Assembly (NCBI GenBank): GCA_964603415.1
Contig: CAZRUN010000001.1
Span: 1 to 39,574, forward strand
Direction of reading: 5' to 3'
Origin: an uncultured Candidatus Saccharibacteria bacterium
Lineage (GTDB): Bacteria > Patescibacteriota > Minisyncoccia > Phycocordibacterales > UBA9973
Length of the DNA stretch: 39,574 nt
The position numbers and the translations under genes are program-made. Of this stretch, positions 1 through 39,574 are shown one piece after another. Below the pieces are notes generated by a model. It did not search any database and was not told the origin of the DNA. It worked only from the letters and a program-made list of their open reading frames with translations. Positions within the stretch are counted from its first letter, which is position 1; each line of letters begins with the position of its first letter.

Positions 1-98
1 TGAACTACTTATGGCAAGGAGAGCAAATCATAAACATCTACGCAGAAACAGTAACCGAAGCGAACGCAAAAACACCAGAAGAAGTATTATCAATTTAA
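1..98 (+). CDS. C-terminal end of a + strand CDS cut by the left edge (probably the continuation of the ORF that leaves the right edge)
   Basis: Reading codons from nt 3, the frame is open to TAA at 96-98, which lies 3 nt before the ATG at 102. Joining nt 39574 (C) to nt 1-2 (TG) keeps the 37672.. ORF in frame, giving 2001 nt in total. Confidence 0.5.
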   Translation, partial: NYLWQGEQIINIYAETVTEANAKTPEEVLSI

Positions 99-101
99 CT
101 T

Positions 102-335
102 ATGAAAAATTTACCTAAAGTAGATACTCTTGCATTAGACATTGAGTATATAAAAAAAGACATAAAAACAATCAACGATAAGTTGGACAACAAGTATGTT
201 TCACATGACACATTTGACCTAACAGTAACCTCATTGAACAAAGCTATCCAAATGATTGTATACATTGGAGCTTTCCTACTTACACCTGTTTACGGAGCGA
301 TAATTGCATTATTATTCAAAGCATTTACACAATAA
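102..335 (+). CDS. Lysis-associated membrane protein (holin-like): coiled N-terminus and a single C-terminal TM helix
   Basis: ATG start. The C-terminal hydrophobic stretch is IVYIGAFLLTPVYGAIIALLF. The gene lies immediately upstream of the amidase, with its stop 1 nt before the amidase ATG. Confidence 0.45.
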   Translation: MKNLPKVDTLALDIEYIKKDIKTINDKLDNKYVSHDTFDLTVTSLNKAIQMIVYIGAFLLTPVYGAIIALLFKAFTQ

Positions 336-336
336 T

Positions 337-936
337 ATGAAATTCTACGAAACAAATACTTATAAAAAACTAAAGGACAGTCCAAAGAATAACTTCCCTA
401 ACAAGTTTATTATCCATCACAGTGGAGGAACTGACGCTAACCCTCTTTTAGATACTTCACACCACACAGCAACCATGATGGAATCGTGGCACTTATCTAA
501 AGGTTGGGACGGATTAGGATATACATTCGTTATCCATAAAAATGGTGACGTATGGCGTGGTAGACCAGAACACCGTTCAGGAGCTCACACAGTCAATCAC
601 AACTCGTCTTCTATAGGTATTTGTCTTGCAGGTAACTTTGATGCAACCATGCCTACAAAAGAGCAGGAGGAAGCATTTAAGGAGCTATACAGGTATCTAG
701 TAGGTATCTACGGAAAGCTACCAATCAATTATCACCGAGACTTTGCAACAAAGACTTGTCCAGGTAAAAAGATTACCAAAGACTATTTCGCAAAACTTGC
801 AGAAAATGCACTTGCACCTAAAGTAGAAATACTTGATAACACACCCGAAGCTATAGCGTATTGCAAGACTGAATCGAGCCTTGCAAGAAAGGGTATTATC
901 GAAATGATTATTAACTTATTACAAAAACTAATATGA
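337..936 (+). CDS. N-acetylmuramoyl-L-alanine amidase (Amidase_2/PGRP fold, T7-lysozyme-like endolysin)
   Basis: Motifs seen: IIHHSGG, GWDGLGYTFVIHKNGDVWRGRP, GAHTVNHNSSSIGICLAGNF, HRDFATKTCPG. The track start at 304 is a TTG inside the upstream gene, so the ATG at 337 is preferred. Confidence 0.9.
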   Translation: MKFYETNTYKKLKDSPKNNFPNKFIIHHSGGTDANPLLDTSHHTATMMESWHLSKGWDGLGYTFVIHKNGDVWRGRPEHRSGAHTVNHNSSSIGICLAGNFDATMPTKEQEEAFKELYRYLVGIYGKLPINYHRDFATKTCPGKKITKDYFAKLAENALAPKVEILDNTPEAIAYCKTESSLARKGIIEMIINLLQKLI

Positions 937-1259
937 AAAAACTATTAAATTGGATTATTTACTCAAGTGAAAACCCACAAAACTTCTCACTTACATTAAA
1001 AGGTATCGTGGCGTCTATCCTACCTATCGCACTTCTTTTAGGGCAACAGCTCGGATTCTCTCTTGACGGAGCTAACGCAGAACAGTTTGTACTCTCTGTA
1101 ATTACAGTATGTACAACAGTAATCACTCTTATCGGTGCAATCCGTAAAGTTGTGAACACACTTACAGAAAAAGAAACGGTAGTGTTCCAAGTACCTGCTA
1201 AGAAAAAGTTGTCCACAGTTGCAAAGAAAAAAACTGTTGCACCTAAAAAGAAAGCGTAA
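933..1259 (+). CDS. Two-TM membrane protein with a Lys-rich C-terminal tail (holin candidate)
   Basis: ATGA overlap with the amidase stop. Two hydrophobic segments are present (IVASILPIALLLG and VLSVITVCTTVITLIGAI). The tail reads PAKKKLSTVAKKKTVAPKKKA. Confidence 0.5.
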   Translation: MKKLLNWIIYSSENPQNFSLTLKGIVASILPIALLLGQQLGFSLDGANAEQFVLSVITVCTTVITLIGAIRKVVNTLTEKETVVFQVPAKKKLSTVAKKKTVAPKKKA

Positions 1260-1411
1260 TATAATTATTACATGTCTCGAAGTAAACCTAGAGACAACAC
1301 ATTATTTATTTTGCTCTAGTGAAATAAAGACTAGGAACGATACGCTTGTGACCAGCACCTTGCAGATAGGTATCTGTGACTGGGGTAAACTCGCAACTCG
1401 AAATCGCATTA

Positions 1412-1438
1412 ACACACCTTGCCGGTGTGTTTTTGTTT
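1412..1438 (+). terminator. Rho-independent terminator
   Basis: Stem ACACACC (1412-1418) pairs with GGTGTGT (1424-1430) around the loop TTGCC, followed by TTTTTGTTT. Confidence 0.7.
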
Positions 1439-1439
1439 A

Positions 1440-1448
1440 TGGTAATAT
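1440..1448 (+). promoter_or_regulatory. Extended -10 promoter (TGGTAATAT) giving a leaderless mRNA
   Basis: The TG-extended -10 element ends at 1448. The A of the ATG at 1455 sits at the expected +1 position. Confidence 0.45.
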
Positions 1449-1454
1449 ATGTGA

Positions 1455-1676
1455 ATGGATAAATATGAGCACAACTGCCCTAAATGCAAACACACACGAT
1501 ACTCGATCAACGACTATTTTTGTATTAAAAACAAAGGGCTTTGTGAATGGTGTCTCGGATTCGAGAACATGCCGTATAAAAACAAGAGAGGTAAGTACCA
1601 CAAAAGAACTGGTGTAAAGTTCAAAGATTCGGATCAATGGGCTAAATATCGACCTAAAAACTTATCCACAGTTTAG
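1455..1676 (+). CDS. Small zinc-ribbon-like protein, basic C-terminus
   Basis: Contains CPKC ... C ... CEWC cysteine pairs. The ATG lies at the predicted transcription start. Confidence 0.6.
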   Translation: MDKYEHNCPKCKHTRYSINDYFCIKNKGLCEWCLGFENMPYKNKRGKYHKRTGVKFKDSDQWAKYRPKNLSTV

Positions 1677-1689
1677 TAATTTATCCACA
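1662..1689 (+). promoter_or_regulatory. Two direct perfect DnaA-box consensus 9-mers (TTATCCACA)
   Basis: TTATCCACA occurs at 1662-1670 and 1681-1689. The second copy lies just upstream of the TGGTAAAAT -10 element at 1698-1706. Confidence 0.5.
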
Positions 1690-1697
1690 TATTTTCG

Positions 1698-1706
1698 TGG
1701 TAAAAT
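1698..1706 (+). promoter_or_regulatory. Extended -10 promoter-like element (TGGTAAAAT) upstream of the transglycosylase gene
   Basis: Sequence match to the TGGTATAAT family used elsewhere in the window. Confidence 0.4.
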
Positions 1707-1750
1707 AGATATATCCAGTTATGCGTTGGTAGAGCAAAACTACCACTACT

Positions 1751-2185
1751 ATGAAACGAAAAACAAAACTAATTATCGGGCTTTTACTATGGTTCTTACT
1801 ATGGGTTATATCGTTAGTGGTATTTCCTTTATCACGAGCTAGAGCAGAAGCACCTTTAAACACGATAGACGTACCTGTAGAGATTGCACAAGACCCTATT
1901 AAGTCTTATGCGTACGAACAGGTAACCTATAATTGGAGTTCAGAACAGTGGGATAGCTTTAATAATATTATTGAACATGAAAGCCAGTGGAATCCTAAAG
2001 CACAAAACAGGACTTCAACAGCTTTCGGATTAGGTCAATTTTTAAACTCGACTTGGAAATGGATGGGGTATGAAAAAACAGAAGACCCTATTATCCAAAT
2101 CCATGCAACTATAAAGTACATTGAAACTGTTTACGGTACACCTGATAAGGCGTGGACTGTGTGGCAGCGACAACGTTGGTACTAA
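1751..2185 (+). CDS. Secreted lytic transglycosylase-like peptidoglycan hydrolase (SLT/IsaA-type domain) with an N-terminal signal peptide
   Basis: The N-terminus KRKTK + LIIGLLLWFLLWVISLVVFPL + SRARA/EA looks like a Sec signal peptide. The catalytic-type motif is EHESQWNPKAQNRTSTAFGLGQF. Confidence 0.8.
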   Translation: MKRKTKLIIGLLLWFLLWVISLVVFPLSRARAEAPLNTIDVPVEIAQDPIKSYAYEQVTYNWSSEQWDSFNNIIEHESQWNPKAQNRTSTAFGLGQFLNSTWKWMGYEKTEDPIIQIHATIKYIETVYGTPDKAWTVWQRQRWY

Positions 2186-2186
2186 T

Positions 2187-2219
2187 AAAAACCCCTACCA
2201 TTACGGCGGGGGTTTTTTG
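2187..2219. terminator. Bidirectional intrinsic terminator between convergent genes
   Basis: AAAAACCCC ... GGGGGTTTTTT hairpin with an A-run on one side and a T-run on the other. Confidence 0.7.
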
Positions 2220-2287
2220 CGTCTATATTCTTTCCATTTTTTGAAAAGGGCGATAACGCAAGCAGTAAGGAAAGCAGCGATAAGCAT
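2201..2287 (-). CDS. Possible 28-aa hydrophobic micro-ORF (MLIAAFLTACVIALFKKWKEYRRKKPPP)
   Basis: The ATG lies 3 nt after the stop of the upstream minus-strand gene and in the same frame. The product has one TM-like segment. The 3' end overlaps the terminator hairpin. It is below the ORF-track size cutoff. Confidence 0.25.
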   Translation of the reverse strand: MLIAAFLTACVIALFKKWKEYRRKKPPP

Positions 2288-2290
2288 CAG

Positions 2291-2659
2291 CTAGTCGAGG
2301 GTATATTGAGGGTCATCTTTGAACTGAATCAATGCGTTCCAATCAGCTCGTGGCATGATTTTGGTAACATCGTTGATGATTTCAATATGGAAGTCTCCTT
2401 CGGTTTTCATAGGCTTGAGGTTAAGTCCACACCCAGCAACGGAGCAGTAGGAATTGTATTGAATCATACCTTTCTCTACTTTCACCATTTGGATTATGTG
2501 CGTTGTGAAACCCCGAGTTCCTTTACGTTTAGCTTTTCTGATTACATACTCTCTTTTAGAACGACCGATAGTAACAAAGGGTATTCCAATTTGTGGTAGG
2601 TTTTTATCGTAGCACTTCTGACAGAATTGCACACGAGTAATTTCTGTATGTTGTTTCAT
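2291..2659 (-). CDS. Hypothetical protein (122 aa)
   Basis: Long ORF. The ATG at 2659 (MKQHTEITRV...) is preferred over the upstream track start, which would run into the promoter region. Confidence 0.6.
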   Translation of the reverse strand: MKQHTEITRVQFCQKCYDKNLPQIGIPFVTIGRSKREYVIRKAKRKGTRGFTTHIIQMVKVEKGMIQYNSYCSVAGCGLNLKPMKTEGDFHIEIINDVTKIMPRADWNALIQFKDDPQYTLD

Positions 2660-2695
2660 GGCTACAGATTTTATTGTGAAATAATACTTGTATAT

Positions 2696-2703
2696 ATTAT
2701 ACA
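2696..2703 (-). promoter_or_regulatory. Candidate -10 element (TGTATAAT on the minus strand) for the 2659 gene
   Basis: The reverse complement reads GGTGTATAAT, about 37 nt upstream of the ATG at 2659. Confidence 0.35.
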
Positions 2704-2730
2704 CCTGTTCGCTATTGTATAGCAATAAGT

Positions 2731-2748
2731 TTATCCACATGGTATAAT
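2731..2748 (+). promoter_or_regulatory. DnaA box abutting an extended -10 promoter (TTATCCACA-TGGTATAAT)
   Basis: A perfect TTATCCACA at 2731-2739 is directly followed by TGGTATAAT at 2740-2748. The HNH gene ATG is at 2767. Confidence 0.6.
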
Positions 2749-2766
2749 TATATCAAACAACTTAAT

Positions 2767-3192
2767 ATGAAACGTACCTCCAGACACCATGTCGTGCCCA
2801 TTTCGATCGGTGGTTGGGACTGTGAGCAAAACATCATATTCCTAACCAATGAAGAGCATGTAAAACTACATCAAATAATGAACATACCGTACGATTCAAT
2901 CAGGCTTTTTAGAAAAAGAACCAATCATATCCTATTCGTAAATGAATACTATGTGAGAGAGCTTGCCCTAGTGCAAGAAATCTTTTTCAAGAACCTTGAT
3001 AAAATCGACCCGTTCGTTATAGAACTCATCGCTAATTCACTACATCAACTGGTGCTCAAGGCTGTAAACGAGTACCAGATCAGCAGATTCAGTATCATAG
3101 ACCGCTTTGATACACCACTTCAAAAGGCACGCTATATGATTAAGTCATACCATGCCGTGCTCTTGATTGCAGTGCTTAGAAAAACACGCTAG
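2767..3192 (+). CDS. HNH endonuclease
   Basis: HHVVPISIGGWDCEQNIIFLTNEEHVKLH matches the HH..P...GG...N...L...H..LH pattern of HNH nucleases. Confidence 0.8.
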   Translation: MKRTSRHHVVPISIGGWDCEQNIIFLTNEEHVKLHQIMNIPYDSIRLFRKRTNHILFVNEYYVRELALVQEIFFKNLDKIDPFVIELIANSLHQLVLKAVNEYQISRFSIIDRFDTPLQKARYMIKSYHAVLLIAVLRKTR

Positions 3193-3193
3193 T

Positions 3194-3220
3194 AAAAACA
3201 CCCTCACAGGGGTGTTTTTT
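3194..3220. terminator. Bidirectional intrinsic terminator
   Basis: AAAAACACCC-TCACAG-GGGTGTTTTTT, placed between the convergent HNH (+) and nuclease-like (-) genes. Confidence 0.75.
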
Positions 3221-3593
3221 AATAGACTATTTTATCTGCTATCTCTTTTGCTTTTTCAAACGTGAGTGACTTCTTACGGTTCGTCATGCGAGCGTGTACG
3301 AAGTTGTTCACAGTTATCAGCACGAACGCTTTAGGGTATTGGATAACAACGTACGCCGGAACTGGTGGCATATTGAACCCGTCACAAGGCTTAACTCTCG
3401 GATCAGCATCACTGAGTTTGAAGCATAATCCCTCTTCCTGTATTGCAACGAGTGCATTTACCTGATGATCCTCAACGGCAGAGAACGGTAAACTATCAGT
3501 AGTAGTCTGCTTGATTTCATACGCACAGTATATCTTATTTTGTTTCAAGTACTTCTCAATCCGTGGGGTTATAGAGGCTTCTCTTTTATTCAT
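3219..3593 (-). CDS. Hypothetical protein, possibly a small PD-(D/E)XK / VRR-NUC-like nuclease
   Basis: An E-x-K-type motif (AYEIKQ) is followed by DHQVNAL. The gene lies directly downstream of the SF2 helicase and overlaps it, a common helicase/VRR-NUC pairing in phages. The motif match is weak. Confidence 0.4.
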   Translation of the reverse strand: MNKREASITPRIEKYLKQNKIYCAYEIKQTTTDSLPFSAVEDHQVNALVAIQEEGLCFKLSDADPRVKPCDGFNMPPVPAYVVIQYPKAFVLITVNNFVHARMTNRKKSLTFEKAKEIADKIVY

Positions 3594-4869
3594 ATATCTT
3601 CTCGTTAAAATCTACACCGCTGTTAATAGTTTTATATGCTTGCTCGTCAATACTTCCTTTTTCTTTGACCACAAGGGATATGTACAGGTTCTTTTTAAGA
3701 GCATCAGCTCGGAGAACTCGACCATCACCTTGTATCTTATCAACTACCGCAGGGGAATACGAGGCATAAATAACACAGTCGCAGGTCTTAAACTCCCACC
3801 CAGCCGAGATACTTGATTGAACTACTACAATACATTTATCTACATGGTCAATAGTCTCAAGGATCTCTTTGCGGTTTTTTGTCTCACCTGTAATCGTATA
3901 TACGTTATACCCCTCTTGTTTCAGAGCGTCAGCTATAGCATACACCTGCCCTTTCCAGTTTGCAAACACGAGCATTTTATCGAACTCTTCAGCTCGTTCC
4001 AGTATGTACTCGATCTTTTCGTTGTTGAAATGCAGTGTTTTCTTTTTCAGCTCCTCCTCACGTTCATTGATTTTTACCGTCTCGTACGTGTACAGTATAC
4101 CGTTCTCAATAGCTCGTTGCTTGGCTCTACGTGCCATAGGGTCTGCCTCGCTTGTTACATGGTCTTTAATGGCTTGTTTTTGGCTCGTGGTGAGGCTTAC
4201 ATAGTGTACCAGGTGAGTTTGTGGGGGTACGTCAAAGTAATCGTGTAATGAGCCTGTATAGCCATAACGCTTGATGATCTCAAGTCTTCTATTCTCTAGT
4301 TCTTCATTTTGTTTAGCAAACCAAATCGATGTGAACCCTTTTTTGCGTTCTGTATAGTACTTGTTCCGGAAGTCCAAGTAGCTCCACTTCGCTCCGAATA
4401 GGGTTGCCATAGCGTACACGTTGAGCGGTTTTGTTTCAGATGCTGGGGTTGCGGTAAGTGGGTAGTAGCGATCCGGCTTGTGGGTTTCAAGGTACCATTT
4501 AAGTGCATCGAATAGCTGTGATGTCTGTGGGTATTTTACACCACGGCGTGTCACCTCCTTGGTATGTACCCCTGAGAAGAACTTATGAGCCTCGTCCACG
4601 ATTACCGTATCGAACCGTGGGAGTGTACGGTGCAGTTTCTTAAAGTCCTCTTTTGAGAGTACAGTTATATCCTTGTTGATCCCAAACTTTTTGTTCTCAT
4701 TTTCGAACTTCTGCTCATCACGCTGGGTCTTCAGCACTATCACGAGTGTTTTACCTTGTGCAAGTTCAAGTGACGTCCGAGTTTTAGCAGAGCCAGTACC
4801 TTGCCAAAGACCCTTCCACTTAGGATCATCGGCTATTATTTTTTTTTGATGATCGTAAAGTGGTATCAT
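3586..4869 (-). CDS. SF2 (DEAD/DEAH, SNF2-like) helicase
   Basis: Walker A-like GTGSAKT, the motif VIVDEAHKF, and a C-terminal helicase-domain-like region (VVVQSSISAGWEF). Confidence 0.85.
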   Translation of the reverse strand: MIPLYDHQKKIIADDPKWKGLWQGTGSAKTRTSLELAQGKTLVIVLKTQRDEQKFENENKKFGINKDITVLSKEDFKKLHRTLPRFDTVIVDEAHKFFSGVHTKEVTRRGVKYPQTSQLFDALKWYLETHKPDRYYPLTATPASETKPLNVYAMATLFGAKWSYLDFRNKYYTERKKGFTSIWFAKQNEELENRRLEIIKRYGYTGSLHDYFDVPPQTHLVHYVSLTTSQKQAIKDHVTSEADPMARRAKQRAIENGILYTYETVKINEREEELKKKTLHFNNEKIEYILERAEEFDKMLVFANWKGQVYAIADALKQEGYNVYTITGETKNRKEILETIDHVDKCIVVVQSSISAGWEFKTCDCVIYASYSPAVVDKIQGDGRVLRADALKKNLYISLVVKEKGSIDEQAYKTINSGVDFNEKIYE

Positions 4870-4874
4870 AATGG

Positions 4875-5045
4875 TTATTTTTTACTCAAGTCTACAACTG
4901 AAACATCAGGGTAAACCTTGAGGATCTTGAATACAAAGTTAATGATCGCTATCTTAAACTTCGACTTTGTACTTAATGTAGGTCTTAATTCTAAATTGTT
5001 TTCTTTTAAAAAGTCTATTACTTTTTGTGCGTGTGGTGTGATCAT
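4875..5045 (-). CDS. Hypothetical 56-aa protein (MITPHAQKVIDFLKEN...)
   Basis: ATG start. The stop lies 5 nt before the helicase ATG. It is below the ORF-track cutoff and was found by manual translation. Confidence 0.45.
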   Translation of the reverse strand: MITPHAQKVIDFLKENNLELRPTLSTKSKFKIAIINFVFKILKVYPDVSVVDLSKK

Positions 5046-5155
5046 AATGTTTATTGTGAGCTGTATGTACCCGCAGGGAGATGTGCCTACCCTACACTAT
5101 TTTCAGACGAGTCGAGCGTCTCTTTCTCCCCCTGTGGGGACACAAGCTCTTTTAA

Positions 5156-5371
5156 TTACATTGATAAAAATCTTTTAATTCTATTCCAAAGGCTATACTC
5201 TCGTTTGACGTTTTCAATTACTTCCATGATAGCTTTATGTGCTTCCTTGTACTGTCTCTTGGTCATTTTCTGTTTCCATTTCCCAAGTACGAGCATGTAA
5301 CTATCAGATGGTCTTATGGTATTTGCTCCGTTACCTAAAATAATGTTGTGAGTTCCTATTTTTTCTTTCAT
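5156..5371 (-). CDS. Hypothetical protein (71 aa)
   Basis: ATG-initiated ORF in the tightly packed leftward gene string. Confidence 0.55.
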   Translation of the reverse strand: MKEKIGTHNIILGNGANTIRPSDSYMLVLGKWKQKMTKRQYKEAHKAIMEVIENVKREYSLWNRIKRFLSM

Positions 5372-5375
5372 AATA

Positions 5376-5759
5376 CTAGTGTTGTGTGGTTACATAATAA
5401 GACTTTAGGTAGTCAGCAACAACCTTTCCTCCGTTATAGTCAGCGTTTTTTTCTGCAATAGTCACGATGCCTTCAATGGTAAACTTCGCATTATCATTAT
5501 CTGCAAGATGTTCTCCAGGTCCATAGCATGAACAGTGTCCTAATTGACCGTATGACCATTCACCTTTCTTGTTACGCCATACTGCAAATCCTGAGCCTTC
5601 ATATGAACCAATTTCATACCAATAAATGAAAACATCTGCTTCAACTTTAGCCTTAGCGTCTTTATCCTTAAATTTTCCAGTTAGGTCATACGCACCAATC
5701 GAGTCTTTTCCTAGTTGTATGATTTTGCCAATACCCTTAACTTTTATATCTTGTATCAT
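5376..5759 (-). CDS. Hypothetical protein (127 aa) with a GHCSCYGP motif
   Basis: ATG-initiated ORF, 4 nt upstream of the next gene. I do not recognise a family. Confidence 0.65.
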   Translation of the reverse strand: MIQDIKVKGIGKIIQLGKDSIGAYDLTGKFKDKDAKAKVEADVFIYWYEIGSYEGSGFAVWRNKKGEWSYGQLGHCSCYGPGEHLADNDNAKFTIEGIVTIAEKNADYNGGKVVADYLKSYYVTTQH

Positions 5760-5782
5760 AATGTTATTCTGTACTTAATTTG

Positions 5783-6037
5783 TTAATGATTATAACCTTC
5801 CCATATTTCTACTGCCTTACTAAAAGTGATTTCATCTGGTGACAGTTTGCTACCTTCTCCATGAGTTGTCACATAAGCCATAAAGCTTATGAAGCAGAAA
5901 TATACAAGTTTTTTTGGCAATTTACTAGCAATCCATTGATAAATTCTATTTACAAACACATACTCAGTTACTTGGTCAGTGAACCAACTATTTGACCATG
6001 CATCAAAACGATTTATATTTCTTGTGATTTTTTTCAT
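5783..6037 (-). CDS. Hypothetical membrane protein (84 aa)
   Basis: ATG start; central hydrophobic segment LVYFCFISFMAYV. Confidence 0.6.
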   Translation of the reverse strand: MKKITRNINRFDAWSNSWFTDQVTEYVFVNRIYQWIASKLPKKLVYFCFISFMAYVTTHGEGSKLSPDEITFSKAVEIWEGYNH

Positions 6038-6045
6038 ATTCTTAG

Positions 6046-6300
6046 TTAATTACTTAATTTGTTAATGTGACTGTCGATGATAGAGATAGCGTCCTCTGAT
6101 GTAAAAGTATCTTGTTCACTTGAACTATATTCTATCTCTCCCTTAATAGTCTCCAATTCTGCTTTATGCTCTTGGTCTTTTTTAGTGAGTATGTTCGACA
6201 TGAGATTAGCAATATTGCTAATAAGTGCCTCTTCCGCATCAATATCATAATTAAAAGTAATTTCTCTCAACGATTCAATCCAATTATTGTTTGTGTTCAT
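6046..6300 (-). CDS. Hypothetical acidic protein (84 aa)
   Basis: ATG-initiated ORF on the same strand as its neighbours. Confidence 0.6.
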   Translation of the reverse strand: MNTNNNWIESLREITFNYDIDAEEALISNIANLMSNILTKKDQEHKAELETIKGEIEYSSSEQDTFTSEDAISIIDSHINKLSN

Positions 6301-6336
6301 ACTTAATTTCTATTTATTCCCTGTGTGGGGTGGGTG

Positions 6337-6543
6337 TTATTTCAATTTCTCAAGTTTACTAATAATCTTTTGTAAATCTTTAATAAGATTTTCCTTAGTA
6401 TCCCAATGCTTTAGAACACCTGAACAGGGTTCACCAATTTCATGAACACTATATCTTTTTATATCACTCTCATGAGACTCAGTAAGATAAACTGACCATC
6501 TTTGATTTTCAACGAGTAAATACTTTGTTTCTATTTTATTCAT
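6337..6543 (-). CDS. Hypothetical protein (68 aa)
   Basis: ATG-initiated ORF. Confidence 0.6.
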   Translation of the reverse strand: MNKIETKYLLVENQRWSVYLTESHESDIKRYSVHEIGEPCSGVLKHWDTKENLIKDLQKIISKLEKLK

Positions 6544-6557
6544 AATATCTCCACGTT

Positions 6558-6731
6558 TTATGCCTGTGTGGGCGTTAGGTTGTCTGATAATTCTTTTACC
6601 TTTTTACAAGTATCGCATTGAGCAAGTTGAGTAGTTCCTATTTTCTCATAAGTACCACCGCAAGTTATCGTACCTGAATATCCGTCTCCAATGTCCTCTA
6701 CGAATACTTTTTCTTTACATTTATCTTTCAT
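6558..6731 (-). CDS. Small Cys-containing protein (57 aa, zinc-ribbon-like)
   Basis: The ATG at 6731 lies 1 nt after the YopX stop; the track start at 6869 would overlap YopX by 137 nt. Cysteines occur as C...C...CDTC. Confidence 0.5.
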   Translation of the reverse strand: MKDKCKEKVFVEDIGDGYSGTITCGGTYEKIGTTQLAQCDTCKKVKELSDNLTPTQA

Positions 6732-6732
6732 A

Positions 6733-7098
6733 CTACTCTTGTGATGGTTGGGTTGATAATAGTTCAGGTGATTCGTAAACATTTCCGATGATTTCAAGGG
6801 TTTGATTGAGGTCGTTTTTTCTTTCGTGTTGGAGTGTCCTAAGTCGGTGAATGATAAAGAATATATCATGTGTTAAAACTAACCTTTCCTCTCTTCCTGG
6901 GCTAAATCTATTCATTAAAATATCACCCTCATAAATCTCTTTACCGTTTTTGTCTTTGAGACCTGTGTATTGCATTACTTCCTTTGCAACATTGTGTCTT
7001 TGAAAAGGAACCATGGTATCAAGTGTGCTACGGTCTATCGCAAACCAATCATACACCATTTCATTTCCATCCCAAGCTCTAAATTTTATTTCTCTCAT
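6733..7098 (-). CDS. YopX-family protein
   Basis: Shows MREIKFRAWD, QYTGLKDKNGKEIYEGDI and IIGNVYESPELL, the canonical YopX signatures. Confidence 0.85.
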   Translation of the reverse strand: MREIKFRAWDGNEMVYDWFAIDRSTLDTMVPFQRHNVAKEVMQYTGLKDKNGKEIYEGDILMNRFSPGREERLVLTHDIFFIIHRLRTLQHERKNDLNQTLEIIGNVYESPELLSTQPSQE

Positions 7099-7099
7099 A

Positions 7100-7447
7100 T
7101 TATTTATTAACTAATTCTAATAATAAAACTTTTTTACATTGTTCAATATCTGATTCTCCTGTGTGGTATCTTTTACCAATTATTTCAGATATTTTTTTGT
7201 AAACTTCTTTTCTTGTAAATTGACCAGACTTCCATAAAGGGTCTATTTTTGCGTGTACTTTCATTCTCCATTGTCTTAGTTCTTTGTTTGCCATTGTTCC
7301 TAGTGGTTCTTTTGTGTTGTTGTGACAACCTACATAAGCGTCACAATCTTTACACCAATAGCACATATAAGACCTACCATATCTCTTTCCATATTTTTCT
7401 GCATTATCGCACCATCGTGCCTCTTTATTACAATAAGGACAAATCAT
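7100..7447 (-). CDS. DUF3268-type zinc-finger protein
   Basis: CPYC ... YGRSYMCYWCKDCDAYVGCH ... PLGTMANKELRQWRMKVHAKIDPLW matches my recollection of the DUF3268 pattern. Confidence 0.7.
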   Translation of the reverse strand: MICPYCNKEARWCDNAEKYGKRYGRSYMCYWCKDCDAYVGCHNNTKEPLGTMANKELRQWRMKVHAKIDPLWKSGQFTRKEVYKKISEIIGKRYHTGESDIEQCKKVLLLELVNK

Positions 7448-7650
7448 GATTTTTGTTCGATTAGATTTAATAAAAACTTATTCCATGATACACCACCTTG
7501 TGGTGGTTGGGTTGATAATAGGTCTGGGTTTTCAACACCGCAATCATGTACATCTACTTCTAACTGTGGTAGCTCTTTGAACATCTTTTCAATAATTTGT
7601 TTTTTTAAGAACCCGTCTTTATTTATTAATCGTTTTTTAACCTTTTTCAT
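7444..7650 (-). CDS. Hypothetical protein (68 aa) with a YopX-like C-terminal ENPDLLSTQP motif
   Basis: The ATG at 7650 (MKKVKKRL) is preferred over the track start. ATGA overlap with the next gene. Confidence 0.55.
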   Translation of the reverse strand: MKKVKKRLINKDGFLKKQIIEKMFKELPQLEVDVHDCGVENPDLLSTQPPQGGVSWNKFLLNLIEQKS

Positions 7651-7651
7651 A

Positions 7652-7774
7652 CTAATTAAATGTAATACTAATAAGTTGAGGTAAGATAGCCGACAACGCA
7701 CCAATAATAAAACCTACTACAAAGCATTTATATCCGAAATCAACGTCTTTATTGTGGTTTGATTTATTTTCCAT
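7652..7774 (-). CDS. Possible 40-aa single-TM micro-protein (MENKSNHNKDVDFGYKCFVVGFIIGALSAILPQLISITFN)
   Basis: Manual translation. Its start overlaps the stop of the upstream micro-ORF (ATGGAAAATAA), and its stop lies 1 nt before the ATG at 7650. Confidence 0.4.
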   Translation of the reverse strand: MENKSNHNKDVDFGYKCFVVGFIIGALSAILPQLISITFN

Positions 7775-7775
7775 G

Positions 7776-7925
7776 TTTTTTGTTTTTTATCCTGTAAAAT
7801 AACTCACGAGCTATTGAACTTCTAATTGAATAATCTCTTGGTGTGTGAATTACTTTCCAAGAACCATTCTTAAAGTTTTCTTTTATTTGTTTATAAGAAT
7901 TATCTATGATTTCTTGTGTGTTCAT
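7776..7925 (-). CDS. Possible 49-aa protein (MNTQEIIDNSYKQIKENFKNGSWKV...)
   Basis: Manual translation. It is the first ORF after the non-coding island. Confidence 0.45.
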
Positions 7926-8389
7926 ATTTTATTTAATGATGTCCTGTGTTCAGGAGATTACCCGACGTGACCATTTCAAAGCTGGTATTATGAGTAAGCA
8001 ACAGATAAAGTCTCATAAGTTTTATGATAATACTCCTGACTACAGAACACCATATATATTTTACATTACACCAGAACTGAATAGGAGGTAAGGCAATGAT
8101 TTGACTCGGCATCAGACATTAGTCTAAAGCGAACGAGTATAGTCACATTGCATGAAATACTTCACAATACTTCTTGGTCGAGTTATGAGCCCTACCTACA
8201 GCGTCTACCTATTACGCCACATACCCCCTATTCAATCCTGGTGATTACATCATGTGCCTGTGGGGAAGTGGTTACAGCTCTTTTGCTTGGTGGCTTTCTC
8301 CTCGCATAAAAGTCTTATATAACCCTTCACGGATGTACGAAGCCACAAACAATCCGCTACGCCCCCAACGACACACGATGATTTAGTTG
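7926..8389. other. 464-nt non-coding island inside the leftward operon; candidate structured RNA or cis element
   Basis: The only ORF of 60 aa or more in any frame is a 61-aa plus-strand ORF (7906-8091) that I reject, and the minus-strand frames are full of stops. The 8200-8390 part is visibly more G+C-rich than the flanks. Helices are possible (GTGGCTT 8290-8296 with AAGCCAC 8340-8346; CCAC..CCCC 8217-8227 with GGGG..GTGG 8261-8270), and CTACCTA is directly repeated. Confidence 0.35.
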
Positions 8390-8584
8390 TTAAAAAGCTC
8401 GGCTAATAAAGTAAATAAGTCCTAGTACCAGAAAGGTAGGTACTGCGTATTTCCAAAAGTTTGATTCAGCGTGCGTTGTTTCTATTTCTATAGGATCCAT
8501 TTTATAGCATTTACCATCTTTTACTGTTACTAGATCTCCTGATTTTATATATTCTCCTGCTGGTAACTGTATTATTTGTTTCAT
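8390..8584 (-). CDS. Hypothetical protein (64 aa) with a C-terminal TM helix
   Basis: The ATG at 8584 has the typical AATTATATG context. The track start at 8605 is a GTG overlapping the upstream gene. The C-terminus reads VPTFLVLGLIYFI. Confidence 0.55.
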   Translation of the reverse strand: MKQIIQLPAGEYIKSGDLVTVKDGKCYKMDPIEIETTHAESNFWKYAVPTFLVLGLIYFISRAF

Positions 8585-8591
8585 ATAATTG

Positions 8592-8816
8592 TTAAAACCA
8601 TGCACTTCTTGGATCAGGATTCATAAAAATCTTCATAAACCAAGGTGCTTTATTATAATTTTCTACCCATTCCTTATAAAAATTATCTTTAGGACACCAT
8701 GCAACGTGACAGAATGCTTTACAGCTTTGTGATTCGTTACAGTGTGTTCCTCTTATTACCTTCGCAGGAATAAACCTAGCTCCATATACGAAATCATTGG
8801 TATCGTTGTTTTTCAT
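8592..8816 (-). CDS. Cys-rich hypothetical protein (74 aa)
   Basis: ATG start; cysteines occur as HCNESQSCKAFCHVAWC. Confidence 0.6.
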   Translation of the reverse strand: MKNNDTNDFVYGARFIPAKVIRGTHCNESQSCKAFCHVAWCPKDNFYKEWVENYNKAPWFMKIFMNPDPRSAWF

Positions 8817-8820
8817 AATG

Positions 8821-9012
8821 TTATCTTATAGTGCACAGTGGGTCTGTAGGTGCACAATTAGGATCAAGTGTTTCGCCTTCTTTGTAGTATGGTTTTTTTT
8901 CACCTGATAATTTTGGGTAAAATATTAAAGTTGATATGTATAATATAAAAATTATAACAACCATTATAACTTCAAGATTCTTTTCAAACTGTGACTGTTT
9001 TTCGAATTTCAT
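8821..9012 (-). CDS. Hypothetical single-TM protein (63 aa)
   Basis: ATGA overlap with the upstream nuclease gene; TM segment VIMVVIIFILYISTLIF. Confidence 0.55.
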   Translation of the reverse strand: MKFEKQSQFEKNLEVIMVVIIFILYISTLIFYPKLSGEKKPYYKEGETLDPNCAPTDPLCTIR

Positions 9013-9626
9013 AGTTCTAAATTATTAATAAACTCTGCATAGGCGTCACTGATCTCAAGTGCGTTTTTCTTGATGCGTTCTCGCATTTTAACGACTTCAC
9101 GCTTATCGAACTTGCGTTTAAAGACCTGTGACTTACCTGTAAACTCGATCCGTTCGTCTTGTCCGTTGTATAGTCCCATCTTTTGAGACTTATCTTCCTT
9201 GGTTTCGAGCCAAATCAGCTCTGCATACTCCGGCATAGTGCCTGTAAGTGCCTCTAATGCGGTCGCATAGAAGGCTAGTTGCCCGTGTTTCTGTACCTTT
9301 GCCTTAGTCCAAGGGTGTTTCCCTGTCTTATATTCTAGTACAAGGTTCTTTATTGTGTCGTAGGAGTCAATGAATCCGAGGATCATAACCCCGTCAATAT
9401 CTACATTAAACTTAAACTCAACTGAGTTATAGATTGGGAGATCCGGGAAGTCCTTCTTATAGGTACCGTCCTCAACTGATTTAGCGAACGACTTTCCGAA
9501 ACGAAGGAATTTAGTGTCTAATCGTTTTCCTCCCTCGAAGTATTCTCTTTTGAAACGTTCTTTATTACTTTCCCATGTAGTCATTGCTGACCATGAGAGA
9601 TATCCACGTGGGAGGGTTATAGTCAT
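9009..9626 (-). CDS. PD-(D/E)XK nuclease, RecB/Cas4-like (no Cys cluster)
   Basis: GFIDSYD ... LVLEYKTGK gives the D...ExK motif. HGQLAFYATAL gives the QxxxY motif typical of RecB-family nucleases. Confidence 0.75.
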   Translation of the reverse strand: MTITLPRGYLSWSAMTTWESNKERFKREYFEGGKRLDTKFLRFGKSFAKSVEDGTYKKDFPDLPIYNSVEFKFNVDIDGVMILGFIDSYDTIKNLVLEYKTGKHPWTKAKVQKHGQLAFYATALEALTGTMPEYAELIWLETKEDKSQKMGLYNGQDERIEFTGKSQVFKRKFDKREVVKMRERIKKNALEISDAYAEFINNLEL

Positions 9627-9721
9627 GATATTCTTTCTAATAATCTTATAATAATAAACAAGATAATCATTCCTAATAACCAGTTTAAGAATGCTTTTTT
9701 TGAACTTCCATTTCCATTCAT
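9623..9721 (-). CDS. Possible 32-aa TM micro-protein (MNGNGSSKKAFLNWLLGMIILFIIIRLLERIS)
   Basis: Manual translation; ATGA overlap with the nuclease start. Confidence 0.35.
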   Translation of the reverse strand: MNGNGSSKKAFLNWLLGMIILFIIIRLLERIS

Positions 9722-9724
9722 ATA

Positions 9725-10165
9725 TTAACTAAAATAAGTGCTGATAATGTAGCTGATTTCTTCTTGAGGGATCTTGGTTGATGCTAGGATTTTACTCTTG
9801 AGCTGTGCTAGTACTACTGGATCACTGGTTGCTTTTGTAGCATTAATTGCCACAATTGCTGGTTCTGACATAATAGTTCTTTCATATAGTGCTGTAGGGA
9901 TAGTTGCTTCGGTAACGGTCATAGTAGGCATTGGTGCAGGAGTAGGTTCTGTTTTTACTGTAGCCTGTTTAACAGCGTTTACTGAGAACTGATTGTGTAG
10001 GCTTTTGATGTACGGCATTACTAGCTCGTGAGCTTGTTCGAGTGTTGTAGCTTCAACAGTAATCTCTGGTTGAATGTTCTCGTATTGACCTGTAGCAATT
10101 ACTGCTTTCATGGTGAATGAGATGAGTTTTGGCGTGGTTGTTTTGATTTTGGTTTCTTTTTTCAT
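9725..10165 (-). CDS. Hypothetical protein (146 aa) with a Pro/Thr-rich linker
   Basis: The ATG at 10165 (MKKETKIK) lies 2 nt after the upstream stop. The track start would overlap the upstream gene. Confidence 0.6.
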   Translation of the reverse strand: MKKETKIKTTTPKLISFTMKAVIATGQYENIQPEITVEATTLEQAHELVMPYIKSLHNQFSVNAVKQATVKTEPTPAPMPTMTVTEATIPTALYERTIMSEPAIVAINATKATSDPVVLAQLKSKILASTKIPQEEISYIISTYFS

Positions 10166-10167
10166 GG

Positions 10168-10458
10168 TTATAGTTTCACTGGAGTGAATGATAATGAGGT
10201 TGATTCGGTGCATGTTGCATCACCTACTTCGACTGACTTGGCTTTTATTTCGTCGTATGTTTCTTTAGCTTCGTTTACGTATTCTGGGTATTCCCATGTA
10301 TTTACGGATCGTAGTGAGAACTTACCGAGTGGTGTTGCAAGGGTCTTTTGACCTGATGCAAGTACTTCAGCAGTAATTACTTCTTTCAGTGCATCACGTT
10401 GTTCGGTGAGGGCTGTAATCTGTGCTGTTAGTTGTGCGTAGTGTTCAAAGTTATTCAT
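10168..10458 (-). CDS. Hypothetical protein (96 aa), coiled N-terminus
   Basis: ATG-initiated ORF that overlaps the stop of the acidic micro-ORF. Confidence 0.6.
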   Translation of the reverse strand: MNNFEHYAQLTAQITALTEQRDALKEVITAEVLASGQKTLATPLGKFSLRSVNTWEYPEYVNEAKETYDEIKAKSVEVGDATCTESTSLSFTPVKL

Positions 10459-10588
10459 ATACTTCTTCTTCGATTACTTCTTCTTCTGTGTCTTCTGGTA
10501 GTACAACGTTTCCATCGTCATCTACGATAAAGTCATCTTCCTCGTCGTTTAACATGTGATTAGGGTACCAGTCTGGGTAATTGTTCAT
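10451..10588 (-). CDS. Highly acidic 45-aa protein (MNNYPDWYPNHMLNDEEDDFIVDDDGNVVLPEDTEEEVIEEEVYE)
   Basis: Manual translation gives 18 D/E and no K/R. The ATG lies 3 nt after the RHH gene stop. Confidence 0.45.
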   Translation of the reverse strand: MNNYPDWYPNHMLNDEEDDFIVDDDGNVVLPEDTEEEVIEEEVYE

Positions 10589-10591
10589 AGG

Positions 10592-10744
10592 TTATTTTAA
10601 AAAATAATGATTAATAATATTGCGAAATAATTGTCCTTGCGAGATGCGTTGTTTATAAGCTTCATCTGCAATTTGTTTTTTTTGCTTGGGAGTGATCCGA
10701 GTCGCAATCGGTACGAGCATTTGAGTTTGTGGTTTCTTTGGCAT
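10592..10744 (-). CDS. Ribbon-helix-helix (CopG/Arc-like) transcriptional regulator, 50 aa
   Basis: MLVPIATRITPKQKKQIADEAYKQRISQGQLFRNIINHYF fits a beta-strand followed by two helices. The ATG at 10744 lies downstream of a good promoter. Confidence 0.65.
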   Translation of the reverse strand: MPKKPQTQMLVPIATRITPKQKKQIADEAYKQRISQGQLFRNIINHYFLK

Positions 10745-10781
10745 ATATAATAAATTAGGTTTATGGTTTCGACCTGTAATA

Positions 10782-10829
10782 AATATACCACTTGCATTAT
10801 TGTAACGCAAGCGGTATATCTGTGGATAA
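10782..10829 (-). promoter_or_regulatory. Leftward promoter with an overlapping palindromic operator and an upstream DnaA box
   Basis: On the minus strand: -35 TTGCGT (10805-10810), a 17-nt spacer, and TGGTATATT (10782-10790). A 21-bp imperfect palindrome CTTGCATTATTGTAACGCAAG (10791-10811) covers the -35 element and spacer. TTATCCACA lies at 10821-10829. Confidence 0.6.
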
Positions 10830-11006
10830 CTATTTTCCGTTTTCTATGTCCTCCAATCGGTGTCGTTCTTTCTGGATCAGTTCTGCAAGGTTGAGTAAAT
10901 TGGTATCTTTCACTTCTGTAATATTTAAGAACAGAGGAGAGTGTGTCAATATGTATTTTGCTGCATGTAGGTCAGCTAGTACGTTGTTTCTTATGGTTTC
11001 GTTCAT
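10830..11006 (-). CDS. Hypothetical 58-aa protein (MNETIRNNVLADLHAAKYIL...)
   Basis: Manual translation; ATG start; below the track cutoff. It fills the gap between 11016 and the promoter. Confidence 0.5.
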   Translation of the reverse strand: MNETIRNNVLADLHAAKYILTHSPLFLNITEVKDTNLLNLAELIQKERHRLEDIENGK

Positions 11007-11015
11007 ATTTTTGTT

Positions 11016-11237
11016 TTATAAATATTCTTCTAATTCTTCAGTAGTAGTATTTTTTAAGATTCTTCCACCTCTTGGAAAAGTTGGAGTAATTACTACAGTT
11101 TGTATCTGTACAGTACCTGAGCTAAAGTAATGATTGACACGGGTTGATGTTTCATTTATATAAGATCTCATGGTAGGGTTCTTTGATTCTATTGGACTAT
11201 ATCCATACGCTTGGATTATTTCATCTATTTCATTCAT
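11016..11237 (-). CDS. Hypothetical protein (73 aa)
   Basis: ATG-initiated ORF directly downstream of the primase gene. Confidence 0.6.
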   Translation of the reverse strand: MNEIDEIIQAYGYSPIESKNPTMRSYINETSTRVNHYFSSGTVQIQTVVITPTFPRGGRILKNTTTEELEEYL

Positions 11238-11245
11238 ATATTTAA

Positions 11246-13717
11246 TTAAAAATTATCCATTTGATAAAGAGTTTTTTTATTAATATTGCTTGCAACCATA
11301 TAATGGTCATGTATATCAATACCTTCAGTTTTCATTTTACCACCATGCTTTTCTCGTGCAATAATTTGAAACTTCTTATCACGTTCTGATATTCGTTTTA
11401 TTTCAGATGTAAATCTTCTATATGCTACAGGTTTCTGTCCGTTGTTTTCTACGTAACTACGATATGTTTTATACAGTACTTCGGTATAAATATGTGTAGC
11501 TTCTTTTGGATAAGTAGCCTCGCTAATAAATGCAAACACTGTACTATTATCTTCTCGGTATCCCTTAATGATATCTTCTTGTTCTTGTGTTTCTGTAAAC
11601 TTACCATTCTTTTCAAGTCTGTTAAGTCCTTCAAGTGCCCAATTTAGTATTCCTGATAATTCATGAGCAAGTTTACCTCCTGAAAACCGTAGTGTTGTGT
11701 CCGGGTGAGATCTAAAATTATTTCCAAAATTCACTGCTAAGATACGGCGTTCTGTTCCTGACGAACTATCATCTACTCGTGGCATTTCATTCACTGCAAG
11801 AATAAACTTTGCTTGTGTTCTAAACTTAAACTGATCTCGGTACTTCATGTTTACAGTAATTTCTTCTCCTGAAATCAATGCTTTAAGTTTGTTTGAGTGA
11901 AAGTAGTTACCTGAAATTTCTTCAATAATATTTAATCTCTTTCCGATCAATCCCGCCATTCCGAATTGTCCGTAGATATCTTCAAGTGAAATATTAGATG
12001 TTGCATCTTTTCCAACAAGCATTCCAATGGTATCAGCAAATGTTGACTTTCCGTTCCCCCCGTCCCCAATCAAGTACAACGCTTTTGAGTGTTTCATTGA
12101 ACGTGTGAGACAGTATCCTGCATATTCTTGCAACATATTTCTTTTCAATTCCTCTTCTTGTCCTTCTGTCCAAGCTTGCAAGCTCTTATTCCACACTTCG
12201 CACTTAGCGTTTGGATCGTAATCAACATCAAACTGTACAAAGCTTACAAAATCAGGTGTGTGTTTTAATAGTTCTTTTGTTCTAATGTTCAATAGTCCAT
12301 TTTTAACGTTAATTATATCAGGGTCTTCATTTTCTGTTATGGTTGGAAGTATTGAAAGTAAACACATTATCTTATCAGATACACATCGACTCGTTCTATA
12401 AGTCCATAACATATCTTCAAGCATTGAAGATAGTATTAATGTATTAAGATTATCTCTATCTAACATTTTATAAACACCTCCCGAGTAGTTAAATACAACA
12501 CCTGCGTGGTTTTTTTTCAAGTTTGGATACTTATTTAATATCTCAATTTCATACGTTGAAAACCGGATCTTATCTTGTTCTCTCCGCTCCTTAGCGACTT
12601 CTGTATATGCTTTTTTAAGAGCCTCTTCTTCTTCTTGTGTTGTATTGTGCTTTATAATTTCATTATTCTTTCCAAATACGCAATTATTATCATAAGCCCA
12701 TTCAACAACCTTCTTAACTTCGTATCCACCACGACCTTTTTCTTTCACGATTCCATGCCAACCAGTCTTGGTAATATGTTTTACTGTCTCTTCCTTACTC
12801 CAACCTGCCATACGTGCTAGTGCACTTGCTACGATCATTGCTCCGTGTCTTGAAGTGTTTGGTGGTAGTGTACGGTCATCACCACTAAGTATTGCCTTAA
12901 ACGAAGGTCGTTCTTCAAGTGGGTACTTACTATTAAGTGCTTGAAAAAAGTTTGCTGTTTCGTTGCTGATAGTAACAATATCACCTCCAGTAATACGGTT
13001 CTTACTTGACGCAATACTACTTAATCCGTTTGAAACACTTCTCTCTACTGTAGTATCAGGTGTTGATAATGCGATAATCTCCTCAACCTGATTCATACTG
13101 TATCGCTTTGACAGTTCTTTTTTAATTATATTAATAGTAAAAGGTGCCTTATCGTATCCTTCTTTATATAAATTATCTGTTTTTTTCCAATACTTAGTCT
13201 GAGGAATACGTAAAATTCTTGTAAGATCTTTTACTACGTTATCAGCTTTAAACCATGATACTAGTTCTTGTTCTATAAACAACCATTGTTGTTTTTTCTT
13301 TTCCCATTCTTCTTCACTGTAATCATCTTTATATATTGTCTCATCAAGTAACCAATACAGATGATATCCTTTCATTGTCTCAATAATATAAGTAGGAGCA
13401 AATACTGCTGATATTTTATCAAGCTCTAATTGATCTTTACGGTTATCAATATCAATAAAAAATGAATTAATACATGTAAGGTCGTTTAATGTACAACTTT
13501 TGTTTTTTGCAAAATTAGCAAACCCGTTTACTGTAAAGTAACTTTCGTATCCAAGGCTATTAAATTCTTCTATTTTTTCATAATCTGATGTAAGCTCAGG
13601 CTTTCTACTATTGCCTGTTATGTCAATAAATCTAAACACATGGTCTGGAAACATTTCAAGAAATTCATCTCTCTTCTTTTTTTCCGTTGCGGTTAATATA
13701 TTTTTTTTATTATCCAT
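11246..13717 (-). CDS. Bifunctional primase-polymerase (AEP prim-pol) fused to a D5/P4-type SF3 helicase
   Basis: The N-terminal region has FFIDIDN (DxD motif) and KGYHLYW (sxH motif). The C-terminal region has the Walker A LIGDGGNGKSTF plus P4/D5-like sequence. The ATG at 13717 is preferred over the TTG at 13732. Confidence 0.9.
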   Translation of the reverse strand: MDNKKNILTATEKKKRDEFLEMFPDHVFRFIDITGNSRKPELTSDYEKIEEFNSLGYESYFTVNGFANFAKNKSCTLNDLTCINSFFIDIDNRKDQLELDKISAVFAPTYIIETMKGYHLYWLLDETIYKDDYSEEEWEKKKQQWLFIEQELVSWFKADNVVKDLTRILRIPQTKYWKKTDNLYKEGYDKAPFTINIIKKELSKRYSMNQVEEIIALSTPDTTVERSVSNGLSSIASSKNRITGGDIVTISNETANFFQALNSKYPLEERPSFKAILSGDDRTLPPNTSRHGAMIVASALARMAGWSKEETVKHITKTGWHGIVKEKGRGGYEVKKVVEWAYDNNCVFGKNNEIIKHNTTQEEEEALKKAYTEVAKERREQDKIRFSTYEIEILNKYPNLKKNHAGVVFNYSGGVYKMLDRDNLNTLILSSMLEDMLWTYRTSRCVSDKIMCLLSILPTITENEDPDIINVKNGLLNIRTKELLKHTPDFVSFVQFDVDYDPNAKCEVWNKSLQAWTEGQEEELKRNMLQEYAGYCLTRSMKHSKALYLIGDGGNGKSTFADTIGMLVGKDATSNISLEDIYGQFGMAGLIGKRLNIIEEISGNYFHSNKLKALISGEEITVNMKYRDQFKFRTQAKFILAVNEMPRVDDSSSGTERRILAVNFGNNFRSHPDTTLRFSGGKLAHELSGILNWALEGLNRLEKNGKFTETQEQEDIIKGYREDNSTVFAFISEATYPKEATHIYTEVLYKTYRSYVENNGQKPVAYRRFTSEIKRISERDKKFQIIAREKHGGKMKTEGIDIHDHYMVASNINKKTLYQMDNF

Positions 13718-13726
13718 AGTGAGTAT

Positions 13727-13816
13727 TCTCAAGCGACAGTATTTCCAACTTCAGGGAAGAAATACCGTCACTTGAGAACTGAAGTTATTTTTTTCTACTG
13801 GTTCGACAACCAGTAG
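13727..13816 (-). promoter_or_regulatory. Structured 5' leader of the primase mRNA with mutually exclusive hairpins
   Basis: Hairpin A pairs TCTCAAG.GAC.GTATTTC (13727-13745) with GAAATAC.GTC.CTTGAGA (13759-13777). Hairpin B pairs AACTTCAG (13747-13754) with CTGAAGTT (13779-13786). Hairpin C is CTACTGGTT-CGAC-AACCAGTAG (13795-13816). Confidence 0.45.
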
Positions 13817-13873
13817 ACACTATTATACTACTTTTAAAAAATAAAACACAAATAAAAGTAATACAATATTCCA

Positions 13874-13918
13874 ATTGTAACACATAACCTATACAAATGT
13901 CAAATAAATATGTATAAT
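13874..13918. promoter_or_regulatory. Back-to-back overlapping divergent promoters
   Basis: Minus strand: TTGACA (13898-13903), an 18-nt spacer, and TGtTACAAT (-10 hexamer at 13874-13879). Plus strand: TATACA (13890-13895), a 17-nt spacer, and TATAAT (13913-13918). Confidence 0.5.
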
Positions 13919-13965
13919 CATTGATTTTTTAGGTGTTTTTTTTGGTAAATAAGCCTTATTTTAGT

Positions 13966-14279
13966 GAACATGACTTTTTAAAAGTTGTGTTCAAGTCATG
14001 TACAGTCATGTACGGATCTGCTAAAAATGGGCGAAAAACGTACACAAGTACACAAGTGTACATGACTTTTTTAAAAGTCATGTACGGATTATATGTATAT
14101 AATATAATGGTTAAATGGAAAACGTACACAAGTACATGACTTTTTTTATAAAACTGTTTGTAAAATTATATAGGTATATAGTGCCAAAAAACCCTTATAA
14201 ATTGATTTTATATATAATAGAAAAGTTTATAGCAAAAAGTCATGTACTTGTGTACACACACATTTGACAGTGTGTCAAA
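13966..14279. repeat. Iteron/palindrome array: 9-mer GTCATGTAC/GTACATGAC and 8-mer GTACACAA
   Basis: Perfect 9-mers lie at 13995, 14005, 14058, 14077, 14132 and 14239, with a degenerate copy at 13966. A 28-bp palindrome spans 14058-14085. The 17-mer GTACACAAGTACATGAC (14124-14140) has a perfect inverted copy at 14239-14255, and the two flank a ~98-bp AT-rich spacer. The hairpin TTTGACA-GTG-TGTCAAA lies at 14263-14279. Confidence 0.85.
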
Positions 14280-14411
14280 CGGTTCAGTGTAATTTTATAA
14301 CCAGTTAATACTACTTGCGGTCTATGTAACTATTCTGCTATACTATCCCAAGAGGTTCGAAACCTCGATATTAAAAACAATCTATGGTAGTGATAGTATC
14401 TACCAATCATT

Positions 14412-15053
14412 ATGGATTTAGGATTACAAACACGAAGTCGAGATAAGTTTATCTCAATTATTAACGGGAAGTTTACATTACGAGTACCAACAGGAACACC
14501 TGGATCAGTTACACGAGTAAACAAGAATAATGTCGAAGTTTCTGAAATGCTATTTGATTCATTTGCTGGATACCTTACAGGGATCAGTACACGAAGTCAC
14601 GAGCAATATGGAAAGCAGTGGTCATTTGAATTATCTACTGGAAAGGAAACGTATGTATTTACAGCTCCTTACTCAGACGCTTACTCAAAGACATTGCTCA
14701 AGGTGTTACCTAACTTGGATCTTACACAGCCTATCAAGTTGTCACCAAGTGTTAAAGAGGAAGATGGTAAGACTAAGAAGTCATTGTTCATTGAACAAGA
14801 CGGAAAGGTTATCTCACACTTCTTTAAGAAAGGTGAGAACGGATTACCTGATATGGAATTGATTAAAGTTAAAGGTAACGATACATGGGACGATACGAAG
14901 CAAATGGCGTTCCTAGAGGATTATGTTGAGACTACAGTGAAACCTAAGCTCAAGACGTCTACGCTTGCTGTAGAGGCTCCTGTGCAGTCTGAGGGGCATC
15001 AATGGGAGGAAGAGCTATCTGCAGATGTTGCAGTTGAAGACTTGCCTTTTTAA
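14412..15053 (+). CDS. Hypothetical protein, putative non-canonical ssDNA-binding protein
   Basis: The acidic C-terminal tail ends ...EEELSADVAVEDLPF, resembling the D-D-(I/L)-P-F tip of bacterial and phage SSBs. It is the first gene next to the putative origin. I do not recognise an OB fold in the N-terminal part. Confidence 0.45.
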   Translation: MDLGLQTRSRDKFISIINGKFTLRVPTGTPGSVTRVNKNNVEVSEMLFDSFAGYLTGISTRSHEQYGKQWSFELSTGKETYVFTAPYSDAYSKTLLKVLPNLDLTQPIKLSPSVKEEDGKTKKSLFIEQDGKVISHFFKKGENGLPDMELIKVKGNDTWDDTKQMAFLEDYVETTVKPKLKTSTLAVEAPVQSEGHQWEEELSADVAVEDLPF

Positions 15054-15083
15054 AACCCTGTGATAGTCTAAGGAATTATTAGT

Positions 15084-15110
15084 TAAAAAAAGCCGACGGG
15101 CTTTTTTTTG
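15084..15110 (+). terminator. Rho-independent terminator
   Basis: AAAAAAAGCC-GACG-GGCTTTTTTTT. Confidence 0.8.
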
Positions 15111-15139
15111 TTGTTGTAATTTTATTTTTATGGTATAAT
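15111..15139 (+). promoter_or_regulatory. Sigma70-type promoter with extended -10 (TTGTTG, 17 nt, TGGTATAAT); near-leaderless terS mRNA
   Basis: The -10 element ends at 15139 and the ATG is at 15149, so the predicted 5' UTR is about 3 nt. Confidence 0.65.
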
Positions 15140-15148
15140 GTTTTTATT

Positions 15149-15565
15149 ATGGGAGCACCTAAAGGAACAAGAGTAATTAAAAATAAATTAGGTAGACCGA
15201 GTGAATATGGTCAACACATGGTTGAGAAAGCTAAAAAGTATCTTGAAGAATGTCAGGACTCATTTAAGAATGGTAAAATTGAAGTAAAGTTTCCAAATAA
15301 AGGTGGAATGGCACTTTATCTTGGCGTAAATCGTGATACTTTGTTTGATTGGGCTGATAAATATCCCGAATTTTCCGATATTATGAAGGAATTAATGGCT
15401 AAACAAGAGGAGAGATTGCTTAATGGTGGACTATCAGGATCATATAATTCAACGATTGCTAAGCTTATTCTATCTAAACACGGTTATCGTGATGCACAAG
15501 AAATTACTGGTAAAGATGGAAAAGATTTTACACCGCCTACTATTCAAATTAATATGCCGAAATAA
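15149..15565 (+). CDS. terS: Terminase small subunit
   Basis: GRPSEY ... GMALYLGVNRDTLFDWADKYPEFSDI ... STIAKLILSKHGY fits a typical HTH-type TerS pattern. It lies immediately upstream of TerL. Confidence 0.8.
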   Translation: MGAPKGTRVIKNKLGRPSEYGQHMVEKAKKYLEECQDSFKNGKIEVKFPNKGGMALYLGVNRDTLFDWADKYPEFSDIMKELMAKQEERLLNGGLSGSYNSTIAKLILSKHGYRDAQEITGKDGKDFTPPTIQINMPK

Positions 15566-15570
15566 AAACC

Positions 15571-16956
15571 ATGGAAATAAACCCAACCAAAAAACAAGCA
15601 GAGGCTTGGAACTTATTACTTGATAATACAACTAAGTATGTTGTATTTGGAGGATCAGCCGGGGGTGGAAAAAGTTGGCTTATTTGTGAATGGTTACTGA
15701 CTCAATGTATAGCACACCCAGGATCAAAGTGGTTTGTTGGTCGTGACGAATTAAAGAAGATTATGTCATCGACGTTTCAAACGTTCATTAAGGTATGTAA
15801 TTTTCATAAGATAGATTCTAGTTTGTGGAAATTAAACGGGCAATATAACTATATCGAGTTCACAAACGGCTCGAGAATCGACTTGTTGGACCTTAAACTA
15901 TTACCTACTGACCCATTATTCGAACGATTTGGGTCGATGGAGTTTACTGGAGGGGCTATTGAAGAAGCCGGAGAGGTTCATGCAAACGCTTTTGAGATCT
16001 TAAAGTCACGTATTGGGCGACATATGGCTGATTCATGCTATCCAAAGATACTTATTACTTGCAACCCAAAGAAGAATTGGTTGTATTATGACTTCTATCT
16101 GCCTTGGAAAGAGCAAAGATTGGTATCACCGTACGCTTTTATTCATGCAGCCTACAATGATAACCCGTATACAGCTGAAGTTTATGGTGAACAATTGAGT
16201 GGACTTAAAGATAAAGTGCAACGAGAACGTCTCATGATGGGTAACTGGGAATATGATGATGATGAGAATGCGATATTATCTTATCGTGACATTATGTCAT
16301 TGTTTGAAGTATCAGGAACGACAGGTGCTAAGTACATGACGGTTGATCCGGCATTCTTAGGAAAAGATGAGGCAGTTATTTATGTTTGGAATGGGTGGAT
16401 TGTTGAAAAAATTATATCAATCCCAAAGACTGACCATGAAACATTATTAATGCTGATTGATATGTATTCAAAGCAATATGATATCCCAAGACGTAACATT
16501 GTAGCCGATGCAGTGGGTGAAGGAGCTTACTTACCTAACTTAATGCGTGGAATACGAGGGTTTATCGGTGGAAGTAGTGCGTTAGGTGATAAGGATCACA
16601 GGCTTGATGAGCTTAAACGACCGTTTTATGCCAACCTACGCAGTCAATGTATCTATGAAATAGCCCAAAAGATTAAATTAGGGCAGGTGAGAGTCGAGTG
16701 TGATGATGAAGCTATCAAGGTAAAGCTCGTACAGGAGCTTGAACAGTGGAAGTTGAAGGCAGTTGATGATGATAGAAAGGTAGCAATCATAGGCAAGGAC
16801 GAGATCAAGGCGTCAATCGGACGTTCAACTGACTTCTCAGACTGTTTATCAATGCGAATGTTCTTTGAACTTGATGGAGTGAAACCAGTTTCGAGCGATG
16901 TTGCTCGTAGACAATTACAAGTAAACAAACAAAACTTCAATAAGTGGGCAATCTAG
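15571..16956 (+). CDS. terL: Terminase large subunit
   Basis: Walker A VVFGGSAGGGKSW. The size (461 aa) and the position between TerS and the portal also fit. Confidence 0.85.
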   Translation: MEINPTKKQAEAWNLLLDNTTKYVVFGGSAGGGKSWLICEWLLTQCIAHPGSKWFVGRDELKKIMSSTFQTFIKVCNFHKIDSSLWKLNGQYNYIEFTNGSRIDLLDLKLLPTDPLFERFGSMEFTGGAIEEAGEVHANAFEILKSRIGRHMADSCYPKILITCNPKKNWLYYDFYLPWKEQRLVSPYAFIHAAYNDNPYTAEVYGEQLSGLKDKVQRERLMMGNWEYDDDENAILSYRDIMSLFEVSGTTGAKYMTVDPAFLGKDEAVIYVWNGWIVEKIISIPKTDHETLLMLIDMYSKQYDIPRRNIVADAVGEGAYLPNLMRGIRGFIGGSSALGDKDHRLDELKRPFYANLRSQCIYEIAQKIKLGQVRVECDDEAIKVKLVQELEQWKLKAVDDDRKVAIIGKDEIKASIGRSTDFSDCLSMRMFFELDGVKPVSSDVARRQLQVNKQNFNKWAI

Positions 16957-16987
16957 CTTGCTTATTTGTAAAGTATTGTGGTATAAT
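16957..16987 (+). promoter_or_regulatory. Promoter TTGCTT, 18 nt, TGGTATAAT; near-leaderless portal mRNA
   Basis: Nearly identical in layout to the 21009-21038 promoter (CTTGC.T...TTTGTA...TGGTATAATG). The ATG at 16999 lies 12 nt after the -10 element. Confidence 0.65.
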
Positions 16988-16998
16988 GATATATATTT

Positions 16999-18966
16999 AT
17001 GGCAAACTATGATCCAAAACGAGGAGCACCGGCACCATCATACTCTCAACACGAAGAAAAATACCGTGGTGAGATTTTAAACAACTTACAAAGAGCCTAT
17101 CAAGGGCGTGAACAACCACAAATGGAACTTGATGAGCGGTCTTATAGTCAGTATTACTTGATTAACCGTCAGGCAGACATGGCTTATAACCCTCCTAAGA
17201 ACAATCCAATGGACTCACGGATCGTTACAGGTATCGTTCATGAGAAGAATAACACTATTGAAAGCCTTGTAACATCAATGAACTTGCAACCTAAAGTAAG
17301 TTTGTACGATGAAGATGACCAAGAGTTGCAGGACTTCTCAATGTTGCTTACAGCAAAGCTTAAAAAGTCTTTGAAGCAAGAAATGTTTTCAGAAAAGCTT
17401 GCTGAGTATGTACGTGTAAACGTTGCACAAGGTAACGTATTCATTGCAGAAACAAAGAAACGAAAGATTAGTGTTAACAAAAACATTGTTGGAGATAAGT
17501 TGAAAGGTAAGATTACTACAGAGATTATTGATGAGGGAGAAGTTCTTGAATCAATGATTATCCCAAACACTTGTATCTACTTCCCGAACCTACTTGAACC
17601 GGATCTTAAAAAGCAACCGTATATTTATATGGTGATGCACATGCCGAGACATGCCGTTGAACAACAGTACAAGGACTTCCCACAATGGAAGCATGTACCG
17701 AAGTATCCAACCATGACTACACCGATGAACGAGTCAGGTAACTGGGGTGATTACTACCTACAACAACCACGAGAGGACTATATTGAAGTTATCATGTACC
17801 AAAATAAGCTACGCAATGAGTACAACGTATTCCTAAACGGAGTTATGATGTATCCAGTTGAAGAGCTTAAAGATGGTAATGAAACAGCTTGTATCGGATA
17901 TCCTTTGACTGAGTTCTCACCATCAGGTGAGTATACAATCGTAAAAGGAGACAATGAACGTATTCCGTTCTATGCGTATGGTAAATCTAACTCGATTAAA
18001 AACGAGGTAAAAGAAACTATTGCAAATGAATTGTTACGAATCATGATCCACAAGATGCGATATTCTTCATTCCCTACTCTTGGAAACAATTCTGATAAGG
18101 TACTTACGTCTGATATTTGGGCACCGTCAACGGTTATCCCTGATATTACACGAAGTGATGTTGAGGTATTGTTCCCTGACATGAAGATTGAAAATGCTGA
18201 CTTCTCATTCTATCAGTTGATTATGCAATCTATTGATGAGACTTCGGTTTCAAAATCAGTCGAGGGTACTAACAACGAAGACATTACAGCTACTCAGTAC
18301 ATTGACCAGAAGAAAGAAAACCTTAAAAAGCTTGGACTCATCATTGATGGTGTTATGAACTTCTTGAGAGACTTCTACTGGCTACGTTTGTACAATGAAA
18401 TTGAAAACCTTGATCGTAAGAAAAAAGTGTATTCAGTTGCAGAACAAAAGGAAATTGAAATGTATGAAAGCTTTACGTTCACCGACACTGTTGGAGGACA
18501 AGGAACTGAATTGCAGTTTAATTTCACAGATGAGATTAATGAAACTCCGGAAAGTATTTTCAAAAAAGAATTTGAATCAACTAAACCGATTAAGAGCATC
18601 TATCTTAAACCTAAAGAAACCAAGGAGATCATTAAGAAGCTACGCAATAAAATTTATATTGATGTAGTATCTGAACCAGAAGGACAGAATCAGTCACTCC
18701 TTGGAATCTTGTTTAATATCCTTGCTCAGTATTCAAACCTACGAGGTGGAGTACTTCCAAATCTTAACTTTGAATATCTTGATAAGATTATCAGTCAGAA
18801 CTCAGGTTTTGATGCAAGTGAGATCTTTAAGAAGATGCAGGAACCTATGGTTATGCCACAAATGCCAGGTATATCAGCTCCGACAGGGGCAGATGGACTG
18901 CCAACACAACAGCAACAACCTCAGAATAGTGTCCTTGCAGACCAAACAAACACGTTATCAATGTAA
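16999..18966 (+). CDS. Portal protein (by size and position)
   Basis: 655-aa ORF directly after TerL, with a Gln/Pro-rich C-terminal tail. I did not recognise a diagnostic motif by eye. Confidence 0.6.
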   Translation: MANYDPKRGAPAPSYSQHEEKYRGEILNNLQRAYQGREQPQMELDERSYSQYYLINRQADMAYNPPKNNPMDSRIVTGIVHEKNNTIESLVTSMNLQPKVSLYDEDDQELQDFSMLLTAKLKKSLKQEMFSEKLAEYVRVNVAQGNVFIAETKKRKISVNKNIVGDKLKGKITTEIIDEGEVLESMIIPNTCIYFPNLLEPDLKKQPYIYMVMHMPRHAVEQQYKDFPQWKHVPKYPTMTTPMNESGNWGDYYLQQPREDYIEVIMYQNKLRNEYNVFLNGVMMYPVEELKDGNETACIGYPLTEFSPSGEYTIVKGDNERIPFYAYGKSNSIKNEVKETIANELLRIMIHKMRYSSFPTLGNNSDKVLTSDIWAPSTVIPDITRSDVEVLFPDMKIENADFSFYQLIMQSIDETSVSKSVEGTNNEDITATQYIDQKKENLKKLGLIIDGVMNFLRDFYWLRLYNEIENLDRKKKVYSVAEQKEIEMYESFTFTDTVGGQGTELQFNFTDEINETPESIFKKEFESTKPIKSIYLKPKETKEIIKKLRNKIYIDVVSEPEGQNQSLLGILFNILAQYSNLRGGVLPNLNFEYLDKIISQNSGFDASEIFKKMQEPMVMPQMPGISAPTGADGLPTQQQQPQNSVLADQTNTLSM

Positions 18967-18978
18967 TAAAGAAACCAT

Positions 18979-19374
18979 ATGTTTGAAACCATTAAAAACC
19001 TTTTTACAAAAAAAGAAGAAGCACAAGACCCTGCACGAAACATGCGGGAGCTTTTGCGTGAGAACTTGACACTTGTTCCAATAGATGTGTTCTATATCGA
19101 TGATCCAATCCCTATGAAGGAGGAGGAACGTAAGAAATACCTCAAGGTGTTCAACGACTTGATGAAAGAACCGGAAGTTGAAGCAAGAATTAAATACCTC
19201 ACAAATAAACAAGCGAGAATGACATTACAGAACCATGACCCTACAACAGCAAGTCTTGGATCTGTAAACATTAACGGTATCTGTACCGTACTTGATGACT
19301 TTAAACGGTTATCTGATATGTACGATAAAGAAACCACTAAAGTCGAAACCTTTAATAAATATAATATTCTATAA
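18979..19374 (+). CDS. Hypothetical head-module protein (131 aa)
   Basis: ATG-initiated ORF between the portal and scaffold-like genes. Confidence 0.65.
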   Translation: MFETIKNLFTKKEEAQDPARNMRELLRENLTLVPIDVFYIDDPIPMKEEERKKYLKVFNDLMKEPEVEARIKYLTNKQARMTLQNHDPTTASLGSVNINGICTVLDDFKRLSDMYDKETTKVETFNKYNIL

Positions 19375-19378
19375 TAAA

Positions 19379-19948
19379 ATGCCGAAATTAATAACCGATG
19401 ACAATGGAGATGAGATTGAAGTGTTCACTGCTGAAGAAGCACAAGAACAAGCTGAGAAAGTAAAAGCTGAGTATGAAGCTAAACTAGCTGAAAAAGATGC
19501 TCACGTAAAAGAAAAATTGGACCAGTTCCAAAAAGCTAAAGGTGGTATCGATCTTGAAAAAGAAGAAATCATGAAAAAGCTTGAGTTAGAAACATCACAA
19601 GCTAAACAACTTGCTGAACAGGCGAACCTTGCTATTGCACAAGCGAACAAAGCTCGTGAAGATATGGTAAAGGAATACTGGATTAAGTCTGTTGTAGGTG
19701 AAGATGCTGATGCTATTGCAAAGATTAATTCAAACTTTGAAATGATTAACCTTGAAATCAAGTCTGAAGAAGACATCAAACGAAAGGTTGAGATGGCTAC
19801 TAACATGGCTGGTATTAATAAAATCAATGTGCCTCATTCACCATTTATCGGTGGTGGATACGCACCTAACCCTGCTAAAGATCCTAAGAACAACGCTGAT
19901 TATCAGCAATTCCTAAAGGATACAGGATTAGATAACATGCTCAAATAA
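19379..19948 (+). CDS. Putative scaffolding protein
   Basis: The ATG at 19379 (MPKLITDD...) is used. The protein is acidic, Ala/Glu/Lys-rich and coiled-coil-like (AEEAQEQAEKVKAEYEAKLAEKDAHVKEKL), and lies upstream of the capsid genes. Confidence 0.5.
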   Translation: MPKLITDDNGDEIEVFTAEEAQEQAEKVKAEYEAKLAEKDAHVKEKLDQFQKAKGGIDLEKEEIMKKLELETSQAKQLAEQANLAIAQANKAREDMVKEYWIKSVVGEDADAIAKINSNFEMINLEIKSEEDIKRKVEMATNMAGINKINVPHSPFIGGGYAPNPAKDPKNNADYQQFLKDTGLDNMLK

Positions 19949-19952
19949 TTAT

Positions 19953-20567
19953 ATGGCAAAAGAAAAAGCAACCAACGGAGAAATTGATCTTAATAAATCA
20001 ACACAAACCATCACTCCTGAAATGATGGACGCAATTAAATCGATTCTTGCTCAAGAAAAAGCAAATGATAAGAGTCGAGATAATTCATTCTCAGTACTTA
20101 CTGACGTACGTGACCCTAAGAAAATCGAACAAGTACGTATCAAGCGACTTGATGGTAAGTTCGTAATTGGATTCAAAGACTACAATACTGACCCATTCCG
20201 AAAGACACCTCGATACACAGTTAACAAAATGCACTTGGAACGAAAACTTCCTAACGAGCCTTTTATCACATTGCTCCTATCAACTGACGGAGAAACTATT
20301 GAAGAAAAAGAAATGCCTCACGTTGATTACATGAACTACCGAGAAGACTTTCCAGTAGATGTTATCGAAGTTAAAAAGCATCAGATTATTGAAAACAAAG
20401 GACTTATCACACAGAACCCATCAATGGCTTACGAAGTAGATAACAAAGGTCAGATGGTAAACAGTGGTATGATCCGACAAGAAGTGGTACGTGAAGAAAT
20501 TTCATTTATCATTCAATTACCAGGATTCGCTAACCCAATCGAAATCAAATCAGATTTCCTAGCATAA
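19953..20567 (+). CDS. Hypothetical structural-module protein (204 aa)
   Basis: ATGGCA start in the TTATATGGCA context. Confidence 0.65.
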   Translation: MAKEKATNGEIDLNKSTQTITPEMMDAIKSILAQEKANDKSRDNSFSVLTDVRDPKKIEQVRIKRLDGKFVIGFKDYNTDPFRKTPRYTVNKMHLERKLPNEPFITLLLSTDGETIEEKEMPHVDYMNYREDFPVDVIEVKKHQIIENKGLITQNPSMAYEVDNKGQMVNSGMIRQEVVREEISFIIQLPGFANPIEIKSDFLA

Positions 20568-20568
20568 T

Positions 20569-21003
20569 ATGGAAAATACAGAATATTCAAAAAAGATTTA
20601 TACAACAGTAAACGGACTAGCGAAGAAGTACTTGGAATCAATTACTCCTATCATTGAGAACGGACTATTCGACCCATCTGTATCAGATGAGGATCGTAAA
20701 GCACAGGAAGAAAAGATGGTTGACTTTCAACTAGAGTTCATTAAAACTATTGCAGAAACAGATTTGCAATGGACTAAAGTAGAACTTATCTTCTTACAGC
20801 TTGAATCATTGTTGCAACAGTCAAAGACATTCATTAAGAACACAGTATCATTGTGGGATAATGAAATTTCATCACGAAACTACGGTGTAAAAACAGCTGA
20901 AGGTAAATTCCGAAAGGAAGAAGTACCAGTTTCTGTTATCATCAAGGCACTTGAAGACGCTCGTAAAGCAACAGGAGACAATAAAGAAGATTTCTATAAT
21001 TAA
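20569..21003 (+). CDS. Hypothetical structural-module protein (144 aa)
   Basis: The ATG lies 1 nt after the upstream stop. Confidence 0.65.
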   Translation: MENTEYSKKIYTTVNGLAKKYLESITPIIENGLFDPSVSDEDRKAQEEKMVDFQLEFIKTIAETDLQWTKVELIFLQLESLLQQSKTFIKNTVSLWDNEISSRNYGVKTAEGKFRKEEVPVSVIIKALEDARKATGDNKEDFYN

Positions 21004-21008
21004 AAAAC

Positions 21009-21038
21009 TTGCATTGATTTGTATTATTATGGTATAAT
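21009..21038 (+). promoter_or_regulatory. Strong sigma70-type promoter (TTGCAT, 18 nt, TGGTATAAT)
   Basis: The -35 element is at 21009-21014 and the extended -10 at 21030-21038. It is a near-copy of the 16957-16987 promoter. Confidence 0.7.
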
Positions 21039-21044
21039 GTACAA

Positions 21045-21242
21045 GTAAAAGGTAGGTGCTATGATTTAGGTAACATTAGTTTCGATTAGTGTTACCAATA
21101 ATCCTTGCAGAAACCACGAGGAGGATACAATTAAGAGTCTGGAGAGACTGGGTTAACAGCCCCTAGCGAAAAACACTCTACCTAAAACACGAGTCGGCAG
21201 ACTTCTAAAAAATGCTAGGTACGCACGAAAGTGTGTTTTTTA
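21045..21242 (+). ncRNA. Candidate ~190-nt structured RNA or regulatory leader ending in an intrinsic terminator
   Basis: Closing helix: AGGTAGGTG (21050-21058) pairs with CACTCTACCT (21174-21183). A 12-bp hairpin with a TTCG loop spans 21069-21096. AGTCT-GGAG-AGACT lies at 21136-21149. The terminator ACGCAC-GAAA-GTGTGT plus a T-run spans 21221-21242. No credible ORF is present. Confidence 0.45.
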
Positions 21243-21274
21243 TTTATTACTTTTAATTTAATCCTAAATTATTT

Positions 21275-21676
21275 ATGGCAACACAAGCAAATTATCGCAA
21301 TAACGGAGCTATTTCTAAAAAGAAAGCTTCTACTGCATACAAAGTTGGTGACTTCCTTACTACTGATAGTAACGGATTCTTGGTACCAGCAGGAGGTGTA
21401 GCAGGTAAACTTGTTGGAATTTCTAACGAAGAAATTACAGCATCTTCATCTGACTACGCTTCTACACGAGATCTTAATATCTCAGGAGGTGGTTCACAAG
21501 TTGAATTCGAAATTCCAGTTATTACCGGAACAGCAACTCAAACATTAGTTGGAGAATTAGTAGATATCGATGCATCTGACTCACGAGGAGTTGATGTTAC
21601 AGCTTCTACTAACGACCAGATCCTTGTAACTCGAATCATCGATTCAGCTACAATCAAAGGAAAAATCGTTCTTTAA
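21275..21676 (+). CDS. Putative head decoration protein (DUF2190-like)
   Basis: 133-aa Gly/Val/Thr-rich protein immediately upstream of the major capsid gene. The pattern (GDFLTTDSNGFLVPAGG...GKLVGIS) resembles capsid cement proteins. Confidence 0.5.
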   Translation: MATQANYRNNGAISKKKASTAYKVGDFLTTDSNGFLVPAGGVAGKLVGISNEEITASSSDYASTRDLNISGGGSQVEFEIPVITGTATQTLVGELVDIDASDSRGVDVTASTNDQILVTRIIDSATIKGKIVL

Positions 21677-21707
21677 TCATTACTCATTAACTTAAATATA
21701 AACATAT

Positions 21708-22727
21708 ATGAACAGCTCAACATACGGAAATACCAATACATTTCCAATGTACGCAAATAATATCAACCAGTTCATGGAAGATTATTTGTCACGTTACACT
21801 CCAGAATCTGCAGGACTTTTCATTTCACAAAACGTGGGAGAAAATGCTGAAGATGTAAAACTTGTTCGTGAACAGGACATGGAGTTCTACGCACAGGACA
21901 AACCACAAGGAACAGATGCACAGCGTCTTGCACTTGGAACTGGTTACTTCAAAGAAATCAAAGCTTACCGAATCGGTGCTCAATTCAACTTGACATACGA
22001 AATGCGTGTAGCACCACGATTCTCTCTTGGAGAAGCAGTATCAGAATTTGCTAAATCAGTACCATCTCGTATGGAACTTGATCGTCAACACTTCCTATCA
22101 TTCTCAAACGCAACTACTTATGTAAACATGAGTGGACGAACTGTAGATGTAGCAGGAGGAGACGGACTAGCAATCATTTCAGCTACTCACCCATTGGCTC
22201 ACTCAGCAATCACATGGTCTAACTTGGTTCCAGGTAACCCATCATTGTCTGTAACAGCTCTTGAATCAGCTGAAACACTTGGAGTTACTAACGTTTTGAA
22301 CAACTACGGAAACCCAGTACCTTACAAATTCACTCACTTGATTGTTCAAAAGCAATCACCTGAAACATGCCGTATTGCTACTGAAATCCTACGTTCATCT
22401 TCATTGGTTACACAAGCTAACCCAGGAGTTGTTAACACATTCAGTACAAAGTACAACTTGATGGAACTTTCACAAGTTGCAACTAACGCTATGGGTGTTA
22501 CTGACAACAGTAAATCTAAATGGTGGTTCTTAGCAGCACTTGGACAAGGATCACAACGATTCCGAGCTTACGAATTAGTATGGGAAGCACCTCACATGAA
22601 TGCTGCACCAGCTGGATCTAACAACGGAATTGATGCTTACAACGATGACATGACTTTCGGTATGCGTGCTCGATACGGACACGGAGTACTTTCAGCTCGT
22701 GGTATCATTGGTTCATTTGCTTCTTAA
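21708..22727 (+). CDS. Major capsid protein (by position and size)
   Basis: 339-aa ORF after the scaffold and decoration genes. It is followed by a strong RNA hairpin, which suggests a discrete abundant transcript end. Confidence 0.65.
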   Translation: MNSSTYGNTNTFPMYANNINQFMEDYLSRYTPESAGLFISQNVGENAEDVKLVREQDMEFYAQDKPQGTDAQRLALGTGYFKEIKAYRIGAQFNLTYEMRVAPRFSLGEAVSEFAKSVPSRMELDRQHFLSFSNATTYVNMSGRTVDVAGGDGLAIISATHPLAHSAITWSNLVPGNPSLSVTALESAETLGVTNVLNNYGNPVPYKFTHLIVQKQSPETCRIATEILRSSSLVTQANPGVVNTFSTKYNLMELSQVATNAMGVTDNSKSKWWFLAALGQGSQRFRAYELVWEAPHMNAAPAGSNNGIDAYNDDMTFGMRARYGHGVLSARGIIGSFAS

Positions 22728-22737
22728 TTATCAATAT

Positions 22738-22805
22738 AAGCCCATCGGGGGCTTATAGGGGCGAAAGCTTGTATTATGGTTTCCAAGCTATCCCCTACAA
22801 GCCCC
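22738..22805 (+). promoter_or_regulatory. Compound GC-rich stem-loop after the capsid gene (no U-tract)
   Basis: GGGGCTTATAGGGG (22748-22761) pairs with CCCCTACAAGCCCC (22792-22805). An inner helix pairs AGCTTG with CAAGCT. An alternative short hairpin is AAGCCC-ATCG-GGGCTT (22738-22754). Confidence 0.5.
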
Positions 22806-22820
22806 TGATGTAACACTACT

Positions 22821-23141
22821 ATGTCAATACAATACACACGTGGTCCATTGTCTTTTGAACCTGCATTATTTGATGCAAGTCTCAACGGTCAAGGGCTTAT
22901 CACTGAATGTCAAAAAAGTACAACTGGAGCACCTGCAGCTACTGCTGGGAAGTTTATTCCAGGAGCACTTGTTACAGCTAGTAACTCAGTGATCTGGCAG
23001 AACACAGGAACTACAGCTTCACCTGTTTGGACAACAAACAGTACAGGAGCTGGAGCAACAGGTCCTACTGGAGCAACTGGAGCAACTGGAGCAACTGGTA
23101 CTACTGGAGCTACAGGTCCTACAGGTCCTACAGGAGCTTAA
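22821..23141 (+). CDS. Collagen-like (G-x-T repeat, BclA-like) protein, 106 aa
   Basis: The C-terminus reads GAGATGPTGATGATGATGTTGATGPTGPTGA, which contains nine consecutive G-x-T triplets, preceded by a 75-aa globular region. Confidence 0.8.
   Translation: MSIQYTRGPLSFEPALFDASLNGQGLITECQKSTTGAPAATAGKFIPGALVTASNSVIWQNTGTTASPVWTTNSTGAGATGPTGATGATGATGTTGATGPTGPTGA
23046..23138 (+). repeat. 9-nt periodic tandem repeat encoding the G-x-T triplets
   Basis: ACTGGAGCA occurs three times in tandem, followed by ACAGGTCCT twice. All copies are in frame. Confidence 0.85.
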
Positions 23142-23201
23142 TTGAACTCTTTTACACTCACTTTATGGTGGGTGGATAAAGGGTTTAACCCCTTTAAAAC
23201 C

Positions 23202-24074
23202 ATGAAACTATCTTTATCAATGATTGTTAAAAATGAAGAAAACCATCTTACTACAGCACTTGAATCAGTTTCAGGTATTCATGAGATAGTTATTTGTGAC
23301 ACAGGATCAACTGATAACACAGTAGAACTTGCTAAAAACTACACAGATAAAGTATTTACTGATTACACATGGAATGATGATTTTGCAGAAGCTAGAAACC
23401 ATGCACTTGCAAAGTGTACTGGGGACTGGATTCTTATTGTAGACGCTGATGAGCGACTTGCTACACCTATTGAGGAAGTAATCAAGTACGTTACTGAGGC
23501 GGATCAGAAAGGGTTAAAAACAATTAGCTGTAAAGTGATTTCAGAGAAATGGAATCAGATGCACAGACAACCACGACTCTTTAAAAAATGCGATGAAGTA
23601 TTTTGGAAAGGTGCGATACACAACCATCTAAGCGTTGATGAGCATAACTACCAAGATATCGAAGTTTATTATGGATATTCAGATGCACACCAAAAAGACC
23701 CTGATCGAGCATTGAGAATACTTACCAAAGTAGTTAATGAAAAACCGGATCGTGCTAGAGAGAAATACTATTTAGCACGAGAATACTGGTATCGACACGA
23801 CTATACAACAGCTTTGCATTGGTACGAGAAGTATATTCAAGTATCAAAGTACCCGGCAGAACTTGCAGATGCTTACCTTATGTCAGCTAGATGCTTACAC
23901 GCACTAGGAAATATGGAAGAATCAAAGACACAATGTCTTAATGCAATTAAAGTGAACACGAATTTTAAGGAGGCTATCTTATTTTTAGCAAGCCTATCAG
24001 GACCTAAGAATAAGAAACGATGGACTGACTTTGCAGAGGGAGCAACCAATGAAGATGTCTTATTTATTAGATAG
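23202..24074 (+). CDS. Family-2 (GT-A) glycosyltransferase with a TPR-like C-terminal half
   Basis: Motifs LSLSMIVKNEE, ICDTGSTDNT and ILIVDADERL (DxD). The C-terminal region has TPR-like repeats (YYLAREYWYRHDYTTALHWYEKYI...). The ATG at 23202 is preferred over the TTG at 23142. Confidence 0.85.
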   Translation: MKLSLSMIVKNEENHLTTALESVSGIHEIVICDTGSTDNTVELAKNYTDKVFTDYTWNDDFAEARNHALAKCTGDWILIVDADERLATPIEEVIKYVTEADQKGLKTISCKVISEKWNQMHRQPRLFKKCDEVFWKGAIHNHLSVDEHNYQDIEVYYGYSDAHQKDPDRALRILTKVVNEKPDRAREKYYLAREYWYRHDYTTALHWYEKYIQVSKYPAELADAYLMSARCLHALGNMEESKTQCLNAIKVNTNFKEAILFLASLSGPKNKKRWTDFAEGATNEDVLFIR

Positions 24075-24091
24075 TATTATAACCATATTTA

Positions 24092-24132
24092 TGGTATAAT
24101 AATATACAAGAAACCATAGATTATTAATCTAT
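24092..24132 (+). promoter_or_regulatory. Extended -10 promoter (TGGTATAAT 24092-24100) followed by a 17-bp perfect palindrome
   Basis: ATAGATTA-T-TAATCTAT at 24116-24132 lies just downstream of the predicted start site and upstream of the ATG at 24146. Confidence 0.5.
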
Positions 24133-24145
24133 TCACACTAAAATT

Positions 24146-24514
24146 ATGTCAGTACCAAGAAATGTAAAAAAACAACCAATTACATGGACTTCAAACCTGT
24201 CTCAGCCAATACTCGTTACTGACTGGCGAAACATTGAAATCACTGTAGTAGGAACAGGAGACGTATCAGTCCTTGCATCAAAAGATAAGACTATTGATCC
24301 TATCGATTTTTCAAGTCCTTCAACGATTACCAACAGTTATGCGACTATCGCACTCTATGATGAAACAGTTACAAGTAGCAACTTTGTGACTACTTTAACC
24401 GTATCTGCATCTACTAAGATTGCAGAAATTGATTCTAACCTATTAACATGGATCGCAGTTTCACGATCAGCTGATACTGTTGATGCGTTCATTACTTACA
24501 GTGATAATCAGTAA
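24146..24514 (+). CDS. Hypothetical virion-module protein (122 aa, beta-rich)
   Basis: ATG-initiated ORF with its own promoter, immediately upstream of the fibre genes. Confidence 0.65.
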   Translation: MSVPRNVKKQPITWTSNLSQPILVTDWRNIEITVVGTGDVSVLASKDKTIDPIDFSSPSTITNSYATIALYDETVTSSNFVTTLTVSASTKIAEIDSNLLTWIAVSRSADTVDAFITYSDNQ

Positions 24515-24522
24515 TTAATTAT

Positions 24523-26208
24523 ATGGCACGAAGAAAAGCAAAATCAGATGGAGAAGCTTTTAATGGGGTAACTACCGATCAAGTCACTATTCTAGGTGAC
24601 GGGTTTAACATACCTCTATATGCCGTAACACAACAAACAGGTAAAGGACTTCTTTCAGGAGGTGCAGTATGGACAGGTACAGGATTTGTATTCGATGTAA
24701 CAGCTCTCTCATACTTTATTGACGGAGTAAACTACACAGCAAGTCCAGCACAAGTAACTCTTGCAGGTTCAGACCCAACAGATGACCGATTCGATTACAT
24801 TGTAGTCGATGACGCAGGTACAATCTCTGTAATTACAGGAACTCCAGGGACACCACCAGCAGTGCCTACACTTGCTTGGAATGAAGTAGGAGTAACAATC
24901 GTATTAGTAGAAGCAGGTTCAACAACACCTACAATCCTACAAGACCTCATTTACAATGAAGACACAGGAGCACCTACAGAATGGGTAACATCAACCTATA
25001 ACATTACAGGAACACAGGCAGGAACAGTTGTATATAACTCAACAGATACTCCATACAGTGGAACATTACTCGCACAAGCTACCGCAACAAACTTACGGCG
25101 TGGTATGCGATTCACACGAGGTACTGACATCAGTATCCAGCAGTTCGGATATGTAGCACTTGCTTTCAGAATTGACGGAGTAGCACTGCCTACATCTAAA
25201 AGTCCTATCATTCGATTTCAGAACTCATCAGGTGGTCTCATTGGAAACAGTGTAAACCTAGTTACTTATGGACTAAGTAGAACAGTAGTCGGAACATGGC
25301 AGTTGCTCTCAATCCCAGTAACCGCTTTCGGTAACATAACAAACGTACGCTCACTTACAGCAGTTGTAAACGGAGCAGGTACAACTAGTTGGTCAATGGA
25401 TAGAATCTTCCTTTCAGGAGCAATCCCACCACAAGGACTATCAGGTCCAATATTCCTATCAGCAACAGGTACACTTTACTCACAAGGAGCAGGTGCAGGA
25501 GCAACAGGAGTAGCAGACAGTATCTTTCTAGGTACTAACGCAGGTTTCCAAGCTACAGCAGCAGACGTATCTATATTCCAAGGTAAGAACGCAGGGTATG
25601 GAGCAACCAATGCAAACAATGGTATCTTCTTAGGGCTTAACTCTGGTTACAAAGCAACTGACGCAGGCAGTTCTGTATTCATTGGTGAAAGTTCTGGAAG
25701 TGAAGCAACAAACGCATACAGCGCATTGTTTCTAGGTAAAGGCTCTGGAGAAAATGCATCACTTGCAAACCGAGGAGTATTCTTAGGAAGAGATGCAGGT
25801 AGAAATGCCACTAACGCTTTCCTATCTACATTTGCTGGATATAAAGCAGGAGAAAACTCAACTAACGCAGCTAACTCTATCTTTATTGGTAATGCAACAG
25901 GTCGTAACGATACTGTAAACAACACCGCATCAGGTACAAGTATTCTTATCGGTAACAGTTCAAGTACAGGTGGATTTCAGGATAGTATCGGACTTGGTGA
26001 GGGTGCTACAAACACAGCAGCTAATCAGTTTATGGTTGGTTCAGCTACGACACCCGTTAATCAAATGGTAGTCAAAGGAACAGGAGCAATCCAAGTACCA
26101 GTAGGAACAACAGCAGAGCGTATTGCAACTCAAGGAGCAATCCGATATAACACTACAACAAGTAAATTCGAGGGGTACGATGGTACAACTTGGGTCGATC
26201 TCAATTAA
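24523..26208 (+). CDS. Tail fibre / receptor-binding protein 1 with YadA-head-like repeats
   Basis: About eight repeats of roughly 19 aa of the type (S/N)xFxGxxAGxxATxAxx. The C-terminus GAIRYNTTTSKFEGYDGTTWVDL is a motif common in phage fibres. Confidence 0.75.
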   Translation: MARRKAKSDGEAFNGVTTDQVTILGDGFNIPLYAVTQQTGKGLLSGGAVWTGTGFVFDVTALSYFIDGVNYTASPAQVTLAGSDPTDDRFDYIVVDDAGTISVITGTPGTPPAVPTLAWNEVGVTIVLVEAGSTTPTILQDLIYNEDTGAPTEWVTSTYNITGTQAGTVVYNSTDTPYSGTLLAQATATNLRRGMRFTRGTDISIQQFGYVALAFRIDGVALPTSKSPIIRFQNSSGGLIGNSVNLVTYGLSRTVVGTWQLLSIPVTAFGNITNVRSLTAVVNGAGTTSWSMDRIFLSGAIPPQGLSGPIFLSATGTLYSQGAGAGATGVADSIFLGTNAGFQATAADVSIFQGKNAGYGATNANNGIFLGLNSGYKATDAGSSVFIGESSGSEATNAYSALFLGKGSGENASLANRGVFLGRDAGRNATNAFLSTFAGYKAGENSTNAANSIFIGNATGRNDTVNNTASGTSILIGNSSSTGGFQDSIGLGEGATNTAANQFMVGSATTPVNQMVVKGTGAIQVPVGTTAERIATQGAIRYNTTTSKFEGYDGTTWVDLN

Positions 26209-26231
26209 TCAATTAATAAATTTATAATTAT

Positions 26232-28346
26232 ATGGCACGAAGAAAAGCAAAAGGAGATGGCGGAGGCGGAGGAGGCGGAGCTTTCTCATCAATCACAGGT
26301 ACACCTACAGAAGTAGCGTACTTTGATGCTACAACAGGAAACGGTACGTCAAACCCAGCATTTTGGGTAGATGAAACAACAGGATTTGATTTATTCGTTT
26401 ATGATAACGCACCACCTACTATTACTTATGGAGTAATTAACTCATCAGGTGTTACTGGTATTGACGACCTAACATACGCAGGTACATTTACAGGTGCAGA
26501 TACAGGGCTTGTTTCAACATTATATACCGTAACAATGGGTAAATCAGATGCCTTTACATGGACTTCTAACCAAGGAGGTTCAGGAGGTAGTACAGCACCT
26601 GTTACAGGATTCGCTCTTGATAACGGAATTACTATCGACTTACCATCTACAGGATATAACGAAACAGATGTTTGGACTTTCCAAATTGAAGTAATCAGTA
26701 ACGAGGTAGGTTCAGTATACACAAAAACGTTAAAACTTATCAGTACGGGTGATACTGGAACTATAGATATTAGTTCCCCAGCAAGTGCTAGTTATGGATT
26801 GGTATTACCACCAGCACAAGGTGCATCAGGAGAAACTCTTATCAACGATGGTTCTGGTAACATGTCATGGGGAAGTGGAGTGTTCTTGTTAGATACTACT
26901 GGTCCAGGTGGATTTGGTAACATCTACTCAAGTGATTCTGGATTTGTCCCAGGTACATCTGATGCAGTGTTTATTGCAGGTGAACAAGCAGGAATGGGGG
27001 CTACAGGAGATTTTACTGGTTCCCAATGGATTGGTCTAGGAGCAGGAAGTAGTTCAATAGATGCTGCCTATTCTGTATTTATTGGTGCAGGTGCTGGTGG
27101 GTCAGCGGAAAATGCAAATGGTGCTGTATTTATTGGAAGTGCAACAGGAGATTTTGCAATAGATGCTTTTGATTCTGTATTTATTGGTGGAGGTGCTGGA
27201 CAGGATTCAAATAATTCATCTAGTTCAAACTTTCTTGGAGTAAATGCAGGGAGTACCTCTGATGGAGTTGCTAATAACTATTTAGGAGCATATTCTGGTC
27301 AAGATGCTACTGGTAACTACAATAACTTCCTAGGTTTTGAAACAGGTAGAAATGCAACAGGTGCAGAAAACTCATTCTTTGCACAACGTGATGCAGGTAG
27401 AGATTCTGTTGGAGCAGACCATTCAATATTTATCGGAGAAAACTCTGGTAAAAATTCTGATGGTGCACAGTATTCAAATTTCTTAGGTTTTGGTTCTGGT
27501 CAATTATCAGTAGACGTATCAAATGCAAACGTATTTGGTCGTAGTGCAGGTTATGATTCTGAAGATTCTCAAAACGTAAACTGGTTTGGTCAAAATGCAG
27601 GATACCAAGCTTTCGGTGCATCTAACACAAACTTCTTTGGACAAGGTGCAGGGTATCAAGCGAATAACAGTAGTAACGCAATTGCAATCGGAGCGGGAGC
27701 AGGGGCATTGATTGACGGAGCAAGAAACGCAATCTTCCTTGGTGCTCAAGCTGGTTATCTTGATACAGTGGATAACACTGGAAGTTCTGATGACTACTCA
27801 ATCGCAATCGGTGGTCTATCTTCAACAGGTGGATTCTCAAACAGTATTGCTTTAGGTGGACGAGCAACAAACACAGCTACAAATCAGCTCATGCTTGGTT
27901 CAAGTACACGACCTATCAATGAGATTACTCTTAACGGTAACAGTGATGACAACATCATTACGTATACAAAGAAAATCACTTCTATTCCATCAGCAGTAAA
28001 CGCAATGAACACAACTCCTATCCTTACTGGAATTACAGCTCCAAGTGGATATGCAGTGCAAATCCTTGATGTTTACGGAGGAGTTACATACAACACAACT
28101 CCATACGCAACTAACACAGGAGTAAACATTGCATTCTCTACAGCTCCAACTCAATCAGTATGGCAGAACGCAAACATTATTGGAGGTACAACTTCAGAAA
28201 TTAGACGATTCTCAAAAACAACTGGTTCAGGTGCAGAAGTAGTAATTCCAAACGATGAACTTGTAATTACAAACATTGTTGGAGACCCTACGGCTGGAGA
28301 TAGTGACCTAAACGTATACATTACTTATAAGATAATCAAACTATAA
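26232..28346 (+). CDS. Tail fibre / receptor-binding protein 2 (paralogue of fibre 1 with an extra C-terminal domain)
   Basis: It shares the MARRKAK N-terminus with fibre 1, carries a G7 tract, and has a longer array of the same repeat. It has the homologous NQLMLGSSTRPINE segment plus about 150 extra C-terminal residues. Confidence 0.75.
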   Translation: MARRKAKGDGGGGGGGAFSSITGTPTEVAYFDATTGNGTSNPAFWVDETTGFDLFVYDNAPPTITYGVINSSGVTGIDDLTYAGTFTGADTGLVSTLYTVTMGKSDAFTWTSNQGGSGGSTAPVTGFALDNGITIDLPSTGYNETDVWTFQIEVISNEVGSVYTKTLKLISTGDTGTIDISSPASASYGLVLPPAQGASGETLINDGSGNMSWGSGVFLLDTTGPGGFGNIYSSDSGFVPGTSDAVFIAGEQAGMGATGDFTGSQWIGLGAGSSSIDAAYSVFIGAGAGGSAENANGAVFIGSATGDFAIDAFDSVFIGGGAGQDSNNSSSSNFLGVNAGSTSDGVANNYLGAYSGQDATGNYNNFLGFETGRNATGAENSFFAQRDAGRDSVGADHSIFIGENSGKNSDGAQYSNFLGFGSGQLSVDVSNANVFGRSAGYDSEDSQNVNWFGQNAGYQAFGASNTNFFGQGAGYQANNSSNAIAIGAGAGALIDGARNAIFLGAQAGYLDTVDNTGSSDDYSIAIGGLSSTGGFSNSIALGGRATNTATNQLMLGSSTRPINEITLNGNSDDNIITYTKKITSIPSAVNAMNTTPILTGITAPSGYAVQILDVYGGVTYNTTPYATNTGVNIAFSTAPTQSVWQNANIIGGTTSEIRRFSKTTGSGAEVVIPNDELVITNIVGDPTAGDSDLNVYITYKIIKL

Positions 28347-28349
28347 TAT

Positions 28350-28670
28350 ATGGCACTCATTAAACAAATTGAAACAAAAGAGGGAGCAGTTGCAAGTTAC
28401 TGGAGAATTAAACCTCGTGTAACTATCGACCTAATCTCAAAGAAAGTAAACTTTATCGTAGAATGTTATCTCAACGCAGATGCACGACACGATAATAAGC
28501 AACCTGTAGATTCAAAATCTTATTCAGCAGTAATTGATGAAGTAGGAGGAGACATTCGAGCTAAGCTCTATGTACTCTTACCAACACTTACTAATGGTAC
28601 AGAAGCAGGATTTGCACCTAACGCAGAAGCTACCCCATTCTTCGCAGATGCGGTATCAGACGAGTTGTAA
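28350..28670 (+). CDS. Hypothetical protein (106 aa); possibly a fibre-associated or assembly factor
   Basis: The ATGGCA start lies 3 nt after the fibre 2 stop. The function is suggested by position only. Confidence 0.6.
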   Translation: MALIKQIETKEGAVASYWRIKPRVTIDLISKKVNFIVECYLNADARHDNKQPVDSKSYSAVIDEVGGDIRAKLYVLLPTLTNGTEAGFAPNAEATPFFADAVSDEL

Positions 28671-28730
28671 TACTGTAGGACACATCAGCAATGGTGTTTC
28701 CTATCAGTCTTATAAGGACTGTTAATAATT

Positions 28731-29054
28731 ATGGATTTAACAACAATAACTCAATTGAAAGAAGTCGGTATAGCCCTCGTTGTAGTCGTGGGGTGTTGGT
28801 GGTTACTTCGTGATGTAATGTCTTCTATCAAAGACACAACCCAGAAAACCATTGAGGCTAACAAAGACGTGTTCGACCAGCTTATGTCTCGTATGCACGA
28901 ACAAGAAACAAACTACCGTTCTTATGTACAGGAAAACAACCACCAAAAGACTGAAATGATGTCTGAGGCGGTAAAGGTAATGTCCGACATTGGTAACACG
29001 ATTGAACAGCACAATAAGATCCTTGAGAAATTAGTAGATAAATTAGATAAATAA
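28731..29054 (+). CDS. N-terminally membrane-anchored coiled-coil protein (107 aa)
   Basis: TM segment VGIALVVVVGCWWLL is followed by a helical, charged region. Confidence 0.6.
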   Translation: MDLTTITQLKEVGIALVVVVGCWWLLRDVMSSIKDTTQKTIEANKDVFDQLMSRMHEQETNYRSYVQENNHQKTEMMSEAVKVMSDIGNTIEQHNKILEKLVDKLDK

Positions 29055-29058
29055 TTAT

Positions 29059-30363
29059 ATGGCATTCACACTCTCACAACTTAAAACTGATTTGTCACGA
29101 CGGGTAGCACCTGCCGATCCTTCGGATTCAAAAGATTTTTACGGTGCAGTTGAAACGAGTGCATATAGTCTTTTGTCAAAGATTAAACCAAAGGAACTAT
29201 CACGGCGAGCTATTATTGAAAATGCTTTGTACGACCAAGTGAATCGATACTCATGTCCTGAAGATCTTGATACGAACAAGATTATGCAGTGGTATCGTAT
29301 GGCACTCAACAACGGTGGGCGACAGCAGTTCCTCGGATTTGGTTCTCAAGTATCTAACCGATCATTTGATGCAGTATCAAGCTCACGAGGTATCTCAGGT
29401 GTACAGGATTGGGGAGGTGTTGATTCAGCAGGATCACTCTTTACGATTGAATACCAGTCAGGTAAAAAGTTTATTAAAGTACTTGATGGGCTTCCAAATA
29501 CCGGACTTACTATCTCAAACATGAACTCAATCAGTGATGATAATGGTACATGGAACACCTTCGGAAACGTTGTAAATCTTGCTACTGATAACCTTACTTA
29601 TTTAACAGGAACAGCATCACTTCGTTTTGATATCAATACTACAACTACAACTGGAGGGCTAGAAAACTACAACCTAGAAGCAAAAGATCTATCTGAATAC
29701 TTAAACGTTGGAAAAGTGTTTACATGGCTTGATATTCCAAACCAAAACCAAATCCAAACAATCACTATCGACTTATTCTCAAGTCTTACTGACTACTATT
29801 CAATTACAGTATCATCACCCCATGACGTGGATCAGTTCCAACTAGGGCAGAACATGTTAGGATTTGCACTTGATAGAGAGGTAATGAACACTGTCGGATC
29901 ACCTAACCCACAAGCAATCACAGGTGTACGATTCACATTCGTAACCAACGGAACACTTCAGATGAACTCAGTACGTATGGATAATATCGTAGCTCGTAAA
30001 GGGCACGTATACGGAGTACAGTACATTTCAAATCAAATGTTCCAAGACACTGTATCAAACCTTTGGAAGTCACGACCAACACTTGACAGTGATATCATTC
30101 ATGTTGAATACGATACTTACAATCTTTTACTAGATTTCTGTACCGTGGAACTTGCAAATGAATTGATGACTGACAGTGACGGACGACAGAACATTCGTAT
30201 CTATGAGGAAAAACTTGGGCGATCGGTTATTGAGTACAAGAAACGACACAAGGAAGAATTTATCGATGAGACACAAACACTTCGAAATTTCGGAGTACCC
30301 TATGGATACTACGGAGGGAGAGGTTTTGGAAACGGAGGATTACCACAAAATAGAAACTCTTAA
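29059..30363 (+). CDS. Virion structural protein (434 aa), possibly a tail adaptor/tubular component
   Basis: Large ORF in the tail module with a TTATATGGCA start. I recognised no motif. Confidence 0.55.
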   Translation: MAFTLSQLKTDLSRRVAPADPSDSKDFYGAVETSAYSLLSKIKPKELSRRAIIENALYDQVNRYSCPEDLDTNKIMQWYRMALNNGGRQQFLGFGSQVSNRSFDAVSSSRGISGVQDWGGVDSAGSLFTIEYQSGKKFIKVLDGLPNTGLTISNMNSISDDNGTWNTFGNVVNLATDNLTYLTGTASLRFDINTTTTTGGLENYNLEAKDLSEYLNVGKVFTWLDIPNQNQIQTITIDLFSSLTDYYSITVSSPHDVDQFQLGQNMLGFALDREVMNTVGSPNPQAITGVRFTFVTNGTLQMNSVRMDNIVARKGHVYGVQYISNQMFQDTVSNLWKSRPTLDSDIIHVEYDTYNLLLDFCTVELANELMTDSDGRQNIRIYEEKLGRSVIEYKKRHKEEFIDETQTLRNFGVPYGYYGGRGFGNGGLPQNRNS

Positions 30364-30378
30364 TTAATATAAATATTT

Positions 30379-33090
30379 ATGGCACAGCAGAAAAAAGTAA
30401 AGTACATATCAACGTTCACTGGGTATAAAAACTACCGGGATATTTTGAAGTTGCAACCAACTGACATTACTGCTGGGTCACAAAATGTTTGGATTTCTGA
30501 TGCGTCTAAAATTGAAACACGAGCAGGTATGCAGTTCTTTGGAGCACAAGGAACTATCGGTACTGCTACGCAACAATCATGGACACTTCCTCACCGTATT
30601 CACTCAAGTTACGATGAGTTTGTAAACAATCAAGGAGTTAAAATTCCATTGCGTTTTTACTATTCAGGAACTACTGCTAAGGGTGACGTAGGTGAAGTAT
30701 ACCTACCAGAATACGTTGCAGGAGTTGCTCAATCTACAAGTAAGTGGTATCAGATTACTGCAAATGCACCTGCAGTTCCTTTGGCATCTAAGCATCAGAT
30801 TTACTTTGGGCAATGGTTTGATCCATTGAATAAACAAAACCAACTGGTGATGACATACGGAACTACGAACGTTACAGCATGGACTGGAGGTTTTGCTCCT
30901 ATCACAGCGATTACAGGAACTACGATTGTAACCAATGCAACGTGGCGATCTTTAGGGTTTATTGAATCAACAGAAGGTGTTAACTCAGTTGTAGTAAACG
31001 GGGTTACTTATGCACTTACCTCAGGTGACTTTTCAACAAACACAATTACCGTAGCTTCAACTACAGGTATTTCAGTGAACAATGTTGCATTCCAAACAAT
31101 GCGTAATGATACGATTGACGATGAAACAACTGCAACTGGATTCGTTGCTGACGTGTGTTCAGTAATAAATAACCAAGTGTACTATCTTGACTGGCGACAG
31201 AAAGGTGGTCTTGTATCATGGAACCGTAACCAAGTAGCAAGTCTCGGTGTTACTGCATATCAAGGAACTAGTGGGCTTAACGATGCAGTGTTTTCAGGTA
31301 CATACACAGGAACTGACGTAAAAAATATTGAGCTAACTATCGACAGCGTAAATCCAGCGAGTGAAACACAAGAATATCTTGGAACAGGATCACAGTTGTT
31401 TTTTGATACGTCTGCATATTCAGGTGTAGGTGAAAATACGTATCAAATGAAGTGTATGTATACTCAAGTAATAACAGGTAAGTCAATGACTTATGTTGGT
31501 ACGTTCACTGATGGGGAGATTATTGTGGGTGGTACCAGTGGAGCGGTAGGTATTATTTATCAGCCTGACCCAATCACCATAAACCTTGTTGCAGGGCTTT
31601 ATACAATTAGTGGACAATTCCAGCCAAACGAAACAATTACAGGGCAAGCAAGTGGTGCTACTATCGAAGTATTTGCAATACAAGAATCTACAGGTGTTTC
31701 ATTTACTAAAAACGATGTTCCAGTTACATCACTAACTTGGTTTGGTGGTGTTACACGAGGGATTTATCAGATATCTCTTAATACTCAACCAATAGCTGCG
31801 ACACTTACATTCGTTGATGGAATTGTGATTAATTTTCCTGATGTCGTAGCTATGGACTACGGAGATACTCTTAAATTAACAATTAACCCAGGATCTGTTG
31901 ACACATTCTCATGGGCTATTAATGGAGACAACCAAGCAACTAATGTAGCAATTACAGGAGCATCACAAACATTGATTAACGGTATCTCTGTAACATTCGT
32001 AGAGACAACAGGGCATGCTATTGGAGATAAGTGGACAGTAAGTGCATTCCCTAAAGTTGATCGAGGGTGGAGACAGGTGTACTTTACTAAACCAATACGA
32101 CTTGCAGGAGAAGGGTTTAGATTCAGTCTTGATAGTAACGGGTGGGCACTAACACCACAAGAAAACTTGATGTATGTCAACGCACAAGGTGGAGAGTATT
32201 ACACGATTGGCACACAACTCATCGAATCAGGACGTGAAAACCTATCAGTACAACGACTTAAATCAGAACCTCAGAATAAGGTACTCTATCCTTACTTGAT
32301 GTCGTACATTAAAGACTACCTTGCAGTTATTTCACAAGATAAAACCTACGATATTCTAGGGCGACAGAAGTTCCTAGAACTCCCACAGACACGAACATTA
32401 TCAGACATGATCCGAGTGGACTTTGAAAGTTCAGACTGGGAAGATGCACAGATACTTTATTTCAAGCGTAAAATCTATTTCTGTTTACCAAAGGAAGGGT
32501 TTGTAATTGCATACGATGAGTATCGCAAATACTGGCACCCACCGCATTTCTTTGCACGACGTGTATCACGACTTGCAATCATTGACAACAAGCTTATAGG
32601 TCACTCTTATGAACGTAACGAAAGTTACGAGCTCTATATCGGTACAAACGACCTTGATATCTACCCTATTGAAGTACGCATTGTCACAGGATACCAAGAT
32701 GAGAACTACCACTTTGACAAGAAAACATCAGGAGCATTTGCTTGTGATGGGTATATCGAAGGAGTTCCGGTTATCAACTGGACAGTAAATGCAGGTATCG
32801 GAGGGTGTTACGGAAGACGTACAGGTACTATCAATCCAGTGTTATGTATCCCTGAGAACACCGCATCTCTTGGAAAATCATCACTTGGAAAACATGGTCT
32901 TGGAAACAATCCAGTGAACATCATTCCACACTTCTTCTATGGAGAAACATACGCAGATATATCGTTTTATCATCGCAACATTGAGTTCTACTGTAACTCA
33001 CTAGATCAACGATGGGCACTTACCTCATACGGTATCGACGTTGAACGAGGAAAACTTACCAACAGTGATATTTTTAATCCACCTAACTAG
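30379..33090 (+). CDS. Large virion structural protein (903 aa), possibly a tail tubular/nozzle protein
   Basis: Assigned by size and position after the 434-aa gene. I recognised no motif. Confidence 0.55.
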   Translation: MAQQKKVKYISTFTGYKNYRDILKLQPTDITAGSQNVWISDASKIETRAGMQFFGAQGTIGTATQQSWTLPHRIHSSYDEFVNNQGVKIPLRFYYSGTTAKGDVGEVYLPEYVAGVAQSTSKWYQITANAPAVPLASKHQIYFGQWFDPLNKQNQLVMTYGTTNVTAWTGGFAPITAITGTTIVTNATWRSLGFIESTEGVNSVVVNGVTYALTSGDFSTNTITVASTTGISVNNVAFQTMRNDTIDDETTATGFVADVCSVINNQVYYLDWRQKGGLVSWNRNQVASLGVTAYQGTSGLNDAVFSGTYTGTDVKNIELTIDSVNPASETQEYLGTGSQLFFDTSAYSGVGENTYQMKCMYTQVITGKSMTYVGTFTDGEIIVGGTSGAVGIIYQPDPITINLVAGLYTISGQFQPNETITGQASGATIEVFAIQESTGVSFTKNDVPVTSLTWFGGVTRGIYQISLNTQPIAATLTFVDGIVINFPDVVAMDYGDTLKLTINPGSVDTFSWAINGDNQATNVAITGASQTLINGISVTFVETTGHAIGDKWTVSAFPKVDRGWRQVYFTKPIRLAGEGFRFSLDSNGWALTPQENLMYVNAQGGEYYTIGTQLIESGRENLSVQRLKSEPQNKVLYPYLMSYIKDYLAVISQDKTYDILGRQKFLELPQTRTLSDMIRVDFESSDWEDAQILYFKRKIYFCLPKEGFVIAYDEYRKYWHPPHFFARRVSRLAIIDNKLIGHSYERNESYELYIGTNDLDIYPIEVRIVTGYQDENYHFDKKTSGAFACDGYIEGVPVINWTVNAGIGGCYGRRTGTINPVLCIPENTASLGKSSLGKHGLGNNPVNIIPHFFYGETYADISFYHRNIEFYCNSLDQRWALTSYGIDVERGKLTNSDIFNPPN

Positions 33091-33107
33091 CGTGAGATAT
33101 AAGAATA

Positions 33108-33116
33108 TGGTATAAT
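33108..33116 (+). promoter_or_regulatory. Extended -10 promoter element TGGTATAAT
   Basis: Exact match to the family consensus, 29 nt upstream of the ATG at 33145. Confidence 0.5.
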
Positions 33117-33144
33117 TATTATTAGGAAACCAGTTTATATTACT

Positions 33145-36100
33145 ATGAATACAGGCTTTTTATCACCAACAACAATAATCCAAAATGCACAGGGTGTAAA
33201 CTCTTGGAGTAACCCAAACAACATTCTGATCCCTAACGGGCAGTTTGCTGTTTCTACTGGTAGTACTAATATACTTACCTTAGGAAACTTCAACTTTAAC
33301 GTTGGACAAGATAACCTTGTCTCAAACTTTACAGTTCGAGTAAAAGGATACCGAGGGAGTTTCAACACAACGTTGCAGATTATTGCGATTGACGACACAT
33401 CAGGAGTTGAACTAGCGTACCCAATGACACCGTTTCAAGGGTTCTCTGGATCAAATACTCTCTACACACTTGCAAGTTCTACGTTCAATACTTCTTGGAC
33501 AGTAGACCAAGCAAACAACTTAAAACTACGACTCATCGCTGATGGTGAATTGTATCTCGACAACATTCAGATTGAGTGTTCATTCGTTGCAATCAACCCA
33601 GTAGTACCACCAACACCGACTCTTGGTGATTTGGTTGTAGATGAATTTGTTCAAGGGCAACGATTCCAACTTGCTCAATCAATGACCGCTGCAGATTTAT
33701 TCTGTTTCGTTCAATCATTTAACTTCCCTAACGGAACACCTATTCAGATTACTGACTTCTACGGAAACGCTTTAATCGTGGTAGACCAAGGGAAAGCAGG
33801 GCTTGAAGAAAACATTCGTATTACCAACATTGAGCACAACTACAACGGATCAGGACTTGTTCGATTATCATTCACTGAAATCGAAAACCGAGGACTTGAT
33901 TTCGCTTATCCTTACACCCACGATATTACTTTATGCCGTGCTCACACAGGAACAGCTGAAGTAGTTATCTCAAACTCTGCACCGTTTTACGACCGATTCC
34001 TAAAGAAGAATCAAGCAGACGTATTGTTCTCAATCCCAATCGAAGTAAAAGCTAATGGTTCTATTGTGACTTCACATGTTCACGGATTCAATTTCGTAGG
34101 AGCAGGAGTTGTAATTACACCAGATGGAGTTGATCCAGATAAAGTTGTTGTGACTATTGCAGGAGCACAGAACGCCACACCTGTACCAGTATCTACTTCT
34201 ACAGCGACCTCAGGAACTACAGCAGTACCTTCACTTACATGGCAACACACAACCAGTGGTATCGACCGATTGCTCCGAGTGCTTGTATCAACAGATGCAG
34301 TAACCGCAGTATCATCTGTTACTTACAATGGAGTTGCATTGACACTTAACCAAAGTGATACTAATGGAGTAATTACACTTAGTGAATACTTCTTAGTAGC
34401 ACCGCCAGTTGGAACGTACGATATTGTCGTTACCGTTTCACCTAACTCAGTAATTACAGCAGGAGCTGAAAGTTACGTATCAGTTAACCAAGCAAGTGCG
34501 ATTGGAGTTATAGATACTGACACAGGAAATAGTAACAACCCTACCGTAACTATAAACACAGCAACTGATTACTCAGTAATTGTAGACGGTATTGCTACTG
34601 CACAAACTCCTATTGCTTACGTAACAGGATCAGCACAGCAAATTGCTAACTATACAGTTACACCTAACACCTCATCTCGACAGCTTGGATCAAGTTATCA
34701 GAAAGCAGGTACATCACCTGATGCAGTTGTTATGGACTGGACTATCACACAGATTACAGACTGGGTTCACCTAGCTACTGAAATCAAAGGTACTGTAGCT
34801 ACTATCTCATCAGGAGTTGCAACTGTAACAGGGAACTATATCGACAATACAGATCCTGCAAACCCAGTAAGTGTAGTACCGCTGAATAATACTGCAGCAA
34901 CAGCACCTACCGTAAACGATGATGAAAGTCTCGGTTACTACGTAGATTCTAAGTGGTTTGATACTGTTACTGGAACACTTTATACCTGTACAGATGCAAC
35001 TAACGGAGCTGCTGTTTGGACAGCGATTAGTGGAAGTGGTTCACCCATTGAAGTAGAGGAAAACGGAGTATCAGTAGAAACAGGTGTAACAAAAATAAAC
35101 ATTCTTTCAAACTCACCAATTGTAACTAACCCAGCTACAGGAGAAATTGATATTAATATGACAGGATTTGGTTCAGGTGGTGGAGGCTCATCAAAGCTTG
35201 CACAAGACATGAACAACTTTCAAGCTATAAACTCAACAGGAGCATATTCAACCGCATTTACAGTAAATATACCTGGAGGAACTCTTGGAGCAGATAACTC
35301 AATTCGAGTAAGTCTCATTGACACATATTTCAGTGCTGTATCAAGTGGTTCACCTGGAATAAGAATAAGTTACGGTGGTTCTGTAGTTGCTACATTTGAT
35401 TTTGATTCTCCTATTGCAGGACAAAAAATATCAGTAAGTGGACTAATTTCTTCTTTTCTTGATTCTGCTAACCAAAAGTCTACCTTTTCTGCTGTACATA
35501 TTTCAAATAAAGCACTAGCAGACGCACAAACTATTGCAGTAGACTCTACCGTAAACCAAAACCTTGTAGTTGAAATTAAGGGTATTACTGGAGTAAACAC
35601 AATACAAAACATTGGGGGGATACTTGTTGAGTCAATTAAAACTAGTGGTAGTGGTGGAGGAGCAAACACAATTACTGCAACTGCTGGAATGGATATAGAC
35701 GGTTCTACTACACCTAAACCTGTTACTTTTGGAAACTCAGATACTGGTTCTCCAACTAGCTATAGCTTCTTTGACCAAATAGGTGGTGGTACTTTCCTAG
35801 AAAACGTAGGAACTACTACAAGAGAAAAGGTTTGTTACACAGTTCAAGTTACAGCAAACAATATTGTACAAGTAGATTATCTTGGAGTACAAATTCAAGG
35901 GGTTATAGGTTCACCAGTAGACCAATTAAGACTATCACTACAAGAAACAACTGCTGGAGTACCAAATGGAACAATTCTTGACTCTGGTACAATACCAGTA
36001 GCTGGTATGGGTAACTACTTTGTTAACTTTGCTAACCCAGTATTCCTTACCCCTGGTGTGTATGCAGTTGTTCTTGATAGAACAGGTGCGGCAGACAACA

Positions 36101-36540
36101 CAAACTACTGGCAACATTATTCAGAAAACAGAGGTGGTATAAATACTGCAGTTTCTATTTATGACGGAACAAACTGGATTAATGATAATAAGCTTGTAAG
36201 TATAATAATTGGAGCTGAATACCCAAGAGATAATGTATACATTTCTGCTCAAGGTTCTGGTTTCAGACTTCAATCAGTAATTGTAAGTTCTGGTAGTGGT
36301 AATACTTATAAGGAAACAATACCTGCTGTTCTTCAAGATTCACATGGATTTGTTACATCAAACGTATCAACTGGAAATACTGCAACAGTTGCTGTTTCAG
36401 GAGCTGTATCAGGATTTACTGGATTAACTCCTACAAGTCTATATGAAGTTACTTCAAGTGATGGAACAATAGGAGTTGGTACAGGAACAGATGTTGGTAG
36501 AGCACTCACAACAACTGATATTGTAATTATTCCAAGTTAA
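33145..36540 (+). CDS. Very large multi-domain virion protein (1131 aa), tailspike/host-recognition candidate
   Basis: Thr/Ser/Gly/Val-rich and beta-rich, with Gly linkers (GSGGGGSS, SGSGGGAN) separating domains. It has its own promoter. Confidence 0.6.
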   Translation: MNTGFLSPTTIIQNAQGVNSWSNPNNILIPNGQFAVSTGSTNILTLGNFNFNVGQDNLVSNFTVRVKGYRGSFNTTLQIIAIDDTSGVELAYPMTPFQGFSGSNTLYTLASSTFNTSWTVDQANNLKLRLIADGELYLDNIQIECSFVAINPVVPPTPTLGDLVVDEFVQGQRFQLAQSMTAADLFCFVQSFNFPNGTPIQITDFYGNALIVVDQGKAGLEENIRITNIEHNYNGSGLVRLSFTEIENRGLDFAYPYTHDITLCRAHTGTAEVVISNSAPFYDRFLKKNQADVLFSIPIEVKANGSIVTSHVHGFNFVGAGVVITPDGVDPDKVVVTIAGAQNATPVPVSTSTATSGTTAVPSLTWQHTTSGIDRLLRVLVSTDAVTAVSSVTYNGVALTLNQSDTNGVITLSEYFLVAPPVGTYDIVVTVSPNSVITAGAESYVSVNQASAIGVIDTDTGNSNNPTVTINTATDYSVIVDGIATAQTPIAYVTGSAQQIANYTVTPNTSSRQLGSSYQKAGTSPDAVVMDWTITQITDWVHLATEIKGTVATISSGVATVTGNYIDNTDPANPVSVVPLNNTAATAPTVNDDESLGYYVDSKWFDTVTGTLYTCTDATNGAAVWTAISGSGSPIEVEENGVSVETGVTKINILSNSPIVTNPATGEIDINMTGFGSGGGGSSKLAQDMNNFQAINSTGAYSTAFTVNIPGGTLGADNSIRVSLIDTYFSAVSSGSPGIRISYGGSVVATFDFDSPIAGQKISVSGLISSFLDSANQKSTFSAVHISNKALADAQTIAVDSTVNQNLVVEIKGITGVNTIQNIGGILVESIKTSGSGGGANTITATAGMDIDGSTTPKPVTFGNSDTGSPTSYSFFDQIGGGTFLENVGTTTREKVCYTVQVTANNIVQVDYLGVQIQGVIGSPVDQLRLSLQETTAGVPNGTILDSGTIPVAGMGNYFVNFANPVFLTPGVYAVVLDRTGAADNTNYWQHYSENRGGINTAVSIYDGTNWINDNKLVSIIIGAEYPRDNVYISAQGSGFRLQSVIVSSGSGNTYKETIPAVLQDSHGFVTSNVSTGNTATVAVSGAVSGFTGLTPTSLYEVTSSDGTIGVGTGTDVGRALTTTDIVIIPS

Positions 36541-36550
36541 TGTCTATACT

Positions 36551-36603
36551 TAGATTAGTCTCTTTCTGTACGGGGAGACTAATCTATAGTGCAGAGATTG
36601 CAC
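36551..36603 (+). promoter_or_regulatory. Two stem-loops after the 1131-aa gene (no U-tract)
   Basis: A perfect 12-bp stem pairs TAGATTAGTCTC (36551-36562) with GAGACTAATCTA (36575-36586). It is followed by GTGCA-GAGAT-TGCAC (36589-36603). Confidence 0.5.
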
Positions 36604-36616
36604 ACATAACACACAT

Positions 36617-37666
36617 ATGGCATACACACCCTTACAACCTAATCAACAGCCAGTATTGGGTACATCTGGAGATGCAGTAAGTGCATTACAAACACAGATC
36701 AATACTCAGAACGCTGGTAATCCAAACTTTATTCCATTAAAAGTGGACGGTCTTTATGGTCCAAAAACTCAAGCTGCAGCTAAACCACCTGTAATTGTTT
36801 CAGGTAAACCTGCAATGCAAGAGTACGCATCAACTACCGGATTCATTAATAAGTTTGCTGAAACTGATCCTTATATCCAAGCATTCCAAGCAATGCAAGC
36901 GAAGATGGGGGTTATGAACCAACAAGCTGAAAAGAATACGATAGCATCAGCAACAGCTGAAACTATGCGTAAAAAGCAAGCTGAGGAAACAGGGCAACGT
37001 CAGTATATGGCAGGGCTTGAAACAGCAGGGATTCAGTCAGGAGCTTCACGATACCTCCCTGAATATCAAGCAGGGATCATCGAAGACGCTCGACGTAGTT
37101 ACGTGGAACGTTATGCTCAGATTGACCAAGCTGAAAAACTTGCTATTGCAAAAGCACAGCAAGCGAGAATGGAGGGAGATGTTGCTGTTATGCGTGACCA
37201 GTTGGATTTGATTAAGACACTCAGAAAAGAAAAAGCTGATGCTCTTGAGAATGCTCAAAAAATGGAATGGGAGAAAACAAAGTTCGACCGACAGATGGCA
37301 TTACAATGGGCACAAGAAGGGCGACTTTCTAAGGCGTCAGGTGAAGACGGGCTTGAATATACTGAATCTGAATTAAAGAAATTACGAGGAGCAGGTATTG
37401 ATCCAACTAATACAGAAATGGCTGATAACTACTTATATGGAAAAGGTGTAGCTCCTAGTAAAGTAACAAAAGAATATCTCATTGATGAGTTAGGTTATTC
37501 AACAAATGACCTTTGGAACATTGCATTAAAACTTGGAGTACCAAGAAAGAAGAATCTCTCTAAAGAAAACGAAGTAAGTGCAATGTTTGCTGATCCTGTA
37601 ATGAAAGAGTATATTCAAATGGTGATTACATCAGGTGGTGACTTAAAAGAAATATTAAACCAATAA
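36617..37666 (+). CDS. Virion-associated protein with an N-terminal peptidoglycan-binding (PG_binding_1-like) motif and a coiled-coil body
   Basis: GDAVSALQTQIN...LKVDGLYGPKTQAAA matches G..V..LQ..L...DG.fG..T..A. The rest is Ala/Gln/Glu/Lys-rich and helical. Confidence 0.65.
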   Translation: MAYTPLQPNQQPVLGTSGDAVSALQTQINTQNAGNPNFIPLKVDGLYGPKTQAAAKPPVIVSGKPAMQEYASTTGFINKFAETDPYIQAFQAMQAKMGVMNQQAEKNTIASATAETMRKKQAEETGQRQYMAGLETAGIQSGASRYLPEYQAGIIEDARRSYVERYAQIDQAEKLAIAKAQQARMEGDVAVMRDQLDLIKTLRKEKADALENAQKMEWEKTKFDRQMALQWAQEGRLSKASGEDGLEYTESELKKLRGAGIDPTNTEMADNYLYGKGVAPSKVTKEYLIDELGYSTNDLWNIALKLGVPRKKNLSKENEVSAMFADPVMKEYIQMVITSGGDLKEILNQ

Positions 37667-37671
37667 ATTAT

Positions 37672-39574
37672 ATGATTCCAAGTTTTGAAGAATTTAAAAA
37701 ACAAAAAGCTGATAGCCTTTCAAGTAAGGCTATTGTGCCTAGTTCTGCAACAACACAAGGATCAATACCGACTTTTGAAGAGTTTAAAAAAGCAAAACAA
37801 GGAACAACTACAACACCAGTACCTGCACCAATCGTAAGTACTCCTACTCCTGCACCAGTACAACTCCCACAGCTCCCTGCTATGGAGTCAGTTCTTGATA
37901 AGACAGGTCTTAAAGGTGTGGTAAAAGACACAGCAGGTAACTTGCTCAAGAAGTTACCGTCTTTAGGGTTGCTTGATAAGGTATCTCGTGGTGTTAAAAC
38001 TGCAAAAGAATTATCTGAAGGTAAACCAATTTCAGATAAAGGTATTGGTAAAGCAATTCAACCAGTTGTTGGAGCAGTGAACATTACAGGTTCACTTATT
38101 CAAGGCGCGTCAAATATTCCGTATCAGAACTTCATGAAGAAAATGTATGAGTACCAAGCACTTCCTGAAGAAAAGAAGTCAGCGTACGCAATGGCTTTTG
38201 GTGTACCTAAAATGCCTGGATACGCATCATACTTATCAAACTTCGGTGACTTTTCAAAAGAAAAACTTACAGGTATCGGTACATTCTTACAGGAAAAATC
38301 AGGACAAGATCCACAAGTCTTGGACAACCAAATACTACAAGCACTCGGAGGTGTGGTTCCATTCTTAGCTATCTCATACGCAGGAGGTGGAGTTGGACTT
38401 GGAGCGAGTATCGTATCTAACTCAGCTATCAACGCTGAAGACGTGTACGAAGAAAACCTTAAACAAGGTAAAACTCAAGAGGAGGCTCTCAAAAAATATA
38501 CCAATACGTTTAACTCGTCATTGGTTCTTAACAGTATCCTTACAACACTCGGGGTGCAGGGTAAACTTGCAGGTACCGTACAACAAGGGTTCAAGCAGAA
38601 AGGGTTTGAGTACGTGAAAGACGTACTCGTTGAAGTGTTTGAAGAAAACGCTGAACAAATCATTACGAACTTTAACACAGGTAAACCTTGGGCTACTGGA
38701 CTTGCTGAAACATCTCTCGTGACAATCCCTGTAGCAATGATTATGGGTGGTCTTGGTATTCAATCAAGTAAAGACCTGGTTGAAAAACAGGACGATATCA
38801 AACAAAAAGAACAGGAAATCGAATCACAGAAGTTCGAGATGGTTCCAAACATTGATCCTAAAACACAGGAGGAAGTTCTTGCTTGGCAGGAATCATACAA
38901 CTTTATTACTGAAGTATTCCAACAAAATGAAAATGTAATTGAAACACCTAACACGGTTATTCAGGTGAACATGACACCATTTGGTGACGGTAAATACGCA
39001 GTGAAATTATTGATTGATGACGGACAATCTACACAAGAGATTGATTTTAACCGTATCTACAATTCAAAAGAAGAAGCACAACAAGCTGTTACACGTAACG
39101 AACAGATACTTGGTGAAATCCTAGCACCTGAAGACCTAGCAGTCCTAGACGTTGCCTTTAAAAAGAAAGAAACACAGGAGGTTGATAGTAATAATATAAT
39201 TGGAGAATCTATAATTAATTCACTAGGTGGAGGTAGATTAATAGGAGAAAAAAGAGGTGAAAATAATTTTTATATAAGACAAATAGATTCAGATTCTAAT
39301 GTTAGTGGAGTTGATATTATAAGTAAAATATTTGAAAGTAATCCAGAAATAACTAATATCACAGGTGAAGGAACTGTTGATTCTAATGGATTTTGGAAAA
39401 AGATTGGAGCAAAACTAAATCAAAAAGATTACGACGGTGGACTTGGTGCAAGATTTAAATTAACAAAAACTGATTTTGAAAAATATAAGCAGTCTAAGGA
39501 TCTGTCAAACGTTGCCTTCAAAAAGAAAGACAACACTCGGCTCTCAACCACAATCCTCGAGGATCTCAAAGGTC
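37672..39574 (+). CDS. Large internal-virion/ejection-protein candidate, open at the right edge (634 codons in the window)
   Basis: ATG in an AAATTATATG context, 5 nt after the upstream stop. I read every codon to nt 39574 and found no stop. It is absent from the ORF track only because it lacks a stop. It has hydrophobic Gly-rich segments (VVPFLAISYAGGGVGLGASIV and IPVAMIMGGLGI). Confidence 0.85.
   Translation, partial: MIPSFEEFKKQKADSLSSKAIVPSSATTQGSIPTFEEFKKAKQGTTTTPVPAPIVSTPTPAPVQLPQLPAMESVLDKTGLKGVVKDTAGNLLKKLPSLGLLDKVSRGVKTAKELSEGKPISDKGIGKAIQPVVGAVNITGSLIQGASNIPYQNFMKKMYEYQALPEEKKSAYAMAFGVPKMPGYASYLSNFGDFSKEKLTGIGTFLQEKSGQDPQVLDNQILQALGGVVPFLAISYAGGGVGLGASIVSNSAINAEDVYEENLKQGKTQEEALKKYTNTFNSSLVLNSILTTLGVQGKLAGTVQQGFKQKGFEYVKDVLVEVFEENAEQIITNFNTGKPWATGLAETSLVTIPVAMIMGGLGIQSSKDLVEKQDDIKQKEQEIESQKFEMVPNIDPKTQEEVLAWQESYNFITEVFQQNENVIETPNTVIQVNMTPFGDGKYAVKLLIDDGQSTQEIDFNRIYNSKEEAQQAVTRNEQILGEILAPEDLAVLDVAFKKKETQEVDSNNIIGESIINSLGGGRLIGEKRGENNFYIRQIDSDSNVSGVDIISKIFESNPEITNITGEGTVDSNGFWKKIGAKLNQKDYDGGLGARFKLTKTDFEKYKQSKDLSNVAFKKKDNTRLSTTILEDLKG
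39149..39530 (+). repeat. 22-bp direct repeats (1 mismatch) exactly 360 nt apart, bracketing a codon-foreign in-frame cassette
   Basis: ACGTTGCCTTTAAAAAGAAAGA lies at 39149-39170 and ACGTTGCCTTCAAAAAGAAAGA at 39509-39530. Both encode VAFKKK. Confidence 0.8.

Follow-up and report, generated by a model that had tools for sequence, protein, structure and literature searches.

The question raised by this locus is what a gene-free spacer packed with short repeats would do between two diverging gene arms. The window, by which we mean the whole stretch of 39,574 bp analysed here, is one contig of a 728-kb genome bin made of 52 contigs, and its content is phage DNA. The minus-strand left arm encodes a SNF2-like helicase, a RecU-like protein, YopX, a zinc-finger protein, a PD-(D/E)XK nuclease and, last, a primase-helicase of 828 aa. 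The plus-strand right arm begins with a 213-aa protein, followed by a small terminase of the P22 gp3 type, the large terminase, a probable portal protein whose gene has no family match, and structural genes. The contig breaks inside the tail or lysis region and its ends show no terminal overlap. Neither an integrase nor a repressor was found in the window, and Rfam and tRNA scans of the window were empty. The spacer itself, which the initial annotation had put at ~ 0.7 kb and had read as a candidate replication origin and/or master operator region, extends from 13733 to 14411 (679 bp). The cumulative GC skew of the contig has its minimum at 13-14 kb, which is not independent evidence for an origin because it coincides with the switch in gene orientation.

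All the repeats reported in the initial annotation are present, at the coordinates it gave. The dominant motif, GTCATGTAC (motif A), occurs in perfect form at 13995(+), 14005(+), 14058(-), 14077(+), 14132(-) and 14239(+). In the whole 728-kb assembly there are nine copies (seven for the reversed-pattern control), six of which lie in a 253-bp part of the spacer (13995-14247), a clustering far beyond chance; outside the spacer the window has a single perfect copy, inside terL at 16332, and no second iteron cluster was seen in the window. Together with a degenerate copy the iterons form three inverted pairs of one polarity, GTACATGAC ... GTCATGTAC, separated by A/T-rich spacers of 20 bp (13966/13995, the left copy being the degenerate one), 10 bp (14058/14077) and 98 bp (14132/14239). 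A second motif, GTACACAA (motif B), is restricted to the spacer with four copies, at 14040, 14048 and 14124 (+) and at 14248 (-), and has the core GTACA in common with GTCATGTAC. Its units lengthen the outer iteron pair to a perfect inverted repeat of 17 bp, which remains 83% complementary over 35 nt, while the 28-bp palindrome has 13-nt arms that are 100% complementary. The 13-mer AGTCATGTACGGAT is found twice, at 14004 and 14076.

Features of the spacer and of its two flanking genes.
Feature	Position	Strand	Remarks
Primase-helicase, 828 aa	11246..13732	-	AEP primase, D5_N, SF3 helicase and C-terminal winged helix (about aa 720-828)
Leftward promoter-like site for the primase-helicase, TTGACA-18-TACAAT	13903-13874	-	TG extension; 11/12 consensus matches
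Rightward promoter-like site, TATACA-17-TATAAT	13890-13918	+	10/12, weaker; would transcribe into the array
Iteron A0, degenerate GTCATGTTC	13966..13974	-	Inverted pair with A1 around 20 bp of A/T-rich DNA
Iteron A1, GTCATGTAC	13995..14003	+	
Iteron A2, GTCATGTAC	14005..14013	+	10 bp after A1
Two tandem copies of GTACACAA	14040..14055	+	
28-bp perfect palindrome	14058..14085		Iterons A3(-) and A4(+) with TTTTTTAAAA between them
Left arm of the 17-bp inverted pair	14124..14140		GTACACAA(+) fused to iteron A5(-)
AT-rich core, proposed DNA-unwinding element	14141..14238		98 bp, 82.7% AT
Right arm of the 17-bp inverted pair	14239..14255		Iteron A6(+) fused to GTACACAA(-)
Palindrome TTTGACA-GTG-TGTCAAA	14263..14279		
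Tentative promoter of the SSB-like gene, TTGCGG-18-TATACT	14315..14344	+	TG at -15/-14; by eye, not called by the consensus scan
Leader hairpin TGGTAG-(9 nt)-CTACCA	14385..14405	+	Ends 6 nt before the SSB-like start codon; kept in relatives with compensatory changes
SSB-like protein, 213 aa	14412..15053	+	Acidic tail ending DLPF

The AT content of the core enclosed by the outer pair is reached by 0.013% of the 98-bp windows in the contig, and no stretch of this length in the contig is richer in AT than the core, which shares the top rank with the promoter segment of the spacer (13821-13918). In terms of duplex stability it ranks 4th among the least stable 100-bp windows, core and promoter segment both being in the lowest four. 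The 68-aa open reading frame of the spacer had been regarded as a probable artefact of the repeats, and our results agree with this: the spacer ORFs of 68, 57 and 50 aa have no tblastn relative in ~ 170 related loci.

We consider that the spacer is probably an iteron-type replication origin bound by the adjacent primase-helicase. The initial annotation had identified no initiator for these sites; a candidate can now be named, namely the C-terminal winged helix of the primase-helicase, whose binding to the iterons is predicted from homology to PriRep5 of the staphylococcal island SaPI5. The likely start codon of the primase-helicase is the ATG at 13717. The protein matches the Pfam families DUF5906 (SF3 AAA+), D5_N and, in its C-terminal part, Pox_D5, as well as the PHROG family DNA primase. 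Against PDB 7OLA, which is PriRep5 (PMC9371898), a match with E=5.7e-24 was obtained over aa 431-783, at an identity of ~ 20%, with the alignment reaching into the winged-helix region. An AlphaFold (AF2) model based on 38 homologues has a pLDDT of 80.5 and ends C-terminally in a helix, helix, strand, strand unit, which is typical of a winged helix. Foldseek matched the model to the ASFV primase-helicase (AsfvPrimPol) over its full length, and to 7OLA over the helicase and C-terminal domain (TMt 0.65-0.67, rmsd about 5 A). The primase-helicase hence combines the parts by which SaPI-type initiators are defined, i.e. SF3 D5_N and AAA+ domains with a C-terminal winged helix and, optionally, a primase.

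SaPI Reps are self-loading initiator helicases whose C-terminal winged helix binds iterons, and SaPI origins contain 6-12 iterons in opposite orientation on either side of an AT-rich region of ~ 100 bp (PMC9371898; bioRxiv 10.64898/2026.10.17.759575). In SaPI5, inverted iterons around an A/T tract (AAAATTTTAAAA) have been proposed as early melting points (bioRxiv 10.64898/2026.10.17.759575). By analogy, replication would start in the spacer and proceed in both directions, as at the origins of self-loading SF3 initiator helicases (SaPI Rep/PriRep, P4 alpha). The C-terminal winged helix of the primase-helicase would recognise the 9-bp iterons GTCATGTAC, perhaps also the related GTACACAA units, and hexamers would assemble on the oppositely oriented sites 14124-14140 and 14239-14255. 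The 98-bp core would then melt, possibly starting from the short A/T tracts inside the inverted pairs 13966-14003 and 14058-14085, after which the primase-helicase would both unwind and prime while the SSB-like neighbour would coat the opened strands. Synthesis would presumably fall to the host polymerase, since the scan of the window ORFs recognised no DNA polymerase. Three elements of this scheme are what we infer: the iteron-binding protein, the melting of the core and the start of replication at the spacer. Counting against an origin, the iteron sets are asymmetric, with most copies to the left of the core and one composite site to its right. Around the core, motif A is represented seven times and motif B four times, and each side holds at least two sites, as in the SaPI count, only if motif B is taken as an iteron.

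No perfect DnaA box TTATNCACA is present in 13733-14411, where two AT-rich matches with one mismatch were found at 13909 and 14094; this absence fits a self-loading initiator. The combination of DnaA boxes beside iterons and an AT-rich region, which marks a DnaA-dependent plasmid-type origin, is thus not seen in the spacer. Elsewhere in the contig the perfect DnaA-box sequence TTATCCACA occurs four times, at 1662, 1681 and 2731 (+) and at 10821 (-), and similar boxes precede the promoter of the SSB-like gene in relatives, in tandem in L087. These boxes could belong to DnaA-regulated promoters or represent a -35-region element.

The comparison was next extended to related phages. Neither the spacer nor the 11 kb around it matched the phage collection (blastn, megablast), and single-protein scans of IMG/VR gave no match, a deeper alignment being needed to reach relatives. 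The primase has more than 300 homologues, about 50% identical to it and carried by contigs whose length reaches 48 kb, and the 213-aa protein delimits the same phage family as the primase. Naive k-mer calling of arrays yielded false positives from coding repeats in L070, L092 and L077, and both orientations or non-coding gaps were therefore required. Among 169 loci, many of which do not reach the junction of the two arms, we searched for an inverted 7-mer pair with a spacer of 45-140 bp and at least 75% AT, and at least 4 copies nearby. This layout was detected in 34 of the 169 loci, compared with 3 of 169 after shuffling within 50-bp blocks. The relative L012/L013 has the divergent gene order of the window, and its 637-bp spacer is filled with a different motif, GGTGGCACG, which likewise includes an inverted pair enclosing an AT-rich core. 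Co-orientation of the SSB-like and primase genes is the rule in most relatives, and there the array occupies the large divergent spacer that separates the early arm from the packaging arm (terS, terL, portal). The motif itself is phage-specific and drifts, reading GGGACAT, GGGACATA, GGGCATAA, GACATAAGA, GGTGGCACG, CGGGGCACG, CGGGGCAAA, AGGTTAGG or GTGTTGCATAG, as co-evolution with a specific binding protein would produce. The iteron GTCATGTAC of the window is common to no other phage compared, and an exact search of IMG/VR for its inverted pair returned only 9 isolated two-copy palindromes, on unrelated contigs. Across the family, the array layout is kept and the motif changes between phages.

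The position of the SSB-like gene also differs within the family. In most relatives it belongs to the early arm, where it precedes the primase gene in the same orientation (e.g. L115:10001-10645), while in the window, L012, L027/L028, L080 and L147 it stands immediately right of the iteron spacer; the replication module has therefore been rearranged around the array. Two further kinds of repeat were observed at these junctions. Inside the junction spacer of L110 (L110:2514-2587) there is a perfect (TGAGCA)n microsatellite of about 12 units, and G-rich/C-rich runs such as ggggagacccccccc recur on the packaging-arm side of many junctions (L098, L103, L109, L110).

If the C-terminal domain reads the iterons, both would be expected to vary together. 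The identity of the window primase to its relatives is 24-31% in the C-terminal domain, 36-48% in the primase domain, 46-54% in the middle region and 60-71% in the helicase, and this most diverged domain coincides with the most divergent iteron of the family. Phages with related iterons show 56-71% identity in the C-terminal domain. L095 and L107, whose iterons differ in the last two bases, are 78-89% identical elsewhere and 68% identical in this domain. Furthermore, at the alpha-4 positions matching the DNA-contacting residues N729/K730 of PriRep5, the window has Arg-Arg and the relatives have Ile/Val-Thr-like residues, a correspondence read by eye from the alignments, allowing for an offset between the numbering of the paper and that of the PDB chain. 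This parallel divergence is suggestive, though not decisive, of a C-terminal domain that reads the iterons, in a comparison of few and phylogenetically related sequences in which the putative TerS diverges in parallel as well.

Regarding transcription, the initial annotation had placed back-to-back promoters at 13874-13918, and we find both a leftward and a rightward site there, as consensus matches only. In L012 an equivalent of the leftward site, TTGACA-18-TGGTATATT, is seen by eye at the same place, and no equivalent of the rightward one was noticed by eye in that locus. The tentative promoter of the SSB-like gene is modelled on the TTGCACCGACA-N-TGTATAAT element that is conserved before this gene in relatives. 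Autoregulation by the initiator or a secondary regulatory role of the array is possible. A more far-reaching proposal, which we regard as rather doubtful, is that of a dual-purpose hub: the primase-helicase, when occupying the origin, would also determine the output of both divergent promoters (replication and SSB/packaging), so that late expression would be coupled to replication, with the assistance of a CCTTAT/ATAAGG site (L095, L098, L107) for a shared host/phage co-factor. Were it true, SaPI-type self-loading origins would be general in a large family of uncultivated tailed phages of 40-48 kb and not only in satellites.

The CCTTAT/ATAAGG motif is conserved across phages with differing iterons. 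The palindrome CCTTAT-N3-ATAAGG lies beside the iterons, often as gtttAAGCCTTATaaaATAAGGgt, at L095:640-1030, L098:2190-2300 and L107:4610-4790. Its counterpart in the window is ATAAGCCTTAT at 13949-13959 (half-site at 13954), with another half-site at 14193. The motif may be a site for a shared co-factor. As a general feature of these junctions the CCTTAT-N-ATAAGG palindrome was rejected, its full form being found in only 5 loci.

The array could alternatively have no replication role and serve as an operator, through which a phage transcription factor would control the divergent primase and SSB/packaging promoters as an early/late switch. Indeed, the array sits between two divergent promoter-like sites, the leftward promoter abuts it in both the window and L012, and palindromic, phage-specific motifs are typical of operators as well. 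However, operator sites are expected to overlap or abut the -35/-10 hexamers at a conserved spacing, and the repeats overlap the hexamers of neither flanking promoter, lying ~ 60 bp from each, while the distance from the array to the rightward promoter varies from ~ 60 bp in the window to ~ 550 bp in L110. Moreover, neither in the window nor in L012 is the array flanked by a gene for a repressor, an integrase or a small DNA-binding protein, and an operator leaves unexplained the conserved AT-rich core of 70-100 bp between inverted sites. A pure operator role is therefore unlikely, given that the array overlaps no promoter, that its spacing varies and that no regulator gene flanks it. Between the two functions first suggested for the region, the origin is supported indirectly by the PriRep5 homology, the layout conserved in the family and the coincidence of an outlier domain with an outlier iteron, and the master operator is not supported, with no promoter overlap, a variable distance and no repressor or integrase found in the window.

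Position gives mixed evidence and does not alone decide between an origin and a packaging site, because the array heads the packaging arm in nearly all relatives. As a pac or cosB-like site at the head of this arm, its repeats would be small-terminase sites flanking a cut or bend region. The array indeed lies in the spacer preceding terS/terL in relatives, and known pac and cosB sites contain repeated TerS-binding boxes, such as pacL/pacR of SPP1 and the R sites of lambda cosB. We nevertheless judge this very unlikely. One point against it comes from L174 (G005:C12:1-14000), a distant relative on a phage-like contig of 58% GC from another bin. There, five copies of GTGACGGGT, a 92-bp AT-rich island and four inverted copies follow the primase-helicase gene (array at ~ 3700-3915), and the terminase gene is 9 kb beyond, so that in L174 the array accompanies the helicase instead of the packaging genes. 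In addition, array and terS are not adjacent in the window, where the SSB-like gene lies between them, nor in L147, if terS is, as presumed, the closest neighbour of the large terminase gene there. The junction is also internal rather than terminal in several near-full-length contigs of 34-46 kb. Finally, the TerS of the window belongs to the P22 gp3 family, and the pac site of P22 lies inside the terS gene. Covariation with TerS was considered as a way of telling pac from ori and was uninformative: among the array-bearing relatives examined, none encodes a homologue of the window's TerS, and divergence of the other TerS type keeps step with that of everything else. L174 also carries a sigma-factor-like gene and a large terminase, and its bin is of the same genus as that of the window, whose own phage contig has 38% GC; phage contigs that are not related to one another seem to accumulate in bins of this genus.

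It is hardly credible that the array is a partition centromere like parC of plasmid R1, which also consists of two iteron sets flanking a promoter core, or a set of functionless repeats, as no ParA or ParM-type ATPase was seen among the ORFs scanned and the family-wide conservation of the layout argues against repeats without function.

The 213-aa neighbour had been called SSB-like in the initial annotation. Its AF2 model has a pLDDT of 86.8, and Foldseek matches to OB-fold SSBs were weak, the best being PrgE with E=5e-3; in the family alignment the C-terminal end reads ...PF or ...DF. The label thus finds weak support in an OB-fold-like model and in the acidic ...DLPF tail, and an SSB-like function is plausible on the basis of the model. 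Of 73 distinct regions upstream of this gene in relatives, 64 have a hairpin of at least 6 bp in the 55 nt before the start codon (mean 27 and maximum 39 for shuffled sequences), mostly at the corresponding position as judged by eye. The stems include TGATAG/CTATCA, TGGCGG/CCGCTA, TGACGG/CCGTCA and TGGTCG/CGACTA, in which the G.U pairs are allowed on the mRNA strand only. This leader hairpin may act as an operator for translation of the SSB-like gene. Another small hairpin, GAGGTT-CGA-AACCTC, is located at 14352-14366.

Gene relatives of the phage were found in bins labelled Patescibacteria and Akkermansia and on a scaffold of a Chitinophaga isolate, and the phage host is consequently not to be inferred from the bin, the relatives being scattered over differently labelled bins and an isolate. 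For the relatives that came from the genome-contig scan, the MAG labelled Akkermansia and the Chitinophaga japonensis scaffold, no array was present in the DNA examined. The latter (L185, Chitinophaga japonensis DSM 13484, 167117-175725) holds a homologue of the SSB-like protein at 37% identity within a 1.06-Mb scaffold. It may represent an integrated relative of the phage family, in which case a cultured Bacteroidota isolate could be a tractable host.

Returning to the origin reading, the array, most likely an origin, is a well-supported but ordinary kind of element, and its closest known system is the SaPI Rep/PriRep origin. The initiators of SaPI/PICI origins (PriRep5) are homologous to the primase-helicase of the window and share its SF3 and D5_N domains, N-terminal primase fusion and C-terminal winged helix. 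The origins are likewise ~ 300 bp long, with short opposed iterons around an AT-rich region of ~ 100 bp and inverted iterons with a short A/T tract. Several differences are nevertheless found. SaPI iterons measure 5-7 bp, compared with 9 bp and a second 8-bp motif in the window, and SaPIs are satellites whereas the element in the window is a complete tailed phage. Furthermore, the SaPI origin is immediately downstream of rep, and the array of the window is upstream of the primase-helicase gene, in a divergent spacer. The downstream position is found in the distant relative L006/L174; no array lies just downstream of the primase gene in the collinear relatives, where the SNF2-like helicase gene directly follows. 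Since the downstream-of-rep rule does not hold here and binding is only predicted, the element is not filed as a strict SaPI-type member.

In phage P4 the alpha protein likewise carries primase and SF3 helicase activities on one polypeptide, together with a C-terminal winged helix for binding the iterons of the origin (PMC2777425). The database label of the window's protein family is "P4 family phage/plasmid primase". The primase domain of P4 alpha is DnaG-like, and that of the window resembles the AEP type of AsfvPrimPol. The cis elements of P4 are two and lie apart (ori and crr), compared with the single iteron cluster seen in the window. The origins of iteron plasmids (RepA/pi/TrfA) and of the lambda type (lambda O) are alike in having initiator-specific repeats beside an AT-rich unwinding element. 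Their initiators, however, have no helicase of their own and depend on DnaA, or on a loader that brings in host DnaB, whereas the spacer of the window has no perfect DnaA box. SV40 large T antigen and papillomavirus E1 are also SF3 helicase-initiators with sites flanking an AT-rich segment and a double hexamer, but they use another origin-binding domain in eukaryotic hosts, so that the resemblance is mechanistic only.

These results leave the current understanding of replication initiation unchanged. They provide a concrete, testable origin-initiator pairing for a large family of uncultivated phages, and indicate that complete tailed phages, too, use the origin layout of staphylococcal satellite islands, placing it where their two transcription arms meet. 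The family offers a natural series of altered iterons with altered C-terminal domains, which could serve the study of winged-helix specificity and could also supply orthogonal origin/initiator pairs.

Follow-up and report, generated by a model that had tools for sequence, protein, structure and literature searches.

A structured RNA of about 198 nt, predicted to be transcribed from its own promoter and to end at a weak intrinsic terminator directly in front of cement-like and major capsid protein genes, is filed here as a new structured RNA family of the attenuator or antiterminator kind, which has no match in Rfam and whose regulatory function is predicted from sequence. At its core, as read from paired changes among related loci, two H-type pseudoknots follow one another, each with an A-rich third loop, and are linked by a short helix (helix H) next to the terminator; these compensatory changes indicate that the RNA structure itself is under selection. 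A sequence-only reading of the same window, that is, the whole stretch of 39,574 nucleotides analysed, had already described a layout of promoter, structured non-coding RNA, terminator and capsid genes, and this layout is conserved in relatives, while the secondary structure proposed at that time has been retained only in part.

Layout of the locus and its promoter

The features on which the following sections rely are listed below, with positions counted from the first letter of the window.

20569-21003: ORF of 144 aa, function unassigned, upstream neighbour of the spacer.
21004-21274, + strand: intergenic spacer between the 144-aa ORF and the cement-like gene.
21009-21014, + strand: -35-like hexamer TTGCAT (CTTGCA in relatives, where an ACTTGCA/TTGACA-like motif lies at an equal distance).
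21030-21038, + strand: extended -10 element TGGTATAAT, recognised by enrichment, the context of its six copies and conservation.
21045-21242, + strand: predicted RNA of about 198 nt, with a start placed about 7 nt past the -10 and an end at the U-tract, supported by its fold z-score and by homologues.
21063-21103, + strand: irregular 5' hairpin Pa/Pb (RNAalifold and pairing counts); Pa pairs GAUU 21063-66 with AAUC 21100-03, an internal loop UA / AAU follows, and Pb has 12 bp (21069-80 with 21085-96) and a UUCG loop.
21104-21120, + strand: small hairpin Pc, CUUG 21104-07 with CGAG 21117-20 (RNAalifold).
21125-21132, + strand: unpaired conserved AUACAAUU immediately 5' of pseudoknot 1, also present in locus L101.
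21136-21179, + strand: pseudoknot 1 (pairing and compensatory changes); stem S1 pairs AGUCU 21136-40 with AGACU 21145-49, stem S2 (S2a) pairs the loop GGAG 21141-44 with CUCU 21176-79, an optional mini-hairpin occupies 21150-62 and the A-rich loop 3 is CUAGCGAAAAACA at 21163-75.
21180-21220, + strand: helix H, ACCUA 21180-84 with UAGGU 21216-20, enclosing pseudoknot 2.
21192-21215, + strand: pseudoknot 2 (S2 covariation in relatives); S1 pairs AGUC 21192-95 with GACU 21200-03, S2 (S2b) pairs the loop GCA 21197-99 with UGC 21213-15 and the A-rich loop 3 is UCUAAAAAA at 21204-12.
21221-21242, + strand: weak intrinsic terminator ACGCAC-GAAA-GUGUGU followed by UUUUUU, starting right after helix H.
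21243-21274, + strand: AT-rich stretch of 32 nt separating the U-tract from the ATG; it contains neither a conserved promoter nor a Shine-Dalgarno sequence.
21275-21676, + strand: gene for a cement/decoration-like protein of 133 aa, the first gene downstream of the RNA.
21708-22727, + strand: major capsid protein gene, 339 aa.
22743-22811, + strand: long hairpin of about 30 bp past the capsid stop codon, without a U-tract, closing the cement-capsid cassette on its 3' side.

The promoter, which had been proposed from the letters alone as TTGCAT and TGGTATAAT separated by 18 nt (21009-14 and 21030-38), stands on a -10 that is conserved in relatives and a motif that is enriched in the window. Because TTGCAT agrees with TTGACA at only 3 of 6 positions, this promoter is missing from the list produced by a simple sigma-70 scan. 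The sequence TGNTATAAT occurs 10 times in the window as compared with 2.8 expected occurrences, a count reached by 0 of 100 shuffles, and the exact copies of TGGTATAAT are all on the + strand (6/6) and all intergenic (6/6). Five of these copies are located 10-46 nt upstream of an ATG (2740, 15131, 16979, 24092 and 33108); the sixth is the leader-RNA promoter, after which about 235 nt follow without a gene. At the equivalent site relatives carry a TATAAT-type -10, mostly with a TG extension, and the -10-like sequence TGCTATGAT at 21057-65 shows no conservation in them. The other promoters of the window lead into leaderless transcripts or very short leaders, no Shine-Dalgarno sequence was found in front of the genes of the window, and the Bacteroidota-type -7 promoter motif TAnnTTTG is depleted in it.

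Transcription is predicted to begin after the -10 and to stop at the U-tract, and the RNA at 21045-21250 folds better than its shuffles (z = -2.9), homologous RNAs being 133-246 nt long. A search of the window for tRNA and tmRNA returned none. The earlier statement that the region holds no credible ORF agrees with its relatives, since 9 of 21 homologous spacers are devoid of any ATG ORF of at least 8 codons and the ORFs of the others differ in position. The distance between U-tract and ATG amounts to 27-50 nt in relatives, where it is likewise AT-rich as read by eye, and no recognisable promoter belonging to the cement and capsid genes themselves is conserved in these spacers, with the qualification that the promoter rules of the host may differ. 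The best-supported reading of the arrangement is that the promoter preceding the RNA would also be that of the cement and capsid genes.

Regarding the genes downstream, the 133-aa protein is labelled as cement only weakly, by a precomputed PF22758 Phage_cement annotation on its L051 homologue together with a weak phrog_673 match. The 339-aa protein has 185 homologues, all of them metagenomic, several of which bear a precomputed PF25209 Phage_capsid_4 label; a direct Pfam scan of this protein and 16 homologues gave no match, and for this reason a structure model and a fold search were used. With a pLDDT of 46.6 the AlphaFold model is a low-confidence one; its top PDB matches are nevertheless all HK97-fold capsid proteins. 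Both the small and the large terminase are clearly identified in the window, the former about 6 kb from the RNA. The hairpin behind the capsid gene has a ΔG of -39 kcal/mol (z = -5.2) and a hairpin of the same shape follows the capsid gene in 10 relatives, a sign that these approximately 30 bp may also delimit or shield the 3' end of the two-gene message.

Conservation and covariation of the double pseudoknot

Related loci were retrieved by way of the capsid protein, with viral, metagenome, genome and assembly collections as sources, and the RNA was looked for in 24 loci of the roughly 185 that encode a capsid homologue. The promoter-RNA-terminator unit is present at the equivalent place in 22 related loci, the capsid proteins of which are 55-83% identical, and wherever a locus extends sufficiently far upstream, it contains a spacer of about 200-400 nt with a -10, a similar RNA and a terminator. 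In these 22 loci the RNA is always situated directly upstream of the cement gene, between it and the upstream head gene and in constant orientation, and it remains beside the cement gene despite the insertion of upstream ORFs, namely an HNH gene (L026), a small Cys-rich ORF (L036, L037) and a NUMOD3 gene (L056). According to covariance model R1, there is one copy in the 39.6-kb window and one per relative locus. The -10 of the RNA is preceded in L035, at a distance of 9 nt, by the end of a 13-bp terminator, and the L101 sequence shows a comparable U-tract hairpin, rich in G+C, just upstream of the RNA promoter; in these two loci, therefore, the capsid genes would hardly be transcribed except through the RNA.

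The two pseudoknots are built alike, in that the loops of both small hairpins pair with 3-4 bases located 3' of a conserved A-rich, UCGAAAAA-like stretch. Across sequences the module has a stem 1 of 4-6 bp (GAGUC/GACU type), a loop 1 of 0-5 nt, a stem 2 of 3-4 bp, a loop 2 of 0-1 nt (19/20 sequences in pseudoknot 1, the exception being the 2 nt of L027, and 20/20 in pseudoknot 2) and an A-rich loop 3 of 9-13 nt, within which some sequences have an optional 13-nt mini-hairpin, as the window does at 21150-62. The two modules are near-duplicates in the sense of invariant loop and stem positions and a shared architecture with short motifs in common. Helix H has 3-5 bp, and the 3' strand of pseudoknot 1 stem 2 ends 0-4 nt ahead of its 5' strand.

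In a hand alignment of 20 sequences, the pieces of which were checked against the real sequence and in which N served as gap placeholder, 99.5% of 387 cells are standard pairs and 18 of 20 pairs show compensatory changes, as compared with at most 47% paired cells in slid controls; here S2a and S2b are both 100% paired, with compensatory changes in 3/3 pairs of each. This evidence rests partly on a hand-fitted alignment of related sequences, and to escape the circularity of such an alignment covariance model R1 was built from four sequences with nested helices only, leaving out the pseudoknot stems, and was then used to align all its matches. It found 22 matches, one per locus, with E between 1e-20 and 3e-5 (in the window 21129-21219, at 44.5 bits). 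In the resulting alignment 96.3% of cells are paired and 18 of 19 pairs are compensatory, and the stems that the model had never contained are paired in 96.7% (S2a) and 86.3% (S2b) of cases. Stem S1 of pseudoknot 1 is 100% paired, its S2 96.7-100%, with 3/3 S2 pairs changing in a compensatory manner; S2b occurs among relatives as GCA/UGC, GCG/CGC, GUG/CAC, ACG/CGU, GCC/GGC and GGU/ACC; and every pair of helix H covaries. Both hairpins named in the sequence-only reading (21136-21149 and 21191-21203) thus find support in covariation as parts of this larger fold. RNAalifold, applied to an unsupervised alignment of 8 full-length RNAs, independently predicted helix H along with the 5' hairpin, Pc and stem 1 of pseudoknot 2. 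MAFFT by itself misaligned helix H, which is why the N-padded hand alignment and the covariance-model alignment were used. It should be considered that shuffle controls overstate significance, because the sequences are related. G-U pairs occur in several of the helices, implying that the structure is that of a + strand RNA and not of DNA.

For the Pa/Pb hairpin of the 5' domain RNAalifold gives 10 pairs, 8 of them with compensatory changes, and an independent count finds 92.9% of cells paired versus 74% in shuffles, so the 12-bp hairpin previously recognised at 21069-21096 is upheld. The whole Pa/Pb hairpin is absent from L026 and L035, however, and the minimal unit therefore consists of the double pseudoknot and the terminator. 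Hairpin Pc, whose 3' side continues into a purine-rich GGAGG, is supported by conservation and one-sided changes only, with no compensatory ones, and type-B relatives have a longer Pa in its place. Concerning a possible target in trans of AUACAAUU, its complement is not enriched and no partner was found.

A different picture was obtained for the 9-bp helix that had been thought to close the RNA (21050-58 with 21174-83). It is paired in 56.1% of cells across 8 relatives versus 51.2% in shuffles, is absent from the RNAalifold prediction and overlaps both pseudoknot 1 stem 2 and helix H; its appearance in a single-sequence fold is explained by the inability of the folding program to model pseudoknots. 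The secondary structure first proposed has accordingly kept its three hairpins and its terminator and lost its closing helix, and it had missed both pseudoknots.

With respect to the terminator, the hairpin at 21221-21236 contains G+C and is followed directly by the U-tract at 21237-42, as defines an intrinsic terminator, with a ΔG of about -5 to -7 kcal/mol; only one other convincing + strand terminator, at 15085, was found in the structural module. Its proposed position at 21221-21242, about 33 nt before the cement-like and capsid genes, has its counterpart in each of 21 relatives out of 21, with stems of 5-11 bp and 5-8 U, and these terminators are weak as well (-2.6 to -15.7 kcal/mol, most between -5 and -9). 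The terminator stem starts -3 to +1 nt from the end of helix H in 13 of 21 sequences, in which at most 3 purines of H3 are common to both helices. In the remaining 8 a conserved (A/U)AGAU spacer of 5-6 nt parts H from the terminator stem, and because of this the overlap argument fails for them. The 5' and terminator hairpins had seemed alike within each RNA, an impression that prompted a test for an antiterminator. Pairing of the 5' domain with the terminator, assessed by comparing duplex energies with own and with other partners, gave no signal (p = 0.42, 0.29), nor did pairing of the 5' domain with S2a3+H5, H3 or the A-rich loops (permutation p = 0.46-0.94).

Beyond the 22 loci, the covariance model has no match in L101 and L060, in which the capsid protein is 41% identical. 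Both can nevertheless be parsed by hand into pseudoknot 1, H enclosing pseudoknot 2, and terminator, with all stems complementary, although these single-sequence parses carry less weight; the loop sequences differ from those of closer relatives, which suggests that architecture has been kept, rather than the sequence of a ligand pocket. For L060 it may be that the terminator stem is helix H itself, in which case the direction of the effect would be reversed there. When viral contigs were scanned for the pattern of the pseudoknot motif, only three known relatives came up, besides chance matches that the model rejects. Among cultured phages neither a DNA match nor a capsid-protein match was found, and the large terminase matches cultured phages at 42% identity or less, all of which infect Bacteroidota. 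As for known RNA classes, an Rfam and Infernal check, which had been recommended at the outset together with covariation analysis, led to no family: Rfam 15 (4227 models) has no match at gathering score in the whole window, only sub-threshold noise at 20900-21400 with E up to 10, and no consistent match in 12 homologous loci. The covariation analysis itself found the region conserved and covarying across related phages.

Proposed transcription attenuation and its rival explanations

The interpretation that is tentatively preferred here, with a probability judged to fall somewhat below one half, is that the element is a transcribed 5' leader and transcription attenuator of the cement-capsid operon. 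In this scheme a strong extended -10 promoter would start an RNA of around 200 bases, which would fold in the order of its synthesis, first the protective hairpin at the 5' end, next pseudoknot 1 and last pseudoknot 2 inside helix H, so that the 3' strand of H would come to abut the 5' strand of the weak terminator, or overlap it by 1-3 nt in most relatives. If the double pseudoknot is folded, H would be held closed, the base of the terminator stem would be occupied or sterically hindered and polymerase would read through into the capsid genes; if the fold is absent or delayed, the terminator would form and a short RNA would be released and accumulate. The ratio of these two outcomes would set capsid gene expression, and this ratio may be an inherent property of the RNA or may be adjusted by a putative factor (phage protein, host protein or small ligand) acting on the two near-identical pseudoknot modules. 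On this reading, read-through would feed the capsid genes, folding would favour it and an effector may exist. Attenuation or antitermination, which the sequence-only reading had put forward, remains the best available account, and no promoter of their own was recognised for the cement and capsid genes. A more far-reaching version, according to which the tandem pseudoknot domain is a new self-contained RNA device gating capsid-gene transcription in a widespread uncultivated phage lineage without Q/N-type proteins, is considered rather unlikely as it stands; such a device would be either put-like, enabling the polymerase that makes the RNA to get past the terminator, or a sensor with two sites for a putative ligand or protein. 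A riboswitch is possible too, although no catalogued class matches and the two relatives at 41% identity have loops of another sequence.

The attenuator interpretation has to be weighed against several others, chief among which is a stand-alone, abundant phage RNA that acts in trans, its modules (GAGUC/GACU stems, UCGAAAAA loops) sequestering a protein as a decoy; candidate targets are nucleases, RNA-binding proteins of the host and ToxN-like type III toxins, which cut at A-rich sites. This main rival is thought unlikely but is the strongest alternative to attenuation, because a complete promoter-to-terminator unit, with terminator and U-tract kept in all relatives, also resembles a stand-alone small RNA gene, and the near-duplicate modules would suit a partner that binds as a dimer or in several copies. 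Type III antitoxins, moreover, are also pseudoknot RNAs in a promoter-RNA-terminator-gene order (PMC3401426). Set against this, near-identical tandem repeats are lacking (TRF), searches with the neighbouring proteins gave no toxin or defence family, and in L035 and L101 the capsid genes would be left without a visible promoter; the fixed place and orientation beside the capsid genes over deep divergence speak against it as well, and a layout into which a relative at 41% capsid identity can be parsed by hand, with different loops, fits a role in cis better than mimicry of a host molecule. The attenuator, in turn, has weaknesses of its own: weak promoters may be possible in the AT-rich spacer if the promoter rules of the host differ, no classical alternative (antiterminator) pairing has been found, and both the 5-6 nt between H and terminator in 8 of 21 sequences and the potential identity of H with the terminator stem in L060 count against it. 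Two further candidates, CsrA-type GGA loops and CRISPR-repeat mimicry (by eye), were discarded, since the bases of the loops are engaged in pairing further downstream and the stems are not constant from phage to phage.

The RNA could instead stabilise or process the mRNA, with the 5' hairpin and pseudoknots blocking 5'-end-dependent nucleases, the 3' hairpin guarding or defining the other end and a terminator that is merely leaky, the outcome being a cement-capsid message of long life. Such a role is compatible with attenuation, and conserved structures do bracket the cement-capsid cassette at both ends; besides, since the other promoters of the window produce leaderless transcripts or very short leaders, a long structured one would be reserved for the genes with the highest expression. 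As the principal explanation it is nonetheless improbable, leaving unexplained both a conserved hairpin and U-tract placed between stabiliser and genes and the need for two covarying pseudoknots where a simple hairpin would do, and the 5' hairpin is wholly missing in L026 and L035. Still less probable is a late switch as in phage lambda, in which a Q- or N-type protein would modify polymerase near the promoter and the short RNA would be a by-product: the order of promoter, about 200 nt, terminator and late genes agrees, but only one such unit exists in the window, neither a Q nor an N family was detected by Pfam or PHROGs in about 30 ORFs scanned (in line with the earlier remark that no Q-like antiterminator was recognisable), and an RNA whose structure is conserved by compensatory change is not a by-product. 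An N-like protein that bound the pseudoknots would count under the attenuator explanation. Scarcely credible, finally, are a DNA-level element (replication origin or packaging site) and attenuation by a leader peptide from a 14-codon micro-ORF at 21212-21256. In favour of the former there is a weak, sub-threshold match to ARRPOF, a plasmid replication region RNA, at 17.7 bits relative to a gathering score of 127. G-U pairs, along with A-rich loops and U-tracts confined to one strand, point to RNA, and the small terminase gene is about 6 kb distant, which also speaks against such an element. The micro-ORF, once raised as a basis for peptide-dependent attenuation, is indeed present in the window, but it has a counterpart in L045 only and its start is absent in 19 of 21 relatives, its ATG existing because S2b reads UGC in the window and L045 alone.

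Comparison with known systems

For most of the systems compared below at least one defining feature was tested and failed, and it is on this ground that the RNA is filed as a new family. The resemblance to lambda PR'-6S-tR', to which it had been likened from the outset, holds for the positional layout: ahead of late or structural genes lie a promoter, some 200 nt of transcript and an intrinsic terminator, with a short RNA as the expected product of terminated polymerases. In lambda control is exerted by the Q protein at the promoter and the 6S RNA is not known to need a conserved fold, whereas here the fold is conserved and under apparent selection and the roughly 30 scanned ORFs include no Q-like gene; in these respects the likeness has not been sustained.

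The preQ1-I, fluoride and ZTP riboswitches similarly employ a small H-type pseudoknot whose 3' strand lies beside or overlaps a terminator, and as in preQ1-I an A-rich loop would sit in the minor groove of stem 1. The leader RNA differs from them in having two tandem modules bridged by a helix and loop sequences that are not kept in distant relatives. No preQ1 family match was obtained at E up to 10 in the region and 12 homologous loci, a loop 2 of only 0-1 nt leaves no preQ1-like pocket, and queuosine/7-deazaguanine or related metabolic genes were not encountered among the ORFs scanned. Pseudoknots of the luteovirus BWYV type have a stem 1 of 5 bp, a loop 1 of 1-3 nt, a stem 2 of 3-4 bp and an A-rich loop of 7-10 nt that crosses stem 1. 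The dimensions are similar, yet the likeness to these frameshifting elements concerns the fold only, the leader RNA not being located inside a reading frame. Type III antitoxins (ToxI, CptI, TenpI) share with it the succession of promoter, pseudoknot RNA, terminator and gene as well as A-rich single strands. A mimic of such antitoxins was rejected, with both tandem repeats and toxin absent: Tandem Repeats Finder found nothing at 20900-21400 with a minimum score of 30, and no ToxN/AbiQ-type toxin near the RNA was indicated by PADLOC, Pfam or PHROG matches, the downstream genes being the cement-like and capsid genes.

HK022 put is present in two copies per genome, downstream of two early promoters, and differs in this from the leader RNA, which is single-copy in the window and in each relative locus. 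Together with B. subtilis EAR and Tn916 canT it belongs to the RNA elements between promoter and terminator that permit read-through, structured RNAs placed soon after a promoter and before terminators, as is the RNA described here, and acting in cis on their own polymerase (PMC11658703). They do so over many kilobases and several terminators, while the element considered here faces a single, immediate one, and neither a sequence nor a model match to them emerged in the Rfam scans, the scope of which is families that have been described and curated.

The 185 metagenomic capsid homologues suggest a large lineage, within which the RNA has been inspected in 24 loci, and covariation already predicts the mutations that should break and restore each helix, so that the mechanism is directly testable. 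The double pseudoknot with its weak terminator is, in addition, a small candidate part for synthetic gene control, and even with another function it would represent a new structured RNA family overlooked by present genome annotation. In conclusion, transcriptional control of late genes by RNA alone, or centred on RNA, is known from very few systems (put, EAR and canT), and if the attenuator interpretation is true, the leader RNA would provide a compact and comparatively well-defined further example of it, positioned ahead of the most highly expressed genes of a phage.

Possible mobility within and around the proposed leader RNA

The predicted leader RNA of ~198 nt that lies 5' of the cement-like and major capsid genes contains two tandem H-type pseudoknots, PK1 and PK2, in which an optional, sequence-conserved mini-hairpin of 13 nt (GSGUUMACAGCSC, then CUNG) can be found. 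Its occurrences in the window and in related loci (L-numbers), which were fetched via the capsid protein, are as follows.

PK1: window 21150-21162; L051, L054, L031, L059 and L040
PK2: L001, L040, L026 and L035

In either pseudoknot the insertion point is identical, after stem 1 and before the A-rich loop, and the mini-hairpin looks like a movable sub-module. In some relatives genes are inserted directly 5' of the RNA promoter: genes resembling homing endonucleases in L026 (HNH, ~2900-3110) and L056 (NUMOD3, 862-1347), and an ORF that is small and Cys-rich in L036/L037. The spacer that holds this promoter appears to be an insertion hot spot.

Promoter motifs and DnaA-box consensus sites

The extended -10 promoter of the leader RNA is one of six exact copies of its motif, each of them intergenic, and an exact DnaA-box consensus is also found adjoining promoters.

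2740, 15131, 16979, 21030, 24092, 33108 (+): exact TGGTATAAT motif
2740-2755: TGGTATAAT (+) and TGATATAAT (-), overlapping back to back between divergent ORFs
1662, 1681, 2731 (+) and 10821 (-): exact DnaA-box consensus TTATCCACA

At 15131 and 16979 the distance from the -10 element to the ATG is 9-10 nt, implying that these mRNAs are leaderless or nearly leaderless. The overlap at 2740-2755 is likely a divergent promoter pair where gene blocks switch. One TTATCCACA copy abuts TGGTATAAT at 2740, and in relatives (L035, L036, L037, L040, L001 and L101) copies lie 5' of the RNA promoter, in several cases ~10-50 nt upstream of it; with one mismatch allowed, the total of TTATCCACA sites is not above chance.

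Features 3' of the capsid gene

22743-22811: hairpin of ~30 bp in the 93-nt spacer directly 3' of the capsid gene stop codon
22821-23141: ORF with collagen-like Gly-X-Y repeats, inside the head module
23142-24074: family 2 glycosyltransferase that carries TPR repeats, directly after the collagen-like ORF

The hairpin (z = -5.2, dG -39 kcal/mol) is without a U-tract, and hairpins that match it in shape but not in sequence occur 3' of the capsid gene in 10 relatives. It could be a site for RNase III or serve to stabilise the 3' end. The pairing of the collagen-like ORF with the glycosyltransferase hints at a glycosylated capsid fibre.

Host signals

Signals from the window and its relatives as to the host are mutually at odds. 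Among cultured phages, those with the closest relatives of the large terminase infect Bacteroidota, a Bacteroidetes MAG contains one relative locus, and the absence of a Shine-Dalgarno sequence from every gene in the window is counted among the signals pointing to Bacteroidota. Against these stand the depletion in the window of TAnnTTTG, the Bacteroidota -7 promoter motif (32 versus 46.8 expected), and the resemblance of the window promoters to the sigma-70 extended -10 type.

Follow-up and report, generated by a model that had tools for sequence, protein, structure and literature searches.

A collagen-tailed small protein and a GT2-TPR glycosyltransferase encoded side by side in a phage structural region, a candidate enzyme-substrate cassette

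In the 39,574-nt stretch of DNA analysed here (the window), a small gene whose product ends in Gly-x-Thr (GxT) collagen-like triplets lies between the major capsid gene of an uncultured phage and a gene for a family 2 glycosyltransferase (GT2), which raises the question of whether these two neighbours encode an enzyme and its substrate and whether the product is carried on the virus particle. Such a pairing of neighbours within the structural region had been put forward in an earlier note made from the sequence, and comparative evidence now supports it strongly, because the enzyme is homologous to GmaR and SunS, which glycosylate a protein and a peptide, the two genes are found together in two phage backbones that are unrelated and beside bacterial collagen-like genes, and SgtA-BclA3 provides a precedent. 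We lean towards reading the two genes as an enzyme-substrate cassette in which the enzyme glycosylates the GxT tail; judged from the sequence, the cassette probably puts sugar-coated collagen fibrils on the virus particle.

The best 50 PDB matches of the structural model of the 339-aa upstream product, as found with Foldseek, consist entirely of capsid proteins from phages or GTAs (E 8e-10 to 1e-7), which upholds the earlier statement that the small gene directly follows the major capsid gene; no Pfam or PHROG match was found for this protein. The gene order, running from portal and scaffold to a 133-aa protein and the major capsid protein, is kept in relatives, and deposited phage genomes gave no nucleotide match, no capsid-protein match and no match to the N-terminal domain of the small protein. 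Two stable RNA hairpins flank the small gene, the first of which may be an attenuator or stability element (z scores from 200 shuffles each; for either hairpin none of the 200 folded as well). The spacer between the small gene and the glycosyltransferase gene holds neither a sigma-70-like promoter nor an intrinsic terminator, in agreement with the earlier description of the two genes as having no promoter between them. Homologues of the 122-aa protein encoded beyond the enzyme lie directly 3' of the gene for this N-terminal domain in L026, L033, L044, L052, L057, L071 and other relatives; because relatives without the glycosyltransferase have this 122-aa protein gene directly after the small gene, the enzyme gene is marked as an insertion.

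Table 1. Positions of the gene pair, its parts and its neighbours in the window
Feature	Position	Strand	Details
Major capsid protein	21708..22727	+	339 aa, HK97 fold; AlphaFold2 and Foldseek, pLDDT 81.9, pTM 0.78
Stable RNA hairpin between capsid gene and small-protein gene	22743..22810	+	MFE -39 kcal/mol, z -5.7
Small collagen-tailed protein gene	22821..23141	+	106 aa, stop TAA 23139-23141
N-terminal β-domain of the 106-aa protein, presumed virion anchor	22821..23051	+	Residues 1-77; confident fold up to about residue 73
Collagen-like tail, proposed O-glycosylation substrate	23052..23141	+	Nine GxT triplets, GA, then TAA stop
Stable RNA hairpin over the greater part of the 60-nt spacer 5' of the glycosyltransferase gene	23142..23188	+	MFE -21.7 kcal/mol, z -4.4
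GT-A (family 2) glycosyltransferase with TPR	23202..24074	+	290 aa, start ATG at 23202; Pfam PF00535, PDB matches, PHROG 13126
Conserved 122-aa protein	24146..24514	+	Homologues adjoin the N-domain gene in relatives

The 106-aa protein is comprised of an N-terminal β-domain (N-domain) of about 75 residues, predicted by AlphaFold as six β-strands with a pLDDT of about 95, and a C-terminal tail. The domain defines a new family, with at least 232 representatives after clustering at 50%, in which it is always N-terminal and carries conserved NTGTTASPVW and GAPxAxAG motifs, with C termini that differ among the members and are short GxT tails in about 6%. In the window and in the group-A relatives alike, its gene is always found directly 3' of the capsid gene, within the head module, the position looked for in a decoration or head-fibre protein. 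Searches for PDB sequence matches returned nothing and Foldseek gave no significant PDB fold match, whereas matches in the viral fold library BFVD are the N termini of uncharacterised phage proteins of 330-970 aa; these searches provided neither an annotated function for the domain nor a likeness of the 106-aa protein to known decoration or fibre proteins.

Translation confirms that the protein ends in nine uninterrupted G-(A/P/T)-T triplets (23052-23132), which read GAT GPT GAT GAT GAT GTT GAT GPT GPT and are followed by GA and the stop codon. This is the sole collagen-like run of five or more triplets in the window. Tails of the same type, ending in ...TG(P/Y)TGA, are present in L024, L027, L028, L030/31, L049, L198, L204 and L218. 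The Pfam Collagen model scores 19.5 bits, under its cut-off of 27.2, because the GxT run is short, and the tail has a pLDDT of 55-65 in the AlphaFold monomer model. Nine triplets are very short for a triple helix. At the DNA level, the repeat has a period of 9 with 9.9 copies (Tandem Repeats Finder, 23050-23138) and includes three identical GGAGCAACT units and two identical GGTCCTACA units; the tandem 9-nt arrangement described earlier is thus real, but "near-perfect" overstated it, as only 77% of positions match and variant units are interspersed among the identical ones. In short-read contigs with an identical capsid protein the assembly stops inside the repeat and the order of the units differs, and no near-identical contig turned up when IMG/VR was scanned for exact matches; slippage of the repeat length is weakly supported.

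In BclA, a C-terminal globular trimerisation domain follows the collagen region. The 106-aa protein has a collagen-like region of nine GxT triplets but ends two residues after the last of them, and its one globular domain, which matches no known fold, lies at the N terminus. Membership of the BclA family is therefore rejected, with the Collagen model below its cut-off as well, and the protein is regarded as an analogue. The earlier use of the repeat as a hallmark of BclA does not hold either, as such triplets occur well beyond BclA: TGP and TGA are generally over-represented in the collagen-like proteins of bacteria and viruses (PMC11923368).

The product of the downstream gene is made up of a GT-A domain (residues ∼1-165) and approximately three TPR repeats (∼150-265), and both the domain assignment and motif conservation bear out its earlier description as a GT2 enzyme with DTGSTDNT and DADE motifs fused to TPR-like repeats. 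Pfam Glycos_transf_2 (PF00535) matches residues 6-122 with 66.4 bits against a cut-off of 23.3 (E 3.9e-18), TPR_19 and TPR_14 score 25.2 and 23.3 (cut-offs 25 and 23.5, respectively), and residues 156-253 are matched by several further TPR families and, in the PDB, by designed consensus TPR proteins. Asp33 of CDTGSTD and Asp81 and Asp83 of the DxD motif (IVDADE) are invariant across 25-32 homologues, and so is His140. The PDB sequence matches are GmaR (2e-26, residues 4-163), to which the enzyme is about 50% identical over the first 90 residues, SunS (9e-11, residues 5-212), and the related chain 7msk (2e-10), and PHROG 13126 matches at 8e-41. No hydrophobic or membrane segment was found (maximum KD19 0.84), and the enzyme is predicted to be a soluble protein O-glycosyltransferase. 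About 1400 homologues were found, starting at an equivalent MK(L/I)S..., with lengths of roughly 283-300 aa when free-standing and about 430-500 aa when fused, usually to a methyltransferase. Matches in deposited phage genomes are all below 40% identity and come from jumbo phages, SPβ and unannotated contigs. Orthology with SunS was rejected, as the enzyme scores 52.9 bits against the SunS equivalog model (NCBIfam TIGR04195), far under its cut-off of 350; the two are related only.

The association of the glycosyltransferase gene with the GxT-tail gene is recurrent, patchy and co-varying. More than 80 related loci were collected by way of their capsid protein or N-domain and, among these, GT2-TPR genes occur solely at loci whose N-domain protein is collagen-tailed (Fisher p = 0.005). 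The enzyme gene lies 61 nt 3' of the tailed gene in the window and 55 nt downstream of it in L027, 2.5 kb upstream in L049, and 3.4 kb upstream in L024, where a methyltransferase-GT2 gene is adjacent as well. None of nine long loci with non-collagen N-domain proteins, and none of more than 40 capsid-protein loci without an N-domain, carries a GT2-TPR gene. Loci with both tail and enzyme are intermixed with closer non-collagen relatives (capsid identity 65% versus 61% and 36%), and the pair has therefore been gained or lost repeatedly.

The pair is also found in a second phage backbone (L028, L030/31, L198, L204, and L218), where a 52-115-aa protein ending in (GxT)n is encoded directly 5' of a window-type enzyme (43-64% identity), the remaining genes being unrelated to the window. 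Here, the pair sits among tail or particle genes, downstream of a gene for a 460-aa protein that was not identified by PHROGs, Pfam, PDB profile search, or hhalign against the capsid alignment; as these neighbours resemble tail or particle genes, the capsid location of the small protein is uncertain. Of 27 IMG/VR loci that encode a full-length window-type enzyme, 17 have GxT collagen ORFs no more than 5 kb away, compared with 10 of 55 loci of distant relatives (p = 1e-4); the other 10 of the 27 close viral homologues have no collagen ORF within that distance. Among cellular homologues, mostly from Clostridia and Bacilli, collagen-like genes are found within 5 kb in 23 of 80 loci, and about 20 of these lie within roughly 1 kb. 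Moreover, the type of tail follows the enzyme subfamily, with GAT/GPT tails beside window-type enzymes (six loci) and GYT/GFT tails beside L024-type enzymes (three loci; p = 0.012). Some loci hold one partner: in the collagen-tailed L046 no enzyme gene was detected between the terminase and tail genes of an error-rich contig, in the short contigs L044 and L048 the gene after the tailed gene is not a glycosyltransferase, and in L002 the enzyme is present without the small protein.

A different account of this adjacency has a small but real chance of being right, namely that the enzyme is an accessory 'moron' gene acting on another target (host envelope polysaccharide, phage DNA, the capsid or the two fibre proteins) and is found beside the collagen gene as this junction tolerates insertions. 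PHROGs files the matching family under 'moron, auxiliary metabolic gene and host takeover' with the name beta-1,4-glycosyltransferase, and the glycosyltransferases of aquatic phages are usually taken to protect DNA or to exclude superinfection (PMC10202952). In L032, the junction in question is occupied by a homing endonuclease, and in L026 the head module carries glycosyltransferases of other types and the N-domain protein is tail-less, so that head-module glycosylation in this lineage may have other targets; mycobacteriophages, moreover, are reported to glycosylate capsid proteins (Freeman 2023, cited in PMC11256854). However, an insertion hot-spot leaves unexplained why the pair turns up again in an unrelated backbone, why tail type and enzyme subfamily covary, and why collagen-like genes adjoin the enzyme gene in cellular genomes. 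Of the targets named, phage DNA and the host envelope are unlikely, since the enzyme is soluble and TPR-bearing, is nearest to protein and peptide glycosyltransferases rather than to polysaccharide synthases or DNA glucosyltransferases, and is accompanied by no DNA hypermodification genes among the early genes scanned.

It is improbable, though closer in substance to the cassette, that the enzyme acts on GxT collagen-like repeats generally or on several virion proteins, with the 106-aa protein as one substrate among several. Many close viral homologues of the enzyme are encoded in the vicinity of long fibre proteins with collagen repeats (300-1000 aa) rather than of small N-domain proteins (L193-L197, L200-L203, and L029), and L024 and L049 encode large collagen-rich fibres in addition to the small tailed protein. 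In the window, by contrast, the tail of the 106-aa protein has no collagen-like competitor, so that a broad and a dedicated specificity coincide here and differ mainly in breadth.

That both ORFs are one gene, a collagen-glycosyltransferase fusion joined by read-through or recently split, is very improbable: the earlier observation of a shared frame with a single TAA (23139-23141) and no further stop in the 60-nt spacer stands, and the L027 pair is in frame as well, but the pairs of L028, L030, and L031 are out of frame, which leaves the in-frame state at its 1-in-3 chance expectation, the enzyme homologues are free-standing or have other fusion partners with no collagen domain among the 120 matches listed, homologues of the small protein in many lineages stop at an equal ...TGA-stop, and the spacer is filled by a hairpin and is not like coding sequence.

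For the enzyme-substrate cassette, we infer an acceptor, a sugar, trimerisation, a place on the virion, and a biological role as follows. Late in infection, the soluble GT2-TPR enzyme would take a host nucleotide sugar and O-glycosylate threonines of the (GxT)9 tail, with the TPR repeats holding the protein substrate, as proposed for GmaR and SgtA. The N-terminal β-domain would anchor the 106-aa protein on the capsid or at the head-tail junction, and three glycosylated tails could then form a very short collagen-like triple helix of ∼8 nm that projects from the particle and may serve in adsorption or particle protection. The peptide (GPT)10 is a random coil and folds once its threonines are glycosylated (PMC11923368), which suggests that a short tail free of hydroxyproline may not fold without the sugar.

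Extending this beyond the window, we raise the possibility, held tentatively, that dedicated SgtA/GmaR-like O-glycosyltransferases in many uncultured phages glycosylate the GxT threonines of their own virion fibres, replacing hydroxyproline and letting even a nine-triplet tail fold. To our knowledge, self-glycosylation of the virion has been shown in bacteriophages essentially just for some mycobacteriophages. The recurrent cassette would give aquatic-phage glycosyltransferases another use, the making of glycosylated collagen-like fibrils on the particle, and would account for the large phage family to which the enzyme belongs. If this is true, 'glycosylated viral collagen' is a widespread and previously unrecognised feature of the virion surface, and many phage glycosyltransferases would be reassigned from their present annotation as DNA-protection or host-conversion genes. 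It would also provide a testable reason for the over-representation of Gly-x-Thr in viral and bacterial collagen-like proteins. With a substrate of 106 aa and an enzyme of 290 aa, the system is tiny and offers a tractable test of glycosylation-driven, ultra-short triple helices, with possible uses in engineered collagen materials and glyco-decorated phage particles.

Among known systems, the 106-aa protein resembles Hoc, phi29 gp8.5, T5 pb10 and tail fibres in combining an anchoring domain with an exposed, variable distal module, but it has no sequence or fold match to any solved decoration or fibre protein. For proteins of the Hoc, phi29 gp8.5 and T5 pb10 type we know of no dedicated modifying enzyme. 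GxT-rich collagen repeats are common in phage fibres (PMC11923368). The mycobacteriophages Che8, Rita and others are similar in that their own virion proteins are glycosylated by phage glycosyltransferases, often together with methyltransferases (Freeman et al. 2023, as cited in PMC11256854 and PMC13313380), and many homologues of the window enzyme are likewise fused to methyltransferases. They differ in that the glycans are on the major capsid proteins and the genes for the glycosyltransferases are located close to the genome's 3' end (PMC11256854); no collagen-like substrate is described for them, whereas here a separate collagen-tailed protein is the candidate.

SunS/ThuS, of the SPβ sublancin system, share with the window enzyme a GT2 domain followed by a TPR-like helical substrate-binding region, a gene beside that of the peptide substrate and, in SPβ, a phage location; they S-glycosylate a cysteine in a small secreted peptide. 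GmaR of Listeria monocytogenes, a flagellin O-GlcNAc transferase, is the closest solved relative by sequence and has the same order of GT-A then TPR and a surface filament as substrate (PMC9638930), but it is 637 aa long, includes additional linker and anti-repressor domains, has a regulatory function, and acts on flagellin rather than on a collagen-like repeat. A close parallel is SgtA of Clostridioides difficile, a 358-aa protein of GT-A and four TPR whose gene lies next to bclA3 and which attaches β-O-GlcNAc to the threonines of a GPT-repeat peptide in vitro (PMC7157674). BclA3, an exosporium glycoprotein with a predicted mass of 58 kDa and a long collagen-like region, belongs to a spore rather than a virion; the phage protein has its nine triplets at the extreme C terminus, begins with a new β-domain, and has no counterpart of the C-terminal region described for BclA3. 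In both systems, however, a GT-A enzyme with C-terminal TPR is encoded beside a Gly-x-Thr collagen protein, and the cellular homologues of the window enzyme often adjoin collagen-like genes in Clostridia and Bacilli. By analogy, the 106-aa protein may thus work as BclA does for SgtA, without being a member of the BclA family.

The 106-amino acid (aa) small protein is encoded directly after a gene for a 339-aa protein that has no match in Pfam or PHROG, although its AlphaFold model (pLDDT 82) has HK97-fold capsid proteins as its only structural matches. Consequently, the small-protein gene and the glycosyltransferase gene that follows it directly succeed the major capsid gene, as the earlier note had proposed. 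The 133-aa protein is conserved and, in relatives, invariably encoded ahead of the capsid gene; it has no family match except a weak one to a PHROG scaffold family, and its role may lie in decoration or be related to the scaffold. The two fibre-like proteins, of 561 and 704 aa, have the N terminus MARRKAK.DG in common and both contain many degenerate G..A....N.xFxG repeats; the shorter one ends in RYNTTTSKFEGYDGTTWVDLN, a sequence matching PHROG virion-protein families. The window is a phage contig of 39,574 bp (38% GC) with no tRNA genes or terminal repeat and no integrase or DNA-modification gene among the ORFs scanned. None of 50,697 deposited phage genomes matched it in nucleotide sequence or capsid protein. 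Only 1 of the 19 late genes (15571-37666) has an upstream Shine-Dalgarno-like motif, the leaders being A/T-rich; this scarcity and the GC content suggest a host making little use of such motifs, e.g. Bacteroidota.

Features of the window, with positions and strands
Feature	Position	Strand	Remark
Amidase_2 endolysin	304-936
SLT transglycosylase	1751-2185
Helicase	3586-4869	-
Primase-helicase	11246-13732	-
Large terminase	15571-16956	+	late region
Portal-sized protein, 655 aa	after large terminase	+	late region
Scaffold-like and small proteins	between 655-aa protein and 133-aa gene	+	late region
133-aa protein	21275-21676	+	before 339-aa gene
339-aa protein	21708-22727	+	HK97-fold capsid by AlphaFold model
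RNA hairpin	22743-22810		3' of capsid gene
106-aa ORF	22821-23141	+	directly after 339-aa gene
9-nt repeat	23050-23141
RNA hairpin	23142-23188		in spacer
Glycosyltransferase ORF, 290 aa	ATG 23202	+	next after 106-aa ORF
122-aa protein	after glycosyltransferase ORF	+	late region
Two fibre-like proteins	24523-26208, 26232-28346	+	adjacent, after 122-aa gene

The small protein ends in GAT GPT GAT GAT GAT GTT GAT GPT GPT GA-stop, so the nine uninterrupted GxT triplets previously described are present in the translated ORF, and this is the sole collagen-like run in the window. The ending ...TG(P/Y)TGA-stop is common to most short collagen tails (window, L024, L027, L028, L030, L049, L198, L204, and L218). 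The underlying DNA is a real tandem repeat, yet with 77% matches in Tandem Repeats Finder (period 9, 9.9 copies) it falls short of the near-perfect repeat described earlier. Residues 1-73 are predicted to form a six-stranded β-domain (N-domain; pLDDT about 95) followed by a low-confidence tail. At least 232 members of the N-domain family came out of a profile search against 1.84 billion protein representatives; the domain is N-terminal in every case and carries the motif NTGTTASPVW. Nothing follows it in 30 of the 132 classified members, one common fibre-like class follows it in 68, short collagen-like tails in 7, and one longer protein includes a collagen-like stretch. Sequence and fold searches found no counterpart among solved structures, the viral fold library matched only N termini of long uncharacterised proteins, and the domain was not found in deposited phage genomes; the predicted fold is new. 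Decoration or fibre proteins typically have such a layout, with a constant anchor and a swappable exposed module.

In agreement with the earlier reading, the 290-aa enzyme combines a GT2 domain, which scores above the Pfam cut-off, with about three TPR repeats; its catalytic residues, the DxD motif among them, are conserved among homologues, and it has no hydrophobic segment. Its best solved-structure matches are Listeria GmaR (E 2e-26), SunS of prophage SPβ (9e-11), and the related chain 7msk. GmaR and SunS, the closest solved relatives, both use a protein or peptide as sugar acceptor, and in GmaR, too, the GT domain precedes the TPRs (PMC9638930). An orthologue of SunS is ruled out (52.9 bits, cut-off 350). 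The family alignment favours the ATG at 23202 (MKLSLSMIVKNEE) over the start at Met7 (23220) in the public record, which gives 284 aa. The family is large, with about 1400 homologues found, only distant ones being in deposited phages; among those listed, most are 283-300 aa and fused forms about 430-500 aa, usually with a methyltransferase. Methyltransferase fusions of about 460 aa make up a large share of window-type homologues (P0016, P0018, P0030, and others), and a methyltransferase-GT2 fusion gene (8430-9590) lies directly 3' of the collagen-tailed gene in locus L024; these fusions hint that the sugars may be methylated. Methylated sugars have been reported for actinobacteriophages.

Among more than 80 loci ascertained via either the small or the capsid protein, GT2-TPR genes were found only where the N-domain protein bears a collagen tail: 61 nt downstream of it in the window, 55 nt downstream in L027, 3.4 kb upstream in L024 (in addition to the fusion gene immediately downstream), and 2.5 kb upstream in L049, where the 456-aa protein encoded upstream bears no relation to the window capsid protein. 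None was found in nine long loci whose N-domain proteins lack collagen or in more than 40 loci without the N-domain (Fisher p = 0.005). Relatives without the enzyme have the 122-aa gene directly 3' of the small-protein gene; the enzyme gene therefore acts as an insertion accompanying the collagen tail. Ranked by capsid identity, relatives carrying the pair are mixed with those lacking it, a pattern that points to repeated gain or loss. In a close relative (L032), a NUMOD3/HNH homing endonuclease gene (8687-9325) directly follows the small-protein gene, and this junction is thus an insertion hot-spot.

The closest enzyme homologues (60-64% identity) lie in an unrelated phage backbone (L028 and L030/31), immediately downstream of 99- and 114-aa proteins, respectively, with a window-type N-domain and GAT/GPT tail; a wider IMG/VR scan revealed the same cassette in L198, L204, and L218. 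GxT collagen ORFs were located within 5 kb at 17 of 27 full-length window-type enzyme loci versus 10 of 55 distant ones (p = 1e-4). Cellular homologues had collagen-like genes within 5 kb in 23 of 80 loci, mainly of Clostridia and Bacilli, about 20 of these within roughly 1 kb. Tail and enzyme types also correspond, with GAT/GPT tails beside window-type enzymes (six loci) and GYT/GFT tails beside L024-type enzymes (three loci; 24% identity to the window enzyme; p = 0.012). The linkage has exceptions: L046, on an error-rich contig, has a collagen tail but no detectable enzyme gene from the terminase to the tail genes, in L044 and L048, both on short contigs, a gene other than a glycosyltransferase comes next, L002 has the enzyme without the small protein, and 10 of the 27 close viral loci have no collagen ORF within 5 kb.

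A characterised precedent is SgtA of C. difficile, a 358-aa protein with a GT-A domain and four TPRs, whose gene adjoins bclA3 and which transfers β-O-GlcNAc onto threonines in peptides of GPT repeats (PMC7157674). Collagen-like proteins of bacteria and viruses are enriched in TGP and TGA triplets, and Ac-(Gly-Pro-Thr)10-NH2 stays a random coil when its threonines carry no glycan (PMC11923368). From this precedent and these folding data we infer that the enzyme would, late in infection, O-glycosylate the threonines of the tail in the cytoplasm. With the sugars in place, a very short trimeric collagen stalk could form, which the N-domain would fix to the particle for reversible adsorption or protection. 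On balance, the two proteins are probably enzyme and substrate.

Besides the exceptions to the linkage, two findings count against this reading. In the second backbone the pair neighbours a collagen tail fibre, a 460-aa protein with no match in the searches made, a 'virion structural protein', a peptidoglycan-binding protein, and an ejected-protein homologue, making a neck or tail location as likely as the capsid. Virion glycosylation in this lineage may also have further targets, since L026 (Logan SRR14126294 contig), from a related phage, has a tail-less 84-aa N-domain protein and, a short way 5' of the decoration-like and capsid genes, both a rhamnosyltransferase-like gene and a single GT32/capsule-synthesis + pyruvyl-transferase gene (941-2946), suggesting a different head-module glycosylation system. 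Slippage of the repeat is faintly favoured by three short-read assemblies (L110-L112; 100% identical capsid protein) whose unit order differs from the window (GAT in place of GTT, one extra GPT) and all of which end inside the repeat. The 9-nt repeat thus interrupts assembly and differs among near-identical genomes. The idea of read-through or of one gene split in two, raised because the TAA (23139-23141) and a 60-nt spacer lacking stops precede an in-frame ATG, all of which are present, finds no support, as both families have conserved, independent ends and the frame, kept in L027, is not kept in L028, L030, or L031. The small-protein gene lies between two unusually stable RNA hairpins, that 3' of the capsid gene (-39 kcal/mol, z -5.7) being stronger than that in the spacer (-21.7 kcal/mol, z -4.4); both lack a U-tract, and they may grade expression in the falling order capsid, small protein, enzyme.

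Glycosyltransferases of aquatic phages have been explained as serving to protect DNA or exclude superinfection (PMC10202952), and the literature searched showed no link between a phage glycosyltransferase and a GxT-tailed protein. The components are of known kinds, namely GT2-TPR protein glycosyltransferases, GxT collagen-like repeats, the SgtA-BclA3 system, and mycobacteriophage virion glycosylation; what appears to be new is a recurrent phage cassette, in which a GT2-TPR enzyme accompanies a very small protein that has a GxT tail and belongs to a new N-domain family.
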